This document shows positions 1-64,000 of a stretch of 64,000 nucleotides of DNA, one piece after another. The position numbers and the translations under genes are program-made. How positions within the stretch are numbered: position 1 is the stretch's first letter; every line of letters begins with the position of its first letter. The notes beneath the pieces are model-generated. The model ran no database searches, was not told the DNA's origin, and was given only the letters and a program-made list of their open reading frames with translations. Source of the DNA: a virus (taxonomy: Duplodnaviria; Caudoviricetes); IMG/VR virus record IMGVR_UViG_3300014204_000183, positions 4,155-68,154 of that record. One strand, 5' to 3'.

Positions 1-43
1 TAAGCTCTCCACAGTGAAGGCAAGCTGGCATCATAGCTCCAAA

Positions 44-400
44 TTAAACTGCGCAACCTTCGAGCATCAATACGCGCGAAAAATTGCAAGGATCAGAAAG
101 CAACCCATATCGAAACAACAAACATACCCGCTCCCTAATACATGCTACAATACCGCCCTTACTAACTAGGCGTCGATTTCCGTCAATGGGAGAGGTTAGA
201 AACGCAACCTTACTACCCACTTGAGTGGTAAACTCGGCACAAGTGCCAACAATCTCTCGGCGACCCTCTTCATTGATAACCCCGACTGCAACACAAAAAT
301 CCTTTTCTTCAAGCAATGACCACATAAGGGCGTGTGGGTCTTGACAACAGTCTAGGACTTCTTTGTCTTGAATCAGCATGAAAAACGGTATCGTTGACAT
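44..400 (-). CDS. hypothetical protein (leaderless)
   Basis: 118-aa ORF; ATG lies 6 nt after a TATTCT -10 box. Confidence 0.75.
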   Translation of the reverse strand: MSTIPFFMLIQDKEVLDCCQDPHALMWSLLEEKDFCVAVGVINEEGRREIVGTCAEFTTQVGSKVAFLTSPIDGNRRLVSKGGIVACIRERVCLLFRYGLLSDPCNFSRVLMLEGCAV

Positions 401-434
401 ATAAAAAGAATACCATTTTCTAGTCAGTTGTCAA
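401..434 (-). promoter_or_regulatory. sigma70-type promoter, leaderless
   Basis: TTGACA-N16-TATTCT-N6-ATG(400). Confidence 0.85.
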
Positions 435-617
435 GTTCAATTTGTGAATTATGTGCGGGGTAATTAACCCTGCAATTTCTACAAAATCCCTGTCTGTGAA
501 TGCAGATACTTGTCCGGTCAAATACCACTGTCGATGTTTTGTATCCCACTCAGCTACCACCCATCGGTAATTTTTCACCCAATAGTAGCCACCAGCACGT
601 TGTTTAGGGTCTGTCAT
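420..617 (-). CDS. hypothetical protein
   Basis: 65-aa Trp-rich ORF; start overlaps upstream stop. Confidence 0.7.
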   Translation of the reverse strand: MTDPKQRAGGYYWVKNYRWVVAEWDTKHRQWYLTGQVSAFTDRDFVEIAGLITPHIIHKLNLTTD

Positions 618-799
618 GGTATGTAAATCACTGGATGCCCGTCGTCAAGGCTGTCATGGTTGAGACCACAGATACGCAAGTCAGCGGCAATGCACTCATT
701 TTCGGCCAGACCATACTCGCCACCCTCAACGGTCACATCACAATTTAGTTGATCGTAGGTCATAGTTAGGAGTTCGGCCAATAGTTCTTTGTACTTCAT
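614..799 (-). CDS. hypothetical protein (leaderless)
   Basis: 61-aa ORF directly after promoter. Confidence 0.75.
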   Translation of the reverse strand: MKYKELLAELLTMTYDQLNCDVTVEGGEYGLAENECIAADLRICGLNHDSLDDGHPVIYIP

Positions 800-834
800 A
801 GCTTAATTATACCCCATAGAAAGTAGATTGTCAA
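800..834 (-). promoter_or_regulatory. sigma70-type promoter, leaderless
   Basis: TTGACA-N17-TATAAT-N6-ATG(799); TGA stop of upstream amidoligase lies in the -35 box. Confidence 0.9.
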
Positions 835-1823
835 GCAGAAACTGTTTCTGTAGCAAGATTTCCACGACGGACTCGACCATAATAGCGATTAAGCTCGATA
901 TCGCCGAAAATGGCTTTCAGGCTTTCCCACCGACTAGCGCCCGACCCTCGAAAAGCGTCGTCAATCTCGTCAAACGTCTTATCTTTGGCCCATTCGACAA
1001 ATCGCAAATGTGCCCTAATCCAGTTACAAACCTCCTGTGCGTCAAGTGTTCCTTGATACAAACGAATTTCGTAGCTGCCGAATTTTGAGTAGGCACTCAG
1101 ATTGCAGAGGGAATACCGCTCCCGATCTCGGCAGAAATACGTCATACCTTCCATGTCCGTTATTCGCTCCAGCCGCGTCCGGTCAAAGTCGGCCCGCCGA
1201 CAATAACAACAGTCGTTCGCCCGGAAAGTATTGACAAGCATCCTCCATGCTGAATCGGCTTTTGCGTACGCATAGGCAACAGACTTCAAAACGTCAAGGG
1301 ACTCACCACGCATGTCGATATGAAGATGATAGCCACAATCGCTGTCAGCCTCAAACTCTAGCTGTTCGGCTTCCAATAAAAATTCCTCGATTGCCGCCAG
1401 CCCCTCGTCACCCCTCAAAATAGGGGAGGTGAATTCCATGCCACTGACGGAACAATCGTGTTTAGCCCCAAAGATGGTTTGACCCCGCAGACTACGATAA
1501 TTAGGACATCGAGACGTTTCGAGTTCAATTCCGAAACTCCGCTTGGTGATTGTCCGCTTGTAGGTCTCTGCTGCCGGGGCCACACCGGGGTCCCACATGT
1601 TGTGAAGTGTATAGCACGAAGGGCATACATACACAGTCCGACCATCTTCTGTAAATTGGTACCGATCTCTTCGGTAGTGGACCCCGCCACAATCTGCGCA
1701 GGTAAAACACTCCTCCAAGCACCGGCGACACAGGGAACAATTATCTGGCCCCGCATTACGCGGCCCTGTGTATCTTGCTCCGCACGTTGCGCATCTGTGT
1801 GTAGCTGTTAAAGTTTCTGGCAT
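831..1823 (-). CDS. putative amidoligase (COOH-NH2 ligase type 2) with N-terminal Zn-ribbons
   Basis: FGIELE, EFTSPIL, CGYHLHID, EIR motifs; N-terminal CxxC pairs. Confidence 0.8.
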   Translation of the reverse strand: MPETLTATHRCATCGARYTGPRNAGPDNCSLCRRCLEECFTCADCGGVHYRRDRYQFTEDGRTVYVCPSCYTLHNMWDPGVAPAAETYKRTITKRSFGIELETSRCPNYRSLRGQTIFGAKHDCSVSGMEFTSPILRGDEGLAAIEEFLLEAEQLEFEADSDCGYHLHIDMRGESLDVLKSVAYAYAKADSAWRMLVNTFRANDCCYCRRADFDRTRLERITDMEGMTYFCRDRERYSLCNLSAYSKFGSYEIRLYQGTLDAQEVCNWIRAHLRFVEWAKDKTFDEIDDAFRGSGASRWESLKAIFGDIELNRYYGRVRRGNLATETVSA

Positions 1824-1825
1824 TA

Positions 1826-2707
1826 TTAGTCTACCTTTGCGTGTTCACTTTCGGTACAATAATCCTCCCACGCTGCCCGCCAATCGGCATCAAAATCCTT
1901 GACCGTCGTCGTGGCGGACGTTGTATAATCCTGGGTATCATACCATGTTCCCTTAGCACGTCCTTTATGCCGCTTATATGACCCTTCGTAGTCATTCGTG
2001 TTACTGCAACCATACTTTTTGATCCAGTAATCCGGGGCCGACGAGACAAACTTGTCAAGGTCCGTCTTGACAACCAGACCATTTTCAAGGGTAAACTTGA
2101 TTGTCTGCCCTTCCGTAAGTGTGATGGTTTCATCGGCAATGCCGATGCAACTTTCCAGATGCGACCACGATGAGGAATAGTACCAAATCGTTCCCTTCCG
2201 CCCCAGTGTCAAGTCACCATTGTGGACCTGAACATAGAAGGCGTTATCGTCGAACCATGTCACAGCCCAGTAGCCAGTAATGTCAGCCCACGCCGTGTTA
2301 TAGTCACCACGGGCTTTATGTAAGGCGTCAAACAAGTGCTGCGAATCCACAACATACCCGGTTGGGGCGTCGATCATCCCGTTATGGGAACCGATGATTC
2401 GGCCATAACGGAATGGGTGCGAATTTTGGCGGTTCACTTTGCCTCGGGTGGCAAGGCGAGTATGGCCAGCAATAAACCAGCTAGTGTCCCGGCCCAACTT
2501 TTCAGACCCGTGACAAGAGGCATCCAGCCACTTAGAGATATTTTCTTTCCGTAAAGCATCCGACGGAGTTTCTGCGCATTTAATCATGCGACCAGAAGAA
2601 TCAAAGAAACCGAGAGAATCGGTTCCACGTTCCTGGTTTGCCCACGTCAAAGCACGTAGTGTTCCTTCATCCCAACCTAAACCCACGATTCCAAAAAGGC
2701 CGCAAAT
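1826..2707 (-). CDS. class II glutamine amidotransferase (Ntn), ATT start
   Basis: In-frame ATT-TGC-GGC-CTT-TTT-GGA (CGLFG) upstream of ORF-track start; RGTDSLG, GHTRLAT, NSHPF, HNG motifs. Confidence 0.85.
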   Translation of the reverse strand: MCGLFGIVGLGWDEGTLRALTWANQERGTDSLGFFDSSGRMIKCAETPSDALRKENISKWLDASCHGSEKLGRDTSWFIAGHTRLATRGKVNRQNSHPFRYGRIIGSHNGMIDAPTGYVVDSQHLFDALHKARGDYNTAWADITGYWAVTWFDDNAFYVQVHNGDLTLGRKGTIWYYSSSWSHLESCIGIADETITLTEGQTIKFTLENGLVVKTDLDKFVSSAPDYWIKKYGCSNTNDYEGSYKRHKGRAKGTWYDTQDYTTSATTTVKDFDADWRAAWEDYCTESEHAKVD

Positions 2708-2796
2708 AGAGCTACCCTCACTTACCAGCCTGATTTTTGGATTAAATGCAATCCAGTGAGTTTTGTAGACGACGGCTTTTTATCGCCTCTCACTAT

Positions 2797-2830
2797 ACTA
2801 CAACTATAGCACAAACTTAGAAATAGTCAA
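2797..2830 (-). promoter_or_regulatory. sigma70-type promoter
   Basis: TTGACT-N16-TATAGT, followed after 6 nt by ATA. Confidence 0.75.
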
Positions 2831-2955
2831 ATTATTTTTCAATGCCAGTAAACCAGCCCCAACTGTTACCAGATAGAACGTGGCCTATTGCACGTTCATG
2901 CCCTCCAAGTATTTTGGCAATACTTACCGAGCCAAGCCGCCTCCCACGAACAATT

Positions 2956-4203
2956 TTAGAACGGGGGTTCCAAAATAGCTAGTTCGGTTGGTCTGACACT
3001 GGACCCATATACATCGGAACGGTCAGCATATTTAGTAGCAAGCTCCTCGCCGACAATTTCGCTCAATGCTGCAAACTGAGATTCTACACTACCGCTAAAT
3101 TTGTCGTCAATCTCGTCAAGAGACATACAACTGACATAGTCAATAAACCTTGTATGTAGCATTACCCAATCACAAATCATATCCTTGTCAAGTGTAGCAT
3201 CGTGGGATCGCACCTCAAAACTGCCATGGACCAGATAAGCCCGCCAATTGACAAACTCGAATCGGTCCCGGGCCCCGACAAAATACTCCCAGTCGGACGC
3301 ACTATTAACCCGTCGCACGTCCTCGGGGGAATAATTAGGCGGACCCGCATAGGCATTGTGCGCCCTACTCTCAGATACTAAGCGACACCACATATCATAC
3401 ATTTTTCGATACGCATAGGCAATGCTACGCATGGCTTCCCATGTTTCTTTTGACATATCAAAATGAGCATGATAACCACAATAATGATTAACGTGCCAGC
3501 GGCGTCTATGGGCGTTGCCACAAAAATTCTCGATCTCAATCAAGCCTTCATCCCCATATAGAATGGGTGAAATAAACTCTCGGCCCTCAATTGAGCAGTC
3601 AGTATGGCATCCCCAGATGGTGTTCCCATACAATTCACGGTAACCATTGCATCGAGAGGTTTCGAGTTCGACTCCAAATTTTCGTTTGGACATAATCCGC
3701 TCGAAACTGGGTTCGATAATAAAATCTGTCGCGTCCCATTCATCGTATGTACGATCACACTCCGAGCATAATAGACCATGTTCAGTCGGATTAAGATCGG
3801 ATTGCCAGTGGGTACCCCCACAATTGGCACACGTCGAACAATTCACGTAAAAGCATTGGCGGCATAAAATTGACCCGTCTGGGTCAGTAAGGGTGTCATT
3901 TCGTTGGGTAGTAGTTCCACAATCTGTACAGCGTGCGCAAAGCAGACTGAAGCAACTGGGGCATATTCCGTGGTTGCCAAATATTCTACGATCTTCTATC
4001 AGGCCTCCAAGCCCGCAAGCAGCACAGAAAAAATGGTCCTCAAGATAGCAAGCATGATGGTAGTTTCGACCCGCTACCCGGATAGCGGCATCTTGCTCTA
4101 CAGTTTCGTGACAGTGAGAGCATTCCACGTATGCCAGTGGCTTGCATTCCGGGCAATATTTACCCTCGCAATCACACCCGCACATCTGGCATACGTCAGG
4201 CAT
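2956..4203 (-). CDS. putative amidoligase paralogue with ~7 N-terminal CxxC Zn-finger repeats
   Basis: FGVELE, EFISPIL, CGYHAHFD, FEVRSH motifs; ATG at 4203. Confidence 0.8.
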   Translation of the reverse strand: MPDVCQMCGCDCEGKYCPECKPLAYVECSHCHETVEQDAAIRVAGRNYHHACYLEDHFFCAACGLGGLIEDRRIFGNHGICPSCFSLLCARCTDCGTTTQRNDTLTDPDGSILCRQCFYVNCSTCANCGGTHWQSDLNPTEHGLLCSECDRTYDEWDATDFIIEPSFERIMSKRKFGVELETSRCNGYRELYGNTIWGCHTDCSIEGREFISPILYGDEGLIEIENFCGNAHRRRWHVNHYCGYHAHFDMSKETWEAMRSIAYAYRKMYDMWCRLVSESRAHNAYAGPPNYSPEDVRRVNSASDWEYFVGARDRFEFVNWRAYLVHGSFEVRSHDATLDKDMICDWVMLHTRFIDYVSCMSLDEIDDKFSGSVESQFAALSEIVGEELATKYADRSDVYGSSVRPTELAILEPPF

Positions 4204-4363
4204 GGTCGTCACCTTCTAGCCGAGTGTCAATGATAAGAGTTCCACCCGACATGTATGCCCCAGTCGCCTCGAATCCAATGATTTTTGATTGAGTGTACAA
4301 ATTGACAAATACCTTGCCAGCGGCAATCAATTTTTTCAACTGGTCGAGTTCGTGTGTTGACAT
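4196..4363 (-). CDS. hypothetical protein, 55 aa (leaderless; not in ORF track)
   Basis: MSTHELDQLKKLIAAGK...GDDHA*; ATG 6 nt after -10. Confidence 0.7.
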   Translation of the reverse strand: MSTHELDQLKKLIAAGKVFVNLYTQSKIIGFEATGAYMSGGTLIIDTRLEGDDHA

Positions 4364-4397
4364 ACTACTAGCCTACCACATGTGTGACTAAAGTCAA
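4364..4397 (-). promoter_or_regulatory. sigma70-type promoter, leaderless
   Basis: TTGACT-N16-TAGGCT-N6-ATG(4363). Confidence 0.75.
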
Positions 4398-4427
4398 ATA
4401 AAAAGCCGGGCGACTAGACACCAAAAA

Positions 4428-4760
4428 TTAGCAATTGTCAAGTAATTTTAATGCAGCAAAATACGTGACCCCGTTAAATTGCCGGCCCCGAATAACGTAA
4501 CTGGCCCACCTTAAACCAACACAGTCAATGCAGTCATAGCAATTAATACAGTCGAGACAGTTACGGCAATGGTCACTATTCTTACATCGGCAGCAGCCCC
4601 GGCAAGAGACGCATCTAATACAACTCGCGCAGCTATGACAATCAGCACATGCCTCGCACGTTTGGCAATCACGACAATTAAAACAGGCTTTGTTGGTGCT
4701 ATCGGATTGTGTCGCCACAATCTCTTGATCGGTCATAGCCATTATTTCGTCAAGTGTCAT
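4428..4760 (-). CDS. Cys-rich (CxxCxxC)n repeat protein
   Basis: 110 aa from MTLDEIMAM; Cys every third residue; paralogue of next gene. Confidence 0.8.
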   Translation of the reverse strand: MTLDEIMAMTDQEIVATQSDSTNKACFNCRDCQTCEACADCHSCASCIRCVSCRGCCRCKNSDHCRNCLDCINCYDCIDCVGLRWASYVIRGRQFNGVTYFAALKLLDNC

Positions 4761-4791
4761 TTTAAGCCCTAATTCAAGTGTACACCAAAAC

Positions 4792-5124
4792 TTAGCAACT
4801 GTCAAGTAATTGCACGGCCACCCTATATGCGGCATTAGTAAGCTGCCGCCCACGAATTACACAAGTGGCCCCTATTAGTCCATTGCAATCAATACAATCA
4901 TAGCATTTGATACAATCTAGGCAACTCTGACAGCGATTGCAACTTTTACATTGATAGCAACCCCGACAAGCTATACAATTAATACATTGAATACAACCAG
5001 TACAGTCGGTACAATGGCTACAATTTTGACACTCGCTGCAACCAAAACAGGCGGTATTATTGTGTGTAATCGGGGTGGCCACGATCTCTTGATCGGTCAT
5101 AGCCATTAGTTCATCTATGGTCAT
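4792..5124 (-). CDS. Cys-rich (CxxCxxC)n repeat protein
   Basis: 110 aa; colinear with 4428-4760 product. Confidence 0.8.
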   Translation of the reverse strand: MTIDELMAMTDQEIVATPITHNNTACFGCSECQNCSHCTDCTGCIQCINCIACRGCYQCKSCNRCQSCLDCIKCYDCIDCNGLIGATCVIRGRQLTNAAYRVAVQLLDSC

Positions 5125-5126
5125 AA

Positions 5127-5387
5127 TTATGTTGGCATCTCAAGGCGTGGGCTAGACATTACCTTTATCTCGCCAAGGTGGCAACTAAAACAGGTGATCT
5201 CAATCCGTTGCATATCGGGGTCATACATATGCCGGGTAGCATATGCCTGTGCTGCTTCCAGATTTTGAAATATGACATGCTGCGTATGAGTAGCATAGAT
5301 ACGTGTAACCGTGAAATCAAAAAATTCACCCACTGACGGACCCCACAAATATTGTTTTTGCCGATGTGACCAAATTATACCTGCCAA
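5127..5387 (-). CDS. hypothetical protein
   Basis: 86-aa ORF in tight minus-strand run. Confidence 0.6.
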   Translation of the reverse strand: MAGIIWSHRQKQYLWGPSVGEFFDFTVTRIYATHTQHVIFQNLEAAQAYATRHMYDPDMQRIEITCFSCHLGEIKVMSSPRLEMPT

Positions 5388-5664
5388 AAAGATGATTATA
5401 AAAAAGATGCCCCCTAACTACCGGTATAATACGGTCGTGCGTAGGTATGGCAATTATTTCCTTACTATATGGGTCAGTTAGTCTATAACTCGATCCGCAC
5501 GGCCACTGAATAGAAGCAATTCGTTTCTTCGCGGAGTCCCAAACGCCATTTACTACCCACGACTGGCAATGCTTCAAACGGTCAAATCGCAAATCCATGG
5601 GCCGCGCTGCCGAGCTAACAATGATCTCCTTGCCAGAATTGATAGTAGCTAATTCAAATTGCAT
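5326..5664 (-). CDS. hypothetical protein
   Basis: 112-aa ORF, purine-rich leader. Confidence 0.6.
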   Translation of the reverse strand: MQFELATINSGKEIIVSSAARPMDLRFDRLKHCQSWVVNGVWDSAKKRIASIQWPCGSSYRLTDPYSKEIIAIPTHDRIIPVVRGHLFYNHLFGRYNLVTSAKTIFVGSVSG

Positions 5665-5845
5665 TTGTTTCCCCGATATCTTCTGCCATTGATCGGATTG
5701 CGGCTTTCATCCTGCCTAAACAATCAGCCATCTTGACTAATCCCGCTAAACGTGCATCATCTTCGGCTTCCCACAAATCACACGCAACAATCCGTAAATC
5801 TTGCAGGGTGGTGCGAATGTGCTGGCTGCTACAGACAATGGCCAT
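5654..5845 (-). CDS. hypothetical protein
   Basis: 63-aa helical ORF. Confidence 0.6.
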   Translation of the reverse strand: MAIVCSSQHIRTTLQDLRIVACDLWEAEDDARLAGLVKMADCLGRMKAAIRSMAEDIGETNAI

Positions 5846-6017
5846 TGATACACCTATCTATTTCGTCACGTTGTTTCGCAATGTCTTGGTCGATGGCAGC
5901 TATTAGCCGTACCACTCGATTACGGTGATCTGTGTGGGCCAGCCGCGCCATCTTCTCTGCCACTGGCAGAAATTCACACTCTGTTGTCAGAATCTTAAAT
6001 CTTGTCGTCAGATCCAT
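5829..6017 (-). CDS. hypothetical coiled-coil protein
   Basis: Likely start MDLTTRF at 6017. Confidence 0.55.
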   Translation of the reverse strand: MDLTTRFKILTTECEFLPVAEKMARLAHTDHRNRVVRLIAAIDQDIAKQRDEIDRCINGHCL

Positions 6018-6150
6018 TGTGATAGCTCGAAAAAAAGCACATTTCCCAAAAATCCGTATCGGGCGGCGCAGGTTTATCAATGATCTTGATAAACTGCCAG
6101 ACCCAAACACAGAACCAAATACCAACTAAGAGCAATAATAATCCGACCAT
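5995..6150 (-). CDS. small membrane protein
   Basis: MVGLLLLLVGIWFCVWVW hydrophobic N-terminus. Confidence 0.5.
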   Translation of the reverse strand: MVGLLLLLVGIWFCVWVWQFIKIIDKPAPPDTDFWEMCFFSSYHNGSDDKI

Positions 6151-6539
6151 CGGTACCCCTCTGGTAAATCCAGCCCTCGCCACCAAACATTAAATACCCA
6201 GTTTATAACTTTGAAATGCAAACTTGATTCTGAAATTCGGCTGCGCCGCCCCCTTGTTACAACACCATTAGCCGGATTTAGTGGCCCAACGTACTTTCGA
6301 TGATTGTCTATGAACACGTAGATTTTATAGGGTCTGCCACTCAGGCGTTGAATAGAGTAAATGAACCTATCCCCTTGTGGATTCCATACAGAGAAGCGCC
6401 TAAGATCGGTAAGAATCTGGTTACGTGTTGGCGGCATATTCGACCCCATGGGCGACGGTTTATTACTCCCCACTATGTCGGTAGTATCTCCGTGGGTTTC
6501 AGTGGTTTCATAAGGGAGTGGTCGGGACTGTCTGGCCAA
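6126..6539 (-). CDS. hypothetical protein
   Basis: 137-aa ORF downstream of promoter 6567-6594. Confidence 0.6.
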   Translation of the reverse strand: MARQSRPLPYETTETHGDTTDIVGSNKPSPMGSNMPPTRNQILTDLRRFSVWNPQGDRFIYSIQRLSGRPYKIYVFIDNHRKYVGPLNPANGVVTRGRRSRISESSLHFKVINWVFNVWWRGLDLPEGYRWSDYYCS

Positions 6540-6558
6540 TACCGAAACTCGACTAGGA

Positions 6559-6624
6559 CTAATTTAAGAATACCATAGTTTGGCTGATTGTCAAATAATT
6601 TCGTGGCCAAAACTTCACTTTCAT
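6559..6624 (-). CDS. putative 21-aa leaderless peptide
   Basis: MKVKFWPRNYLTISQTMVFLN*; ATG 6 nt after TAAGAT. Confidence 0.4.
   Translation of the reverse strand: MKVKFWPRNYLTISQTMVFLN
6567..6594 (-). promoter_or_regulatory. sigma70-type promoter
   Basis: TTGACA-N16-TATTCT. Confidence 0.75.
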
Positions 6625-6658
6625 ACTACAATCTTACACTCCAAATTCAAAAAGTCAA
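6625..6658 (-). promoter_or_regulatory. sigma70-type promoter, leaderless
   Basis: TTGACT-N16-TAAGAT-N6-ATG(6624). Confidence 0.75.
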
Positions 6659-6727
6659 ATCTATTATATACGCGCACGCACGCGTAAGACCCCGACAATC
6701 ATTATAACTAATTCTTTTGAGCATGAT

Positions 6728-6755
6728 TTGCTATTTCACCGTCGTGTGGTATATT
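6728..6755 (+). promoter_or_regulatory. divergent plus-strand promoter candidate
   Basis: TTGCTA-N16-TATATT-N6-GTG. Confidence 0.5.
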
Positions 6756-6781
6756 TGAAACGTGTCGAGAGAAAACAACAC

Positions 6782-6988
6782 TTAGGAGGCAAAACACAAC
6801 AGACTACGCACGACCTGAACAATCACTATAATCGTCATGTATATGCCGACTATACGTGGTCCGCTCAAACTGTGTAGATACAACATCTCTGGCGTGGGTA
6901 ATGGGGCGCAGTCCAGCGTTAGGTTACTTGGGAGAGGTGTTGACCCCGCCTGATAGAAAGTCTGATACAGGCAGCAGAAATTTTTCAC
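6782..6988 (-). CDS. hypothetical protein, hydrophobic C-terminus
   Basis: 68-aa ORF; coding status uncertain. Confidence 0.35.
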   Translation of the reverse strand: MKNFCCLYQTFYQAGSTPLPSNLTLDCAPLPTPEMLYLHSLSGPRIVGIYMTIIVIVQVVRSLLCFAS

Positions 6989-7182
6989 TACATTGCGACC
7001 CTAAAAACTTCCCATGGGTCCAAATGCAATTTGTCCACCAGCAAATTGATCGCTTCCATTAGTTGGCGAAAGACACCACTATCAAATAATATAACTTCCA
7101 CACGAGTTCCGGCGTAGTTTCGCTTGGTAGTGGCAGCATTCAGTGGGTGCCGCACAGCGACACCTATTTTGGAACCTATCAA
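6988..7182 (-). CDS. hypothetical protein
   Basis: 64-aa ORF. Confidence 0.45.
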   Translation of the reverse strand: MIGSKIGVAVRHPLNAATTKRNYAGTRVEVILFDSGVFRQLMEAINLLVDKLHLDPWEVFRVAM

Positions 7183-7200
7183 CCAGATGCCCTGTCAGCC

Positions 7201-7233
7201 AACAAAAAGAGCCATGCTATGCTAGCATGGCTC
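7201..7233 (-). terminator. Rho-independent terminator
   Basis: 11-bp perfect stem GAGCCATGCTA/TAGCATGGCTC, 3-nt loop, followed by TTTTTGTT on minus strand. Confidence 0.75.
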
Positions 7234-7257
7234 GTAATAGCAGTGTGAACACGCTCG

Positions 7258-7635
7258 CTAGCCAAAGAAATTGGCACCTTGCATCGCCGTTAATACAGAT
7301 GTTGCAAGGGGTTCTACCTCGGTTGCCCGTGGTGGTGCCCCAAATCTACGAAACGGCGATGCTGCGCGTCTTGCCTGCCGAAGGATGGCGTGGGAATTCT
7401 GGCCAGTTAGATCCTGGAAGCTGAGGATTAGAACCTCATCGCTTTCAACTGTGATCTGGTGTCTATGAGTGTCTTTGGTGTAGATAATACGCACCCGGCC
7501 ATTTGGGCGTAATTCAATCTTACTGAGTCGGGTCAGTGTTTTGCCATCTAAGGATGCATGTAGATACACGTCATCCGGTAGTGGCTCTTGGCAAGCATGA
7601 CTTGCACGGATAATTGCATGGGGTTCAGTAGACAT
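7258..7635 (-). CDS. hypothetical protein
   Basis: 125-aa ORF with GAGGG SD. Confidence 0.7.
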   Translation of the reverse strand: MSTEPHAIIRASHACQEPLPDDVYLHASLDGKTLTRLSKIELRPNGRVRIIYTKDTHRHQITVESDEVLILSFQDLTGQNSHAILRQARRAASPFRRFGAPPRATEVEPLATSVLTAMQGANFFG

Positions 7636-7876
7636 TCAACAAACGCCCTCTCGCTTTCACAAATAAAGACACACGTCCGCTTAATATCTGTGCCGTATAA
7701 GGCACTTAAATTCTGGAATTAGCTGCCGTATAAATTCCGGCGAACTTCGTTATACCCTACTCCCTCCGAGTCAATCGAAAGGCCCCTGTTCGTTCTATCT
7801 TGATTCTCAGCCTGCATACCCATGGCTCGAATCAATGCACGAGTCAGGTCAGCGGCCACAGTCACACATTCAGGTG

Positions 7877-8098
7877 TCATACCAGTACCTCAACCCACCA
7901 ATGCTCATCAAATCCGCGGTCTAAAAATATAATACCAAAGCTATCTATAGCTTCGACACAGTCGTCAGCTAGTGTCTCGCAGGCATAGAAAATGCGCGCC
8001 CACCCCGGATACGCATCCACGGTGCCACCCATCATCTGACAATATTTAATAAAGTCGTTCACACTAGCTCCTATTATACAGCACGGCAGGCTTATCAC
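7877..8098 (-). CDS. hypothetical protein
   Basis: 73-aa ORF. Confidence 0.55.
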   Translation of the reverse strand: MISLPCCIIGASVNDFIKYCQMMGGTVDAYPGWARIFYACETLADDCVEAIDSFGIIFLDRGFDEHWWVEVLV

Positions 8099-8297
8099 CT
8101 AGCCGGACAACTTGACTCAATGCCTTTCCAAAAGCAATCTGTGCCTCTTGGACAAATGTCTCTTTCAAGTCCTGTTCGCATAGCCAAAAATGCACGGCAT
8201 CGGATTCATAAATTCGAGTCCAATTCCACTTCTTAATGCGTGGTGATGGAATCGGCCGCGTGCAAACAAGATACTCAACCCAATTTTGTTGCTTCAC
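8064..8297 (-). CDS. hypothetical protein
   Basis: 77-aa ORF with coupled GTGA overlap. Confidence 0.6.
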   Translation of the reverse strand: MKQQNWVEYLVCTRPIPSPRIKKWNWTRIYESDAVHFWLCEQDLKETFVQEAQIAFGKALSQVVRLGDKPAVLYNRS

Positions 8298-8461
8298 AGG
8301 TGTAACACCGCTTTCGCGGTGCTCGCTAGAGTATTATCAACTTCACGAATTGCGTCAGCCAGCAAAACCAAGCCGACAAGCACAGGCTGAACATTGTCCG
8401 AGCCGAGTGTATGTGACACTAATTTCACAGCCTCAATCATATCTTCAGGTTTGATGTTCAT
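8294..8461 (-). CDS. hypothetical protein (leaderless)
   Basis: Start MNIKPED 6 nt after -10. Confidence 0.7.
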   Translation of the reverse strand: MNIKPEDMIEAVKLVSHTLGSDNVQPVLVGLVLLADAIREVDNTLASTAKAVLHL

Positions 8462-8495
8462 ATTAGAATCATACAATCTTTTAGATAAAAGTCAA
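8462..8495 (-). promoter_or_regulatory. sigma70-type promoter, leaderless
   Basis: TTGACT-N16-TATGAT-N6-ATG(8461). Confidence 0.85.
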
Positions 8496-8729
8496 GTAAG
8501 TTCCTTCAGGAAGTTTCTGTCGAAGCTGGTGTGTTCGTTCTGTACCGTATGCTCCGTCTAGCTCCAACCAATCAATCACATCCCAAAATGAGGGGTGTGT
8601 ACCCATTCTACTAATGTCTTGATTCACAGAAATTAGAGACACTTCTGGCTTTTGACGGTCTGGACGCAGAGTAAACATTAAATACCCTGCATTTTTCATT
8701 CCGACTATTAGTTTAGGAAGGATACTCAT
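8481..8729 (-). CDS. hypothetical protein (leaderless)
   Basis: Start MSILPKL 7 nt after -10. Confidence 0.7.
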   Translation of the reverse strand: MSILPKLIVGMKNAGYLMFTLRPDRQKPEVSLISVNQDISRMGTHPSFWDVIDWLELDGAYGTERTHQLRQKLPEGTYLTFI

Positions 8730-8764
8730 ACTACCAATCATACCATAAGTTTCGAGAAAGTCAA
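8727..8764 (-). repeat. 38-bp direct repeat copy 1 = promoter TTGACT-N16-TATGAT-N7-ATG
   Basis: Identical to 9001-9038. Confidence 0.9.
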
Positions 8765-9003
8765 TCCCACTCACGGACTTTATACCCCTCGAATAGAAGC
8801 CAATTTCGTTGTTCGGCTGTCAACTTAAACCCGACGTGTCTAATGGTGTGTTTATCGTATACTCTGGCATATCCAAGCCGTTCGGCAATTGGTGTGTCTA
8901 TACCAAAGTGAGTATACAAATATTCATCATGGCCACAGGATGGGCAAGTATGCCACTCGCCATTTGGAAGGAGCCAGCCTGAGTCCCATTTATCGGAGTC
9001 CAT
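8761..9003 (-). CDS. hypothetical protein (leaderless) between promoter repeats
   Basis: MDSDKWDSGWLLPNGEWHTCPSCGH; stop TGA lies in the next -35. Confidence 0.7.
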   Translation of the reverse strand: MDSDKWDSGWLLPNGEWHTCPSCGHDEYLYTHFGIDTPIAERLGYARVYDKHTIRHVGFKLTAEQRNWLLFEGYKVREWD

Positions 9004-9038
9004 ACTACCAATCATACCATAAGTTTCGAGAAAGTCAA
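9001..9038 (-). repeat. 38-bp direct repeat copy 2 = promoter
   Basis: catactaccaatcataccataagtttcgagaaagtcaa. Confidence 0.9.
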
Positions 9039-9272
9039 GTCACGTAGTCCCATTAAGTCTAGAATTTTGTTTGCTTTAATTTGATTACACTGCTTACAGA
9101 GAACTTGCAAATTGTTTGTTCGGCCTCCACATAGCGACTTAGGAACTATGTGATCTTGTGTAAATAATACAAGTTTTCCACTCAGCGTGCCATAAATATT
9201 GAACGAGGTAGTTTCATAAGGGTTTCTACTACTAAGAGCATGTGGGAACGTGATATTGAGGCTGACGCACAC
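9012..9272 (-). CDS. small HNH endonuclease
   Basis: DHIVPKSLCGGRTNNLQVLCKQCNQIK. Confidence 0.75.
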   Translation of the reverse strand: MCVSLNITFPHALSSRNPYETTSFNIYGTLSGKLVLFTQDHIVPKSLCGGRTNNLQVLCKQCNQIKANKILDLMGLRDLTFSKLMV

Positions 9273-9306
9273 CTGTGCTCGCTTCCGTCAGTCAGATTAT
9301 TTAATC

Positions 9307-9525
9307 CTAGACCAGCACACGCAAGTCGCTTATTAATTCGTCAATACCGAGATTATTTATTCTAGCTTGAATACTACAGCGTATTCCTTCTAATCTCTTT
9401 GCTTTGACCGCAGAAACATTAGTTTCCAATTCACGCAGCCTATCCATAGCAGTGTACAGTTCGCGGCGAGCTTGGATAATATGTTCCTCAGCAAATATTC
9501 GGAGGGCGGCGTTTTCACCGGTCAT
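9307..9525 (-). CDS. hypothetical coiled-coil protein
   Basis: 72-aa ORF. Confidence 0.6.
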   Translation of the reverse strand: MTGENAALRIFAEEHIIQARRELYTAMDRLRELETNVSAVKAKRLEGIRCSIQARINNLGIDELISDLRVLV

Positions 9526-9802
9526 GACAATCTTTCAAAAGTGAGAGTAGCGTGCGTAACTTAGCCCGCAGTGGATGTCGAACACACCACTCAGCTAGAC
9601 ATTTTTTGTAAGCCACCGATTGCGTTAAATGTGTACGCTCAAGTAGTTTGAGAATATTATTCAGGTGGGCATCTTCAAGCTGCGTGATCTTAATAACACG
9701 GCCATCTTGGGTTACCCAGTATTCATCACTATAGCCGCAGTTGTCATTCTCCGAATCCCAATAGTCTTCAAACGCAGATGGTAGCCAGTCTTTTTGTTCC
9801 AT
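9515..9802 (-). CDS. hypothetical protein
   Basis: W.TQDGRVIKITQLEDAHLNNILKLLE, a common phage small-protein pattern. Confidence 0.65.
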   Translation of the reverse strand: MEQKDWLPSAFEDYWDSENDNCGYSDEYWVTQDGRVIKITQLEDAHLNNILKLLERTHLTQSVAYKKCLAEWCVRHPLRAKLRTLLSLLKDCHDR

Positions 9803-9889
9803 TTTCTAGCTCACAAAGTCAGCCATTAGGGTGGGGCAACTGGCGTCAAAACCTACAAGGGTAGTTTCATAAGGGGCGTACACAGCATA

Positions 9890-10075
9890 TTAGGGGTTGA
9901 TAAATTTAATTAAGACCCACTCATCTTCATCCGTACTCCGAGCATACCGATACTCAAGAGCCGCATATTCCAGCCAGCGAGTAACTCCGCTAATTGTCAC
10001 TAGCCACCAGAGAAAACGACGGAAGACACGATGTTCTCCGTCACAGGGCCGTGTAGTTTCTTTTCCAAAACGCAT
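9890..10075 (-). CDS. hypothetical protein
   Basis: 61-aa ORF. Confidence 0.55.
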   Translation of the reverse strand: MRFGKETTRPCDGEHRVFRRFLWWLVTISGVTRWLEYAALEYRYARSTDEDEWVLIKFINP

Positions 10076-10248
10076 TAAAATTCTCCTTTATAGACAATTT
10101 TCAAAATATCCCCGGCCTTGAATGTTACTGGTTCTTTGAAATCGATTGCAAATGAGTCCTCAAGAATCCAGCCATGATTAATTGGTCGCGTGATGGCGGT
10201 CCATTTTATTTCGGTGCCTTCAGGCTCTTTGGTAATTGTGTATGTCAT
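10075..10248 (-). CDS. hypothetical protein, 57 aa (not in ORF track)
   Basis: MTYTITKEPEGTEIKW...KGEF*; ATGA overlap with tatA stop. Confidence 0.6.
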   Translation of the reverse strand: MTYTITKEPEGTEIKWTAITRPINHGWILEDSFAIDFKEPVTFKAGDILKIVYKGEF

Positions 10249-10376
10249 AGCTTATCAATACCTTTCTTAAACTCCCTAAGTGCCTCTCCAAGAGACTTCA
10301 TCACCGCTGGTAATCGATTTCCGAACAACAAAAAAGCAACTAATGCCAATATGAATATATGAAAAGTGCTCAGCAT
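10245..10376 (-). CDS. tatA: twin-arginine translocase subunit TatA/E (43 aa; not in ORF track)
   Basis: MLSTFHIFILALVAFLLFGNRLPAVMKSLGEALREFKKGIDKL: TM helix, FG hinge, amphipathic helix ending EFKKG. Confidence 0.85.
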   Translation of the reverse strand: MLSTFHIFILALVAFLLFGNRLPAVMKSLGEALREFKKGIDKL

Positions 10377-10699
10377 TCAATCTGCTCCAGTATCTTCTCC
10401 CACAGGTAACAACCAGGAATCAATTGTCGTTCCAACTGTCGCTCAACGTATTCGTTCGACCATTCACGCCAGCCACGATCCACCAGCCATGAATACGGCA
10501 ATTCAACACCTGTTCGTGTTGTAATATTAAGCACCTTGTGTACTAGGCCAACTTCCAAGTCGGCCCCAATGGGTCCAGTATCCGCGGAGTCCTCTGCTGG
10601 TTGATAATGAAATCCGACGATACAATCAAACGTGCAATCATCCGAGTCAAAAATAATAGCTTCATACACAACCATCACGGCACTCCGTAAGTCTTGCAC
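10370..10699 (-). CDS. hypothetical protein
   Basis: 109-aa ORF. Confidence 0.55.
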   Translation of the reverse strand: MQDLRSAVMVVYEAIIFDSDDCTFDCIVGFHYQPAEDSADTGPIGADLEVGLVHKVLNITTRTGVELPYSWLVDRGWREWSNEYVERQLERQLIPGCYLWEKILEQIEC

Positions 10700-10931
10700 T
10701 AACGTATTCCTCCCACTGTTTCACCACGCTAGCAAACTCAATCCTTAATCGGGCTGAAAGTGTATTGACAAGGCAGTGAAAGTTCCAATGGTCTGGTTTA
10801 TAGTTTCGGCCCGCGACATCCACGTACCAGCTAGCAACTCGGCTACCGGTTGTCCTGTCAAATACATCCAGACCAGTCATAGTTGGTAGATACCAATAAT
10901 CGTACCATGGATTTAATGTAGTGAATTTCAT
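10662..10931 (-). CDS. hypothetical protein
   Basis: 89-aa ORF. Confidence 0.6.
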   Translation of the reverse strand: MKFTTLNPWYDYWYLPTMTGLDVFDRTTGSRVASWYVDVAGRNYKPDHWNFHCLVNTLSARLRIEFASVVKQWEEYVSARLTECRDGCV

Positions 10932-11114
10932 TTAATCTCTTTCATAGCGGGCCCAGTCTCGCCCTTTATCAAAACCTTTATCATAGCCGCACTCATCACC
11001 CTTCTCGTAGCCGTCGCTGAATCCCAAGGACCATGCTTTGTGAGCCAAGTCTCGTAGATTTAATGTATCTTGGGCGACATCAAACCAAGATTCAAAGTCA
11101 CTTTCATTCATCAT
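10932..11114 (-). CDS. hypothetical protein with GxxxG repeats
   Basis: GYEKGDECGYDKGFDKG. Confidence 0.6.
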   Translation of the reverse strand: MMNESDFESWFDVAQDTLNLRDLAHKAWSLGFSDGYEKGDECGYDKGFDKGRDWARYERD

Positions 11115-11308
11115 AGTCTCCCATTGAATTCAAAAATTGTGCTAGTGCCCTGGTCTATATGGATTCTATTTGTTCGCGTCCATCGAAAATATCCATCCCC
11201 AACATATAGGTCGATTGCTTCCAATGGGGCCAATAACACAATTGAATCGACCCTCCCATTTTCCGGGGCTGGCCCACCTTCAAAATACACTGGCTCGTTG
11301 TACTCCAT
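11111..11308 (-). CDS. hypothetical protein (leaderless)
   Basis: Start MEYNEPVYFEGGPAP 6 nt after TATAAT. Confidence 0.7.
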   Translation of the reverse strand: MEYNEPVYFEGGPAPENGRVDSIVLLAPLEAIDLYVGDGYFRWTRTNRIHIDQGTSTIFEFNGRL

Positions 11309-11342
11309 ATCACAATTATACACTATATTTCGAGTGTGTCAA
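11309..11342 (-). promoter_or_regulatory. sigma70-type promoter, leaderless
   Basis: TTGACA-N16-TATAAT-N6-ATG(11308). Confidence 0.9.
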
Positions 11343-11343
11343 G

Positions 11344-11844
11344 TTATAAATAATAAGTATTATTTTCTAAGAGACAACGCGCTAGCACCCATAGATGCTG
11401 ATTTCCTTTTGTCAGACAATATAGGGCGGCTAGTTTCTCTCGGAGATACCCGGCTGCAAACTTGGAGTCATATGCAACAATATTGCCACAGTTATCAATA
11501 ATATCCGCCAACTTGATTGTCTTAGCGTCAGGGCTGGCTTGGTTTAAATGCCTGCGTTCAATCGACTTACGCTTTTTTCGCGTGCCCTCCGTTGCGACAT
11601 TCGTGACTTCAGAAACTATCCTAGCTACGTTATCGCCAAATTCTTTGCGAATTTCTTCAAGAGTGACTGTGGTATCTTCAACAACATCGTGCAACCATGC
11701 CGCAGCAATTACATCGGGATCACTAGTTACTGACTGTACAATCTGAGCAACTCGGGCAGGATGAACTATATACGGTTCACCCGTGTATTTCCGCAGTTGT
11801 CCTTTGTGTGCGATAGTTGCAAATTGTTTTGGTGTCATAGTCAT
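11344..11844 (-). CDS. HD-domain protein, small alarmone hydrolase/Mesh1-like
   Basis: AHKGQLRKYTGEPYIVHP...AAWLHDVVEDT...IKLADIIDN; start trimmed to follow the tRNA. Confidence 0.85.
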   Translation of the reverse strand: MTMTPKQFATIAHKGQLRKYTGEPYIVHPARVAQIVQSVTSDPDVIAAAWLHDVVEDTTVTLEEIRKEFGDNVARIVSEVTNVATEGTRKKRKSIERRHLNQASPDAKTIKLADIIDNCGNIVAYDSKFAAGYLREKLAALYCLTKGNQHLWVLARCLLENNTYYL

Positions 11845-11847
11845 AAG

Positions 11848-11920
11848 CTGCCTCGCCAGGGCTCGAACCTGGGACAAGGTGATTAACAGTCACCTGCTCT
11901 ACCGACTGAGCTACGAGGCA
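11848..11920 (-). tRNA. tRNA-Asn(GTT)
   Basis: Cloverleaf TGCCTCG..GGTGA-CTGTTAA-TCACC..TTCGAGC..CGAGGCA-G; no encoded CCA. Confidence 0.92.
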
Positions 11921-11944
11921 TACTAGGAGTCGAACTGGCCTGTT

Positions 11945-12103
11945 TCAATTATTCTCTGCTACAATAAATACAGTCCCATTGACCCCTACAACTGTATTAA
12001 TTGTACGGTTGGCATGGGTTTCGTAGTTGATCTTGACTAAAGTTTCAGGTGGCCACTGCGAAAGGATGGCTTCAAGATCGGCGATTGTTAGTATCTTGTC
12101 CAT
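11945..12103 (-). CDS. hypothetical protein, 52 aa (leaderless; not in ORF track)
   Basis: MDKILTIADLEAILSQWPPETLVKIN... Confidence 0.65.
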   Translation of the reverse strand: MDKILTIADLEAILSQWPPETLVKINYETHANRTINTVVGVNGTVFIVAENN

Positions 12104-12137
12104 ATTCTAAGTATACCCCAAAATTTAGACTTGTCAA
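12104..12137 (-). promoter_or_regulatory. sigma70-type promoter, leaderless
   Basis: TTGACA-N16-TATACT-N6-ATG(12103); upstream stop TGA in -35. Confidence 0.9.
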
Positions 12138-12727
12138 GTCAGTCTTTTGCCACGGAAGAAGAAGTCTATCCGGCGTGCGACGACTCTGAGAGGAATGGTC
12201 GAACTCTCATAGGAACGATTCCATGGCCGTGGAAATAATATGCCCTGGCCTCCGTGCCAACGAAACTGGTCTATATTTTTATCACAGTCATCGATAAGTA
12301 ACACGTTTCTTTTTGCCAGTAGATGTTTAGCTTTGCCAACAATAAGTCGATCCACATACCCACTAGGTAAGTTATTTTGAACCCACGTCATTTTTCCAGC
12401 AAATTGCATCGCGGAGTTTATATGGCTCGTAACAATGTACACATTATCAGGGCCGACAAGATGCTCGCACGCGAGTCTCAATGGGATTGCCCACTCGGAC
12501 TGAGGTAAGTTGGCCCAAAACTCATACCCAAATTTGTCCCAGAATGCATCTCCCCGGGGAACCTCAGTCCACCATGATGCTAGTTTCCGTGCAGCCAAAT
12601 GGATATCATAGCCCCATTCCGGTTCGTACCAAGCGACTGCATCGGTGCCGCATCCGTAAGCAGATAGAATTGGTCCGGCGCATTCATTAAGTACATCATC
12701 GAGATCTAATAAAATAGTGTTAATCAT
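12134..12727 (-). CDS. HAD-family 5'(3')-deoxyribonucleotidase
   Basis: LLDLDDVL motif I, IVTS, K, LLIDD motif IV. Confidence 0.85.
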   Translation of the reverse strand: MINTILLDLDDVLNECAGPILSAYGCGTDAVAWYEPEWGYDIHLAARKLASWWTEVPRGDAFWDKFGYEFWANLPQSEWAIPLRLACEHLVGPDNVYIVTSHINSAMQFAGKMTWVQNNLPSGYVDRLIVGKAKHLLAKRNVLLIDDCDKNIDQFRWHGGQGILFPRPWNRSYESSTIPLRVVARRIDFFFRGKRLT

Positions 12728-12734
12728 ACTCGGC

Positions 12735-12929
12735 TTACTCCCAACTCCCTCCCCACTGGTCGATGTATCTATCTGGATGTTCCAACTGTGCTGGCGAAGT
12801 ACCATTTGATCGATCGAATCGCGGATCTTCAGACCAGCCACAATCGCACCCGTAGGGCCCATAGATCATTCCAACACCCACGTCAACTGAGTCCCTAGAA
12901 CACGGTAAGTTATAGATTGGACAGTTCAA
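12735..12929 (-). CDS. hypothetical Cys-containing protein
   Basis: VDVGVGMIYGPYGCDCGWSED. Confidence 0.55.
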   Translation of the reverse strand: MNCPIYNLPCSRDSVDVGVGMIYGPYGCDCGWSEDPRFDRSNGTSPAQLEHPDRYIDQWGGSWE

Positions 12930-13180
12930 TTTACATGGACCTTTGGTGGTTCGGTGCAGACATACCCCGACAACGTTTCAAATCGCGTTTTGTACCCTGG
13001 TGGTAAGCCAATTCTATACACAACACTGCGGCTTGCATCTCGCATACCTTCTTCTCCGAATACAATGGAACTTGTCATAATCCCATTAACTCGAAGCAAG
13101 GCTTGCATAATCTTGGCCGTCGAAGTCTTTCCAAGATTCGGCCAACTCTCCTCTTCACCTACGTCATAGTATTCATACAT
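12926..13180 (-). CDS. hypothetical protein
   Basis: 84-aa ORF. Confidence 0.55.
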   Translation of the reverse strand: MYEYYDVGEEESWPNLGKTSTAKIMQALLRVNGIMTSSIVFGEEGMRDASRSVVYRIGLPPGYKTRFETLSGYVCTEPPKVHVN

Positions 13181-13382
13181 CGCTCAATCTCCTTCTAGGA
13201 TAGGGTAGCCCATAATTCCATCGGCCAGTTTTCTTTAACTTGTCGTGCCCTTCTGTGTATGCTCTAATCCACTCAGGTGAGGCGTGAGAATATTCATCAT
13301 CACCGTGGCCAGCCACACAGCCTCCAATATAATGCATCATGCATGTTTCACACGGGCCGCTACAGTCACTAAACATCTTCAT
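13173..13382 (-). CDS. hypothetical Cys-containing protein
   Basis: CSGPCETC...CVAGHGDD. Confidence 0.55.
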   Translation of the reverse strand: MKMFSDCSGPCETCMMHYIGGCVAGHGDDEYSHASPEWIRAYTEGHDKLKKTGRWNYGLPYPRRRLSDV

Positions 13383-13617
13383 AGAATCTACTCCCAGTGT
13401 CCCCAGCAACACGCAACATACTATGCCCCATGGCGTGGTTTAACAATGCTTCTTCTACCTCGAATCGACCATGATTACGCTCGGAATTTAAGGCGAATAG
13501 ATGCACGTCTTTCATTTCCACAGTTGTATCAATGGCTCGTAGAAATCGTTTGTGGCCTAGTGGAAGTGGAAAGTATTCCCAGATAAGCCAACAGTAACTC
13601 GTTTTAGGTAGGCTCAT
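13369..13617 (-). CDS. hypothetical protein
   Basis: Start MSLPKT with ATGA overlap. Confidence 0.55.
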   Translation of the reverse strand: MSLPKTSYCWLIWEYFPLPLGHKRFLRAIDTTVEMKDVHLFALNSERNHGRFEVEEALLNHAMGHSMLRVAGDTGSRFYEDV

Positions 13618-13784
13618 TGCTTTTTCTCTGTTGTCCAAAATTTCCAATTATCTATATTATCGAATGTCCTCTGCAAGCCGCGTCTATCTTCTTCCGCCTC
13701 TGCTTTAGATGGGTATGAACCACAGTCGCCGCAATCGGGTATCTCAGTTATCCACCACCCATCATCCCTTTTTACTAGTTTCAT
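13614..13784 (-). CDS. hypothetical protein, 56 aa (not in ORF track)
   Basis: MKLVKRDDGWWITEIPDCGDCGSY...TEKKQ*. Confidence 0.55.
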   Translation of the reverse strand: MKLVKRDDGWWITEIPDCGDCGSYPSKAEAEEDRRGLQRTFDNIDNWKFWTTEKKQ

Positions 13785-13953
13785 TGCTTAGCCGCTCAAT
13801 CTCGTCTATTGCTAGTTGTAAGGCCCCGAGCGCCTCATATGTTGATGTTAGTTTAATAAAGTTATGGAATGGGTATGCTTCATCACGAATGGCTTCGAAG
13901 CGCATCCGCCACATTTTTGTCAACTCTGGATTCCATCGACTAAACTTGTCCAC
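13762..13953 (-). CDS. hypothetical protein
   Basis: 63-aa ORF. Confidence 0.55.
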   Translation of the reverse strand: MDKFSRWNPELTKMWRMRFEAIRDEAYPFHNFIKLTSTYEALGALQLAIDEIERLSNETSKKG

Positions 13954-13954
13954 G

Positions 13955-14533
13955 TTAGCGGGTGCTCCTTGCTCGGCATTCCCAGCAACGAATTAACATA
14001 CACACGTCGTAGGCGTCGTCAAGGGCATCGTGTGTTACTGTTCTGTCAATGCCAGCCCGTCGTAGGCATTCCTGTGTATTGGGCGGCGTCTTATCATCAG
14101 GCTGTAAGAAAAGATTACCGGGATCAATAACACGGTGGCTAATTGACAAGTCTGACCATCCAGATAAATTTTTCAGAAAACGTAGATCAAATCCAGCCAC
14201 ATTCTTACCGGCTAGAACAATTTCTGACCCAGTGTACGTGTGGAGCCACTCTTTAAATTCATAGACTAGATCATCGCTATCAACAATCTTGACGGGTTTC
14301 CCTAAATGTTGTACTTCTTCTCCTGGCGAATGTTTTGCCAGCGTATCGAAAATAGGCTTATTAAGTGCCAAGGCAAATGGCTCGCCACTGTACCATGAGT
14401 CCCATGCAAGAGCGTTGAAGGTCGGGCTACGTTCCAACGGCCATTCAGTATCGTCAAGCACTGCGGCCAACTGTAGAATCTGGCAGCCGCTCCCCAAACC
14501 AGTTGTTTCAATATCAATACTTACATATTTCAT
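13955..14533 (-). CDS. DEDDh 3'-5' exonuclease (DnaQ-like)
   Basis: SIDIETTG, GKNVAGFD, THDALDDA. Confidence 0.9.
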   Translation of the reverse strand: MKYVSIDIETTGLGSGCQILQLAAVLDDTEWPLERSPTFNALAWDSWYSGEPFALALNKPIFDTLAKHSPGEEVQHLGKPVKIVDSDDLVYEFKEWLHTYTGSEIVLAGKNVAGFDLRFLKNLSGWSDLSISHRVIDPGNLFLQPDDKTPPNTQECLRRAGIDRTVTHDALDDAYDVCMLIRCWECRARSTR

Positions 14534-14730
14534 TAACTTGTATGCCCTTCTAATTGTGTTACCGTTGTTACTCCGAGGTTGTCCATACAGCATGCGAGGG
14601 TATCCAATGGTAACCCCACAAAAGCCTGTAAGTCCTCGGGCGCCTCTGTTATTTTTCCATTCCGAGTTATAACCGACACAGTCATCATGTTATTTGACAG
14701 TCTATACCGTCCAATATGTTCGCCTAGCAT
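14533..14730 (-). CDS. hypothetical protein
   Basis: 65-aa ORF. Confidence 0.55.
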   Translation of the reverse strand: MLGEHIGRYRLSNNMMTVSVITRNGKITEAPEDLQAFVGLPLDTLACCMDNLGVTTVTQLEGHTS

Positions 14731-14732
14731 AT

Positions 14733-14948
14733 CTAATCACCTGCCTGATAGATTGATAGTTTTGCTGCCGCTATTTGATCGTGGGTCGCTAGATATTTTA
14801 TTCGAGTATTATCAACTCCGCCATACTGTTCAGCTATTCGAGGGAGGGCTGACAACATGGCTCTCAGTGAGGGATATGTACAGTAGATCTTGACTGGCTT
14901 CCATCCATTATGCCGCACTTCCAACAACAATCTTGGAGTCTTAAACAT
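14733..14948 (-). CDS. hypothetical protein
   Basis: 71-aa ORF. Confidence 0.55.
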   Translation of the reverse strand: MFKTPRLLLEVRHNGWKPVKIYCTYPSLRAMLSALPRIAEQYGGVDNTRIKYLATHDQIAAAKLSIYQAGD

Positions 14949-14950
14949 TT

Positions 14951-15163
14951 TTAAGTTCTTCTGGGGGCATCCATTATTACCATTCCACGGGCTGCAAAGA
15001 CCATTGCTGCATAACGGCTGATTGCCTTCGCCCTGAAATCAAATTCGGGATACATCTTTCGGAACTTGTCCAAGAGTACCATGTGCTTTCGGAAATCACC
15101 TTCTAGTATGATCCCCATCGAAATCCAATGAGGGCAACAAAATCGCTCAACCATATAAAACAT
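14951..15163 (-). CDS. hypothetical protein
   Basis: Start MFYMVERF after AAGGAG; the longer track ORF overlaps a tRNA. Confidence 0.6.
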   Translation of the reverse strand: MFYMVERFCCPHWISMGIILEGDFRKHMVLLDKFRKMYPEFDFRAKAISRYAAMVFAARGMVIMDAPRRT

Positions 15164-15177
15164 AAACTTCTCCTTAG

Positions 15178-15250
<73 letters not shown>

Positions 15251-15319
15251 ATGGCGGAATCCCGACGTGCTCAATAGCCGCCACTATTGGCACCATACGA
15301 CAAGCAACTCTCCGAGTTA

Positions 15320-15733
15320 CTAATAGACAATAAAATAGGCAATGATTAAACCTACTAACACGCCAAATGCAAAGGTCAGGATTGTTGCCGTCTGCTCTTG
15401 CCCTCTGTCCCTCTCAACTTCCTGTTTCGATGGGTTAAGAAGCCCGCTGTTTGAGACAAACTTCTTTGTTTTGACAGGGCTGTTTGCAGGAGTGTTACCT
15501 AATGCCGCTAACCATTCATTGGGCACACTCGAAGCATCCACATTAATACCTAAGCAGTTAGGGGCATAGACACGGTCGGTAACCGAGCCAGGATCCCAAG
15601 CCACAGTCGGGCCGCGCCCGAAAACCAAAGAGCGGCCGACGGACGCGTTTTGAGCCCGAAGAACCACACCGCTATCGATTGCAACATATCCGTTCTCATT
15701 CTGATAATAGGTAATCATGCCAGTCCAGAGCAT
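15320..15733 (-). CDS. membrane-anchored hypothetical protein
   Basis: C-terminal TM ILTFAFGVLVGLIIAYFIVY. Confidence 0.65.
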   Translation of the reverse strand: MLWTGMITYYQNENGYVAIDSGVVLRAQNASVGRSLVFGRGPTVAWDPGSVTDRVYAPNCLGINVDASSVPNEWLAALGNTPANSPVKTKKFVSNSGLLNPSKQEVERDRGQEQTATILTFAFGVLVGLIIAYFIVY

Positions 15734-16092
15734 TTGACATTAATGCCCCAGGTAGTTCTAATCGCTTCAAGTGCGGCTTCTGTACCACTCACATTGATTG
15801 TTTTAATCAATCTGTCAACTATATAGGATCGGACGCTTGCCGTGAAAATCGATTTCTGGCATATTTCAGCCCCGGGGCCCCCCTTAAATTTAATCAACAC
15901 CTGTTCCATAGGCTGCTTGGCCCAGTCCGGTTCTCTACAAACAATACCTAAGCTGGTAATACCCTTGTGACCGACAAGAATGATACGATCCTTATAACCC
16001 AAATCTTCGGCCAAAAGATAGGCGTCGTCCAGTGTCTTTCCACTGGCCAGTGACTCGAAAACTGTTATAAGGTGCTTGGTTTCTGTCGCCAT
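15715..16092 (-). CDS. FxGGP-family protein (dispersed copy, leaderless)
   Basis: IKFKGGP...VRSYIVDRL; similar to 21576-21947 product. Confidence 0.7.
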   Translation of the reverse strand: MATETKHLITVFESLASGKTLDDAYLLAEDLGYKDRIILVGHKGITSLGIVCREPDWAKQPMEQVLIKFKGGPGAEICQKSIFTASVRSYIVDRLIKTINVSGTEAALEAIRTTWGINVKCSGLA

Positions 16093-16126
16093 ACTTGAAG
16101 TATAACACAATATTACTGGCTGTCAA
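16093..16126 (-). promoter_or_regulatory. sigma70-type promoter, leaderless
   Basis: TTGACA-N16-TATACT-N6-ATG(16092). Confidence 0.9.
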
Positions 16127-16129
16127 GTA

Positions 16130-16771
16130 TTATCTTGGCTTGCCATAGAATATATAGGGGATTGTTAAAGCCCGTTCTTTCAGTTCATCATCAATGTTAA
16201 GCGTTTCAATAAACTTACGAACTTGAACCGTGCAACTCCCGTGTGCCCCCACGTCATCAGTGCCAAATAGCACTGCGACCAGTGTTCCATGCTCGTCAAA
16301 GATGGGGCCACCACTGTCACCCTGTCTAGCTTTGGCCGTGCATTCTAGCATATCACTTGGCCAGTCGCCAAGTGGACTAACATACTTAACCAGTATACCA
16401 CTAGATTCTTTATAATCTCCGCTACCAAAGCCGCAGACCGTAAGAGGATCTCCAATCTTTGGTCTGTTCGTACTGATATTATAAGTTGGGAATTTAGACG
16501 GGGCTATTAAGGCAGCTAGATCCCAGATCTTATTTGATCCAACTAATTTGACTGGCTTTCCATTTATCTTAAATAGGTGGCCATCTTGTATAACGTGATT
16601 AGCTGTAATAATCAATGATTCAGTAGTGCTTGCAACACAGGTTCCGGTCCCCCAGGACGTGCTGCCAATTTCCACAGACTCGACACGAACAATGGAGGTA
16701 GGTGCCGAGCACGGTCCAGGGCAAGGGCACTGTGCCATAAGTAAAACAGCCAGTAGTATACTCATTGACAA
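16130..16771 (-). CDS. secreted trypsin-like serine protease
   Basis: Signal-like N-terminus; TANH, DLA, GDSGGP triad. Confidence 0.9.
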   Translation of the reverse strand: MSMSILLAVLLMAQCPCPGPCSAPTSIVRVESVEIGSTSWGTGTCVASTTESLIITANHVIQDGHLFKINGKPVKLVGSNKIWDLAALIAPSKFPTYNISTNRPKIGDPLTVCGFGSGDYKESSGILVKYVSPLGDWPSDMLECTAKARQGDSGGPIFDEHGTLVAVLFGTDDVGAHGSCTVQVRKFIETLNIDDELKERALTIPYIFYGKPR

Positions 16772-17022
16772 TATCCTTGGTCGTAGGCTTTTATTGCCGA
16801 AATGGCAAGCGCCGCCACTTTAATCATATTTTCTCTAAAGTCGCAACCCTCTCGGTCATTCCGAGCAACTTTATCGGAGGCCCGTCCGGCATAGGCAGCA
16901 ATGTAGGCTACCCAATCATTTTGAGTGTTGGTTTTATCAAACTCCACCGTGCCGCCGCCATGTTTTAAATCAACTTGACGGAGTCGTTCTGCAATGATCT
17001 CATTCAAAATTGGTGTAATCAT
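16762..17022 (-). CDS. hypothetical helical protein (MazG-like fold possible)
   Basis: EIIAERLRQ...NMIKVAALAISAI. Confidence 0.55.
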   Translation of the reverse strand: MITPILNEIIAERLRQVDLKHGGGTVEFDKTNTQNDWVAYIAAYAGRASDKVARNDREGCDFRENMIKVAALAISAIKAYDQGYCQ

Positions 17023-17029
17023 CCGGTCC

Positions 17030-17839
17030 TCAATAGTTTAGGATTAAAAGTTCGGTTACTCGCTGCTTTGTGCTATTTGTAGTCCCACAATTAGTGTGAT
17101 CTCTCTCGATAATGCGAAAGTCTTTATATAAATCTCTAATCAGTGGATGCTTATCGTAGCTTAAACAAACTCTATGCTTACAATTTTTTACCCGCTCTGC
17201 TAGTAGCACGTGATCGTCGATGGTAAAGTTATGCTGGTATAGTTGCGATGATGGTGTTAGATTCGTATTGACAACATACGGCGGATCTATATAGATCCAA
17301 ACCTTGTTTCCAGGAGCCACCAACAAGTGATTGTAATCTCGGCATGTGATCTTAACTCGTTTTAAACACCCTGCGGCATCTTCCAATTTTGTTGTCTTAA
17401 TGATATTCCAGCCATCTGGATGACTGTAGTAAAGTCGTGACGGAATATTATAATTTACTCGACCCGCAAAGACCGTACGATTAAGAAAAAAGTATCTTAA
17501 AGCTGGGTCCATCTCTTCATTGTGTTTGAATCGATCAAAAATACGCCCAAGTCGAGCATTGTATCTACCACTAAGTAGCTCGCCAGAGCAGGCAGGTTTT
17601 ATTTGCTTACACGATTCAATAAACCCGTCATTGCGCTTTAGCGCCCTATACACGGCGATTAAGTCGGGGTGAATATCATTTATCCACCTAGTAAGTTGAG
17701 TGTCCACTGAAAAGAATACCCCACCCCCGCCGACAAATGGTTCGCGGTACTCAAGTGTATCAGCCGGCATCTGAGCAAGTATCCAATTACGAATACCGGC
17801 TTTTGACTTTCCGCCAGGGTAGCGAAAGATATTAGGCAT
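17030..17839 (-). CDS. dam: DNA adenine methyltransferase (Dam/D12 class)
   Basis: FRYPGGKS, EPFVGGGGV, YIDPPY. Confidence 0.9.
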   Translation of the reverse strand: MPNIFRYPGGKSKAGIRNWILAQMPADTLEYREPFVGGGGVFFSVDTQLTRWINDIHPDLIAVYRALKRNDGFIESCKQIKPACSGELLSGRYNARLGRIFDRFKHNEEMDPALRYFFLNRTVFAGRVNYNIPSRLYYSHPDGWNIIKTTKLEDAAGCLKRVKITCRDYNHLLVAPGNKVWIYIDPPYVVNTNLTPSSQLYQHNFTIDDHVLLAERVKNCKHRVCLSYDKHPLIRDLYKDFRIIERDHTNCGTTNSTKQRVTELLILNY

Positions 17840-17845
17840 AGCCTG

Positions 17846-18013
17846 TCAGTCAATATCCCAAGGGTCTAGCTTCTTATCAACAGCGTCTTCAGGCTTACGT
17901 TTAGCTTGGCGCCTATTACGTCGATGTACCAAAGTTTTATACCACTTCTTTAAGGCCGGAGCGTCCAACCATCGCATTGTTCGCTGCCAGCCGGTCGTGT
18001 AGGATTTGCTCAA
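17846..18013 (-). CDS. basic hypothetical protein, 55 aa (not in ORF track)
   Basis: AAGGAG-N6-TTG; ...HRRNRRQAKRKPED... Confidence 0.55.
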   Translation of the reverse strand: MSKSYTTGWQRTMRWLDAPALKKWYKTLVHRRNRRQAKRKPEDAVDKKLDPWDID

Positions 18014-18023
18014 GGTATGCTCC

Positions 18024-18560
18024 TTAATCTGCTACTAAAATACAACCATACCAGACACCGTTTGAATCCATGGCCATGTCTGCGCCGAAGAACTGATGTT
18101 TCTTACTAGCAACAGACCAGTGCCCGGGGGATGCTTCCCAGCACTTAAAACATTCATGCCCAAGTTCAAATTTAGTGGCGGACTTCTGTTCTTTCCAAGA
18201 CTCGGCACAAATCTCCGCATAGGATGTATTGGTTATAGTCTTCCGCAACTCGGCTACACGGGAATCAAAAAGCTGGTGGCCCTGTTGTTTGTGTGTTGCC
18301 TGATAGTTAGCGTGCCGGGTGGCCATGGCCATTAATGCCGGATGAATTGCCGACTCACAGACGTGAGCCCCTGGATACACTTTGCCGGCTTCGATTAGAC
18401 CTACTTGCGTTGGGCTCCAACCCGTGGCAACTGTGCCTATTAAATCGTAATTCGGCACTATTATAGGTGTGCAGTATGGGCACTTGGCTTCAATAAACTT
18501 TAATGCTCGATAAGTCCTACCACATTTTGGGCACTTAGTATCCCGATAAAATAATCCCAT
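18024..18560 (-). CDS. CAP/SCP-domain protein with N-terminal Zn-ribbon
   Basis: H..AEICAESW..WEASPGHW..GADMAMDSNGVWYGCIL. Confidence 0.75.
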   Translation of the reverse strand: MGLFYRDTKCPKCGRTYRALKFIEAKCPYCTPIIVPNYDLIGTVATGWSPTQVGLIEAGKVYPGAHVCESAIHPALMAMATRHANYQATHKQQGHQLFDSRVAELRKTITNTSYAEICAESWKEQKSATKFELGHECFKCWEASPGHWSVASKKHQFFGADMAMDSNGVWYGCILVAD

Positions 18561-18570
18561 TATATTCTTC

Positions 18571-18810
18571 CTAGTGCTTAAAAATTATCCGTCCAATAAT
18601 CTTGTTATCAACATACACTACTTCGACTATGCGCCCAATGTTTCGGATCGGCCACCGTAAGGCACGTTTAACTACTTCTACCAACCGCTCAGTTTTAGCC
18701 CCTAGATTCCCACTTCGGATGTCTGCAATAACTTGTGCCCGCAGAGGCGGGGCTTGATAAATGCCGCGAAATACGTCATTCTTAATTGTATTAACCATTA
18801 CTTCATACAT
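18571..18810 (-). CDS. hypothetical protein
   Basis: 79-aa ORF. Confidence 0.55.
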   Translation of the reverse strand: MYEVMVNTIKNDVFRGIYQAPPLRAQVIADIRSGNLGAKTERLVEVVKRALRWPIRNIGRIVEVVYVDNKIIGRIIFKH

Positions 18811-18991
18811 CTTTTGTTCCTTTTAAATACTTGTTAAGTGCCCCAGTGGCTAGCAGCGTTGCCAGTGCTTTACCAGTCATAAACGAGCAATAGGTCAAAC
18901 CACAGATATATCCCACCGCTACAATCGGCAGTATAAAACAAACCACACACAAAGCAACACTCTTTCTAAGAATAAATCGAAATACTTTCAT
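18803..18991 (-). CDS. small membrane protein
   Basis: Start MKVFRF; hydrophobic segment. Confidence 0.55.
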   Translation of the reverse strand: MKVFRFILRKSVALCVVCFILPIVAVGYICGLTYCSFMTGKALATLLATGALNKYLKGTKDV

Positions 18992-18992
18992 G

Positions 18993-19319
18993 TTACACCT
19001 TGTTAATTTCCTCGTCTGACCAACAGAACTTACATAGTAATTCACCATCGTGGCCATAGACAAGCAACGCCAAAAAGAAGACCGGCCCACCACTCCATGG
19101 GTCAGCTTGTAAACAATCATCTGCCCATCCACCGTCCTTTAAATGGTGCCGAACTAATTGGTACTCAGTGCCAAACATGCCTGTATAAGTACCAATTACT
19201 TCCGTTTTAAACGGGCGCATATAGTTACAATGTGGGCATAGTGTAGGCTCCTTTACATTTTCATTCAAAAACAAAACTGCATCATCAGGGAGCCCGGCAA
19301 ATTGATCTTGTCTACTCAT
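18993..19319 (-). CDS. hypothetical protein
   Basis: 108-aa ORF with CPHC. Confidence 0.6.
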   Translation of the reverse strand: MSRQDQFAGLPDDAVLFLNENVKEPTLCPHCNYMRPFKTEVIGTYTGMFGTEYQLVRHHLKDGGWADDCLQADPWSGGPVFFLALLVYGHDGELLCKFCWSDEEINKV

Positions 19320-19333
19320 TTAATTAACCTCAT

Positions 19334-20020
19334 TTAATTAACCCCATTAAAATACAACTCCCGTGTCGAGAACCGTCGAAATCGCTGCAACCATTGCCGA
19401 ATCACTGCATCGTCCAAGTGAGTCGAGGCGCTCCAGCCAATCGGCAGGCTTATTAGCTCTTCGATAAACTCTGCCGTTGGAAGTCCACCTAGTTGCTCGG
19501 CAAGGCGTTGACAAACGACACTCAAGTTGTTCGTGACCGTCGTTTGTGGTGCCGGGGGCTGCCACTTCGGCACAGACAAAGATTCTAGTCCGTCTATAGT
19601 CAGCCCCCATATCACCCGCCCGCACTTTGAAAATGCTCGGGCTGTAGCCAAGAATTTCAAGCCCGTTGGCGAGATAATCCGCACTTGTGATTGCTTCTTT
19701 CTTAGCCGAATGTGAGAACTGCCAGAGGATATAGCTCGGCTCCACTGTTTGCACAAGTTGAATGAGTTTGTCTGTAAAATTTGTAGTGGGCTCCTTTGAA
19801 GTGGCTGTGGCTTCTGTGATTCCAGCGATGCAATCCACGCATCGACGCCAAGGTCTCCCGTCGAAGGTGTAGAAGTTGTCCCAGATAGGAGCCGCTTGTA
19901 GGGACTCCTCTCTGAATCGGTAATCAAGTATTTTAATGCTTCGGGGATTAGCTTCCACATAACATACCGGGGTCCAAAAATGAAGTTTTTGTAATGGGAG
20001 ATCGAAACTGCCGATGCCAC
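19334..20020 (-). CDS. overlapping alternative-frame polypeptide carrying C5-MTase motif IX-like segment (beta-type subunit)
   Basis: 228 open codons inside the MTase gene; GGLPTAEFIEELISLPIGWS...RQWLQ; true start uncertain. Confidence 0.55.
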   Translation of the reverse strand: MASAVSISHYKNFIFGPRYVMWKLIPEALKYLITDSERSPYKRLLSGTTSTPSTGDLGVDAWIASLESQKPQPLQRSPLQILQTNSFNLCKQWSRAISSGSSHIRLRKKQSQVRIISPTGLKFLATARAFSKCGRVIWGLTIDGLESLSVPKWQPPAPQTTVTNNLSVVCQRLAEQLGGLPTAEFIEELISLPIGWSASTHLDDAVIRQWLQRFRRFSTRELYFNGVN

Positions 20021-20048
20021 TATTAATTGATAAATATCTATACATCAA
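19347..20048 (-). CDS. DNA cytosine-C5 methyltransferase homologue, catalytic PC and ENV motifs absent
   Basis: SINSGIGSFD motif I, YVEAN, GADYRRTRIF, RLDSLG motif X; GITEA replaces GFPCQ. Confidence 0.75.
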   Translation of the reverse strand: MMYRYLSINSGIGSFDLPLQKLHFWTPVCYVEANPRSIKILDYRFREESLQAAPIWDNFYTFDGRPWRRCVDCIAGITEATATSKEPTTNFTDKLIQLVQTVEPSYILWQFSHSAKKEAITSADYLANGLEILGYSPSIFKVRAGDMGADYRRTRIFVCAEVAAPGTTNDGHEQLECRLSTPCRATRWTSNGRVYRRANKPADWLERLDSLGRCSDSAMVAAISTVLDTGVVF

Positions 20049-20209
20049 ACAAACTCGACCCCTTCTTGGGGTGGATTCGATTTGTAAAGTAGCTTCTGGT
20101 TGGTGATTTTCTGCAACCGTTTGTTTAATTTTTTCAACTTACGATCATTTCTATCTCGGTGATCGTTCTTGCAGTGATAGTCGGTGTCGTGTCTGAATGT
20201 TCGTCCCAT
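20045..20209 (-). CDS. basic hypothetical protein, 54 aa (not in ORF track)
   Basis: MGRTFRHDTD...GVEFV*. Confidence 0.5.
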   Translation of the reverse strand: MGRTFRHDTDYHCKNDHRDRNDRKLKKLNKRLQKITNQKLLYKSNPPQEGVEFV

Positions 20210-20551
20210 TTAAGAACTCTTAACTGCAACTTTCGTGCCATAGATGCGTTTGCGGCGTTCTTCAGTGGCATCATAGTGCATTACATAATCGAGAATCATT
20301 GTTAAAAGAGACCCCTTAATCCAGTTATACTGTCCAGGGGGTCCGCCACAGAATTGTATTGGTCCAATTGTGGCCGCGGGGATATCTTGTGGTATCTCGA
20401 AACAATATTTAAACGGTGTTGTGACCTTAGAGCCAGCGACACCATCTATAATAATCTGGTCTGCAAGAGCACCCATTTCCGATAGGATGTCAACAGCCTC
20501 GCTCGCTGTCAGATTCGCAAACTCGCGTTGGTATTCTTCTAATGATTTCAC
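20210..20551 (-). CDS. FxGGPP-family protein
   Basis: IQFCGGPPGQYNWIKGSLLTMILDYV. Confidence 0.8.
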   Translation of the reverse strand: MKSLEEYQREFANLTASEAVDILSEMGALADQIIIDGVAGSKVTTPFKYCFEIPQDIPAATIGPIQFCGGPPGQYNWIKGSLLTMILDYVMHYDATEERRKRIYGTKVAVKSS

Positions 20552-21195
20552 GGGTACGCCTTTAACGCCTTATGAACCTTGGGCAGATCATTTTTTACAT
20601 ACGCATAGAGAAAGTGATCGATTAACATTGTCAACAATGTTCCATCCCACCACTTAGGGGCTGGCGGGCCACCATAGAATTGAACCGGCACGTCACCGGC
20701 CAAATCATTAAAAAGACTCGTATCATCATACAGATCAACAAGTTGGAGGCGTTGACCACCGAATCCTATGTATGCCTTGTCAGCCCCGAAGGTCCAACAT
20801 AGTAATTCCAGTGCATCGAGTGTCGATATTTGACCAAATCGTTTGCGAAGCATACTAAAGTTAATTTGTTTCATATCCCCCTCTACCAAGTCTGTGTATG
20901 CACCTAGAATTGCCCAGTCATAGAGTATCACGTCACATAGGTATGTTAAAAGTGATCCCGTGTGCAGTCCTCGGTTATCAGGTGGACCGCCTATAAATTC
21001 AATAGGCCCCACTGCCGACGCTGCCACCCCTTCCATATAACTGGCACCTAAGAAAGTTTGTACTTCTCGCCTACTTTGAGTGTTTACAAAACAGATGCAA
21101 CTATGTCCAAGTCCAAATTCCTGGCAAAGTAGTTCAACTGCCTCGCTGGCACTTACCTCTTCAAGTTCGTTAAGGACATGCGTGTAAATCGCCAT
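20548..21195 (-). CDS. FxGGPP-family protein, two tandem domains (leaderless)
   Basis: FIGGPP..GSLLTYLCD and FYGGPP..GTLLTMLID. Confidence 0.8.
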   Translation of the reverse strand: MAIYTHVLNELEEVSASEAVELLCQEFGLGHSCICFVNTQSRREVQTFLGASYMEGVAASAVGPIEFIGGPPDNRGLHTGSLLTYLCDVILYDWAILGAYTDLVEGDMKQINFSMLRKRFGQISTLDALELLCWTFGADKAYIGFGGQRLQLVDLYDDTSLFNDLAGDVPVQFYGGPPAPKWWDGTLLTMLIDHFLYAYVKNDLPKVHKALKAYP

Positions 21196-21229
21196 ATCTT
21201 AAATATACCACGTTTTCCCTAATTGTCAA
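21196..21229 (-). promoter_or_regulatory. sigma70-type promoter, leaderless
   Basis: TTGACA-N16-TATATT-N6-ATG(21195); upstream stop TGA in -35. Confidence 0.9.
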
Positions 21230-21570
21230 CCGATCCAACCCATTGACAACCCATCTGGTAGTTGTTGTGGTAGTAGAAATTTATTTACTACGTCTAAATT
21301 GCCGTTATAATGGGCTGTAAGAATTCTATCGATTAGCATGGTTAATAGGGTTCCAGTGAATGTTGTGTATTTCATAGGTGGCCCACCATAAAATCGGCAC
21401 GGCACTGACTTTGCCTTGGCTAATCCGAAAGACGTGCTATGTAATTCCCATACTGCAAAAGGCGAGCTACCTTTATACGATGGGATATGTATTAGATCCT
21501 TGTGTGCATTTAATGCCTTCATACTTTGTACAAATTGTATCACCGTATGGTCAGCCAGCGCCGAGTACAA
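21226..21570 (-). CDS. FxGGPP-family protein
   Basis: CRFYGGPPMKYTTFTGTLLTMLIDRI. Confidence 0.8.
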   Translation of the reverse strand: MYSALADHTVIQFVQSMKALNAHKDLIHIPSYKGSSPFAVWELHSTSFGLAKAKSVPCRFYGGPPMKYTTFTGTLLTMLIDRILTAHYNGNLDVVNKFLLPQQLPDGLSMGWIG

Positions 21571-21575
21571 GATGT

Positions 21576-21947
21576 CTAGAATGGTGGTGCAGCTAGTTGT
21601 CGTTGTTGGTTCAATAATTGACGCACCTTTTCAAAGCCTTCCATCTGAATTTTAGCAGAAACACAGTCAACAATAAAGCTATACACGGTGCCATCATACC
21701 ATTTACCGCGTCCCACAGGGCCCCCATAGAAGCGAATACGCACACGATTAGCCGGTCTCCCAGTGGCTGTGCCCGCGTAAATCTGTCGGATATTTGTAAC
21801 GGCAATTGAATAGGCCTCGCCGCCTATCAAAAAGACATCCGTATCTTGATGCCCAAGTGCATAGGCAATTAGGTAAGCACAGTCGAGGTCAACAGGTGCA
21901 AAATGCCCCAGCAACGACTCGGCCTGTCTTAGATGATTCTTTTTCAT
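21576..21947 (-). CDS. FxGGP-family protein
   Basis: IRFYGGPVGRGKWYDGTVYSFIVDCV. Confidence 0.8.
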   Translation of the reverse strand: MKKNHLRQAESLLGHFAPVDLDCAYLIAYALGHQDTDVFLIGGEAYSIAVTNIRQIYAGTATGRPANRVRIRFYGGPVGRGKWYDGTVYSFIVDCVSAKIQMEGFEKVRQLLNQQRQLAAPPF

Positions 21948-22300
21948 ACGTTAAGACTCATAAACCGTCCAAGTACCGCTATATTTCCGAAGGACACGGC
22001 CTGCATAATTCGATCAACAAGCATAGTAAGAAGGCTGCCCTCATACCATTTTCGGTACCCAGGAGGTCCGCCCCAAAAGGTTATTGGTGCAAGGTCACTA
22101 GCTCTCAACATCTGAGCCCCTGGCAAGCTATTAATCAGTGCGACTGGGGTAGTGCAGAGCCCGTTCACCTCGATCTCTGTCAGACCTTCATCAAAGCTAT
22201 AGTTGAGGTAGTTCACAACCCGTGTTGCTGATAATTCTTTGAGTTTTTCTTTCAATTGATTACAAAGAATCTCGTCATTTGCCACCATTTTTATCACCAT
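21944..22300 (-). CDS. FxGGPP-family protein
   Basis: ITFWGGPPGYRKWYEGSLLTMLVDRI; start 22300 or 22288. Confidence 0.8.
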   Translation of the reverse strand: MVIKMVANDEILCNQLKEKLKELSATRVVNYLNYSFDEGLTEIEVNGLCTTPVALINSLPGAQMLRASDLAPITFWGGPPGYRKWYEGSLLTMLVDRIMQAVSFGNIAVLGRFMSLNV

Positions 22301-22641
22301 TGAAACCGCCTCTGGGACTTCTGGGGCGTCACAGCCATCAATTGATAAAGATCGCTCAGTGTATGGGAGCACAAGTACTCGTAGATTCTGTCCAGTACTA
22401 ATGTTACTAGGTTCCCTTCGTAGTATGCTAATCTGGTCGGTGGCCCTCCCCAAAACATGAAGTGAGGGGTCTCGACTGCTAGCAACCATTGCACATCTGT
22501 GTTCACCCAGTCTTTGACTCTTAATATCTGTTGATTTAAGTAGATTGTCGTGTCCGACTGGCCCAGAACCGCTAATAAGCTGTAGGCTGCTGGAGCACTC
22601 AATGTGTTTAGCAGCGCCAAAAGATCGTCTGGTATTCTCAT
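22294..22641 (-). CDS. FxGGPP-family protein
   Basis: FMFWGGPPTRLAYYEGNLVTLVLDRI. Confidence 0.8.
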   Translation of the reverse strand: MRIPDDLLALLNTLSAPAAYSLLAVLGQSDTTIYLNQQILRVKDWVNTDVQWLLAVETPHFMFWGGPPTRLAYYEGNLVTLVLDRIYEYLCSHTLSDLYQLMAVTPQKSQRRFQW

Positions 22642-22677
22642 ACATTATAAGTATACACTATTAAATACTACTGTCAA
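22642..22677 (-). promoter_or_regulatory. sigma70-type promoter, near-leaderless
   Basis: TTGACA-N16-TATACT-N8-ATG(22641). Confidence 0.85.
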
Positions 22678-23050
22678 GTCCTTGTAGTTCTTCAATCATT
22701 GTTACCCGTAATGAGTTCTGCTCGGGAGTAATTGGCCTCCACTCAGCAGAGGGGTCGTTTCGTAGTTTAAATAGATTACAGGATAGCCACCGATTACAGA
22801 ATGCGGCCAGATCGGTTGGCTGTACAGCTAATCCATCTGGCACCCATCGTTCAAGATTGACTAGCTCGCAGTGTCGTAAGAAACGTAGCTTATCCTCAGC
22901 AATCCACTTGCGATATTTCTCCTGGTCAGAGTTCTTTAGCACATCAGAAATAAGATCAACTAGGCGATGGGCTATTTCGCTTCTAGCTGGCTCTGCTACT
23001 AGGTCACGTAGCCCTTTGATGAAATCAACTAAGAGATTTAGGTTAAGCAT
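22661..23050 (-). CDS. hypothetical protein
   Basis: 129-aa ORF. Confidence 0.6.
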   Translation of the reverse strand: MLNLNLLVDFIKGLRDLVAEPARSEIAHRLVDLISDVLKNSDQEKYRKWIAEDKLRFLRHCELVNLERWVPDGLAVQPTDLAAFCNRWLSCNLFKLRNDPSAEWRPITPEQNSLRVTMIEELQGLDSSI

Positions 23051-23934
23051 GCGACATCTCCTGGGTATTTAATATGGGCCGACGGCTCTTGTGTCCAATT
23101 ATACTTCCTATAAATATTAGGATATTCGACATTGTTGCCGACGATTGTTAATAGAAATTGAATATCAGGCATGGTCCATTTTGATCGTGTAGGCAAGCCG
23201 CGGTCTCTACAAAATTCACGCCACCGACCATTGGATAGTGGCCCATTATGCAGTATTTTCATAGCCAACCGCCGCTCTTCTCGGAGCAAGAGATATTGCT
23301 GATGAGACTCTTGGATGATTGGTGAATACACCCAATCGGGCTTTGGAAAGACACCTGGGGTATAGAGTTCTCGTAGTACTTGTAACGAGGAGTCTGAGAT
23401 TCCACGATTCTTGCATTCAATAGCTACTGCAATTCCATAGCGAACTAACGACTGGATGTGCCCTCTCCACATCTCGACCGGTCTCGGTCGATAATTAGGA
23501 CTTGATTCAAAATACTTCAGCGTTCGCAAGATCCGGTTACGAGTGTGTTTTAAATCACAGTCTGTAAAACATTGTGCGCAAGCGCGGTAAGAACTGAATG
23601 GCATCCATACTAAATATTTAGGCTTTTGTCGCCGTGTAGGCGCGGGGTTCCAGTCAACCTCGGTGTACTCAATGGCGGCTGTGGGATTTGTCCAAACATT
23701 AGCTGCGATGCCATACGCCTGTCGCATATGCTGGCCAAACCGTTCATATTCGGCAGCACTTGCTTCCGCCTGTAATAACTGGGTCATTCGACTGTCAAGA
23801 GTAACGTAGTCTAGTTCATTTATATCTTCAAAAGTAATCTCCTTCCCAGTGCCACAGTCTATTAGTCGAACACCAACGCCACCAATGGCCCACTCACAGC
23901 GATATTGACGGATATCAAAATGTTCGTAAGCCAA
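23038..23934 (-). CDS. pyrimidine-dimer glycosylase/endonuclease V-like domain (MSMEG_6728 type) with N-terminal extension
   Basis: PVEMWRGHIQSLVRYGIAV..ECKNRG..PDWV..ESHQQYLL. Confidence 0.65.
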   Translation of the reverse strand: MAYEHFDIRQYRCEWAIGGVGVRLIDCGTGKEITFEDINELDYVTLDSRMTQLLQAEASAAEYERFGQHMRQAYGIAANVWTNPTAAIEYTEVDWNPAPTRRQKPKYLVWMPFSSYRACAQCFTDCDLKHTRNRILRTLKYFESSPNYRPRPVEMWRGHIQSLVRYGIAVAIECKNRGISDSSLQVLRELYTPGVFPKPDWVYSPIIQESHQQYLLLREERRLAMKILHNGPLSNGRWREFCRDRGLPTRSKWTMPDIQFLLTIVGNNVEYPNIYRKYNWTQEPSAHIKYPGDVACLT

Positions 23935-24015
23935 GCCAGGAGCCGTTAGCTGTCGAACAAAAACTGACTGATCCTGGGGACTCTATACTGTCGGATTTCA
24001 CTAGGCCGATACTGT

Positions 24016-24312
24016 CTAGGCATTGAGTTTTACCTTACTTAACAATGGATATTTACTGTCACGTGGATAGGAGCGCATAGCATTGTGCTCAGAGCCATGG
24101 CGCTCGCGCCAGACAATAGTGAAGTTGGCTCGATCTTTACTCCGTAGTACCTCGATTGTAACGACACCATCTTCATCAATGTCTTCAGTCTCGACAAATA
24201 CTTCGCCGTCTAGCATCTCTAGAACAGTGAATAGTTTTGTCATACCAAGCAATCTGGTGCTTAATTTTTTGACATTCTCTGGATGCCCAGCCATATAATC
24301 TTGTAGTCGCAT
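24016..24312 (-). CDS. hypothetical protein
   Basis: 98-aa ORF. Confidence 0.6.
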   Translation of the reverse strand: MRLQDYMAGHPENVKKLSTRLLGMTKLFTVLEMLDGEVFVETEDIDEDGVVTIEVLRSKDRANFTIVWRERHGSEHNAMRSYPRDSKYPLLSKVKLNA

Positions 24313-24839
24313 TAAATTAAATCCCTAGTTCGGATTGGCACAGCACAATTTGCAAAGTGTTGTCTACTTGCTGCCTGATAATAAGGATTCAAACGCACGC
24401 TCTCTGGCATAGTTACCTCCTGGCAGTTAGGTGACGTGACTGGCAGGTCACTTTCCGGGCAGCCAACAACCTTAGCACCATGTTGGCAGAGAAGATCGCT
24501 TGCCCATCGCTCATTAACTGTATGCGTTTTACCACAGGCGCACTGGCCGTGTAATACAGTGCAGTCTGTGTGCTGACGTGGTTTCAACCAGTACCGCGGG
24601 ATGGCAATGATACCGGAGTCATCGGGGGCAAGCGTCAGAGTCTCTATCGTGGCATCATGGGCAGCGAGGAGATCATTAACCCATTCGTCCTGTTCTTGAT
24701 GAACACCTCCACAGGCGCAGGGCCCGACAAGCATATCACATTTAGTGCGGAAGCGAGCGGTTCCATCAATGGTCCGCTTTGCGAATTCTTTTGGATACTT
24801 TACAAAGCCACTGGATTGCCGTCGTTTTAGCGTCTTCAT
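24312..24839 (-). CDS. protein with duplicated C-x6-CACG-x2-H domain (leaderless)
   Basis: CDMLVGPCACGGVH..W..DLL and CTVLHGQCACGKTH..W..DLL. Confidence 0.7.
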   Translation of the reverse strand: MKTLKRRQSSGFVKYPKEFAKRTIDGTARFRTKCDMLVGPCACGGVHQEQDEWVNDLLAAHDATIETLTLAPDDSGIIAIPRYWLKPRQHTDCTVLHGQCACGKTHTVNERWASDLLCQHGAKVVGCPESDLPVTSPNCQEVTMPESVRLNPYYQAASRQHFANCAVPIRTRDLI

Positions 24840-24873
24840 ACTATAACTATAGCATGCTTTCGCTCGATGTCAA
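24840..24873 (-). promoter_or_regulatory. sigma70-type promoter, leaderless
   Basis: TTGACA-N16-TATAGT-N6-ATG(24839). Confidence 0.9.
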
Positions 24874-24892
24874 GTGGAATTATTAGGTGGGA

Positions 24893-25471
24893 TTATACTG
24901 ATTGTGCCTGATATAGCCGTTTCCAATCGAAAAATCGCCAGCGGCCCATGGTATCAATCTCACTTGCATGGTCGATATGGCGTGTGTACGCGGCTAGATC
25001 ACTCCAAGTCTCAAAAATCATTTCTTGGGGGATGACTCCGCGGAGCCAGTCTGGTATTGCACGGAGGCCCTGCTCCATATGCAGCAGGATTGGCGCTTTA
25101 CGACGGTTTAGCACCGTCCACTCTTCATGGGTGCCAGTCGAATAGTATCGTAGATCTAAATGTACAATTGCGAAGTCACAAACGTCACACATTCTAAGGT
25201 CAATACAGCGAATCTCTCGCATCTGTTGTGCAAGAGTATCCCAGTCACCAGCTTCTTTTAGCTTCTGCCGGGCTATGTGATCCTCTAAATCTGGGCATTC
25301 ATACCCGGGTAGCATGGGTTTATGGCAGGGGTCGAGAAAGATTAGATTTAGGTCTTTTAGCTCTTCTTGAATACTGGTCCGCCAACCCGTTCCAAAATCT
25401 GGTGATAAATCGATTGGGCCCGCTAGATAAACGCGATTATAGAATAGACGGTTCATACAAACGTTCTCCAA
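24893..25471 (-). CDS. nucleoside 2-deoxyribosyltransferase-like / NMP N-glycosidase family protein
   Basis: VYLAGPID..GWR..FLDP..D..CD..STGTHEE. Confidence 0.75.
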   Translation of the reverse strand: MENVCMNRLFYNRVYLAGPIDLSPDFGTGWRTSIQEELKDLNLIFLDPCHKPMLPGYECPDLEDHIARQKLKEAGDWDTLAQQMREIRCIDLRMCDVCDFAIVHLDLRYYSTGTHEEWTVLNRRKAPILLHMEQGLRAIPDWLRGVIPQEMIFETWSDLAAYTRHIDHASEIDTMGRWRFFDWKRLYQAQSV

Positions 25472-26238
25472 GTATCAAGGGGTGTAGTTATTCTATGGCA
25501 GCCAGATGGCATGTGTATAGGCTTCTCTTTAGGCACACAGAGCATGTTTACGGAGATAGTCCACCCATAGATATTCTCTTCCACCCCATTGAAATTATAC
25601 CGATTATAATAATATGGTAAATGGTAGAATAGGTCGTAGTTCATAGCCCAGAGGCGTTTAATTAACTCGGGAGACTTATCTTCTCGATCATTCTCCATGT
25701 ATAGAATGGGGCGGCAGCGATTAATCGTTTTTAGACCCCCTTCAAGTATCTCGCCTTCCATACCTTCAGCGTCAATCTTTGCAAAATGGAAATGTGACAC
25801 AGTCGAATCAATAGTAACAAGTGGAACAGACTCGCCCCCAGTGCCACCCATTTCGACTGCGCCAAAGTTATTCGGCTGCTCGTAGTCAACCTGTGGCACG
25901 TTCAAGAGCCCTACTGTCCTACCAACACCGACACAATGTGCATATACATTTTGAAGCGAATTAAGCGCAGCATTTGCACAAACTAATTGGAATAGGATTC
26001 GTTGTGGTTCAAATGCGTAAACGCGCCCCTGTGGAACCATCTGTGCCATGGCTACCGTGTGAGCGCCATGATTAGCACCAATGTCTAGGCATACCCAATC
26101 AGGCTGTATAATCCCTCGGAATAGATATACTTCGCCCTCTGAAAATTCGCCATACTTATCTAATGCACCACCAATATACTGGTCATTAGGTAAGAATAAC
26201 ATTTGTCCATAGCGGCATTGCTTTAACTTGGTGGGCAT
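25453..26238 (-). CDS. FkbM-family methyltransferase
   Basis: LDIGANHG, AFEPQ, KIDAEGME, PILYMEN. Confidence 0.9.
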   Translation of the reverse strand: MPTKLKQCRYGQMLFLPNDQYIGGALDKYGEFSEGEVYLFRGIIQPDWVCLDIGANHGAHTVAMAQMVPQGRVYAFEPQRILFQLVCANAALNSLQNVYAHCVGVGRTVGLLNVPQVDYEQPNNFGAVEMGGTGGESVPLVTIDSTVSHFHFAKIDAEGMEGEILEGGLKTINRCRPILYMENDREDKSPELIKRLWAMNYDLFYHLPYYYNRYNFNGVEENIYGWTISVNMLCVPKEKPIHMPSGCHRITTPLDTWRTFV

Positions 26239-26876
26239 AATTCCTCCCATTTTGAAGATCCCAACCGTGTGCATCCTAACTGCAAGAATGTATCGGCCTG
26301 TTGATAAGTACTAATACCACCACTTGCTTTAATCTTTAGTGGCGAATCCTTTATGGCGGTCTTGATTAGTTCGACATCCTCGTAGGTAGCTCCGCCTATA
26401 CCAAAGCCAGTCGATGTTTTGATAAACGATACTCGTGGAACAGACCTAATAAGTAGACAAGCTGATAATATATGGGGTGCAGTTAAATAGCACGTCTCTA
26501 GTATTACCTTTATTGTGATTCGAAGCGGTAGTCGGTCGAGAATGTAGTTTAATTCATTCACTACGTATGGGTAATCACCCTCAATGAACCTTGCATAATT
26601 CATAACAATGTCAAGTTCATCAGCACCATCACGCACAGCCTGTTGTGCTTCTAGTCGCTTTATCTCTGGTGTGTTTGTACCGTGTGGGAAACTAATTACC
26701 GTCGAAATTGGAACCTCAAACTGCGAAGCATATTGCACATCACAAGGTCGAACACATACAGATGCCAAATGCTCGCGGCAAGCTAGGAGACATGCTGACC
26801 GCACCTGGGCAAGCGTGGACGTTGGGTTCAAGACAGCATAGTCTAGGGCTGCGGCAATTTGTTCTTTAGTGTGCAT
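26223..26876 (-). CDS. deoC: deoxyribose-phosphate aldolase
   Basis: VISFPHG, ELDIVMN, KVILET, FIKTSTGF, IKASGGI, RLGSS. Confidence 0.92.
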   Translation of the reverse strand: MHTKEQIAAALDYAVLNPTSTLAQVRSACLLACREHLASVCVRPCDVQYASQFEVPISTVISFPHGTNTPEIKRLEAQQAVRDGADELDIVMNYARFIEGDYPYVVNELNYILDRLPLRITIKVILETCYLTAPHILSACLLIRSVPRVSFIKTSTGFGIGGATYEDVELIKTAIKDSPLKIKASGGISTYQQADTFLQLGCTRLGSSKWEELCPPS

Positions 26877-27204
26877 GGCGTCTCTTTGGTGCAATTTTTA
26901 TGCCATTCGCTTTAACGCAGGCTTGGTAGGCGCGATTATAGGTCTTATAGGGACGCCGTTCATTATCTAACGCATGCTCCCAAAAGCTATTACCGTCTGG
27001 GTTTAGACTTAATCGAAGGGCATAGTATCTAGGAGGTAGTTCCACACCCATGAAGCATTTTCGCCACACTATGCGGTATTTTTTACACTTGGATAGCCAG
27101 ACTTTTCTAAACTTACGGCTTAGTCCTTCTGGATTAAAGCGTGAAGTCAATTTGAATTCAATGTCGGACATCTGGCACCTTTTGATATATTTTCCGACGC
27201 CCAC
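26866..27204 (-). CDS. hypothetical basic protein
   Basis: 112-aa ORF. Confidence 0.6.
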   Translation of the reverse strand: MGVGKYIKRCQMSDIEFKLTSRFNPEGLSRKFRKVWLSKCKKYRIVWRKCFMGVELPPRYYALRLSLNPDGNSFWEHALDNERRPYKTYNRAYQACVKANGIKIAPKRRHAH

Positions 27205-27743
27205 AGGGGCTGCAAGTTAGTATAATGGCAAGCAGCTCTTTGCTGCTCTGGATCTGTTAGATCGAAACTAGCTAGTGGTATGATGTGGTCAATATGCCAT
27301 TCGCTTCGATTTTCCCAGGTCATTCCAGGTTTGAATTTTGATTCAAGATACTCTACTAGAAACTCCCAGGTGCAACCAGTTAGAGTCTGGGTTGTGGCAG
27401 ATTTATGCTTTATACACTTATTTAGTCGTTGACGTAACCGCTTACCAACGCAAAAATGACGGTCATTTCTGTGCCGCGCGTTTTCCCGCGTGCGGCGATT
27501 CTCCTTGTATTCTGGTGTTCGCCGCCTCTTGTGCTCTGCCTCCTTGTATTCTAGTGTTTGCCGCCTCTTGCGATCTGCCTCCTTGTATTCTGGTGTTTGC
27601 TGTCTCTTGCGGTCCTTCTCCTTGTATTCTGGTGTTTGCTGCCTCTTGCGGTTCTTCTCCTTGTATTCTGGTGTTTGACGGTACGCATGCAGATAACACT
27701 TTTTACACATGCCCTTAGCCTCTTTAGGCTCATGGTCACACAT
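27147..27743 (-). CDS. HNH-type endonuclease with 13-aa repeats
   Basis: WHIDHIIPLASFDL..CHYTNLQPLWASENISK. Confidence 0.8.
   Translation of the reverse strand: MCDHEPKEAKGMCKKCYLHAYRQTPEYKEKNRKRQQTPEYKEKDRKRQQTPEYKEADRKRRQTLEYKEAEHKRRRTPEYKENRRTRENARHRNDRHFCVGKRLRQRLNKCIKHKSATTQTLTGCTWEFLVEYLESKFKPGMTWENRSEWHIDHIIPLASFDLTDPEQQRAACHYTNLQPLWASENISKGARCPTLNSN
27501..27677. repeat. coding tandem repeat, ~4.5 x 39 bp
   Basis: ctccttgtattctggtgtt... at 27501, 27540, 27579, 27618, 27657 encoding xQTPEYKExxRKR. Confidence 0.9.
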
Positions 27744-27981
27744 TCTTAGGTCCTTTCCCATTACGAAATTGTGGCTCGATCTTCGGAGGCGTATGCCCAA
27801 CCATACCTCGCTTATGCCTGGGATGCATAGGTGAATAGAAGATGTGGACTGCGGGTGCTGGGAAGTGTCTTAACACGTCCTCAGACTTACAAGCGGGACA
27901 CGGGGGGCTTGGATCATCGTATCTCTGCACATCAGTAAAAGTCTCGCCACAATCCTGGCACGTATAATCATAACTACTCAC
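27736..27981 (-). CDS. FmdB-family zinc-ribbon protein
   Basis: YDYTCQDCGETF...CPACKS..R.FPAPAV. Confidence 0.75.
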   Translation of the reverse strand: MSSYDYTCQDCGETFTDVQRYDDPSPPCPACKSEDVLRHFPAPAVHIFYSPMHPRHKRGMVGHTPPKIEPQFRNGKGPKNV

Positions 27982-28225
27982 GAGTTGCTCCTTTTTCTAG
28001 TATAACACAGCGATCTGGGTTCTCTAATTTAACCGGTCGTCCAGTATCATTTGATCCAGCTATTTTGAATACAGGCGGTGTTGAGCGGATCACCTCAATA
28101 TGAGAGACACGCAACGAACGGAGCCACATTTCTGACCCCCTGCGTACTGGATAAGCCACAGTGTCTCCCGGCTCAATAGGTCGGCCACCAAAATCACAAA
28201 CAATCTCGGCCATCATCGTCTCCAA
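27974..28225 (-). CDS. hypothetical protein
   Basis: DFGGRPIEPGDTVAYPVRRGS. Confidence 0.6.
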   Translation of the reverse strand: METMMAEIVCDFGGRPIEPGDTVAYPVRRGSEMWLRSLRVSHIEVIRSTPPVFKIAGSNDTGRPVKLENPDRCVILEKGATRE

Positions 28226-28352
28226 TTATTTCACTAGTCATGTTATGACAGTTTGCACACTCCATATTATCTAAGTCACAGCCCTCGGGCGCAACAAACG
28301 CAGTCTGAAATCCACAAATGCGGCATTCTTCTAATCCACTAATATACATCAT
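28194..28352 (-). CDS. small Zn-ribbon protein, 52 aa (not in ORF track)
   Basis: CRICG...MECANCHNMT. Confidence 0.55.
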   Translation of the reverse strand: MMYISGLEECRICGFQTAFVAPEGCDLDNMECANCHNMTSEIIGDDDGRDCL

Positions 28353-28552
28353 ATTCCGAATAAATCTCCCTCGGAGCCTGACACTGGATCAAATCTACAA
28401 TTTGTGGAGTCACACCTGGGACATTTTAGCATGGCCACAGTTTCGTCCTGGCATAAATATTCTGACCAGACCAGCCCACAATCCAAACAAACGCCGTCAC
28501 CAAAGTTAATATCCATTGTGTCCGCCATCATTGTCCCGATACTCTTGAGCAT
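28349..28552 (-). CDS. small Zn-ribbon protein
   Basis: CLDCG...KCPRCDS. Confidence 0.6.
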   Translation of the reverse strand: MLKSIGTMMADTMDINFGDGVCLDCGLVWSEYLCQDETVAMLKCPRCDSTNCRFDPVSGSEGDLFGI

Positions 28553-29124
28553 AGACCAACACCTTGGCCACCATACCAGCGACCATCGGGCCAGTAATTT
28601 GAAAGCGCAGGTTGCAAATCATTCTCATCTGCAATCTTGGCACAAATTTGTGGGTCAGTGTCGCCAGTTACACAGGAGATACCGAGGCATTTACACAGCC
28701 GTAAGGTTGTACCGTCCCCAGCAAATGGATCTATTACTGTATCATATCGTCTACATGAAAGATGCACGCAGTGCTCAATTAGACTAGAATCTTCGTCTGT
28801 CGGATACAGTTCAATATTTTCCTGTGTAATTCGTAGTAATGGTTTATTACCTGAATTATACATCTGAATACAGGGCTCTACTTGTAGTCCTTCATAACTT
28901 TCAAGAAGTTTATCGACAATTAATGCGACCTCGGGTGCCCACTCTTCACTGTAAGAGAGCCAAAAAATATCTGCCTTGGCCACGCCAATTTCAATAAGAT
29001 CAGAGAGTTGGCTATTATCTGGTGGATTGACAAAAACCATACGAGCATAGTCAATCGAATCAAGGAGTGTCAATGCGTCTGTACAAATTACTTGGTGCAT
29101 GATAAAATTAGCAGGGCAGTACAA
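28528..29124 (-). CDS. minimal N6/N4 DNA methyltransferase-like protein
   Basis: VFVNPPDN (motif IV-like) and VIDPFAGDGTT (motif I). Confidence 0.65.
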   Translation of the reverse strand: MYCPANFIMHQVICTDALTLLDSIDYARMVFVNPPDNSQLSDLIEIGVAKADIFWLSYSEEWAPEVALIVDKLLESYEGLQVEPCIQMYNSGNKPLLRITQENIELYPTDEDSSLIEHCVHLSCRRYDTVIDPFAGDGTTLRLCKCLGISCVTGDTDPQICAKIADENDLQPALSNYWPDGRWYGGQGVGLCSRVSGQ

Positions 29125-29345
29125 AAAGTCTTGAATTCAATAATTCGTCCAGTCTTTAATGTTTCTTGCCAGAGGGCTCGGTCTTCAATTGGCCGGACGC
29201 GATACCCTTCTAGCATATCAATCGCCTGACGAATATCCGTATAAGGGATGTCGTCCGTTGCTCCTATAATTCCACATTGGATCCAGTCAGTACCAACCAG
29301 CTTTTCTAATCCGTAGTATTTAACATGAATTTCATTCTCTGCCAT
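29088..29345 (-). CDS. hypothetical protein
   Basis: 85-aa ORF. Confidence 0.55.
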   Translation of the reverse strand: MAENEIHVKYYGLEKLVGTDWIQCGIIGATDDIPYTDIRQAIDMLEGYRVRPIEDRALWQETLKTGRIIEFKTFCTALLILSCTK

Positions 29346-30180
29346 TTGTGTCTCCTAAAATGTTATAGTCAGGTAAGTCGTGAGTGTCCAGGGCTTGAAT
29401 AAGAGCATGTGTGAAATATGTTATTTGTTCTAGCCCTTCATAGTTTAATTTGTCTGGGGTATCGCTGATTTTATGGTAGTTCGCGTGGAGGCCGGTATGC
29501 AAGAAAGCAACTGGAATGCCAACTTCCGCAAATGATTCTTGGTCGCTGTCTTTTCCACCGAGAATAACTAGTGATGGTGCCCACGGATACTGGATATACA
29601 AGTCCCTTAGAATCTTCTGCACATCTGGTACATAGGCTTGTGTATCGGTACGTAAGTATCCAACCATATCCAGATTAACCATGAAGATGGTTTTTTCATT
29701 TGGATAGAGTGGATGCTTCACATAATAGGCAGACCCATACAACCCCTCTTCTTCCCCAGAGAAGAAGATAAACACAATATTTCGCCGACTTGTTTTCACC
29801 ATCTTAGCTAGTTCGAGCACGGAGGCGGTGCCAGAGGCGTTGTCATCCGCCCCAGGACAAAATGATCGCCGTAATGGGCCAACAGCGTCATAGTGAGCCC
29901 CAACAACAAGCACCGAGTCTACGGCACCTTTTCTGACTGCAATAATGTTCTTTGACTGGCCCCGGGGCAATGGAAATATCTGCTCCTCGGGCGAGTACCC
30001 AGATGCTTTTAGCTGTTGTATAAGATAGTCAGCCGCTTTGTCACAGGCTGGTGAGCCCGCCTTCCTACCCTGAAGATCGGCGGAGGTCAGGTAATCAACA
30101 TGTCGCTTTAAATCAACGACCTGCTGTGCAAAAACAACATTAGTAACTAGACTAATCACCAGTATAAGAATATATTTCAT
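29332..30180 (-). CDS. secreted M28-family metallopeptidase
   Basis: Signal peptide; GAHYD, GADDNASG, GEEEGL, NLDMVG, SD, YHKISD. Confidence 0.92.
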   Translation of the reverse strand: MKYILILVISLVTNVVFAQQVVDLKRHVDYLTSADLQGRKAGSPACDKAADYLIQQLKASGYSPEEQIFPLPRGQSKNIIAVRKGAVDSVLVVGAHYDAVGPLRRSFCPGADDNASGTASVLELAKMVKTSRRNIVFIFFSGEEEGLYGSAYYVKHPLYPNEKTIFMVNLDMVGYLRTDTQAYVPDVQKILRDLYIQYPWAPSLVILGGKDSDQESFAEVGIPVAFLHTGLHANYHKISDTPDKLNYEGLEQITYFTHALIQALDTHDLPDYNILGDTNGRE

Positions 30181-30215
30181 ATTGTCTCTTAGATGCAAAT
30201 AATATGCCAAAACTT

Positions 30216-31469
30216 CTAATTAGTGTCGATATCCGCAGTAAGGGCTGTTAGTGGATCATCACGAAATCGTAGTAAGTGCCCTTGTAAACTAGCCATGCTA
30301 ATTTTCTTATGTGCGAGTTTTTCACAAAACCCCTCAGACAGGTCTGACATCTCCGGGAAAAACCTATTGAATAGATTTTTTGCCTGTGCTTTTGAGGCGT
30401 CATCTATCACTATATCCATATCCACTCGTCCCGGCCTAATAAGGGCAGGGTCTAATACCTCTTTATGATTAGTCGTTAGAAATAAAATCCGCCCCTCACT
30501 AGACATGATTCCATCAATTGCATTCAACAGGCCAGAGAAAGTTATATTTTCACCCTCTTCAACTTTCTTACGTGCATGGAAGATACAGTCAATGTCCTCT
30601 ATTAATACTAGGCTATTCATTGGAACATTGGCCATTAGCTCCATTAGTCGCTCGTCATTTAAACTATGGTTGCTTAGATTCAGGGTACAAATATCGAGGC
30701 GGAGTTCAGAGGCGATAGCTGTCACAAGTGAACTTTTGCCATTACCAGGAGGGCCGGATAGTAAATACCCCCGTCTGTATGGGATGCCAATATCATTGTA
30801 CCATTTTTCAGACTCAATAAACTGCCTGACATCCCGTAGAATGTGACCACTCAAATCGTCATCCAAGATGACAGACTTTAGCGGACGGAGGGCGCGCTTA
30901 GTTATTTCACACCATTCATTATAGTCTGGTCGAAGGACTCGCAACCGTTCTGAATCTATAGGGTGGGCAGCCACGCGCGCCTCTTCTATAAGGTCATAGA
31001 CGACTTGTTTATTACGACTGAAAAGTTTAAAAGTAAATGTCTCCCGGAAGCCCAAAGCAACTGTGTCACCCTTACCTTGCGTGTCTTTTCGTTCACGGTA
31101 TAAAATCATTAACTTTCGTTTATAAAAAAGAAAATGTAGCCCAGGGGCTGGTGAAAGAATTATGCGTGGCTTCTTTCGCTCTCTGGAGTCGTCGGGGCCA
31201 TCATCGTAGTCACGTTGTCTACGAGTTTGAACCGTCCACCAGCGGCAGCGCTTCCTATATGGGTGTTGAGATAGCCAAACATTCATCCAGCGGAAGGCTT
31301 CGTCACGGTCTGGAATATCAATTTCAGTTATCAATCGATGCTTAATCCACGTAAACAAGTACCCAGGTAAACTGCGAAGATAAACAAGCGCGCTCCCGAC
31401 AACGGCCAATACAAGGCCACCATTTAAAAACTGATTACTTGCAAGCTGAGTTGTTATAAAATCCCACAC
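30216..31469 (-). CDS. BCS1-like AAA+ ATPase
   Basis: N-terminal TM, BCS1_N-like region (LSPAPGLHF), RRGYLLSGPPGNGKSS, IEDID, DPALIRPGRVD. Confidence 0.88.
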   Translation of the reverse strand: MWDFITTQLASNQFLNGGLVLAVVGSALVYLRSLPGYLFTWIKHRLITEIDIPDRDEAFRWMNVWLSQHPYRKRCRWWTVQTRRQRDYDDGPDDSRERKKPRIILSPAPGLHFLFYKRKLMILYRERKDTQGKGDTVALGFRETFTFKLFSRNKQVVYDLIEEARVAAHPIDSERLRVLRPDYNEWCEITKRALRPLKSVILDDDLSGHILRDVRQFIESEKWYNDIGIPYRRGYLLSGPPGNGKSSLVTAIASELRLDICTLNLSNHSLNDERLMELMANVPMNSLVLIEDIDCIFHARKKVEEGENITFSGLLNAIDGIMSSEGRILFLTTNHKEVLDPALIRPGRVDMDIVIDDASKAQAKNLFNRFFPEMSDLSEGFCEKLAHKKISMASLQGHLLRFRDDPLTALTADIDTN

Positions 31470-31494
31470 AGTCGCGCCCTCCTAGACAAATGTG

Positions 31495-31716
31495 TTAGTT
31501 ATCGGCCTCTTTATTATACTGTGTTAGTACAATATTAATCGTCGGAATCAAATCACCGTCTTGTAATACGTCGGATGTTGATAGGTATCCAAGAGTGAGG
31601 GCAGCTTGTCCCGACTTAGATTCGTGGATAATTGTCTCTAGGTGTGTAAAGATACTAGTAAGTGTTTCACCAGTTAAATTAGCTTCTTTTAGGCGCTCAA
31701 GAAATACCAAATTCAT
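31495..31716 (-). CDS. hypothetical protein
   Basis: 73-aa ORF. Confidence 0.55.
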   Translation of the reverse strand: MNLVFLERLKEANLTGETLTSIFTHLETIIHESKSGQAALTLGYLSTSDVLQDGDLIPTINIVLTQYNKEADN

Positions 31717-32011
31717 AGATTACCTTTTTAATGGGCGTGTGTGGTGGTAATGATTTAAGACCTAACGCTTGTTTTATTTTACTCCTGGCTTCAGAGCGTG
31801 TGTTTGCACTGACAACTATTGGCTGCTGTTCTCCAATATCCAATTGCCAAACACTTGGTTTCTTATTACCAATAACACCATCTGCGACTAACTGACGACG
31901 CTGAGCTATTAGTGCCATTTGGTTAATGGCCTCTTTGGATAATTTTGACGGCCCTCGCTGTGAGTCAAGAAAATCTTTCTTAGACATTCTGTAGTTTACT
32001 AGTCTCCGCAT
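31697..32011 (-). CDS. hypothetical protein
   Basis: 104-aa ORF. Confidence 0.55.
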   Translation of the reverse strand: MRRLVNYRMSKKDFLDSQRGPSKLSKEAINQMALIAQRRQLVADGVIGNKKPSVWQLDIGEQQPIVVSANTRSEARSKIKQALGLKSLPPHTPIKKVIYEFGIS

Positions 32012-32015
32012 TATA

Positions 32016-32486
32016 TTAAACCCTCAAAGATTTTGTAAAAACAATTTCGTCCTCTTTTTCACCCATGTATATCCCAGTGCCTTTCATTACACGAGTGGCC
32101 GCGTACTTTCGATGTGTCAGCCACTGACTTAAATCAAAAGTACAACTTGGATAGCAAAAACTTTCAACAATGGGAAATTGAACATCTTTATTTCCATTCT
32201 GAATTAGGATTGTCTCAACTGCTGATAGTAACTGCGAGCCTACGCCATTATGTCTATAGGATGGTTTTACGCCCATTCGTATGATGAGTCCACCCTTTAC
32301 CCCGCTAAACCAGACAATAAAGCCAACTGGTATCCCGTTATACGTCCCAATTAAAACACCATACCGAGCCTCAACCAGCATGTCTCTCCACTCAGAGCAG
32401 CCCCAATTATCGTCAAAACACTTTAGATCAATGTCTAAGATATAATTGAGATCGCGAACTTCTGGTTTTCTAATGTTAGTTAGCAT
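32016..32486 (-). CDS. GNAT acetyltransferase (RimI-like)
   Basis: IRMGVKPSYRHNGVGSQLL acetyl-CoA motif. Confidence 0.85.
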   Translation of the reverse strand: MLTNIRKPEVRDLNYILDIDLKCFDDNWGCSEWRDMLVEARYGVLIGTYNGIPVGFIVWFSGVKGGLIIRMGVKPSYRHNGVGSQLLSAVETILIQNGNKDVQFPIVESFCYPSCTFDLSQWLTHRKYAATRVMKGTGIYMGEKEDEIVFTKSLRV

Positions 32487-33478
32487 TATTTAAATCGATG
32501 CTGGCGTGTTAAATCGTTTATACATTGCTGCTCAGGTGTGTCGATATTCGTTCTAATTGCTTGTTGCTCTAGAACTTGACAGCGTTGGTCATTTTCTTCT
32601 CTAGTCAGATCGGGGAAAATATGCCCTGTGGTAAGTGCCGTCCAGCAGGCTTGAATGCGAGATAGAAGTGTTTTCTGATGGACGGCCGAGATGCGAGCCC
32701 TGTGGTTGGCAATCCGTAATAAGGGCTTAGAGCTTGTTGGCTTTGCTACAATCTGATCGATACAAACAATGACGTTTTCATCCCCAACAGGTTCACCTAG
32801 CATCCATGAATAAATTGCTAGTTGGTCAGCCCAGTCTGTATTGGCATCTTCAAGCCAACCGTTGTGGATTTCTACACCCTTCCATAAAAATGGCTTGTAT
32901 TCCTTGTGTGCTGTGTTGTTACCACGAGACGCTTTTGCAGTTAGATCTCCCCAACCATCACGCACCAGACGATAGTTTTTACACGGACTGGTTGGCGACT
33001 TAGAACAGTACCCATTTACTTTAAAGTCTAAGATGACATGCGACCCTAGTGGGTGTATAAATCTCAAATCTGGCTTTCCAAGAAGCGGAACCGTTTCAAT
33101 ACACCCTTCGATTGTAAATTCAAATTGTGGAGCCTGTTTACTTTGCTTGAGTAAAGATAGTAAATCCTCATACGCCCCCGAGAATTTATAGGCATCAAAG
33201 ACATACTGACCGTGTTCGAGTGCCCAGTCACGGTTTTGTGGTTCAACCTGATCGGCGAAAATCGCATCAAATTGAAATTTTGAATCGGCCCCCACACCAA
33301 ATATGGCTTCGTGCATCGCAGATTTTACATAGGCGTCGAAGGCGGAACCAATGGCCATATAAGTGGTCTGTGGAAGATGCTCTACCTTCATCTCGGCCAG
33401 CCGCTGAAGATAAAACTCTTCTGGATTCTTTTCCCAAATAGCTAGGCTAGAGGGGCTGAGATAGCGAGGTAGTCTCAT
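32486..33478 (-). CDS. PD-(D/E)XK exonuclease (RecB/Cas4-like)
   Basis: LSPSSL, GKPDL, ILDFK, QLAIY. Confidence 0.75.
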   Translation of the reverse strand: MRLPRYLSPSSLAIWEKNPEEFYLQRLAEMKVEHLPQTTYMAIGSAFDAYVKSAMHEAIFGVGADSKFQFDAIFADQVEPQNRDWALEHGQYVFDAYKFSGAYEDLLSLLKQSKQAPQFEFTIEGCIETVPLLGKPDLRFIHPLGSHVILDFKVNGYCSKSPTSPCKNYRLVRDGWGDLTAKASRGNNTAHKEYKPFLWKGVEIHNGWLEDANTDWADQLAIYSWMLGEPVGDENVIVCIDQIVAKPTSSKPLLRIANHRARISAVHQKTLLSRIQACWTALTTGHIFPDLTREENDQRCQVLEQQAIRTNIDTPEQQCINDLTRQHRFK

Positions 33479-34569
33479 TCTTCATTCCTTTGGCGCAGGT
33501 AGCGAGCGTCTTTAGGGATTCCGTCGTCAGATAGCTCTCTGTATTTAAATGTTATGGACTGCCCAAGTTTGAAATGCTTAGCATTTGTCCCCCTGGGCAT
33601 CTCAATGCCTGGATTTGTTCTGGCAAAAAATTCATCTTTATCCGTGAACTGTCGCTCTTCATCTGTCAGACCAGATAGCTCTAGCCTCTTTCCATTGTAG
33701 TCCAGAATCAGGGCTCCAATTTTACCAAGTAATTTCGACCCACGCTCAGTTTCTCTTCCGCTTGTAAATCCTACTAGCCGCCCCTCATCGTCGTCGAACG
33801 GTTTGTATTTTAGTACTCCGTGTGACCGCTGTGGTTCCCAGACACCCTGTGGGTCACGTATAACAACACCCTCACCACCTTGTTCAATAATCTGCGTCAG
33901 CATTTGTTCTATGTAGTTAGTGACACCCTCTTCAGGCAACAATTTTTGTTGTAGAAGATAAACTAGACCTTCAGATGGCAGGGCCGATTGCAAGATGCTC
34001 AACTCTTCCTCAAAGGTGGCACTCTCTAGAAATCTAAAGTCTTTTAGAAAGCAATCCGGTCGTGTCTTCATCCAGGCTAGTACTTCCTCGAAGTTTATTT
34101 CTCGACGAAATTGCGGGCAGTTCACTCGGCCATCAATCCCTATAGCAGTAATAGATGGGCTCCCCCAAACAGGGAATTCAATCTTTTCCCACTCAGAATC
34201 AATGGGCACATCTTTTGAACATATTGATCGACACAGTTGGAACGTTCCACGACCAGCCCATAGCTCACCGTCAAGAGGAATACACGGTAATTGATTTATC
34301 CACCAATCTGGGGCCATGATGGGGTTCCCATACCTTGACCACAAGCCAGATGCCACGGGGCGGATCTTGGACTTCAACCCCCCAGTCTTGGGATTATAGA
34401 TATTTGCCCAGGGAACCTTTTTAGTTTCAGATCCACGACTTAGCCCGCCGTCCCAATAGCATCGCGTGCCATCTACTTTTTCAGAGAGATAATGGCCGGC
34501 CACCTTGCTCTTTGCGGCATTATACTTGTGGGCCTGCATCAAAAATTCGCGTCTTTTTGGCATTTTCAT
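33475..34569 (-). CDS. lig: ATP-dependent DNA ligase
   Basis: SEKVDGTR, LDGELW, EGVVIR, LKYKP, OB-fold C-terminus. Confidence 0.92.
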   Translation of the reverse strand: MKMPKRREFLMQAHKYNAAKSKVAGHYLSEKVDGTRCYWDGGLSRGSETKKVPWANIYNPKTGGLKSKIRPVASGLWSRYGNPIMAPDWWINQLPCIPLDGELWAGRGTFQLCRSICSKDVPIDSEWEKIEFPVWGSPSITAIGIDGRVNCPQFRREINFEEVLAWMKTRPDCFLKDFRFLESATFEEELSILQSALPSEGLVYLLQQKLLPEEGVTNYIEQMLTQIIEQGGEGVVIRDPQGVWEPQRSHGVLKYKPFDDDEGRLVGFTSGRETERGSKLLGKIGALILDYNGKRLELSGLTDEERQFTDKDEFFARTNPGIEMPRGTNAKHFKLGQSITFKYRELSDDGIPKDARYLRQRNEE

Positions 34570-34605
34570 CCCTTACTAGTATGCAAATCTGGTGCCAATA
34601 GCACA

Positions 34606-35100
34606 CTATTTTAGCGAATTTGGTGGCATTGGAGCGACTTCTCCTGTCTTTTTTTCATACATCGCGCGAAACCACTGCATATCCGCCCGCAATTGGGCGT
34701 TCAAATCCTTGAGGGTTGCCAATTCTTTTTCATTCGCGACAGCCTTTAGATACGCGATCCGTAATATTTGTATTGCTAGATCGAGATTTTTATGCGTTTG
34801 AGCATTGTCATTCGTTAAGTCCTTTATTGTCGCTGCCGAATCCATAATCACAGACTCATTTTGTTTATTCGTTTCCTGTAGTTGTTTAATCCACTTAGCA
34901 TAATCAATATATTTACGCTCAGCCACTCCCAGGCGTCGATTAGTCGCCACGAGCACTTCTTTAATATCGAGTGATTGACTGGCGACATGTTGTATTTGAT
35001 AATCCTCAAGTTCTTTTATGTAAACATTAACTGAATAGTGATCGATTACTAAAACAAACAGTCCCAGAAAAATTAACAACAGAGCTGATCGTTTACTCAT
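34606..35100 (-). CDS. membrane-anchored coiled-coil protein
   Basis: N-terminal TM plus heptads. Confidence 0.65.
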   Translation of the reverse strand: MSKRSALLLIFLGLFVLVIDHYSVNVYIKELEDYQIQHVASQSLDIKEVLVATNRRLGVAERKYIDYAKWIKQLQETNKQNESVIMDSAATIKDLTNDNAQTHKNLDLAIQILRIAYLKAVANEKELATLKDLNAQLRADMQWFRAMYEKKTGEVAPMPPNSLK

Positions 35101-35101
35101 A

Positions 35102-35749
35102 CTAGCTATCCTTTTGTAAAAAGTTAAGATACCGTTGTTCTAGGTCGCGTCGAATCCGATAAACAGTTGTTTTTGATATCCCTAGATTGGTAGCTATCTC
35201 CATGTATGTATACCCCTTTGCCCGAAGAATAATTAATTTCTGCTCAATGTTTGTTACAGCTAAGGTTAAGAGTGTGTCTTTAAGGTCAATTATTTGTGTT
35301 GGAGTTCCTGTCAGTAAATCGTCCCGTAATTTTAATCGAAGGCTGATAGGGTCGCCATTTTTAAATTTTTTTCGTAGATAATTCCCTGTAACATTAGGAT
35401 TATTATCATCGATATTAAAATTAACTAGAACTTGTTTGATAACTTGGCAAAAATATTTAGATACAGAGACATATTCAACTGGCTGAGTACGTAAATTAGC
35501 GACCCATTCACACGTGCGCAGAGTAAGGATACTAACTAGGTCCGATGAATGCCGTTGCATAGATGGTATTTTATATAGCTGTTTTTGTAAGATAACACGG
35601 CACAAAGCTAAGAGTTGCATTAAAAGCTCGTCACGGGCATTGTCGTCACCGGCCTTAAAGGTTTCCGTTAGGGCTTGAATCTGGTCCTTATCATAATTAG
35701 GCAACGAATCAAATAGCGGATCGTGTAATTTCCAGTAGCTATTAACCAT
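35102..35749 (-). CDS. sigma-70-family sigma factor-like protein
   Basis: GDDNARDELL region and C-terminal HTH GYTYMEIATNLGISKTTVYR. Confidence 0.7.
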   Translation of the reverse strand: MVNSYWKLHDPLFDSLPNYDKDQIQALTETFKAGDDNARDELLMQLLALCRVILQKQLYKIPSMQRHSSDLVSILTLRTCEWVANLRTQPVEYVSVSKYFCQVIKQVLVNFNIDDNNPNVTGNYLRKKFKNGDPISLRLKLRDDLLTGTPTQIIDLKDTLLTLAVTNIEQKLIILRAKGYTYMEIATNLGISKTTVYRIRRDLEQRYLNFLQKDS

Positions 35750-35753
35750 TGAA

Positions 35754-36245
35754 TCACCGAAGTTTATTGATAATCCACAATGTCTGTGGATGGTAACTAT
35801 AGTTCATTGCTGATTTAAATGGATAGATATAACCCCGTGAGTCATAGATTGATGAGCCATCCCACGCTACTGCATGGCCTACATGATCTGCTATCCCTGG
35901 GTGCTGAATTAATCCCGTCAGTACTCCCTGTGATGTATTTGCTAGCCACTTGTCAAATCTCTCTAAATAGTAGGCTGTTTCATATGGCGTATATAAATCG
36001 TTAGACCCAACAAATGGCACGGATGCAAACGCCAACTGTATTTCTGTGCAAGAGAATCCATTTACTAAGCAGTATTCAATACACTCCTGGATATGAAAAC
36101 CACGCCGAAATCTCTTATCTGTAGAGCAAATATCGGTCCCATCGTGCCCGAAATATTCAATTAAATTTTCAACCGGCACGTCTAAGGCCATAGCAAACGA
36201 GTCAAGTAGGCACGACCAGTTGTTTGTTGCTTTTTGTAAACGCAT
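35754..36245 (-). CDS. papain-like (C39-like) Cys peptidase homologue
   Basis: Q..NWSCLLDSFAM and GHAVAWDG Cys/His pair. Confidence 0.5.
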   Translation of the reverse strand: MRLQKATNNWSCLLDSFAMALDVPVENLIEYFGHDGTDICSTDKRFRRGFHIQECIEYCLVNGFSCTEIQLAFASVPFVGSNDLYTPYETAYYLERFDKWLANTSQGVLTGLIQHPGIADHVGHAVAWDGSSIYDSRGYIYPFKSAMNYSYHPQTLWIINKLR

Positions 36246-36418
36246 TATAGTTCGGGTTTGGTACCTGTGGCACGGGCAACTGCCAGTCCTTGGTTTATCG
36301 CCTTCTTCTTAGCCTTCTCACGGCTGGCTTCGTTACCAGCAGTGTATGGGTAGGCTTTTCCAACTGTGCCCCATTTGTACGCAGGCTTACCATTTGAAAC
36401 AACTCGTTTAACTGGCAT
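36245..36418 (-). CDS. small basic phage protein, 57 aa (not in ORF track)
   Basis: MPVKRVVSNGKPAYKWG..KAKKKAINQGLA; AAGGAG SD. Confidence 0.7.
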   Translation of the reverse strand: MPVKRVVSNGKPAYKWGTVGKAYPYTAGNEASREKAKKKAINQGLAVARATGTKPEL

Positions 36419-36466
36419 TTTCGTCTCCTTTAGTAGGTACTCATCTTGGGCCTATCAGCCCGTCTT

Positions 36467-36865
36467 TTATGCCTCATCTTCAATCTCCTGCAACCAGCGG
36501 TCTATTTCATCATTTGATGGGCAGTCGGTCAGTTTTAAATAGTCCCATAAATTGGGCGATTGAAAGAGTCTGGCATATTGTTCATCAGAGGCTTCGGTTA
36601 GAATCCATATACCACAGCCATTTTTCATAAGCAGTGGGAACTTATATTTTTGAGCCCGAGTAAACCGATAATGCTCTTCTTGTTTTATTTCAACAAATCG
36701 GACCCCGAAGTTCTTATGACAGATAAATAAATCTGATAGACCAGACTGCCAAGCTCCACCTATAAGACGTTCCACATGCCACCCGCGAGCGCGTAGATAC
36801 TTGACAATATCACGTTGAATACCATATTCAGGCCCGTGTTGTTTACGTATCCTCGGCTTGTCCAT
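36467..36865 (-). CDS. VRR-NUC domain nuclease
   Basis: EYGIQ..GLSDL..FVEIK..AQ. Confidence 0.8.
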   Translation of the reverse strand: MDKPRIRKQHGPEYGIQRDIVKYLRARGWHVERLIGGAWQSGLSDLFICHKNFGVRFVEIKQEEHYRFTRAQKYKFPLLMKNGCGIWILTEASDEQYARLFQSPNLWDYLKLTDCPSNDEIDRWLQEIEDEA

Positions 36866-38515
36866 TTAGACCTCGATGAACCATGTCCAATCTGATCCAA
36901 GTTGTACACGCTTGTTAATACTGAGGGCATACTCAGTAACAGCCTGTGTCACACCCCAGTGTGGATAAAACTGTTCCATGCCAAAATCATGCCCGCAAAG
37001 TATACCGCCGATCCGGATCTTGTGGGCCCATAACTTTATATCAGCGCTAACGCCCGCGTATGAGTGGTCTGCATCAATAAACACGAAATCAAGCGAACCA
37101 TCTTTTATACTCGTGGCTGCATTTTCAGATAAATCCCGAATAATATTAGCTCGGGCACTTGCATGCTTAGTTACTCGAAGTGTTTCGCATAGATCCTCGT
37201 CTCTCTGAGTTTGTGTGCGCTCGGTCACTCCGTCCTCAGACTTAACATATTCGGAATCGTCGGGAAAAACGCCCCACGTATCCACCATGTCGAGGTATAG
37301 ATTAGGTAGCTCGGTCAATAGATAAGCGGACAGCGCTCCGCGATCCACGCCTATTTCAGCACCACGCAAGCGGCCATTAGGCTGTAGATCCTTTATCCGT
37401 TCGACAACGTCCGGCCCACGCCACAGGCCGCGTGTTTCGTACCAGCCACCGCCCAGTAACTTTTGTAAGCGTTTAAAATACCGTAAATACTGGGGGTACA
37501 CTGCTTCAAGACTATATTTAGACTCCGCAACAGCACGACAATCCCATGGGTCTAATAAATGGATATGATTGACGGCACTAACAAACTCGGCCATGTCACG
37601 ACAACAATAGCCTGTTACACCTTGGTCTATGATCTCTGGTAGGGCACCCCAATCACTAGCAATTATAGGTGTTCCACAGGCAAGGGCTTCAATTAGAACC
37701 ATGCCAAAAGGTTCTAACCACCGGCATGGATGGATTAGTGCCTTAGCACCCCGCAGAAGTTCGAGCCGCTTTTTAGTGTCTACATATCCAGTGAACTCAA
37801 CATCTCCCGGCAACTTCCTTACCCACTGTGGAATGTCGTGCGTCACCATATCAACCCCGGCCACAATCAGTTTCATCCCAGCCCGATTCGCCACATCAAT
37901 GGCTATGTCGGTTCCCTTATCCCGGTCAATTCTACCAAGGCATAAGATGTAATCATCCTTTTTAGGCTGAACTTGAAAGTCATTAAGATCCAAATAATGT
38001 GGTATAACTGCATCGCCCCAAGGTGGGTTGCGCTCAAGCTGGAGAACTCCGTATAAATAATGCATCCATGCGCTAGATGGGAACACCTTGTGGTGCGAGA
38101 AAATTCCCGAGTATCCAACCATAAACTCACAGGATAGGGTAGCAATTTCTTCGACAAATTTTTGGTACCAGCCAAAGCTAACTAAGGCAATGTCTCCTGT
38201 CCGGTATCTAGCCCGCAGTGCCTCCCGGCCATTTGCAATATAAGTCTGCCAGATAGAGCCGTCAAGATCGTTTTTCCATGCCGCTTGTGGTACTCCGTTG
38301 TCACCGAGAACTAACCCCTCAGATATCAATTCACTCGGTACAAGCACAACTAATTCGTCACAAGGTGTGTCACTGCCTTCGGCCCCATAGAATGTTACAT
38401 GATGCCCATTGTCCTTGAGCATCTTTGCCATGTTCCAAACTAATGGAGTCATGGGCTCATAAGTATTTTCTTTACGAGTCGGTATTTGTGCCAGTCCGAA
38501 TAAATGAAATCTCAC
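36866..38515 (-). CDS. GT4 glycosyltransferase fused to class I SAM methyltransferase
   Basis: LGRIDRDKG, EPFGMVLIEALACGTP; then AEIGVDRG, DFVFIDADHSY, CGHDF. Confidence 0.88.
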   Translation of the reverse strand: MRFHLFGLAQIPTRKENTYEPMTPLVWNMAKMLKDNGHHVTFYGAEGSDTPCDELVVLVPSELISEGLVLGDNGVPQAAWKNDLDGSIWQTYIANGREALRARYRTGDIALVSFGWYQKFVEEIATLSCEFMVGYSGIFSHHKVFPSSAWMHYLYGVLQLERNPPWGDAVIPHYLDLNDFQVQPKKDDYILCLGRIDRDKGTDIAIDVANRAGMKLIVAGVDMVTHDIPQWVRKLPGDVEFTGYVDTKKRLELLRGAKALIHPCRWLEPFGMVLIEALACGTPIIASDWGALPEIIDQGVTGYCCRDMAEFVSAVNHIHLLDPWDCRAVAESKYSLEAVYPQYLRYFKRLQKLLGGGWYETRGLWRGPDVVERIKDLQPNGRLRGAEIGVDRGALSAYLLTELPNLYLDMVDTWGVFPDDSEYVKSEDGVTERTQTQRDEDLCETLRVTKHASARANIIRDLSENAATSIKDGSLDFVFIDADHSYAGVSADIKLWAHKIRIGGILCGHDFGMEQFYPHWGVTQAVTEYALSINKRVQLGSDWTWFIEV

Positions 38516-38694
38516 GCTTGCTCTCCATCTAAAATGTTGACTGTCTTCGCTAATTCCCCTAACGTCCGTCGTAACTCGCCAGCGGAGGCTGTATTCCATT
38601 CAATGATACCGCGCTGGCTAGCTAGTGCTCGTAGCTGTCGTGTTGTTAAGTTGTAGTAAATTGTGCTCGTTACATCATCTAGCTCTTCTTTCAT
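38512..38694 (-). CDS. small helical protein (Rho_N-like)
   Basis: LTTRQLRALASQRGI. Confidence 0.5.
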   Translation of the reverse strand: MKEELDDVTSTIYYNLTTRQLRALASQRGIIEWNTASAGELRRTLGELAKTVNILDGEQA

Positions 38695-39014
38695 AGTTCC
38701 GGCTCCAATTCTAAGGTTGACGCAATAATCGCGAGGTGCTTTAATGTATACCAACTTTGATTCTCAGGGTCGTCTATTCTAGACGGTATTTGAACTACCC
38801 CATTCTTAAAAATGTCCCAACACATCCCCGGCAATGTGAAAAGAAATCCGTATTCAACTTTATAGGGGTTAGTCCACGTTATACGCATCCATCGCCCTGG
38901 TGTGACAGTATCCCACCCGTCTCCTACGAGCTTACCGTCTGGGAAGGGTATTGAGTTATCATTAGCAAAGGTTATTAAAGCTAAGAGCCTTATAAGCTGT
39001 ATATTTTCAGTCAT
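38691..39014 (-). CDS. hypothetical protein
   Basis: 107-aa ORF. Confidence 0.55.
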   Translation of the reverse strand: MTENIQLIRLLALITFANDNSIPFPDGKLVGDGWDTVTPGRWMRITWTNPYKVEYGFLFTLPGMCWDIFKNGVVQIPSRIDDPENQSWYTLKHLAIIASTLELEPEL

Positions 39015-39444
39015 TAAACCAGTAGTCCTTAAACTGTCTTACTAGATGCTTTGCCCGGGATTCTACATTCTGATGATTTATTTCGCGACCCTCTCGAAAT
39101 TGTTCGTAATGTACAAACTCGTGCATAAGAATATATAATAGCTTGTCCATGCTACTTTTATACTCTCTGCCATTATTAAGCACACCAATGTGCGAATAAC
39201 GTCGCTGTCGTAGAATTATATCTCTAGTGTCTCTGAAAAATAACCCGAGGACACGCTGTGGATTTGGATATTTAAGCTGCTTTAAGAAACTCCGCATATT
39301 TTTGTCGGTAAAAAACGTTATCTTCAATTTATGTGGTATCTTTTGTGTTTGTCTTAACCAGTCTCCCGCGGCATGGACTAGTCCATTATACTTCTCATAT
39401 ACGCCTTTGTCAACTTGAATACTTAGCATGCTTGCTTTTTCCAA
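39007..39444 (-). CDS. zincin-like metalloprotease domain protein
   Basis: LMHEFVHYEQ...E. Confidence 0.6.
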   Translation of the reverse strand: MEKASMLSIQVDKGVYEKYNGLVHAAGDWLRQTQKIPHKLKITFFTDKNMRSFLKQLKYPNPQRVLGLFFRDTRDIILRQRRYSHIGVLNNGREYKSSMDKLLYILMHEFVHYEQFREGREINHQNVESRAKHLVRQFKDYWFND

Positions 39445-41825
39445 GTTATGTGTCGCATGGACTCCGCGGACTTCTTTTCAGCCCAGTTCTTACACTCAAG
39501 ACCCCACTTGATACCAATGAGAGGTACTTGTGGTCGAAATGATTCTACAGTTGTCTCAACTGTGTCCGCGACTTCGTTGACATACTTAGGATGTGTGACA
39601 CAAATAATTTCATCGTGGACATTCATAGGGGCAACACGCCATTCATTTACACCTGCCGGTTGAATATCCCATATTTTTCTCTGAGTTTCTTTTGTTATCT
39701 GTGCCCCAGGAGATTGTATTAAATGGTTATTTGCAGCCCGCATATTAGCGGCTTGAATTTGAAAGGCGGCTCCAAATAAGGCACTTTGAGTTGCTCCACC
39801 AACGAGTTGTAGTCGGTCTCTACGAACTACCTGCAACTTGCAATTACGCCAAGCTACTGGAGGTTTGTTTGCTAGTTCAAAGAGGGCCTTGCAAATCTTA
39901 TTCTCAAGTGTAAAGTAACGACGGAAGCCTAAAAATGTTTCTACATAATCTTTAGGCTCGCACCAGACAACCTGCTTTCCAATACCATCCGGCTGCCGCA
40001 TTGAGCAAAAGTCATTCTGAATGCGGGTGCGAGAGCGTCCGATTCCTGGATACTTAGCACACCACTTATCATACGCTTTGTGTGCTTGATCGGCTGGGAT
40101 GTTTAATTTTTTATTCCATGTTGTATCATCACCACCATATAAAAAGCCGAACATACCTTGTTTTGAGCGGGTGTAATAATCAATATCTGGAGATTGAGCC
40201 CCGTCCGAGGCTACAATTTCTTCGTAGCTGAGCTGCGGGTATAATTCAACGCCCAAGAGAGCATGGATCTTTTTTCCATCAAGTAATGTCTGGTGTAAAT
40301 CATCATCATCAAAGACAGCGTCGGCGATGGTTACTTCAAACGCATCGAAGTCACCATTACAAAGTGTGTAACCTTCCCAAGCCAGTGGGAACATCTCACG
40401 GACATTTTCTGCATGCTTTACACCTTGGACATTCAAACCATCGCCACCTGCCATACGTGAGGACAATGTACCGATTACCTTGAAACTAGCATGTAAGCGG
40501 CCCGCTTGTAGTAGTTTTGTGTAGAGTTCAACTTCCTTTGCCGCTATCTTTATGCCAAGAATCTCGGAGGCTCGAACCGCGGCTGGGTGCCTACCTACAT
40601 ACAACCTACCAGTCCCATTACAGCGGATGCAATGGCCATCATCACCATCGCCACCACATTTAGTACAGGCTTCCTCTTCATCTATTGTCCACTTTTCTAG
40701 CTGCTCAATATTTTGTTTCTTGGTGCTCTCTTCAATAATCAGGGCTTCCATGTCATCTAAGCATTCAGACAAATATCGACGAACCGCTGGCGGCTTATTA
40801 ATATTAACTGGGGACTGTGCGACTGTCGCTACCGCCGTTTGTAATAAGTTTTCAATACCCTCTTTATTTATAGTAAAGCCGTGCCAACGAACAGCAGCGA
40901 CCATACATGCAAGCTCGCTGTCAGTGTCCCCTGGATCAGGGCGTCCAAAGTGATCCCAAAGAAGTCGCGTATATTTTACATCATCAGAAGCATACTCACG
41001 GGCACGCTCATTTTCTGACCAGTGTCGAATATGCTCCGGTATTAACGCTGGCCACGCCATACCAACTAGTTTCCCACTAGAGTCGTAGCATTCCCAATTT
41101 GATGGATCGGCCACAGCCAGGGCTGTGGGGGCATACCCCAATTCATAGGGGCGCCAGCTACGGTCTAGTTCAATATCCTCATAATGATATTTGGGTGGGA
41201 TTTTTAAGGCGTATTCTGTTAAAAACTTCAGGCCACCAGCAGCGTGAAATTTTAGCACAACATCTTTGAAATCTTGGTTTACAACACCACGCTTGGATAC
41301 AATATCATAAACCTTCCAGCGTGGGGCATCTTTGTCGGCTGTCTTTGCAAAGTATATACCATCCAATTCTATCCGACGTTCTAATTCCTGGGCCAATGCG
41401 TACGCAAGTGCTGTAGGTACGCGTTTGATACGTATATCCTCACGTGCCATTAAAGACTGATAAGGGCCCCTACGTGAATGTAGCAGAAGGTCACACGCTG
41501 CGACTGGTTTTAAACATGGGCCGTCCATACCTTGTGGTTCCTTTAGAGCAATCTCTTGAATATGTTGCTCGGGGATCCAGTCGGGTGGTAAGAGTTTCCA
41601 AATCGTATACAGTTTAGCCAGGAGAAACATATCAAACGCTAAATTGAAGCCAATTATACTATGCTGCATGAAATCTTCAATTAATTGAAGAGTCTCTCGC
41701 ACTGGCCGTTTCCAAGGCTCGTATAGTATAATTGGGCCGTCATCATATGCATACTGGATAAGAACAGCTTGTCCATGAAGCCCGACGCTCTCAGTATCTA
41801 TGAATACGTTAATCGGTGATTTCAT
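39423..41825 (-). CDS. polA: DNA polymerase family A with 3'-5' exonuclease domain
   Basis: FIDTE, GFNLAFD; motif A DFDAFE, B RSKQGMFGFLYG, C VHDEI. Confidence 0.92.
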   Translation of the reverse strand: MKSPINVFIDTESVGLHGQAVLIQYAYDDGPIILYEPWKRPVRETLQLIEDFMQHSIIGFNLAFDMFLLAKLYTIWKLLPPDWIPEQHIQEIALKEPQGMDGPCLKPVAACDLLLHSRRGPYQSLMAREDIRIKRVPTALAYALAQELERRIELDGIYFAKTADKDAPRWKVYDIVSKRGVVNQDFKDVVLKFHAAGGLKFLTEYALKIPPKYHYEDIELDRSWRPYELGYAPTALAVADPSNWECYDSSGKLVGMAWPALIPEHIRHWSENERAREYASDDVKYTRLLWDHFGRPDPGDTDSELACMVAAVRWHGFTINKEGIENLLQTAVATVAQSPVNINKPPAVRRYLSECLDDMEALIIEESTKKQNIEQLEKWTIDEEEACTKCGGDGDDGHCIRCNGTGRLYVGRHPAAVRASEILGIKIAAKEVELYTKLLQAGRLHASFKVIGTLSSRMAGGDGLNVQGVKHAENVREMFPLAWEGYTLCNGDFDAFEVTIADAVFDDDDLHQTLLDGKKIHALLGVELYPQLSYEEIVASDGAQSPDIDYYTRSKQGMFGFLYGGDDTTWNKKLNIPADQAHKAYDKWCAKYPGIGRSRTRIQNDFCSMRQPDGIGKQVVWCEPKDYVETFLGFRRYFTLENKICKALFELANKPPVAWRNCKLQVVRRDRLQLVGGATQSALFGAAFQIQAANMRAANNHLIQSPGAQITKETQRKIWDIQPAGVNEWRVAPMNVHDEIICVTHPKYVNEVADTVETTVESFRPQVPLIGIKWGLECKNWAEKKSAESMRHITWKKQAC

Positions 41826-41831
41826 AATAAA

Positions 41832-42209
41832 CTAATCAATAGTGTTCCAGAGTTCATACGACCAACCCGGACCCTTGACGCTGGCACTACGAATTAAACC
41901 TGTGACATGTCGGCCTTTGGGTAATGAGATTATCATATGCTTCTCATAGACTAACATATCAGCAAAAAGCGTGCCATCTTTCGATAAACTTCCAACAATC
42001 TGGCATGGCCGGTTCTTTTTAAAATCTTTTCCAGAACTCCTAACTAATGCCCGTCCGCCGCCAAGCATCTCAAACTCAAAAATCTTGGCAGTTGTCTCAA
42101 TTATAAGAGTGGTGCCACGCCGTAATTTTGTCGGTTCAATGACACCCATCTTACGTTTAGCGTCAATATCATCCTGAGAAGGGAACATCTTCTTCTGAGT
42201 GGTCTGCAT
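41832..42209 (-). CDS. hypothetical protein
   Basis: 125-aa ORF. Confidence 0.6.
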   Translation of the reverse strand: MQTTQKKMFPSQDDIDAKRKMGVIEPTKLRRGTTLIIETTAKIFEFEMLGGGRALVRSSGKDFKKNRPCQIVGSLSKDGTLFADMLVYEKHMIISLPKGRHVTGLIRSASVKGPGWSYELWNTID

Positions 42210-42705
42210 TTAATACATCCTTAATTTCTGAATAGATTTGTTTATCAGCCACACGCCCCATCGACCATACTAGTAGACGAATCGGTAATCCGCCAATGCC
42301 CTTACCCATAAGATACTTAATCATTTGTTGGATGCGTTCGTGACTCTTCCGTGTTGTTTTATGATACAGATCATTGACACACACACTGGTGCCGGCCTTT
42401 CGCTCATTTAGAACCCGTAGAGAGGCTCGCTTCCATCTGGCCGGACGCAGGCTAACAACAACTTCTAGATCCGAAGGTGTAAATAATCCTATCTCTGCCG
42501 CTTGTTGTACTTCTAATGGTAATTCTAATAAAGCTAAGCGACGGCGTATCCAAATATAAGATCGCCCAATCTGCCGACCAATTTCACGAAGTGTTAGGCC
42601 GTGAACACTTCGCCTATGTGGCTGTAATGATTGTAAGAGTCGGGCCTGCTCCATTAAATTTAGTGATGGATTTTTTAGGGCCTGTGCCACGTCTTCAATA
42701 GACAT
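42169..42705 (-). CDS. ParB/KorB-like HTH protein lacking N-terminal domain
   Basis: LNLMEQA..LTLREIGRQIGRSYIWIRRRLALLELP.EVQ. Confidence 0.7.
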   Translation of the reverse strand: MSIEDVAQALKNPSLNLMEQARLLQSLQPHRRSVHGLTLREIGRQIGRSYIWIRRRLALLELPLEVQQAAEIGLFTPSDLEVVVSLRPARWKRASLRVLNERKAGTSVCVNDLYHKTTRKSHERIQQMIKYLMGKGIGGLPIRLLVWSMGRVADKQIYSEIKDVLNADHSEEDVPFSG

Positions 42706-43612
42706 ATTTTTCACCAAAGAGTTTAATGGTGGCGTCATAGTCTGGGTCATCGGGTCTCACCGCTTTATAAACGAGTATATTCGGTAGGTCGGCTATCAGT
42801 AGCAGTTTTTCCTGCTCTTTACAAGCATTGAGTATCGAAATGCGTAATTTCAAATTGCCGCTTTGACACTTTAATTCAATAATAGTCTGCAAACTAAAAT
42901 CAGCGGTCAGCTTGTTAATACTGGCAGACCAGCCTGTATAGCCTAGATGCTTGTCAAAATACTTTCGCTTCTTACCTCTGGGGTCATTTATGTATAATAT
43001 TTCTGCATCATAATTAAGTCCCAGGTCAACGGCTACATAATCCGCCGATGGAATACTTGAGGGTAGAGCTGTTGCAAGATCACTGAGTACCTTTGACTGG
43101 CTGTAGTTTAGATACGAGGTCTGGTTTGTTTGAATACCGTGTTGTAGCAGTGTTTCTGGTGTAGTATCTGGCCGCGATAGTTCCCATGGTGAGAACTTCT
43201 GGCAAGTGGCGCGCCCAACTAGTTTCTCTCCGTAGGCCACAACCTCGCTTAGTTCATAATTGCGAAGTCCTACCCCCTTAATTTTTAGGAGAATCGAATA
43301 ATTCCCCCGCCTAACAGTCGCCCGAAGATCAAGTATCTGGCTACGTTTATCGAGCTCACCAAACCATTCCGTGGCGCCAAAAGTCATGCTAAGAAGCATC
43401 CTTAGTGGCTCGTCCTTTTCGCTGGCTCCTAATACGTACACCAGTGCCAAATCAAAGTCAGAGGTGCGGGTCCACAGTTCGTTAGGGGATGGAAATAACC
43501 GTGGTAATTCGACAACTATATTCTTATAATCAAGGAGGTCGGACTTTAATACCTCAGAAGCCTCGATCTGGTGCTCAGCCAGCGATAGTAGTTGGTCAAT
43601 CAAGTTCATCAT
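42695..43612 (-). CDS. hypothetical protein
   Basis: ~305-aa ORF, no motif recognised. Confidence 0.7.
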   Translation of the reverse strand: MMNLIDQLLSLAEHQIEASEVLKSDLLDYKNIVVELPRLFPSPNELWTRTSDFDLALVYVLGASEKDEPLRMLLSMTFGATEWFGELDKRSQILDLRATVRRGNYSILLKIKGVGLRNYELSEVVAYGEKLVGRATCQKFSPWELSRPDTTPETLLQHGIQTNQTSYLNYSQSKVLSDLATALPSSIPSADYVAVDLGLNYDAEILYINDPRGKKRKYFDKHLGYTGWSASINKLTADFSLQTIIELKCQSGNLKLRISILNACKEQEKLLLIADLPNILVYKAVRPDDPDYDATIKLFGEKYVY

Positions 43613-43712
43613 CGAACTCCAACTGTAAATTGTCAAATTCCATTAAATCTTCTTCCTCTTCCAGATCGGGGAGGTCGAGAAATTCATAGATCGAGATAAA
43701 TTGTGGGAACAT
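43596..43712 (-). CDS. acidic 38-aa microprotein (not in ORF track)
   Basis: MFPQFISIYEFLDLPDLEEEEDLMEFDNLQLEFDDELD*; TAATG coupling. Confidence 0.55.
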   Translation of the reverse strand: MFPQFISIYEFLDLPDLEEEEDLMEFDNLQLEFDDELD

Positions 43713-43987
43713 TATTTTCGTCGTTTGAATTGGACTTTATATGCCTTAGCGACTAATGTACGAAGATCATCTAGGTGCTGTTGTACGGCAGGATCTTCCT
43801 TAGCTGGTTGAGCACAGGCCACAAGCGAGTTTGACAGTCCTTGTAGTGCCGCTGAGTTAAATGGAAGGCGCACGGTTGGCTTGGCAAATGCCGAGTCTTC
43901 GTCAAAAACAAGCCGAGCAACCCGATTATTATCATCGATAAAATACCAATCCAATCCGTAATTATTTATGGACCATTCAATCTTCAT
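43712..43987 (-). CDS. hypothetical protein
   Basis: 91-aa ORF, GAGG SD. Confidence 0.65.
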   Translation of the reverse strand: MKIEWSINNYGLDWYFIDDNNRVARLVFDEDSAFAKPTVRLPFNSAALQGLSNSLVACAQPAKEDPAVQQHLDDLRTLVAKAYKVQFKRRK

Positions 43988-44129
43988 CCGTCACCTCCTC
44001 TAAGTTTAATCCCGACACACCGACTCCGCAGAATGGACAGTATTCCATATGTTCAAATCCCGCTATGTGCATCGAACATGTATCGGCAATAACTTCAAAT
44101 CGACAACCACAGTCTGGACATTTAAGCAT
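43977..44129 (-). CDS. small Zn-ribbon protein, 50 aa (not in ORF track)
   Basis: MLKCPDCG...YCPFCG. Confidence 0.6.
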   Translation of the reverse strand: MLKCPDCGCRFEVIADTCSMHIAGFEHMEYCPFCGVGVSGLNLEEVTDED

Positions 44130-45447
44130 TCCCCACCTCACGCATTAGATCCAACTGATATCGTTGCGGGCCGAGATGCTCATCGTCTGTTTTTAATTTA
44201 ACCGGCAACCTCCAAGTAACCCCGTACTTTTTACCTACTCCATGCAGCAGTTGCGTTGGTTCGGTGTACCCTCCAAATGCGTTAAAAGCGTACGCGTCCG
44301 TGGCAACCCAGGGTCCGTTCATTAGAAGTTCTCCATCAAACTGCCCAAGGGAGGCGGGGCGATGGAAGTGACCACAACAGAAGTACCGTATCCTATTCTG
44401 ACCTTGCAGAGCCGTCAGTGCTGTAATACGATTCTGACGCCGTTCCATGCCATACCACGGCACCCCAAGCTGTGATCGCACGTCGTCACCGTGGAAGATG
44501 CTGAATCCAACACCATTGATATCGAGATTAATACTCCAAGAATCTGGAATAACAAAATTGATATTTTTAATATCCCGACAATACTGTTTCGCCGTGTCCG
44601 CGACTAGATAGTCCCAATTATCGTGGGCCCCGTGGTAGTCTTTCTTAATAGATCGACGGCCATGATTTCCCGGAACATATACCACATTCACAGTTTCAAA
44701 GTATGGGGCCAAGTCACGATACATTAGAGCATGCAACTGACCAATAGCGGATGAGTTCTTGAACATGTTGCGGAAATAGGATCGGTGCATGTGCCCATGG
44801 ATCTCTCCACTGGTGTGGTCTCCATAAGCAAGAACTGTTAATGATGGGAAATAAAACTGTGGGTTCAAAGTCTGCTGTGACCACTTAAGAACTGTGTCAA
44901 CATAGGTCTCAGCCCGGCGCATGCTAACTCGAAAATCATATCGTTCTAAGCCGCCACAATCTGACGGCTTTACAATCTGGTCGTGGTGGCCGTCGCTAAT
45001 GTGCATGACTAAATGCTCTTCAATTTGTCGATCACGGACAGGTCCGCGAGGGACTGGCAGCGAGGGCAGGGGCGAGAGTGGGCGCACAATGCGTTCCATT
45101 TCCTTGGCCACGGCAGTAAATAGACCATGAGATTTAGACATGACCTTTACTTGCTTTTGTAGCGATGAGCGTTCGTCCCGAAGATGATGAATTTCAGAAC
45201 TAAGTTCAAGTAGTCTGGCATCTGTGGGGTCGTATTGAACCGGTTGATTAGACTGCCCTCCAGCTCGTTTGGGAGGCACTTTACCGGGGGCCTGTTTCCA
45301 AATACGCCCAGTTGCAATGTCGGACACTACGGATCGACTTACATTGAATTCGGCCGCGACTTGTCGTTGAGTTGCCCCGGCAGCTAGACGAACCTTAATC
45401 TCGGTAGCTTTTTGAATATCTAGTTTCAAGTTAATTCCTTTCCACAA
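44122..45447 (-). CDS. HTH + calcineurin-like metallophosphoesterase
   Basis: N-terminal HTH; ISDGHHD, GDHTSG, GNHG, FHGD, GHFH. Confidence 0.85.
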   Translation of the reverse strand: MWKGINLKLDIQKATEIKVRLAAGATQRQVAAEFNVSRSVVSDIATGRIWKQAPGKVPPKRAGGQSNQPVQYDPTDARLLELSSEIHHLRDERSSLQKQVKVMSKSHGLFTAVAKEMERIVRPLSPLPSLPVPRGPVRDRQIEEHLVMHISDGHHDQIVKPSDCGGLERYDFRVSMRRAETYVDTVLKWSQQTLNPQFYFPSLTVLAYGDHTSGEIHGHMHRSYFRNMFKNSSAIGQLHALMYRDLAPYFETVNVVYVPGNHGRRSIKKDYHGAHDNWDYLVADTAKQYCRDIKNINFVIPDSWSINLDINGVGFSIFHGDDVRSQLGVPWYGMERRQNRITALTALQGQNRIRYFCCGHFHRPASLGQFDGELLMNGPWVATDAYAFNAFGGYTEPTQLLHGVGKKYGVTWRLPVKLKTDDEHLGPQRYQLDLMREVGNA

Positions 45448-45656
45448 TAGGTACAGATCATATATGAATCATTCCCACCCGAGTAATCACAACAGTAATT
45501 CATATCTGGGTGGTGGCATTTCTCTTGCAGCTCTCTCAGTCTTTTTGCTAGTTCCCTTTTATCCGCTTGGTAGTTGGAGTCTATTTTGTAGGTATCTTGG
45601 CGTAGTCGTGCATAGTCCCGCTTAATTATTTCCAATGTTTCTAGGTAGCGAGTCAA
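45426..45656 (-). CDS. hypothetical protein
   Basis: Coiled coil plus CHH/CTYCG. Confidence 0.6.
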   Translation of the reverse strand: MTRYLETLEIIKRDYARLRQDTYKIDSNYQADKRELAKRLRELQEKCHHPDMNYCCDYSGGNDSYMICTYCGKELT

Positions 45657-45711
45657 GTCGCCGGGAAGATCAGAACCTTTGTACTCAGTTACAAAACTGG
45701 CAATTATTTTC

Positions 45712-46779
45712 TTAATGAGAGTCGCTCCTTCTATGTTCTAGATAATCACAACTTACTGCCTTTAGTATCATGCGTCCACCAAGATGTGGACTAAAGCGTT
45801 CCTCAAGGGGCGTAATAACGATGCCTTCGCGGCCCTTAAACTTTGATCTAATTTGTTCCGGTTTAGCTAGCGTAGTTGGGCCGTCAACAAGCTGAGCAAC
45901 AACCTCATGGCTAAATGGACCAGTATAAAGCAATGGCACAGTTGGTACACAGAAGCGTGTTGTATAATAATTAACCGCCTCCCACGAGAGGTAGGTACCA
46001 TTTACTGATATATCAAATACCCGGTAACCAGAGTCTCCAGTGATTCCATAGTCCATACATTGTATCTTCGATCCAAAGATTTCGCCAAAGACAATCACAT
46101 TATTCGAATCCTCAGCTAGGCAGGCTAATAGATCTGTAAGATTGGAGTTAAGTGGTTTCCAATACACTGACGTGTTCCCAGACTTATCCTGCTGCTGCAC
46201 CGTGCATCTATGTGAGCCGACCATGAAGTTACCAGCAATAGCGGCTATCCGTGAACAGGTACCGTGGCATTTTTCTGTTATGCGAACTGGCGTTCCTTCT
46301 GGTATGGCATCGTGATATCGAGAGTTTCTATAGTTCTCTATATCTGTGTAACAATGAAAACGGGGATCTCCTGGGGCTTGCAATCCCTGCTTATAGTATG
46401 CCGGGGCTGGTGGATCAAATTTAAACCCATGAAAACGATCAGTTAGATCATCTCCTGGAGTGTGCGCCCATTTTGTCTTAAATACAAAGCCGAATGATGG
46501 GCAGCCACGTAACCGGATAGCCGACACACGACATTTTGACTTGTAGGCGTCGCCAGGGTAGATAGCTTCTTTTAGGTATTGGTCTACACCAAGTTGGGTG
46601 GCTAACTTATTCGGTATAAGTATATCAGGTGGAAAAAATGCCACAACCTCACCGGCTACATACTTGTCACGTGTGTCACAAACTGTGTAGGCTCCAATAT
46701 GGAGAAGATCAAGTCGATCCGCATTAGGATGGCGGTCAACACTATCAATTAGGGCGGCTTCAATTTTCAAGTCAGACAT
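45712..46779 (-). CDS. RNA ligase (DRB0094/Rnl2-like)
   Basis: HPNADRLD, TEKCHGT, VFGEIFG, FDI, REGIVI, LKAVS. Confidence 0.88.
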   Translation of the reverse strand: MSDLKIEAALIDSVDRHPNADRLDLLHIGAYTVCDTRDKYVAGEVVAFFPPDILIPNKLATQLGVDQYLKEAIYPGDAYKSKCRVSAIRLRGCPSFGFVFKTKWAHTPGDDLTDRFHGFKFDPPAPAYYKQGLQAPGDPRFHCYTDIENYRNSRYHDAIPEGTPVRITEKCHGTCSRIAAIAGNFMVGSHRCTVQQQDKSGNTSVYWKPLNSNLTDLLACLAEDSNNVIVFGEIFGSKIQCMDYGITGDSGYRVFDISVNGTYLSWEAVNYYTTRFCVPTVPLLYTGPFSHEVVAQLVDGPTTLAKPEQIRSKFKGREGIVITPLEERFSPHLGGRMILKAVSCDYLEHRRSDSH

Positions 46780-46861
46780 AATTGCATCAGAGTGTTTTAT
46801 TTTTGCATCAAAAGGGCATTATTCAGGCAGTGGCTGAACCTGACTAAATAGATTGCAAAAA

Positions 46862-48625
46862 TCATGCCAAGATAATAGGATTTCGACCACCTTTTAGCTC
46901 ACTGTGGTGCGTGATTAGGTAGTCTATGGCATTAGCAAAGTATTGAGGTTCGTCATTGTCTATAAGAAGTGCTTGCAAGTCAATGTCAGACAATTGGGCA
47001 CGAAGACGAGCTAGCTCCTTGGTGTCATTAATCAAATCAAGGGCTGTTTGGATGTATGAATCAATCGAGCCAGTTATGCACTGCGGCATATTTACCTTGC
47101 GCATAAGAGCTGATGAAGCCCTATTAAAGAAGCGTGTTCCTTCTAATGTTATAGCTGGGCAACCGATGAATAAAGAATCGACTATTGTATTATATCCGCC
47201 GAATGGGTAGCTGTCAAGTGTTATTTGGGCCCGCTCCATTAGTTCCAAGTATTCTTGATAGGGTCGATCTGTGTAAACTGTGGCCGCGCCTTCAAACAGT
47301 TGCTCCATGTCGCGCATAAATGAAATACAGGCTTGATACCTGGTGACTGTCCACGACGGGAAGAATTGAAAATGAATCGGGCGGTCAGCTTGTTGCTTTA
47401 TCGTTAAAAGAGCCTCTAGCATTGGATAGTTAATCTTTGGGGATGTCCAACAACAGTTTATAAGAAACTTGTCACTTTGGCTATTTTTACGCGTATAGTT
47501 GGGGAATACCGGATGGGCTCCTATCCCTGGAATTAGTACTAATCGCTCGCTATAATTTTTAGCCGCTAACTCTGGCAGTTCAGAATCAAGCCCACCTATA
47601 AAGTAGTCAATTTTAGATCCAAAGGTAGAGACAGGGTGCCCATATCCGGTGGCCATTATCGGTGCTACTTGCATATTGGATAGACAGACAGACTCATAGT
47701 TCATGCCCACGTCTGGAAAGTACGCGAATTGAAAATCATTATACTTTATCTCCGAGTAATCAATGCGAGTCATATCAGGTTGGAGGGTTACTCGCTTTAT
47801 GTCTTTAAATAAACCCATGTCAATTTGATTTGACTTATCTTGACTAAAATGAACAAGAGTTAAATCATATCTCTTAGCTAAACACTCAATCTGATGGTAG
47901 CAACTTTTATACACGGCCGTCGTCGGCTGCCACCTATCACAAATGATTGCTATACTTTTTTTATTGGGTGTAGTATGTATCTTAGCGCCGGAAAGTTTTG
48001 CTCTAATCTGTTTATTATACTCTTGTTTAATCAGATGATCGGTCTCTGGTGAAAAATAGGTACTTTGAAAATAGAGAGGGGCGGTTCTGAAATCTGGCAG
48101 TACAAAGCCGTCGGGGACCCCCCTTAATTGACTGACTACACGCTCATGCACCGCTTTTGAGAGTGTACCAATCGCCGGTGTCTGATAGTTCGCCCACCAG
48201 AGTGAGGTCAGTTCAGCATTGGGCTTAAAGAGATCTTCAATAGGGACAATTAACTCATTATGACATGTAGCTAACGTTAGTATCTTGATATAGTTATTTG
48301 GTTGGCTATACACACGGTCGAGAAAGGGCTGAGTTGACCGAAGAGAGGAGGCTCGCACCATATTTGTTAAAATATGATTTACATTGATAAACACCCGTGC
48401 GTACTCTTGCGGCACTTGAAAATCTGGCTGGGTGAGAATATATAAAATTGTAAACACGTAAGTATTGAATTTACAATACTGATCTTGTGTCATTTGAGTA
48501 TAGTTACACTCATTAAAATGTTTAATGATTTGCACAAAGATCTCGGAGACCTTTGTGAAATCTTTTCGCTGATATGCGGCCAAGAGGCTCGGAATATCAA
48601 TATCAGGTAGTTGGATTATAGTCAC
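46862..48625 (-). CDS. GT41 (HMW1C/SPINDLY-like) protein glycosyltransferase
   Basis: FPDVGM, APIMATGYGHPVST..IDYF, SPKIN, LDSYPFGGYNTIVDSL. Confidence 0.85.
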   Translation of the reverse strand: MTIIQLPDIDIPSLLAAYQRKDFTKVSEIFVQIIKHFNECNYTQMTQDQYCKFNTYVFTILYILTQPDFQVPQEYARVFINVNHILTNMVRASSLRSTQPFLDRVYSQPNNYIKILTLATCHNELIVPIEDLFKPNAELTSLWWANYQTPAIGTLSKAVHERVVSQLRGVPDGFVLPDFRTAPLYFQSTYFSPETDHLIKQEYNKQIRAKLSGAKIHTTPNKKSIAIICDRWQPTTAVYKSCYHQIECLAKRYDLTLVHFSQDKSNQIDMGLFKDIKRVTLQPDMTRIDYSEIKYNDFQFAYFPDVGMNYESVCLSNMQVAPIMATGYGHPVSTFGSKIDYFIGGLDSELPELAAKNYSERLVLIPGIGAHPVFPNYTRKNSQSDKFLINCCWTSPKINYPMLEALLTIKQQADRPIHFQFFPSWTVTRYQACISFMRDMEQLFEGAATVYTDRPYQEYLELMERAQITLDSYPFGGYNTIVDSLFIGCPAITLEGTRFFNRASSALMRKVNMPQCITGSIDSYIQTALDLINDTKELARLRAQLSDIDLQALLIDNDEPQYFANAIDYLITHHSELKGGRNPIILA

Positions 48626-49790
48626 TTAAAATTCCATCATGAAGAACAAGTAGACGGTTATATTGAATCCCACGAGACTTAATATCATTATAAATATCTT
48701 CTGCTCGCCACGCTGTCGTTATAATTATAATTGGATTTCCACCCACAAGAACCTGTGGGGATTGAATCTCTTGCCCAGTGCCGGGAACATGCCGGCCAAG
48801 TTTATTTACATCTGAGTCCACGACTAAGGGGAAGGTGCCACCATCAAATTTAAACATATTAATAAAAGCGGAGCTCTTACCGGTACCACCCCATAGTGCA
48901 ACTGATGACATGGCGGCTGACTGATGCAAATCCGCAATAAAGTCGCCAATACTTTCAAATGTTCGACTTACTTTAGCTGCAAAAGCCTCGGTTCCGGCCT
49001 CGTGTTGTTTTAATGCAACATTGTGTGGCGTAAAAAATCCAACAATAACTTCGTCGCCATAATATCGAGAGGCTTCGAGTACATTAAATCCTGACGTTAC
49101 AAATAGCGTAAACAAGCTATTTAACGTAAAATTGGAGACATGCTCATACAAAAAATCTGAAATTCTACCAGTTTTTATTGCAGTATCAAAACAAGGTACC
49201 TCGGCCAAGAAAATTGGATCCAGGTCATATCGACTGCACCAGTAGGCGATCTCTGCCACAAAATCTCGTGGATTTTGTAGATGTTCAATTACATGTCGGC
49301 AGGATAAAAACTTAGGGCGGTATCGTTTTAGATCGCGTTCAGGAATGAAGTAGTCCCGTACACACTTAAATGTGGTGATCTTGTCACCTTCTATTCCCGG
49401 CTCAAAACCAATACAATCAGCGTCGGGAATTGTACCTAATAATTGAGTGAAAAATGACCCATCACCACAGCCAATATCAATTAGTGGGCCCGGAGCCCAG
49501 ACTTTTGAATTCTCAACTAGCTTATCAATTAGCCGCTGCATATGAGCCTGCCAGAGCACGCCGCTGTTATACATTAGATTTGAATCGCCAGCATATGGTA
49601 CTTGGGCGTAGTCAAAATCGGTATTCCACACATGCCCACAAATAGAGCATGAATTAAATTTCATTGGAAGACGCAACGAGTCTACGGCAGCTTCGTGTGT
49701 TCTTGGCAGATTCAAGGCGGCCAGCGGCTGTGGACCGGGGTCAAAAAGTTCGCTGGAAATATTATGCCCACAAGCAAGACACCTATTCAT
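48603..49790 (-). CDS. NDP-sugar C-methyltransferase-like protein
   Basis: CLACG..CSICGH Zn site, DIGCGDG, RHVIEH, YEHVSNF, WGGTGK, VVDSDVNKLG..VPGTG. Confidence 0.85.
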   Translation of the reverse strand: MNRCLACGHNISSELFDPGPQPLAALNLPRTHEAAVDSLRLPMKFNSCSICGHVWNTDFDYAQVPYAGDSNLMYNSGVLWQAHMQRLIDKLVENSKVWAPGPLIDIGCGDGSFFTQLLGTIPDADCIGFEPGIEGDKITTFKCVRDYFIPERDLKRYRPKFLSCRHVIEHLQNPRDFVAEIAYWCSRYDLDPIFLAEVPCFDTAIKTGRISDFLYEHVSNFTLNSLFTLFVTSGFNVLEASRYYGDEVIVGFFTPHNVALKQHEAGTEAFAAKVSRTFESIGDFIADLHQSAAMSSVALWGGTGKSSAFINMFKFDGGTFPLVVDSDVNKLGRHVPGTGQEIQSPQVLVGGNPIIIITTAWRAEDIYNDIKSRGIQYNRLLVLHDGILSDYNPTT

Positions 49791-50331
49791 AACAGTCTCC
49801 TAAATGATTCCGTAGGTCATCAAACGAAAACGGTCGCCAGTCACCCAGCAATCTAAACGCGTTATCAACACCAACATCCATAGCTAGACGCCCGTGGAAA
49901 CAGGTATCTAATTTCTCTTCAAGAGTTCCGTGGGAATGACCATAAAGATGGATGGCCCCATGCTCTCTATTTCGCCACGATGCCATAGGATAATGAGCCA
50001 TGTGATAATATTGGCCATTAATTTTACGGTACACCATGTCATTTAATGATGAAACGTGCTTACGGAGCGACGGCGTATCATGGTTACCGGTAACAACATT
50101 CAATTCTGCTACCTTTAGACGCTGTCTATAGTGCCCATAGCGACTGGCTTTCCAAATAAAGTCGCCGAGAATCCATAGAGTGTCTTTGCGGCCTACAATC
50201 TCATTAATTCGATCAATGAGATACGTGTCCATTGCATCAAGATCGTCACCGAATAAACCCTGGCGGGCTGGTGTGTGTCTTAGAATTGCTTTGTGACCCA
50301 GGTGCAGGTCGGCTGTGAAAAAATTAGCCAT
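49783..50331 (-). CDS. calcineurin-like phosphoesterase
   Basis: TADLHLGH, LGDF, GNHD, HYP, GHSH. Confidence 0.9.
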   Translation of the reverse strand: MANFFTADLHLGHKAILRHTPARQGLFGDDLDAMDTYLIDRINEIVGRKDTLWILGDFIWKASRYGHYRQRLKVAELNVVTGNHDTPSLRKHVSSLNDMVYRKINGQYYHMAHYPMASWRNREHGAIHLYGHSHGTLEEKLDTCFHGRLAMDVGVDNAFRLLGDWRPFSFDDLRNHLGDCYE

Positions 50332-50563
50332 CCTTTAGCCCCCAGCCAATGGTGTGCCAGATTTTTTCGTGCTGATAATAAAATAGAATCTTAATACCAA
50401 GACAGGCCAGGGCCAATTCGACACTTGTGCATAGATTGGATGTAAACGGATACGCGACGAGTGTAGTAAGAACTAATGATATAGTCTCCCAGCTTGTTGC
50501 TTTAACAATTAATCGTTTAGGTGTGTTAGGGTTGTGTTTCTTCGGCTTCATCAAGCACCTCAA
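50324..50563 (-). CDS. DUF2061-like membrane protein
   Basis: RLIVKATSWE..KILFYYQHEKIW..I.WG. Confidence 0.7.
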   Translation of the reverse strand: MRCLMKPKKHNPNTPKRLIVKATSWETISLVLTTLVAYPFTSNLCTSVELALACLGIKILFYYQHEKIWHTIGWGLKDG

Positions 50564-53519
50564 GATCTTGCTGGAAATCCCCCATAGACATTAACTCAAG
50601 ACGACGATTTGCCCGTAAAACTTCTAGCACTCTCTCATCTGATGGCAGATGGAGAAGATCAACAATCGTTACTGCAATATTCTCGTCAGCGCCCATTCTG
50701 TGAATCCTATCCTCACTTTGTGAACGAGATTCTGGGGAATAGTCATTGGAATAGTAGACAGCCATTCTGGATTCAACTAATGTTAGTGACATACCGCCAG
50801 ATTTCGGGTGAGCGACGAAACAGACCCGTGGATTCTTGTCAACGGCTGCCCAATAGTCTAGCGGGCCATCTGTAGTTGACTGCCCATTTGCTTTGTACAC
50901 AAGCCAGCCTCGACCATCAACTCGCACGACATCCCATCCATGCTTCAAACAGATCTTGGTCACTCGATCAATTGATCCAGTGAAGCCAGCGAACACTACC
51001 AATCGGCCAGTCTCTTCGTTCTCATCTAAAAGGTTGATTAAGGCTTCATCCTTGGGGCATGGCACTTCCTTAACCGTTCGCTCAACCTTATCAACTTCGC
51101 CAATTCCGTTGCAAGTTGCACATGGAAGTTGTGTCTCAATTAGAGTTTCAACATACTCTGGGTCCAGCATTTCAGTCATTGTAAACGCATGCTCTGAATC
51201 CTCTGGATCAATCCAATAGGTATTCGTTTTTGAACCCTTGCATACTGGGCATTGCTCCTTACCGTTTATCTTATCACGATACTGGAACCCGTCACTTAGT
51301 TCTCGGAGTCTAACGAGGCCGGTGATAGTGTTGGGGGCCGACTGTAATAATGATGCCGCTACGCGCACTGTAGCAGGAGATGGCTTGCAATATACTTGTC
51401 GGTATTGTTTATCCGGCAATTCAATGCAATCCTTTTTCTGTTTAATAATTACAAGGCCCTTGAGTCGCTCACTTAAATACGCAACCTCATTCTTAGATTG
51501 CTTGAAATCATGGATATCTGATTCAACACCTGTTAATGTTAAACCAATTAAATGCGTGTGGTTGCCTTCATCTTCAAGTTCTCCACATAGATCGCACTTC
51601 TTCTCGTTATCACGCCAATCGACAAGTTGCCAGAAGGCATTTCCAATAGCCCCTTCTTCTTTTCGATGGATACCTAGTCTAAACTTAAAGGACTCAGCAT
51701 CCCCTTCTCGCAGGAATCCGGGCCACACAATCTCACACGGAGCCCACCAATCAACTGGTGACTTTGGAGAGGGGGTACCAGACATGCCGATAACAAAGCC
51801 TTCCATGCCCCAGTCACGTCGTATGCCGTCTGCAAGAGCCTGAGCTGCTTGTGTACGTTGAGTCTTGGCTGTCTTTGCACGGCTAATTTCGTCAAAGACA
51901 ACGCCCATAGGAGCAGGGTCGCCAGACTTCCACATACTCATATGTTTAACTAGACCCTCGTAGGTCATCAGTTCAATCTCAAGATTCGAGTTGACTTCCC
52001 ACCGCTTGAACTCACGCTCAACTGCGTATAAGCCCGATTTGGGACCAACCCACCACCACTTCTTCTTACCAGACTTTTCCATCACTTCGATGGCGGAAAG
52101 TGTGTTGTGCGTTACGATGTAATCATCAGTAACATAAAGTTGATTTTTATCCGCGACTGAGATACAGATACATTCGTCCTCACCTATGGGTTCCACATTT
52201 ATTATCGCCCGAGTTGGCTGATACTTAGTCGGCACTACATAGGCATTTAGTTTTCTTGTAAGTCTAAAGGGAGTAATGGTATCAGGGAAGGAAGCATAGA
52301 TTTGATAGGCGAGCCGACCGATGCGCATCTCGCCCTTATATGAGTATGTTGGATAACATGTATGCACGTGGCAAGTTCCACCAAGCGATTGTACAAGACC
52401 GACGAAGGCGTCACACAATTGTTTTGATGTTGTTGAGTATTCGACACCAGTATCAGCCGCATACCCATCAGAGTCACAAAGACCTTGTAATAGTGCCAGT
52501 CGCTGTTCAATAGAACTATACAAGTACTCTTCAGGAATGTGCTTCTCCCAGGATCTGCGACCTTTTAACTTGGACGTTTTTATCCAGCCATTTATCGTCT
52601 TGTCTTTTACGTGGTAATCAATATTATTCGAGAACTGTAAATCCTCAGACATTGCTGCATTTAATCGCGCGACTGTTTCCATATCGGGCACAGATATTTT
52701 ATTTGTCCAATCACTCAAGGATCCGTTTCCAAGTATATATCCAACAACATATGGATCGACTGGTAATTCCTTGGTAGAATAAACTACAGGTTTTACCATC
52801 GGAATATAGTATTTAGCATTGCCATTTTTTAACCTTAGACCACTCTTGATGATCTCATTTAATTCTAGTGTCTTATATCCTTGTCCTCGGTGTTTTTGGC
52901 AGGCTGACCTAACGTTCCATAGATGGTCCCCACTACAGACAACTGTAGCCCCATCAGAAAACGTGACCCTAAACATCTCCATTTTACCCCGGGGGAATAC
53001 ACCTGTAACATAGGTGGTGCCGCCATCTGGATTGATTATGGTGTCGCCAATCTTGATCTCACCAAGTGTAGTCCAGCCATCGGGGGTGGCGACTTTTGTG
53101 CTCGGTAGTCCGCCTTTTCCAAGCCCCATCTCTGCCCCAAAGATTTGATAATGGTATGTTAAGCCTGCATCCGTCATATCTTTTTGGTGGGGCCGAAGAG
53201 GTCGTTGATACGCAAAATGTTGGATTGGCCTATCGAACCATTCATAGGCATCGATGCCCATCATGACTTGTAACTGGAATAAATTCCGTCCGCAATTTTC
53301 CACCGACCAGATTTTACGTGGGGGGTCATCAAAGCCGTGCCATCGGGCATTCTTCATCGCTTTGATTTCGTCTTTAAGCGAGAAGGGCGACTTTAGAAAT
53401 TCAATCCGAGCCTCAGTGGCTTGAATTGTAGCCGGAGTTTTTATCCGGGTGCCAGAGGCGGTGGTTGTAATTAATTTGATCCCGGTAGGTGTATTAAGAG
53501 GCAGGTTCATTAGTTCCAT
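50526..53519 (-). CDS. SNF2-like SF2 helicase containing an intein
   Basis: EMGLGK|T Walker A split by intein; FDEIS, SGTP, QSEDRIHRMG. Confidence 0.88.
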   Translation of the reverse strand: MELMNLPLNTPTGIKLITTTASGTRIKTPATIQATEARIEFLKSPFSLKDEIKAMKNARWHGFDDPPRKIWSVENCGRNLFQLQVMMGIDAYEWFDRPIQHFAYQRPLRPHQKDMTDAGLTYHYQIFGAEMGLGKGGLPSTKVATPDGWTTLGEIKIGDTIINPDGGTTYVTGVFPRGKMEMFRVTFSDGATVVCSGDHLWNVRSACQKHRGQGYKTLELNEIIKSGLRLKNGNAKYYIPMVKPVVYSTKELPVDPYVVGYILGNGSLSDWTNKISVPDMETVARLNAAMSEDLQFSNNIDYHVKDKTINGWIKTSKLKGRRSWEKHIPEEYLYSSIEQRLALLQGLCDSDGYAADTGVEYSTTSKQLCDAFVGLVQSLGGTCHVHTCYPTYSYKGEMRIGRLAYQIYASFPDTITPFRLTRKLNAYVVPTKYQPTRAIINVEPIGEDECICISVADKNQLYVTDDYIVTHNTLSAIEVMEKSGKKKWWWVGPKSGLYAVEREFKRWEVNSNLEIELMTYEGLVKHMSMWKSGDPAPMGVVFDEISRAKTAKTQRTQAAQALADGIRRDWGMEGFVIGMSGTPSPKSPVDWWAPCEIVWPGFLREGDAESFKFRLGIHRKEEGAIGNAFWQLVDWRDNEKKCDLCGELEDEGNHTHLIGLTLTGVESDIHDFKQSKNEVAYLSERLKGLVIIKQKKDCIELPDKQYRQVYCKPSPATVRVAASLLQSAPNTITGLVRLRELSDGFQYRDKINGKEQCPVCKGSKTNTYWIDPEDSEHAFTMTEMLDPEYVETLIETQLPCATCNGIGEVDKVERTVKEVPCPKDEALINLLDENEETGRLVVFAGFTGSIDRVTKICLKHGWDVVRVDGRGWLVYKANGQSTTDGPLDYWAAVDKNPRVCFVAHPKSGGMSLTLVESRMAVYYSNDYSPESRSQSEDRIHRMGADENIAVTIVDLLHLPSDERVLEVLRANRRLELMSMGDFQQDLEVLDEAEETQP
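52104..53114 (-). mobile_element. intein (337 aa) with LAGLIDADG homing endonuclease, class 3 signature
   Basis: Gly1 start, DHLW block B, ECICISV block F, VTHN|T end; VVGYILGNG and LLQGLCDSDG. Confidence 0.88.
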
Positions 53520-53683
53520 CCATATGGGCCAAAAATATCTTCGTTATCATCTGGATCATAGTCATCGTCAGCGTCTAGATCGGGGTCGTAATCGTCGTCT
53601 TCTTCAAGATCTTGGTCATAATCATCATCATCACATGGATCATCTATGGGGTCATCATCAAACTCGAACTTATTATATGACAT
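53510..53683 (-). CDS. hyper-acidic 57-aa protein (not in ORF track)
   Basis: MSYNKFEFDDDPIDDPCDDDDYDQDLEEDDDY...GWN*; 28/57 D/E. Confidence 0.65.
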   Translation of the reverse strand: MSYNKFEFDDDPIDDPCDDDDYDQDLEEDDDYDPDLDADDDYDPDDNEDIFGPYGWN

Positions 53684-53685
53684 GC

Positions 53686-54207
53686 TTATCCCCTCTTATC
53701 TGACGTTAAATAAAAAGTGTGGTCTGGAAGATCGTGCTTAGTTCCAGTAAAAAGTGCTGCGAGTCCTTGTTGACAAAAACAAACATATATCTTGTCAAAA
53801 CACATCCTAACGGCCGTCGTCTGGTCTTGTCGGCACCCACGTGCGACGGCTTGTATCCACTGATGTAGAGTTCCTGTAACTAAAATAGCTTGAATCCCCC
53901 GTACAATAGTCTCTGTAAGTGCAAATTGCATGCCAGACATGACTTCTAATAATAGGGGGGTGTCCCTCTCATCGGATGCAAGTAGGCACCCAAATGTAAT
54001 AAGGCCGTGTACATCTTCCTGTGCATCCCCACTAAATTCTTTTAAGACTGACAATAGGTGAGGCAGCCCTTTTAAACCGTTGGCATCCGCGATTCGCGAT
54101 GGCGATTCACCAAGCATCTCTTTGCATAATGTCAAAAAGAGACCTTGATTAAACTGAGGTTGGAGAACTATGACTGCACTTGGATTCATGGATTGATCGG
54201 CCTCCAT
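53686..54207 (-). CDS. hypothetical protein, weak ThyX C-terminal resemblance
   Basis: ILVTGTLHQWIQAV..AVRMCF; no RHR motif. Confidence 0.45.
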   Translation of the reverse strand: MEADQSMNPSAVIVLQPQFNQGLFLTLCKEMLGESPSRIADANGLKGLPHLLSVLKEFSGDAQEDVHGLITFGCLLASDERDTPLLLEVMSGMQFALTETIVRGIQAILVTGTLHQWIQAVARGCRQDQTTAVRMCFDKIYVCFCQQGLAALFTGTKHDLPDHTFYLTSDKRG

Positions 54208-54404
54208 TTATGCCAATTATAACACGCCAGAATCAGGGATACCACGTCAATAAAAAGCATATCACTCATGCCAAGTACAATAGCATAGATACACCACACG
54301 ATATTGCCGGCAATGCTCCATAGCCAACCTGTCCGATTCTTACATCCGGTTTGCCATAAAGCTAATATAATTAAGACATTGCCTAACCATCCGAGTGTAA
54401 TCAT
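54186..54404 (-). CDS. PnuC-like small membrane protein
   Basis: LGWLGNVLII..KNRTGWLWSIAGNIVWCIYAI. Confidence 0.6.
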   Translation of the reverse strand: MITLGWLGNVLIILALWQTGCKNRTGWLWSIAGNIVWCIYAIVLGMSDMLFIDVVSLILACYNWHKWRPINP

Positions 54405-54904
54405 CGAACAGCCTGGGCCTCAAATGGTATAATTAATGGTAAACAGCAGCTATCTTCACTACAGGGCGTGACAGTCACTGTGCCCTTAATTTTTAAGATT
54501 GCAAGCGGGACGTGAGAATTTATGGGTAGCCGCCACGCGGTCCCATATTCATGCTCTTCTAAGATCCCGACACCGGGTATACTTACTTTTTTAGGACCGA
54601 GAATAGTACCCCAGTCCCCAGTGGCTCCAAAATCCTGGCTTGGTGCAATATTCAAAACAGTTCGGATTGGCTCTGGCGTTTGTTTATTAATAGAATAAAT
54701 ATGGTGACCTTTTTTAATATGGGCCACCACATATAGAACCGATGCTGGCCCGATATGTGCTGAAATAGTTACCGGTGGCGAAGTATCTTCGAGGGCGGGG
54801 TCTACTCGTCTAGATTGAATGATACCATAGACGCCTGCGACTACCAAAAGGAAAATTGCTACAAAAAGTACATAACCACAAATTGTCGCTGTTCGCTCTT
54901 TCAT
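54401..54904 (-). CDS. DsbD N-terminal-like periplasmic domain protein
   Basis: TM anchor; IKKGHHIYS; PCSEDSCCLP. Confidence 0.7.
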   Translation of the reverse strand: MKERTATICGYVLFVAIFLLVVAGVYGIIQSRRVDPALEDTSPPVTISAHIGPASVLYVVAHIKKGHHIYSINKQTPEPIRTVLNIAPSQDFGATGDWGTILGPKKVSIPGVGILEEHEYGTAWRLPINSHVPLAILKIKGTVTVTPCSEDSCCLPLIIPFEAQAVR

Positions 54905-54919
54905 ATATGTCTCCTTAAA

Positions 54920-54993
54920 TGGCGGGGGCAGGACTCGAACCTGCGACCTCGAAGTTATGAGCCTCGAAAGCTAACCAACTGCTCCACCCCGCT
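54920..54993 (-). tRNA. tRNA-Met(CAT), initiator-like body
   Basis: AGCGGGG TG GAGC AGTTGGTT AGCT..CGAGG-CTCATAA-CTTCG..CCCCGCC-A; 1:72 mismatch. Confidence 0.88.
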
Positions 54994-55006
54994 ATGCCCC
55001 GAAGGG

Positions 55007-55171
55007 CTAGATGCCAATAAAATACCTAATGGCCACGTAAGGCCATTGCGCGGCTCGCAATACAACACCAATAGGAACATCTCCACATTGTGCATAAACA
55101 TCAATTAGCAAGGTTGTCATCCCACCTAGCCAATAAGCCACGACAGGCACTAAATACTTACTGATTTTCAT
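55007..55171 (-). CDS. small membrane protein, 54 aa (not in ORF track)
   Basis: YWLGGMTTLLIDVY..GD..AAQWP; paralogue of next gene. Confidence 0.7.
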   Translation of the reverse strand: MKISKYLVPVVAYWLGGMTTLLIDVYAQCGDVPIGVVLRAAQWPYVAIRYFIGI

Positions 55172-55353
55172 TGACTCCCCTTTGTGTAATCTTTAATTTT
55201 CTGTGCAATAAGAGCGACTGTACCAATTGGCCAAGCGGCCGGACCTAGAATAGTTGACAGGCTAATATCACCACCCGCCTCATATTCGTCGAGAAGTAGG
55301 GTGGTAACACCACCAAGATAATACGTGACCAAAATTGTTGCTAACATCGACAT
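55168..55353 (-). CDS. small membrane protein
   Basis: YYLGGVTTLLLDEY..GD..AAWP. Confidence 0.7.
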   Translation of the reverse strand: MSMLATILVTYYLGGVTTLLLDEYEAGGDISLSTILGPAAWPIGTVALIAQKIKDYTKGSQ

Positions 55354-55503
55354 AATAAAATCTCCAAACTGGCATCCTTAGTTTAAAATTGAACTAAAAT
55401 CAGCAAGGATGTTTCTGAAAATAGCTATGTAACATAGGGCAAGTTATGTGGTGGGCAATTACCAATGATAACCCAGCCACTTCGGCCCTGCTGTATTCCG
55501 GGG

Positions 55504-56247
55504 CTAGCGAGCCCGCTTTGATCCGGTTGTCTCTTCGACCTTTTCCACTTCCGTATTAGCCAGATTCATAAACTTTTCAATCTCCGCCTGAATCCGATCA
55601 ACAGGTGGTAGATTAGTAAACGGAGTTGAACACTGTACACAGATTGGCACGTGCCAGCCAAAGTTACGTTTGGTTACATACTTTGCTTTTAGCGTGCATG
55701 GCATGGGTCCATGTGGTTCTACCCGCACACCCTTCTTTTCTTCAAGACGTTTTGCAGCGTCTTCTGGCAATGGAAGGAAGGAAGCGATCTTATCAGATTC
55801 CATACGCATCGATTTATTGACACCACAAAACAACTCATAGAAGCGACCTGCACTGCGTTCAAAGACTAAAAACGTTAGTCCATACATACAGCCAGAATTT
55901 TGAATCGATGCCTTTTCTTGGATCTCCTTAAATGCCGACGATGTCGGATCATAGTTTGTGACAATGGCGTCACGGTCACTTAGATCAAGGGCCTTTGCTC
56001 GACAAACAAGTGGCAATAGATCGATCTCAACTCCCAGATCCTTGATACTATCTTCTCCACTTGGAACACCATAGTGGCCGGGGCGAATTAGATCCCGATC
56101 AATTGCACCGCCCTTGCTAAAAAGTTGGATCCGGTCGAAGAACTCATTACTTTTTGTTAGATCTCCAATTAGATCACTAGCCGCATTAACACCGACGGCG
56201 GGCAATTGGTCTAGTGTTACAGTGCTCAATTCAGTACTCTTACTCAT
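55504..56247 (-). CDS. hypothetical replication-module protein (possible SSB)
   Basis: Position beside ParB/origin; FGWHVP strand; function by context only. Confidence 0.5.
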   Translation of the reverse strand: MSKSTELSTVTLDQLPAVGVNAASDLIGDLTKSNEFFDRIQLFSKGGAIDRDLIRPGHYGVPSGEDSIKDLGVEIDLLPLVCRAKALDLSDRDAIVTNYDPTSSAFKEIQEKASIQNSGCMYGLTFLVFERSAGRFYELFCGVNKSMRMESDKIASFLPLPEDAAKRLEEKKGVRVEPHGPMPCTLKAKYVTKRNFGWHVPICVQCSTPFTNLPPVDRIQAEIEKFMNLANTEVEKVEETTGSKRAR

Positions 56248-56281
56248 TGTAAAACTCCTAAGTAGGTTATAGAAACTAAAA

Positions 56282-57250
56282 CTAGGTGACGATTTCAATC
56301 ATATCTGTGTCGTGTGGATCCGCTCCTAACTTTTTAGCACGACACCGATGTAGACGTGTTCTGTCCATACTTCTTTTGTCTAATTTTTCACGGTCATGTT
56401 CGGCCCTCTGTTTGGCTCGCTCTTGTGACTCGCGTATTGACTCAGGATCAATATGCAAAACCCATGCCAAAGCCAGCTTCCATATTTCAATTTTTGTTAG
56501 TTTTTCACGCGTCGTAAGTATTTCGCCATAAATTGGTCGCTCATATTCTTGTTTAACCCTGCTGAATGTGCGCAGGTGGGGAGATGGCTTATCACTGACA
56601 ATAAGGTAGTTTTTAAGGTGCCCCTCATTGATAGCTTCTTTGTACGCTTTACGATAGCCGTTGCTTAATTGGATGAATTCCCTAGCTGTCAAAGTCATTG
56701 CTTGCTTAAGTAAATCGTCTTGAAACTGCTGTGGTAGCCGGGAGAGGGCATAGGCGGACGTTATAGGTAACTCCCCGCGGTCAAGATGTTTTTTTGCAAC
56801 AGGTATGAGGCGATTTAGCCGCAAAATATCTTGAATCTTTGCTGGCCGACAATGTAATTCTATTGAAAGATTGGCCATTGTTAATTCTGGATTTTCAATG
56901 AAGAGCATTTTTAATCTAGCCGCGTATTCAGTGTTAGTAGTTGTTTTTCGGATTAAATTTGCCTGTACTTGCCAGTTTTTTACTTCACTGTCTGTTGCTT
57001 CTTTTATTATACACGGTATTTCAGAAAGTCCACAATCAAGGGCACAGCAGTATCGATGTAGGCCTTCAATTATCTCATATTTATCTGGCTGGCGTTTAGA
57101 AATTCGCACACAGATTGCGCTGAAAAACCCGTGGGCAGCGATTGAATCGCGCATCTCAATGTAATCTAAGGATGTTTTATCCACCAGACGTAATAGTACA
57201 AATGCAGGCACCAATTGATCTAACCGTAAATTTTTTAGCTGGTCCGCCAT
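56282..57250 (-). CDS. ParB/RepB/Spo0J-family protein
   Basis: SIAAHGFFSAICVR..YEIIEGLHRYCCA..ANLIR..HTH. Confidence 0.85.
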   Translation of the reverse strand: MADQLKNLRLDQLVPAFVLLRLVDKTSLDYIEMRDSIAAHGFFSAICVRISKRQPDKYEIIEGLHRYCCALDCGLSEIPCIIKEATDSEVKNWQVQANLIRKTTTNTEYAARLKMLFIENPELTMANLSIELHCRPAKIQDILRLNRLIPVAKKHLDRGELPITSAYALSRLPQQFQDDLLKQAMTLTAREFIQLSNGYRKAYKEAINEGHLKNYLIVSDKPSPHLRTFSRVKQEYERPIYGEILTTREKLTKIEIWKLALAWVLHIDPESIRESQERAKQRAEHDREKLDKRSMDRTRLHRCRAKKLGADPHDTDMIEIVT

Positions 57251-57519
57251 TTACAACCCTCACAGCAACTTATTGTCAACTCTTTGTTATTCCCTAATGG
57301 ATGGCCACAAATATTTACTAGCATTTCACAATTACAGTCTTCCCGCCTCCGTAAAATCTGTGTCCGAAATTGACAGTATCGCCACAGTGGTATTAATGTC
57401 CAAGCTCCTGCTCCTAGTTCGCTTTTTCTTCTGTACCCCTCTAGACAAGTAGGTGGGACGCTTCCACGTTGTGGAAATATAATTGTGCCATCATCTAATA
57501 TTCGGGGTGTCGTATTCAT
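57235..57519 (-). CDS. hypothetical Cys-rich protein
   Basis: 94-aa ORF. Confidence 0.6.
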   Translation of the reverse strand: MNTTPRILDDGTIIFPQRGSVPPTCLEGYRRKSELGAGAWTLIPLWRYCQFRTQILRRREDCNCEMLVNICGHPLGNNKELTISCCEGCKWRTS

Positions 57520-57521
57520 AG

Positions 57522-57545
57522 CCTCTTATATAATAGAGGGATTTT
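57522..57545 (-). repeat. 24-bp outer inverted repeat, left copy
   Basis: AAAATCCCTCTaTTATATAAGAGG; 23/24 identical to 58502-58525. Confidence 0.85.
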
Positions 57546-57640
57546 AGACTAGAAATGTTTGTCAAAAATTTTGAAGTTAGAAATTGAAGGGCATAAATAT
57601 AAATTTAGCAGAAAAGTAAATGGCTATTAGTCATAAGTAC

Positions 57641-57668
57641 TTGACTTAAAAGACATTATATCTAAAGT
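57641..57668 (+). promoter_or_regulatory. plus-strand promoter candidate pointing into palindrome
   Basis: TTGACT-N16-TAAAGT. Confidence 0.55.
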
Positions 57669-57770
57669 GTGCGTAAAAGTCTATCAGAAAACCAAAAAAA
57701 GTATGCATTTCAATTGATATAACTACTTGCTCTGCCAGTAGTTATAACTTAGGCAAAAATGACTTACGTA

Positions 57771-58316
57771 AATTGACCTCTGAAAATTTAGTAACTTTTT
57801 GAAAAGTGGCAATTTTAACTCCTTGCCCTACAACGACTTATACCAATTGAAACAGTTGTTTATGCTTTTCAAAACACGATTTAGTAAAAAATCCGCGCGC
57901 CCCCCGAATTTATATTCGCCTTTCAATTGCTGTAACCTCTTGCCTAGCACGAGGTTACATTGATACAAAAAATGACTTACGTCGATTTGAAACAGATAAA
58001 CAGTTTTGTCTACCCGAAAAGTCGCCTTGTTGGATGAAAAAAAATATTTTCGTCTATAAGGGAACTCTTTGATTTTGGAAAAGCATAAACATCTGTTTCA
58101 AATCGACGTAAGTCAAATTTTGTGTAGATATAACTACTTGCCCTACAACGACTTATATCAATTGAAAGGCATACTTTTTTTCAAAAATTTACTCCCTTTT
58201 TACTAAATCGTGTTTTGAAAAGCATAAACAACTGTTTCAATTGATATAACTACATGATATATAAGGGCTTAAAATTGCACTTTTTGAAAAAGTTACTAAA
58301 TTTTCAGAGGTCAATT
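57771..58316. repeat. 546-bp imperfect palindrome; probable replication origin
   Basis: Perfect arms 57771-57800/58287-58316, 57844-57890/58197-58243, 57973-57997/58091-58115, all centred on ~58044. Confidence 0.9.
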
Positions 58317-58501
58317 AACATAACCTCTTACATAACAAGAGATTACATCAATTGAAAGGCAAACTTATTTAAAATTAACTATCTTTTATTGAATTGTGTT
58401 TGGAAAACCGCTTCGCATTTCAATTTGTTGGTATATCGTTTGCTTTTCTTACCTCCGTGTTATTTATGCACTTCAAATTTTAGATAGAACTTTTGGCCAC
58501 A

Positions 58502-58525
58502 AAAATCCCTCTCTTATATAAGAGG
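58502..58525 (+). repeat. 24-bp outer inverted repeat, right copy
   Basis: AAAATCCCTCTcTTATATAAGAGG upstream of primase-helicase. Confidence 0.85.
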
Positions 58526-58551
58526 ACGTAATAATCTACTGGAGCTATTAA

Positions 58552-61281
58552 ATGCATGCTACGGATCAGTTAATTAGATTCTTCCAGCTTCTACCACACA
58601 ACAACCCACGAGTAGCTAGTTGGTACACACCAGATATGGAGGTTCAGGTTCTTGTCTCCCGAGATGATGGTGAGCCAGTAGCGGGCAAGAATGGTGTTTA
58701 TTGTAATAATAACTATGCGTATGACTGGTACAATTTCCGGTTGCCAAAGAATGCCAATACTGAGCCAGTAGATAATGACCACGAGCTACGTTATCCACTT
58801 GACAAACATGCGGATTCAATTGGACTCACTGGTTGGGACTGGCGGAATAAAAAATCTATTCGTTGTGGTTTTGACTATGATTCAATTACTAGTCATGCAA
58901 AGGGCGTAGGCGTCGAAGCTGAACAACTTAACGCAATTCTTGATAAACTAATGCATGTCCCCGAGGCTCTTGTTTTAAAGAGTACAGGGGGCAGCGGTTT
59001 GCATGTGTACTTTGAATTTGATGTTGACAGCCTACCAGATACACAGAACCATACAGAACACTCAGCACTAGCGCTAGCTTGTTTAAAAGAAATTTCCAGG
59101 CGTGTCGAGTTTAATTTTGAAGCGAGTATGGATGTTGGTGGCGGCAATATGTGGGTGTGGGCTCGCAGAACCACATCAGAAAATCAAGGCCTAACAACCT
59201 TAAAAGACAACTTAAATGCAGATGGGACACGCGCCTACCTAACGCCCCCTGCGAATTGGAAAGCCTACGTTGATGTTGCGGCACGTCGTAGGTCGAAGGT
59301 ACGCATAGAAGGTGTTGATGAAGCAGATCAAGATAAAATAGCGGATAAAGCCGCTGCGCAAAGAAACACACCATTAGATGATACACACAAACGAATAATT
59401 GCAGAATTACAAGCCCATACGGAATATACGACTGTCTGGGTAGCCGACCACCATCTTTTAAACACCCATACAGCTCTCTTGAAACAACTTGCCAATGAAC
59501 GGGCTAGTACTAGTGATCCCATTCTAGGGGCATTTGAAACGTTAGCAGAGGGGCGTGATAAAACAAAACCCAACGCATTTTTGTTCCCGATGCTTGATGG
59601 GGCATTTCGTGTTTGTCGTTTTGGAAAGGGTACAAACGAACACGATACCTGGAAATTGGACAAAGGTGGTTGGACGTATTGTTTTTACAACAAACCTCTT
59701 TCTTTAAGTGGAGCAGCCGCTGCCTTTGAGGGTCTAGAAGATGACTCCAAAGGTGGCGGGTATACCTTTCCTGATAGAGACGCTGCTCTCGCTGCCGTCA
59801 AGTCAATGGGTCACAACATTGAAATACCTGACGAACTAGATAATAGACAAATACGTCTACAAGCATATAAGAAAGAGAAACTGCTTGTTGAGATTGTTAA
59901 ACACTCTGATGATAAAATTGAACCTCTAGGTTGGATGCAAAAAAAAGGGAAGTTCTTTAAGATATATAATATTGATGTCAGAACGCATGGGGAAGTTAAT
60001 GCTGATTTTGAGGAGATTGATAAGTACGTTAGATGCTTGATCTCTGGAGATAACAACACCTCGGGATGGGCATACTGGCATGAAAAAGGTACGTGGGTAT
60101 TCACGACAAAAGATGATGCTCGATCCCGTTTAAAAGCTGCTGGTTATGAGGATAATGCCGAAGTCGTGCTTGGCGAAATTCTATCTAAGGCTTGGACTAT
60201 AACACACGTCCCCTTTCAAGATGAATTTCCCGGTAATAGACAGTGGAATCTGCGAGCTCCGAAATTAAAGTATCAACCAGAAGCCTATGAGCCGGGCGAC
60301 TCGCCACATCCACACTGGGATATGGTACTAGAACACACGGGAGCCGACTTGACAGCTAATTTAAAAGAACTATCTTGGGCCCAGAAAAATGGAATAACAA
60401 CTGGAAAAGACTATCTTCAAAGATGGATCGCTCTAATGCTTAGGGAGCCATTTGAACATCTACCGTATTTGTATTTATGGGGGAATCAAAATACTGGTAA
60501 GACAATTTTACACCAAGCTATTCAAACGCTTATGGTTGGTGGAACCATGCGTGCAGATTCAGCACTTACAAACACAGGGGACTTTAATGGAGAGCTGGCA
60601 GGTGCAGTTTTATGTGTAGTTGAGGAAAAGAATATTTCTCAACAAAATGCCCAGGCAGTGTACAATAAAATAAAGGATTTAGTCCTAGCAGATGTGATCC
60701 CTATTCATGCCAAGTATAAACAAGTTTGTATGCAGCCTAATACGACACACTGGATTCAATGTTCAAATTCAAGAGATCACTGCCCTGTTTTTACGGGTGA
60801 CACACGAGTAACAATGATGTATGTTGACCAGCTCGTAAATGAGATCCCTACCCGCACGCTGATTAAAAAATTAGAAGATGAGGCACCATATTTTATGTAC
60901 ACCCTAATGAATCTTCCACTGCCAGATGTTGAGCACAGACTCCGTCTTCCAATTGTTGACACATCAAGTAAAGAACAACTTATAGATGCCAACAAAAACG
61001 CATTAGAGAATTTTATTGATGAGTATTGCTTCTTTACTCCTGGATTTGCGACATCGTTTGACGAGTTTATGGCACATTTTCGCACCAGTATTGCTGAAAA
61101 TGAAACCATATATTGGGGCCGTCAAGCTGTATTAAACGCCCTTCCACACGAGTATCCAGTTGGTAAACTTGTAGGCGGTAAGAAACATATTGGAAACCTG
61201 TCGCTGGAGAGCAGAGAAATTGAAACCAATGGATGTTATATAACTCGTCAAGGTTATCTAGTTTTAGAAACGGAAGTTTAG
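58552..61281 (+). CDS. primase-helicase (AEP-like N-terminus, SF3/D5-like helicase)
   Basis: DYD, KSTGGSGLHVYF; WGNQNTGKT, VVEE, CSN. Confidence 0.85.
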   Translation: MHATDQLIRFFQLLPHNNPRVASWYTPDMEVQVLVSRDDGEPVAGKNGVYCNNNYAYDWYNFRLPKNANTEPVDNDHELRYPLDKHADSIGLTGWDWRNKKSIRCGFDYDSITSHAKGVGVEAEQLNAILDKLMHVPEALVLKSTGGSGLHVYFEFDVDSLPDTQNHTEHSALALACLKEISRRVEFNFEASMDVGGGNMWVWARRTTSENQGLTTLKDNLNADGTRAYLTPPANWKAYVDVAARRRSKVRIEGVDEADQDKIADKAAAQRNTPLDDTHKRIIAELQAHTEYTTVWVADHHLLNTHTALLKQLANERASTSDPILGAFETLAEGRDKTKPNAFLFPMLDGAFRVCRFGKGTNEHDTWKLDKGGWTYCFYNKPLSLSGAAAAFEGLEDDSKGGGYTFPDRDAALAAVKSMGHNIEIPDELDNRQIRLQAYKKEKLLVEIVKHSDDKIEPLGWMQKKGKFFKIYNIDVRTHGEVNADFEEIDKYVRCLISGDNNTSGWAYWHEKGTWVFTTKDDARSRLKAAGYEDNAEVVLGEILSKAWTITHVPFQDEFPGNRQWNLRAPKLKYQPEAYEPGDSPHPHWDMVLEHTGADLTANLKELSWAQKNGITTGKDYLQRWIALMLREPFEHLPYLYLWGNQNTGKTILHQAIQTLMVGGTMRADSALTNTGDFNGELAGAVLCVVEEKNISQQNAQAVYNKIKDLVLADVIPIHAKYKQVCMQPNTTHWIQCSNSRDHCPVFTGDTRVTMMYVDQLVNEIPTRTLIKKLEDEAPYFMYTLMNLPLPDVEHRLRLPIVDTSSKEQLIDANKNALENFIDEYCFFTPGFATSFDEFMAHFRTSIAENETIYWGRQAVLNALPHEYPVGKLVGGKKHIGNLSLESREIETNGCYITRQGYLVLETEV

Positions 61282-61469
61282 TATGGATTGTATTATTACA
61301 GTTTTTAAGTGGGTAGGGGATAATGCTATACCAGTGGCTGAGATCCGATGGGCTGGAAAACTTCCCACAAATGGCACAAAATTTGCACTTAAACACGGTG
61401 GAGATTTTATAGAGATTCAAGACTGGGACGAGTATATTGAACTGCAAGATTACAGCTAAGGGAGGGATA

Positions 61470-61910
61470 ATGGCTAAAAAATCAAAGTGTCAAGTAAAAG
61501 ATAGTGGTACTAGACGAAAGTTTGTCACCGGAGCTGTTCGTGACTGTGCTGTTGGCAAAGGGCGTATGGATCTGTTGCCATTTCGCACCTTAATTCGGTT
61601 AGCACAACATTTTGAAGACGGGGCTACTAAATACGGAGACGACAACTGGCGTGCTGGGATCGACCTACGTTGTTATGTTGATAGCGCAGTCCGACATCTA
61701 AGTAAATTTATGATTGGTATGCGAGATGAGCCGCATCTTATTGCGGCCATTTGGAATCTTGTCGCCTTGTATGAAACAGAGGCGATGATTACAGAGGGAT
61801 TACTACCGGAATCCCTAAATAATTTACCTAATAATCCAATCGAGATCACGAAGAATCCACATAATATACAACCTACTAACAAGCGAGAGACTGATGGACA
61901 TAAATCCTAA
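61470..61910 (+). CDS. dATP/dGTP diphosphohydrolase domain protein (DUF5664-like)
   Basis: TGAVRD..GKGRMDLLP..GATKYG..NWRAG..SAVRHL..EPHL.AAIWN. Confidence 0.85.
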   Translation: MAKKSKCQVKDSGTRRKFVTGAVRDCAVGKGRMDLLPFRTLIRLAQHFEDGATKYGDDNWRAGIDLRCYVDSAVRHLSKFMIGMRDEPHLIAAIWNLVALYETEAMITEGLLPESLNNLPNNPIEITKNPHNIQPTNKRETDGHKS

Positions 61911-62136
61911 TACAAGGCAGGCAAAATTACTTATTGCTGGTGGCTTTGCCGACTTACTCTCCTATCTAACTGAGTTAGAGAATCCGATTATTGTTGGCCG
62001 GGGCTATTCACGATCAAAATTATTAGAGGCTTTTGAAGCATGGGCCCTTTTCAATAATTTTGACATAACTGAAGCGGACGATAATCTATGGAAGCATGCC
62101 TGTTTACACGGGTTTTTTAGAGGTACAGATGGTTAA
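61894..62136 (+). CDS. hypothetical protein
   Basis: 80-aa ORF. Confidence 0.6.
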   Translation: MDINPNTRQAKLLIAGGFADLLSYLTELENPIIVGRGYSRSKLLEAFEAWALFNNFDITEADDNLWKHACLHGFFRGTDG

Positions 62137-62743
62137 ATCTTATAGTGGTTTAATAAGCCTTAAATATAATTTAATGGCGGCAGTTGATGTCGAGACAACT
62201 GGCAGAATGCCCGGGTACCATGAAATTATCCAAATTGCTGTGCAACCTTTAGATTCAGAAATGGCGCCCTGCACACAGCCATTTTATCTAAAAATAGCCC
62301 CAGAATATCCCGAGCGGGTTGAAAAAGAGGCTTCCACTGTGCATGGAATAGATATCGCCGAGCTAGTACAAACAGCCGTTAGCCAATCCAGAGCGGCCGA
62401 TATGTTTGACGAATGGTTTCAAAGTTTAGACCTTCCATATAGAAAATCATTGGTGCCACTTGCGCACAACTGGGCATTCGAGGCTGGTTTTTTGAAGGCG
62501 TGGTTAGGGTATGAGAGTTTTAATCAAATTTTTCATCCGCACCCCCGTGATTCTATGCTATTTGGCATCGCCTTAAATGATAGAGCCTTTTTTCAAGGCG
62601 ACCCCGCGCCATTTAATTCTGTGAGTCTAAAAGCTATGTGTGATAAAATGGGAATACCAGTTATTAAGTCACACGACGCCCTTGCTGATGCGTTGGCCGA
62701 AGCCAAACTCTATAAAGCGCTATTACAATTACCAACAATCTAA
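62129..62743 (+). CDS. DEDDh 3'-5' exonuclease
   Basis: VDVETTG, AHNWAFE, HDALADA. Confidence 0.88.
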   Translation: MVKSYSGLISLKYNLMAAVDVETTGRMPGYHEIIQIAVQPLDSEMAPCTQPFYLKIAPEYPERVEKEASTVHGIDIAELVQTAVSQSRAADMFDEWFQSLDLPYRKSLVPLAHNWAFEAGFLKAWLGYESFNQIFHPHPRDSMLFGIALNDRAFFQGDPAPFNSVSLKAMCDKMGIPVIKSHDALADALAEAKLYKALLQLPTI

Positions 62744-62755
62744 TAGCTCCACATT

Positions 62756-64000
62756 CTACAGCTCAGCATCACAGGACCAATGGAACCTAATGAGATTATG
62801 GGCTGTCATAGACGCACTCGGTTGGTATAAAGTCGCGCCGTTTTGCATGCCAGATAAAACACCCGCCGTTCGATTTGCCACGAATGCATTCCCTGAGTTA
62901 TATTCCGACACCTGTCCTGTCACTCCATCATTGTTATTATATATAACTGGATTTGACTGGCGAAACTTGGTGGTGTGAAATCCCACCGTTGCGGCGCTGA
63001 AAAATGCCGTCGTTGCGGCACTAGTTTGAATACCATCATTTGCAGCCCCAACTGTCCCCGGGGGCACATCAACATCATAACTTTTCTCGTAGTACCGCTG
63101 GCATAACGCTAACTCCTGGCATGCGGGACGCGGGGACCAAGGTTGTACGACTGAGTCACGAAATAACCCCGCCTCAGAAAATGCCACATGGGCTGATGTA
63201 GCTACAGTATTTTCAGTCCACACAATCACAATGAGATTATTACAACTTGCGCCAATTGTTCCTGTAACAGATAGGGGCGTCCATGTGTTGGCAGCAGTCG
63301 TTACGACCGCCGTCGCCGTCACCGCTAAATTTGACGCTAGAAAAAAGTTTCCCGGCGTGTAGGTTGTGCTCGCCCAATTATTTACAACATCACTTGTTAC
63401 TGCATTGGCAGTACCAGTCCATTCAAGTATCGCAGCATGAAAAATCTGACTATTAACTGATCGCACCTGTACCTGAAAAGTAAGTATACTACCTCGGTGG
63501 GGGACGCTATCAACACCCTCAACAATCTGGACTATTCCAACTCGCCTTGCTGATGCCCCGATTGTATTTTCTATCTTAAGATGTCGCGCGGCAATGTGAG
63601 CGTCTGAAGTGTCCCGCAGCATACCTACCAACCCCGAAGGGGCTGTCACGTCTGTCAGCATGACCCACCGATCTGGGCCGTACACATCATCTGTGTACGA
63701 ACTGCCCGCGGGATCCCAGCGTTGAAACAAGTCAAATCCACCATTTATTAACAGGTTACCTTGTAGACTAGGACCTGAAGGTCCGCTTGGACCACTAGGA
63801 CCTGAAGGACCGCTTGGACCAGTCGGGCCAGTTGCTCCTGAAGGTCCGCTTGGACCACTAGGACCTGAATGACCACTAGGACCTGAAGGACCGCTTGGAC
63901 CAGTTGCTCCTGTCGCACCTGAAGGTCCGCTTGGACCACTAGGACCTGAATGACCACTAGGACCTGAAGGACCGCTTGGACCAGTCGGGCCAGTTGCTCC
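62756..64000 (-). CDS. collagen-like tail fibre protein (5' end beyond window)
   Basis: Open frame from 64000: 26 Gly-X-Y triplets then NLLINGGFDLFQRW and ELALCQRYYE. Confidence 0.85.
   Translation of the reverse strand, partial: GATGPTGPSGPSGPSGHSGPSGPSGPSGATGATGPSGPSGPSGHSGPSGPSGPSGATGPTGPSGPSGPSGPSGPSGPSLQGNLLINGGFDLFQRWDPAGSSYTDDVYGPDRWVMLTDVTAPSGLVGMLRDTSDAHIAARHLKIENTIGASARRVGIVQIVEGVDSVPHRGSILTFQVQVRSVNSQIFHAAILEWTGTANAVTSDVVNNWASTTYTPGNFFLASNLAVTATAVVTTAANTWTPLSVTGTIGASCNNLIVIVWTENTVATSAHVAFSEAGLFRDSVVQPWSPRPACQELALCQRYYEKSYDVDVPPGTVGAANDGIQTSAATTAFFSAATVGFHTTKFRQSNPVIYNNNDGVTGQVSEYNSGNAFVANRTAGVLSGMQNGATLYQPSASMTAHNLIRFHWSCDAEL
63767..64000 (-). repeat. collagen-type 9-bp repeat (GPS/GAT/GHS/GPT)
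   Basis: GGT CCT AGT/TCA tandem units. Confidence 0.9.

Follow-up and report, generated by a model that had tools for sequence, protein, structure and literature searches.

The window analysed here is a 64,000-nucleotide stretch of DNA that spans positions 4155-68154 of an IMG/VR virus contig, 68 kb long and with a CheckV completeness of ~51%. From 831 to 57519 the genes are nearly all encoded on the minus strand, and a short plus-strand block encoding a primase-helicase, a MazZ-like hydrolase and an exonuclease comes next. A 1032-bp gap (57520-58551) separates the minus-strand block, which ends in the ParB operon, from the plus-strand block, which begins with the primase-helicase, and both operons flanking the gap consist of DNA-handling genes. 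PurZ, sought because of the MazZ-like neighbour, is absent. The gap and its neighbours are as follows:

57520..58551, no strand: whole intergenic region, an imperfect palindrome of 1032 bp centred at 58043.5, 31% GC
58552..61281, plus strand: primase-helicase, 909 aa, with an SF3/D5-type core (DUF5906) at residues 642-750 and a winged helix at about residues 815-887 (nucleotides 60994-61212)
57235..57519, minus strand: 94-aa protein with six invariant Cys, first gene of the leftward operon
56282..57250, minus strand: orphan ParB/Noc-like protein, N-terminal domain plus HTH, with a degenerate GERRxRA box (GLHRYCC)
55504..56247, minus strand: conserved 247-aa protein with weak OB-fold, gp32 and phiC31 gp3 likeness

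The window has no DNA match among 50,697 cultured phage records, and at the protein level only the helicase core matches cultured phages, at 24-30% identity. The closest named homologues, at ~41% identity, lie in Planctomycetota metagenome bins. An Rfam search returned only chance matches to microRNA hairpins, far under threshold.

The gap is symmetric over almost its entire length. Three perfect inverted arms of 47, 30 and 25 bp, which the earlier note had reported around one common centre, are indeed present and share the centre 58043.5, that of the 25-bp pair being 58044.0:

57844..57890 and 58197..58243: 47-bp perfect inverted arms, centre 58043.5
57771..57800 and 58287..58316: 30-bp perfect inverted arms, centre 58043.5
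57973..57997 and 58091..58115: 25-bp perfect inverted arms, centre 58044.0

Around 58043.5, 234 of 508 positions are complementary without gaps, compared with 169 ± 3.9 (maximum 179) in 100 shuffled sequences, and a gapped alignment of the two arms matches in 346 of 464 columns (75%). The centre of the gap is the strongest symmetry centre of the 64-kb window, with 127 of 250 positions paired versus a mean of 63 ± 7. The description of the region as AT-rich and free of ORFs also holds, the gap having 31% GC against ~42-48% nearby and its sole ORF being a mechanical 54-aa TTG frame. A single strand of the gap is predicted to fold at -174.5 kcal/mol (z -21.6), a stability to be expected of any palindrome and no proof of cruciform extrusion.

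The arms are built from repeated modules. Six 25-nt units start exactly where the earlier note had placed them:

57720..57744, no strand: dyad unit U1, TAACTACTTGCTCTGCCAGTAGTTA
57816..57840, no strand: unit U2, imperfect dyad
57933..57957, no strand: dyad unit U3
58131..58155, no strand: unit U4, imperfect dyad
58247..58271, no strand: unit U5, degenerate
58321..58345, no strand: dyad unit U6

Its two mirror-placed pairs are likewise found, 57816/58247 exactly and 57933/58131 to within 1 nt; units 57720 and 58321 are off their mirror positions by 22 nt, an offset attributable to an indel. Each unit is accompanied, as had been noticed, by a flanking element: TTTCAATTG occurs six times in the gap, once per unit and three bases away from it, and only once elsewhere in the 64 kb, with 1.2 copies expected over the whole window. 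Oriented by this flank, the six modules point right, left, right / left, right, left, and this alternation divides the gap into three basic elements, each a converging pair of modules:

57705..57852, no strand: basic element E1, a right-pointing and a left-pointing module, each TTTCAATTG-N3-25-nt dyad
57918..58170, no strand: basic element E2, central and complete, equal to the single element of most relatives; its order is TTTCAATTG, dyad, A-tract and GACTTACGTCGATTTGAAAC, then the AT-rich centre, then the mirror image
58235..58357, no strand: basic element E3, the mirror image of E1
57998..58090, no strand: asymmetric centre, 93 nt between the innermost perfect arms, candidate DNA-unwinding spot
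58037..58050: A8/T-rich tract within the asymmetric centre
58053..58065: conserved box TCTATAAGGGAAC within the asymmetric centre

The 20-mer GACTTACGTCGATTTGAAAC is perfectly conserved on both arms of E2, and a search of the window found it nowhere else. Besides the modules, the gap is dense in a short core: TTTCAA/TTGAAA occurs 14 times in 1032 bp, versus 1.5 ± 1.2 in composition-matched shuffles and a density of 1.05 per kb in the remaining window. These cores alternate in orientation and are present on either side of the AT-rich centre. The module array as a whole is unique within the 64-kb window, and its position is conserved across relatives.

The 25-bp dyads follow the consensus TAAC-NN-CTTG-N5-CAAG-NN-GTTA. 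In about half of the units at least 9 of 11 positions pair, while the others keep only a TAAS-NN-CTTR half; mismatches fall at the variable positions, and the blocks TAA, CTTG, CAAG and TTA are retained. We considered and rejected the dyads as obligatory hairpins, because base-pairing is not generally selected when only about half of the units pair well. Judged by this pattern, the dyads fit better as putative sites of a dimeric protein than as hairpins. A dyad together with TTTCAATTG was also rejected as a sigma-70 promoter, since its spacing of 22-23 nt is too long.

Promoter-like boxes lie instead on the outermost arms of the palindrome:

57522..57577, minus strand: outer left arm with a TATA-rich -10-like box (TATTATATAAGAGGCT, then ATG on the minus strand), putative and nearly leaderless promoter of the 94-aa/ParB operon
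58470..58525, plus strand: outer right arm with TTGGCC-N16-TATATA, followed by a GGAG-containing leader of 27 nt; candidate promoter for the primase-helicase operon

The two outer arms are complementary at 73%, and TATAAT-like boxes occupy the same place in relatives; the TATA-rich boxes are probably two divergent promoters. The promoter candidate that the earlier note had placed at 57641, firing into the palindrome, is a weak point: it is a mere 9/12 consensus match without a mirror partner, and matches of this type are in no excess in the region (5, versus 6.3 ± 2.4 in shuffles).

Relatives were found via the primase-helicase (thirteen viral loci) and via ParB (seven), together with contigs retrieved by exact look-up. 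The order of 247-aa protein, ParB, Cys-rich 94-aa protein, gap and primase-helicase is shared by over 15 independent phage contigs; in full it persists down to ~54% primase identity, and the pairing of ParB with the primase alone persists down to 40%. At a primase identity of at least 54%, the gap is palindromic about its own centre in most relatives, and its length is 430-713 bp in most of them. They share the module of the window, which in them begins with TTTCAATT(G) and, after 2-4 nt, continues with a TAA...TTA unit of 25 nt and ACTTACGTCGA-TTGAAA; there is one module per arm in most relatives and two in L025. The window stacks in a single gap three of the basic elements of which most relatives have one. 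Three relatives (L009, L012 and L036) carry mirrored triple 13-bp tandem iteron arrays. At the far end of the family, L016 and L038 (primase 54-58% identical) have only ~130-bp symmetric gaps without modules, and in L042 (40%) the gap shows no palindrome and no array, ParB still lying beside the primase gene; the large array is thus not required by every member.

The two arms resemble each other more than they resemble their counterparts in other genomes. Local alignments of arm to arm within a genome score 37-256, and at least 64 in 10 of 12 genomes, while the same arm compared between genomes scores 7-59; the flanking proteins are 55-84% identical. The gap sequence therefore drifts fast between genomes, and the arms evolve in concert, being homogenised within each genome. 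The TTTCAA core is among the two commonest gap 7-mers (ATTTCAA) in 9 of 9 close relatives; the dominant repeat varies by clade, being TTATCACCGG in the L040 clade and TTTGCAA in L018 and G001 (both G001 copies). The central box TCTATAAGGGAAC is kept in L007, L012 and L017, and lies on the opposite side and strand in L018 and G001.

In G001, a complete 147-kb relative, the ~235-bp core is present twice. Its second copy, at 33.40-33.66 kb, is 82% identical to the ParB/primase copy, from which it lies 83 kb away. This second copy follows HNH-like and endonuclease VII-like genes, all on the plus strand, and has no divergent flanking genes; since it lies outside a divergent promoter pair, the core is a separable cis element and not merely two back-to-back promoters. 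Differences between the two copies are concentrated within the 25-nt units and the ~10 nt beside them, and each copy shows them in mirror image. What looked like second palindromes in G002 and G003 proved to be collagen-like GGTCC repeats in tail-fibre genes.

The gene to the right of the gap encodes a plausible initiator. The primase-helicase matches PF19263 (DUF5906; E 7e-14) and PHROG families 1829 and 1156, both annotated as DNA primase (E 5e-15), and its DUF5906 core is, by these profiles, a D5/P4-type SF3 helicase. Variability peaks in the last ~70 residues of the protein, which are 44% identical among close relatives compared with ~80% elsewhere. An AF2 model of the last 125 residues (pLDDT 80) predicts a winged helix of H-b-H-H-b-b topology. 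Compared with 48,161 chains, this model most resembles RFX5 (Z 8.4) and the RFX1 DNA-binding domain (Z 7.8, rmsd 2.2 Å over 69 residues), followed at rank 3 by the origin-binding domain of phage P4 (1KA8; rmsd 2.2 Å over 68 residues, 13% identity) with a Z of 6.2, which is moderate and under the level at which the tool advises trust. The remaining rows of the comparison, including the tails of the ASFV and vaccinia primase-helicases, reach Z 5.0 at most. Foldseek alone returned nothing significant for the tail model, and a sequence search of the PDB with the tail gave no match. The P4 gp-alpha origin-binding domain, RFX1 and the ASFV primase-helicase tail have been put in one fold class (PMC10516667). 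Across the relatives, the variable C-terminal winged helix co-varies with the clade-specific repeats.

To the left, the ParB is, judged by sequence, a true Noc/Spo0J-type protein: it matches Pfam ParB_N (E 1.5e-9), and its own profile matches Noc and Spo0J across the N-terminal domain and HTH (E 1e-21). In place of the CTP-binding box GERRxRA, the window and the closest relatives have GLHRYCC; the box is degenerate in 14 of 14 relatives, with GxxR kept and the rest changed. ParA, searched with one family model (PF13614), is absent from the window contig G000 and from G001-G005, including the complete 147-kb genome, with controls positive in 14 of 14 genomes; as no ParA was found, a classical partition reading is not supported. 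A search of 16 gaps for a parS-type 16-bp palindrome (at most 1 mismatch) yielded none that recurs, only half-site likeness, and binding of the ParB to TTTC-containing repeats is possible on this likeness. The 94-aa protein, with its six invariant cysteines, is probably zinc-binding and matched no family in any search. The 247-aa protein, the best-conserved gene of the operon, gave no Pfam, PDB sequence or Foldseek match, and by VIA-align only weak OB-, gp32- and gp3-like matches (Z at most 5.7).

Opposed short repeats, an AT-rich centre and a primase-SF3-helicase with a co-varying winged helix together make up the design of SaPI and P4 origins, and on this analogy we infer that the gap is, on balance probably, an iteron-type bidirectional origin of the P4-alpha/SaPI kind, overlapping two divergent promoters and with ParB as a possible accessory binder. 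The earlier note had already proposed a bidirectional origin with initiator sites; this part of its proposal is the best supported, and the position beside the primase-helicase, the P4-type winged-helix tail and the opposed repeats now add to it. The gap would then be the cis-acting replication origin of the phage family, laid over the divergent promoters of its replication genes. The winged-helix tails would bind the iterons of both arms, two helicase rings would assemble flanking the AT-rich centre and melt it, and the primase part would begin bidirectional synthesis, a scheme put forward for SaPI Rep/PriRep and P4 gp-alpha. A dimeric accessory protein, for which the orphan ParB and the Cys-rich 94-aa protein are candidates, may bind the 25-bp dyads, and this protein could couple origin firing with expression of both flanking operons. 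The symmetry may be kept by inter-arm recombination or templated repair, by a selective need for two loading sites that are equivalent, or by a combination of these.

A bolder version, which we regard as a long shot, would make the palindromic origin self-homogenising. Here the tail would read the iterons and the CTP-box-less ParB or the Cys-rich protein the dyads, whose inner bases, which vary from one G001 copy to the other and across the six units of the window, would serve as "addresses" choosing an origin or operon; cruciform- or hairpin-templated repair would keep the arms alike, with flips of the centre.

Some observations count against the origin reading: besides the lack of a large array in L016, L038 and L042 and the moderate score of the P4 fold match, the gap contains no DnaA boxes, and SaPI-type origins lie downstream of rep whereas the array here lies upstream of its gene. 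The GC-skew analysis that the earlier note had suggested was run on the complete relative G001 and is uninformative, as skew tracks the direction of transcription and the locus is no global extreme. In the window, too, GC skew follows gene direction. Sense-strand GC3 differs between blocks (0.027 versus -0.039, p 0.007), which is compatible with an origin at the locus, but variation within one block is equally large.

Rival readings assign the symmetry to other functions. The array could be a loading or silencing platform for ParB with no origin function, at which ParB binds TTTCAA half-sites or dyads and, much as KorB, VirB, Noc or V. cholerae ParB2 do, controls the operons or organises phage DNA. 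The Noc/Spo0J profile match over N-domain and HTH (E 1e-21), the adjacency of parB to the array in every relative and a ParB recognition helix that differs among clades with different repeats speak for such a platform, as do the likeness of the iteron core xTTTCAA to half-sites of parS TGTTTCAC and NBS TATTTCCC (PMC7383237) and the precedent of a ParB that acts in an origin, silencing origin promoters (PMC3688505). We nevertheless consider it unlikely: ParA is missing from the window contig and from relatives, one of them complete; no 16-bp palindrome is conserved, the repeats being mainly lone half-sites; the CTP box, GLHRYCC in the window, has degenerated; and L042 retains ParB beside the primase gene without any array. 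A ParB platform is moreover compatible with the origin reading and is its rival only in the form that denies an origin. Even less probable to us is an ordinary divergent promoter/operator region, its halves arising by inverted duplication and kept alike by gene conversion, with the repeats as operators of a phage regulator such as the 94-aa protein. It would account for the TATAAT-like boxes on the outermost arms, 5-30 nt upstream of each start codon, for the minimal gaps of L016 and L038, which are just two back-to-back symmetric promoter halves, and for the 13-bp arrays of L009, L012 and L036, which directly precede the promoter boxes. However, the core palindrome of G001 also occurs away from a divergent promoter pair, ~900 bp with 14 iterons far exceeds usual operator needs, the motifs of the gap are absent at the many other promoters of the window, and promoter-like matches in the region are no higher than chance.

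The earlier note had raised a telomere-resolution or recombination site as its alternative, and this fares poorly. A site for telomere resolution, site-specific recombination or inversion, at which a dedicated enzyme cuts and rejoins the DNA, would fit the large palindrome, the central box, which in L018/G001 is on the other side from that in the W clade, as though flipped, and the endonuclease VII-like and HNH-like genes adjoining the second G001 copy. But protelomerase (PF16684) is absent from G000, a ~51% complete genome, and from four to five relatives, one of them complete, and tyrosine recombinase (PF00589) is absent from G000-G004, including the complete 147-kb genome; the centre of ~93 nt is asymmetric rather than a perfect dyad; unique genes with no relation to each other flank the gap, which is hence no concatemer junction; and ordinary homologous recombination between the arms would be expected to flip the centre. 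We take this explanation to be very improbable. A fold-back artefact of assembly, which the note itself had thought unlikely, has a next to negligible chance: several metagenome contigs do end in or beside the palindrome (L010, L035 and Logan contigs), but the same architecture with unique genes on either side recurs in more than 10 independent assemblies from different samples, which effectively refutes an artefact, and the arms are imperfect, with indels.

Among known systems, the pri-rep-ori of the S. aureus islands (SaPI/PICI; Rep1, PriRep5) resembles the phage locus in its self-loading helicase of SF3 type, fused to a primase in PriRep5. The SaPI ori has opposed iterons on either side of an AT-rich region, read by the C-terminal winged helix of Rep (PMC9371898), and the phage locus is alike in having a predicted C-terminal winged helix, a putative reader of short iterons, and a candidate origin directly adjoining the putative initiator gene. 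Unlike in SaPI, the phage array lies upstream of the gene between divergent operons, is a near-complete palindrome of 0.5-1 kb, has extra 25-bp dyads and belongs to a lytic-type phage of ~130-150 kb, whose primase-helicase has no detectable sequence similarity to SaPI Rep. P4 gp-alpha likewise combines primase, helicase and a C-terminal winged-helix origin-binding domain in one polypeptide. In P4 the iterons form two clusters set apart from each other, ori and crr, to which the two core copies of G001 offer a parallel, and SPP1 oriL/oriR is comparable to this two-copy arrangement. The P4 iterons are, however, direct and inverted octamers rather than a kilobase palindrome, P4 is an 11.6-kb satellite, and at just 13% identity between modelled tail and P4 domain kinship is unproven.

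HSV oriL sits between divergently transcribed replication genes. HSV oriS and oriL are palindromic, with an AT-rich centre, inverted initiator sites on the arms, a hairpin in activation and several copies (PMC12543377). The palindromic form, AT-rich centre and multiple copies recall the phage element, but the HSV initiator is the SF2 helicase UL9, its palindromes measure 45-144 bp and the virus is eukaryotic; the likeness is an analogy of design, not membership. ParB-parS and Noc-NBS systems share a ParB/Noc-fold protein encoded beside the array and an xTTTCAA that resembles their TTTC-containing half-sites (PMC7383237), whereas the phage locus lacks both ParA and a 16-bp palindrome, and its CTP box is degenerate. 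V. cholerae ParB2 binds within oriII and silences its promoters (PMC3688505). N15 telRL/TelN also pairs a large inverted repeat with a ParB-family protein and a primase-helicase in a phage, but here no protelomerase gene was found, the centre is no perfect dyad and the element lies within unique sequence in all contigs. An iteron origin beside a primase-helicase is of a familiar kind; what is unusual here is its size and its near-complete mirror symmetry.

The element causes breaks in metagenome assemblies, and cloning it would be hard. The halves of this kilobase palindrome give a clear example of concerted evolution, visible in many genomes, and an orphan ParB without a CTP box at a putative origin provides a useful setting for the roles of phage ParB-like proteins. 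For an uncultured family of 130-150 kb phages without a cultured relative, the locus offers a concrete candidate origin, a candidate initiator domain and the putative words that it may bind.

The primase-helicase gene, which follows the palindrome on the plus strand, is assigned 881 aa in the public gene call, with a start at 58636, as against 58552 in a 909-aa frame that opens 28 codons earlier. Because the alignment of relatives begins at residue 1 of the 909-aa frame, sequence comparison favors this longer frame over the 881-aa call, with 58552 as the more likely start. In one relative (L011, a locus from a related phage contig), a 132-aa ORF (4511-4909) is inserted, giving the order palindrome, ORF and primase-helicase gene.

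On the other side of the palindrome lie three genes of the ParB operon.

Genes of the ParB operon in the window
57235-57519, minus strand: 94-aa protein with six invariant cysteines, the conserved first gene after the palindrome
56282-57250, minus strand: ParB, with a Noc/Spo0J alignment across the N-domain and HTH
55504-56298, minus strand: ORF listed at 264 aa, the operon gene for the 247-aa protein

The CTP-binding box of ParB, GERRxRA, is degenerate in all 14 of the 14 relatives and reads GLHRYCC in the window, and no ParA accompanies the protein. The 94-aa six-cysteine protein, which yielded no family match and no structure match, is probably zinc-binding. The true start of the 264-aa ORF is probably codon 18, giving a protein of 247 aa. 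With a mean column identity of 67%, it is the operon's most conserved protein; its structural matches are only weak and OB-fold/gp32/phiC31-gp3-like, and its neighbors in the ESM Atlas are Pam3_Gp34/DUF5895.

Further features of the window and of related phages
50526-53519, minus strand: helicase, 997 aa (PHROG 62, E 3e-46)
61437-61910, plus strand: MazZ-like dATP/dGTP diphosphohydrolase N-domain (PF18909, E 3e-19)
58053-58065, and about 4700-4790 in L018: asymmetric central box TCTATAAGGGAAC
L028:13400-13680, equal to 33.40-33.66 kb of G001, a complete 147-kb relative: second copy of the palindrome core

The 997-aa helicase probably contains an intein, with LAGLIDADG/homing-endonuclease matches at residues ~328-387. 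The MazZ-like gene adjoins the primase in many relatives, a conserved arrangement; a search for PurZ-type adenylosuccinate synthetase gave no hit in the window's contig or in four relatives, one of them complete.

In the window and in L007, L012 and L017, the central box lies on the primase side of the palindrome centre, while in L018/G001 it is on the opposite strand, toward the ParB side. Judged from these sequences, the centre has apparently been inverted in one lineage relative to another. The second core copy in G001 lies immediately 3' of HNH-like and endonuclease VII-like genes and is followed by some 580 bp of unusual non-coding sequence in which TATGTA repeats are frequent.

Symmetry scans also reported strong palindromes at 4250-4800 of G002 and 1-400 of G003, two contigs of relatives, which proved to be collagen-like GGTCCn repeats in tail-fibre genes. 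Such repeats are a trap for automated palindrome searches.
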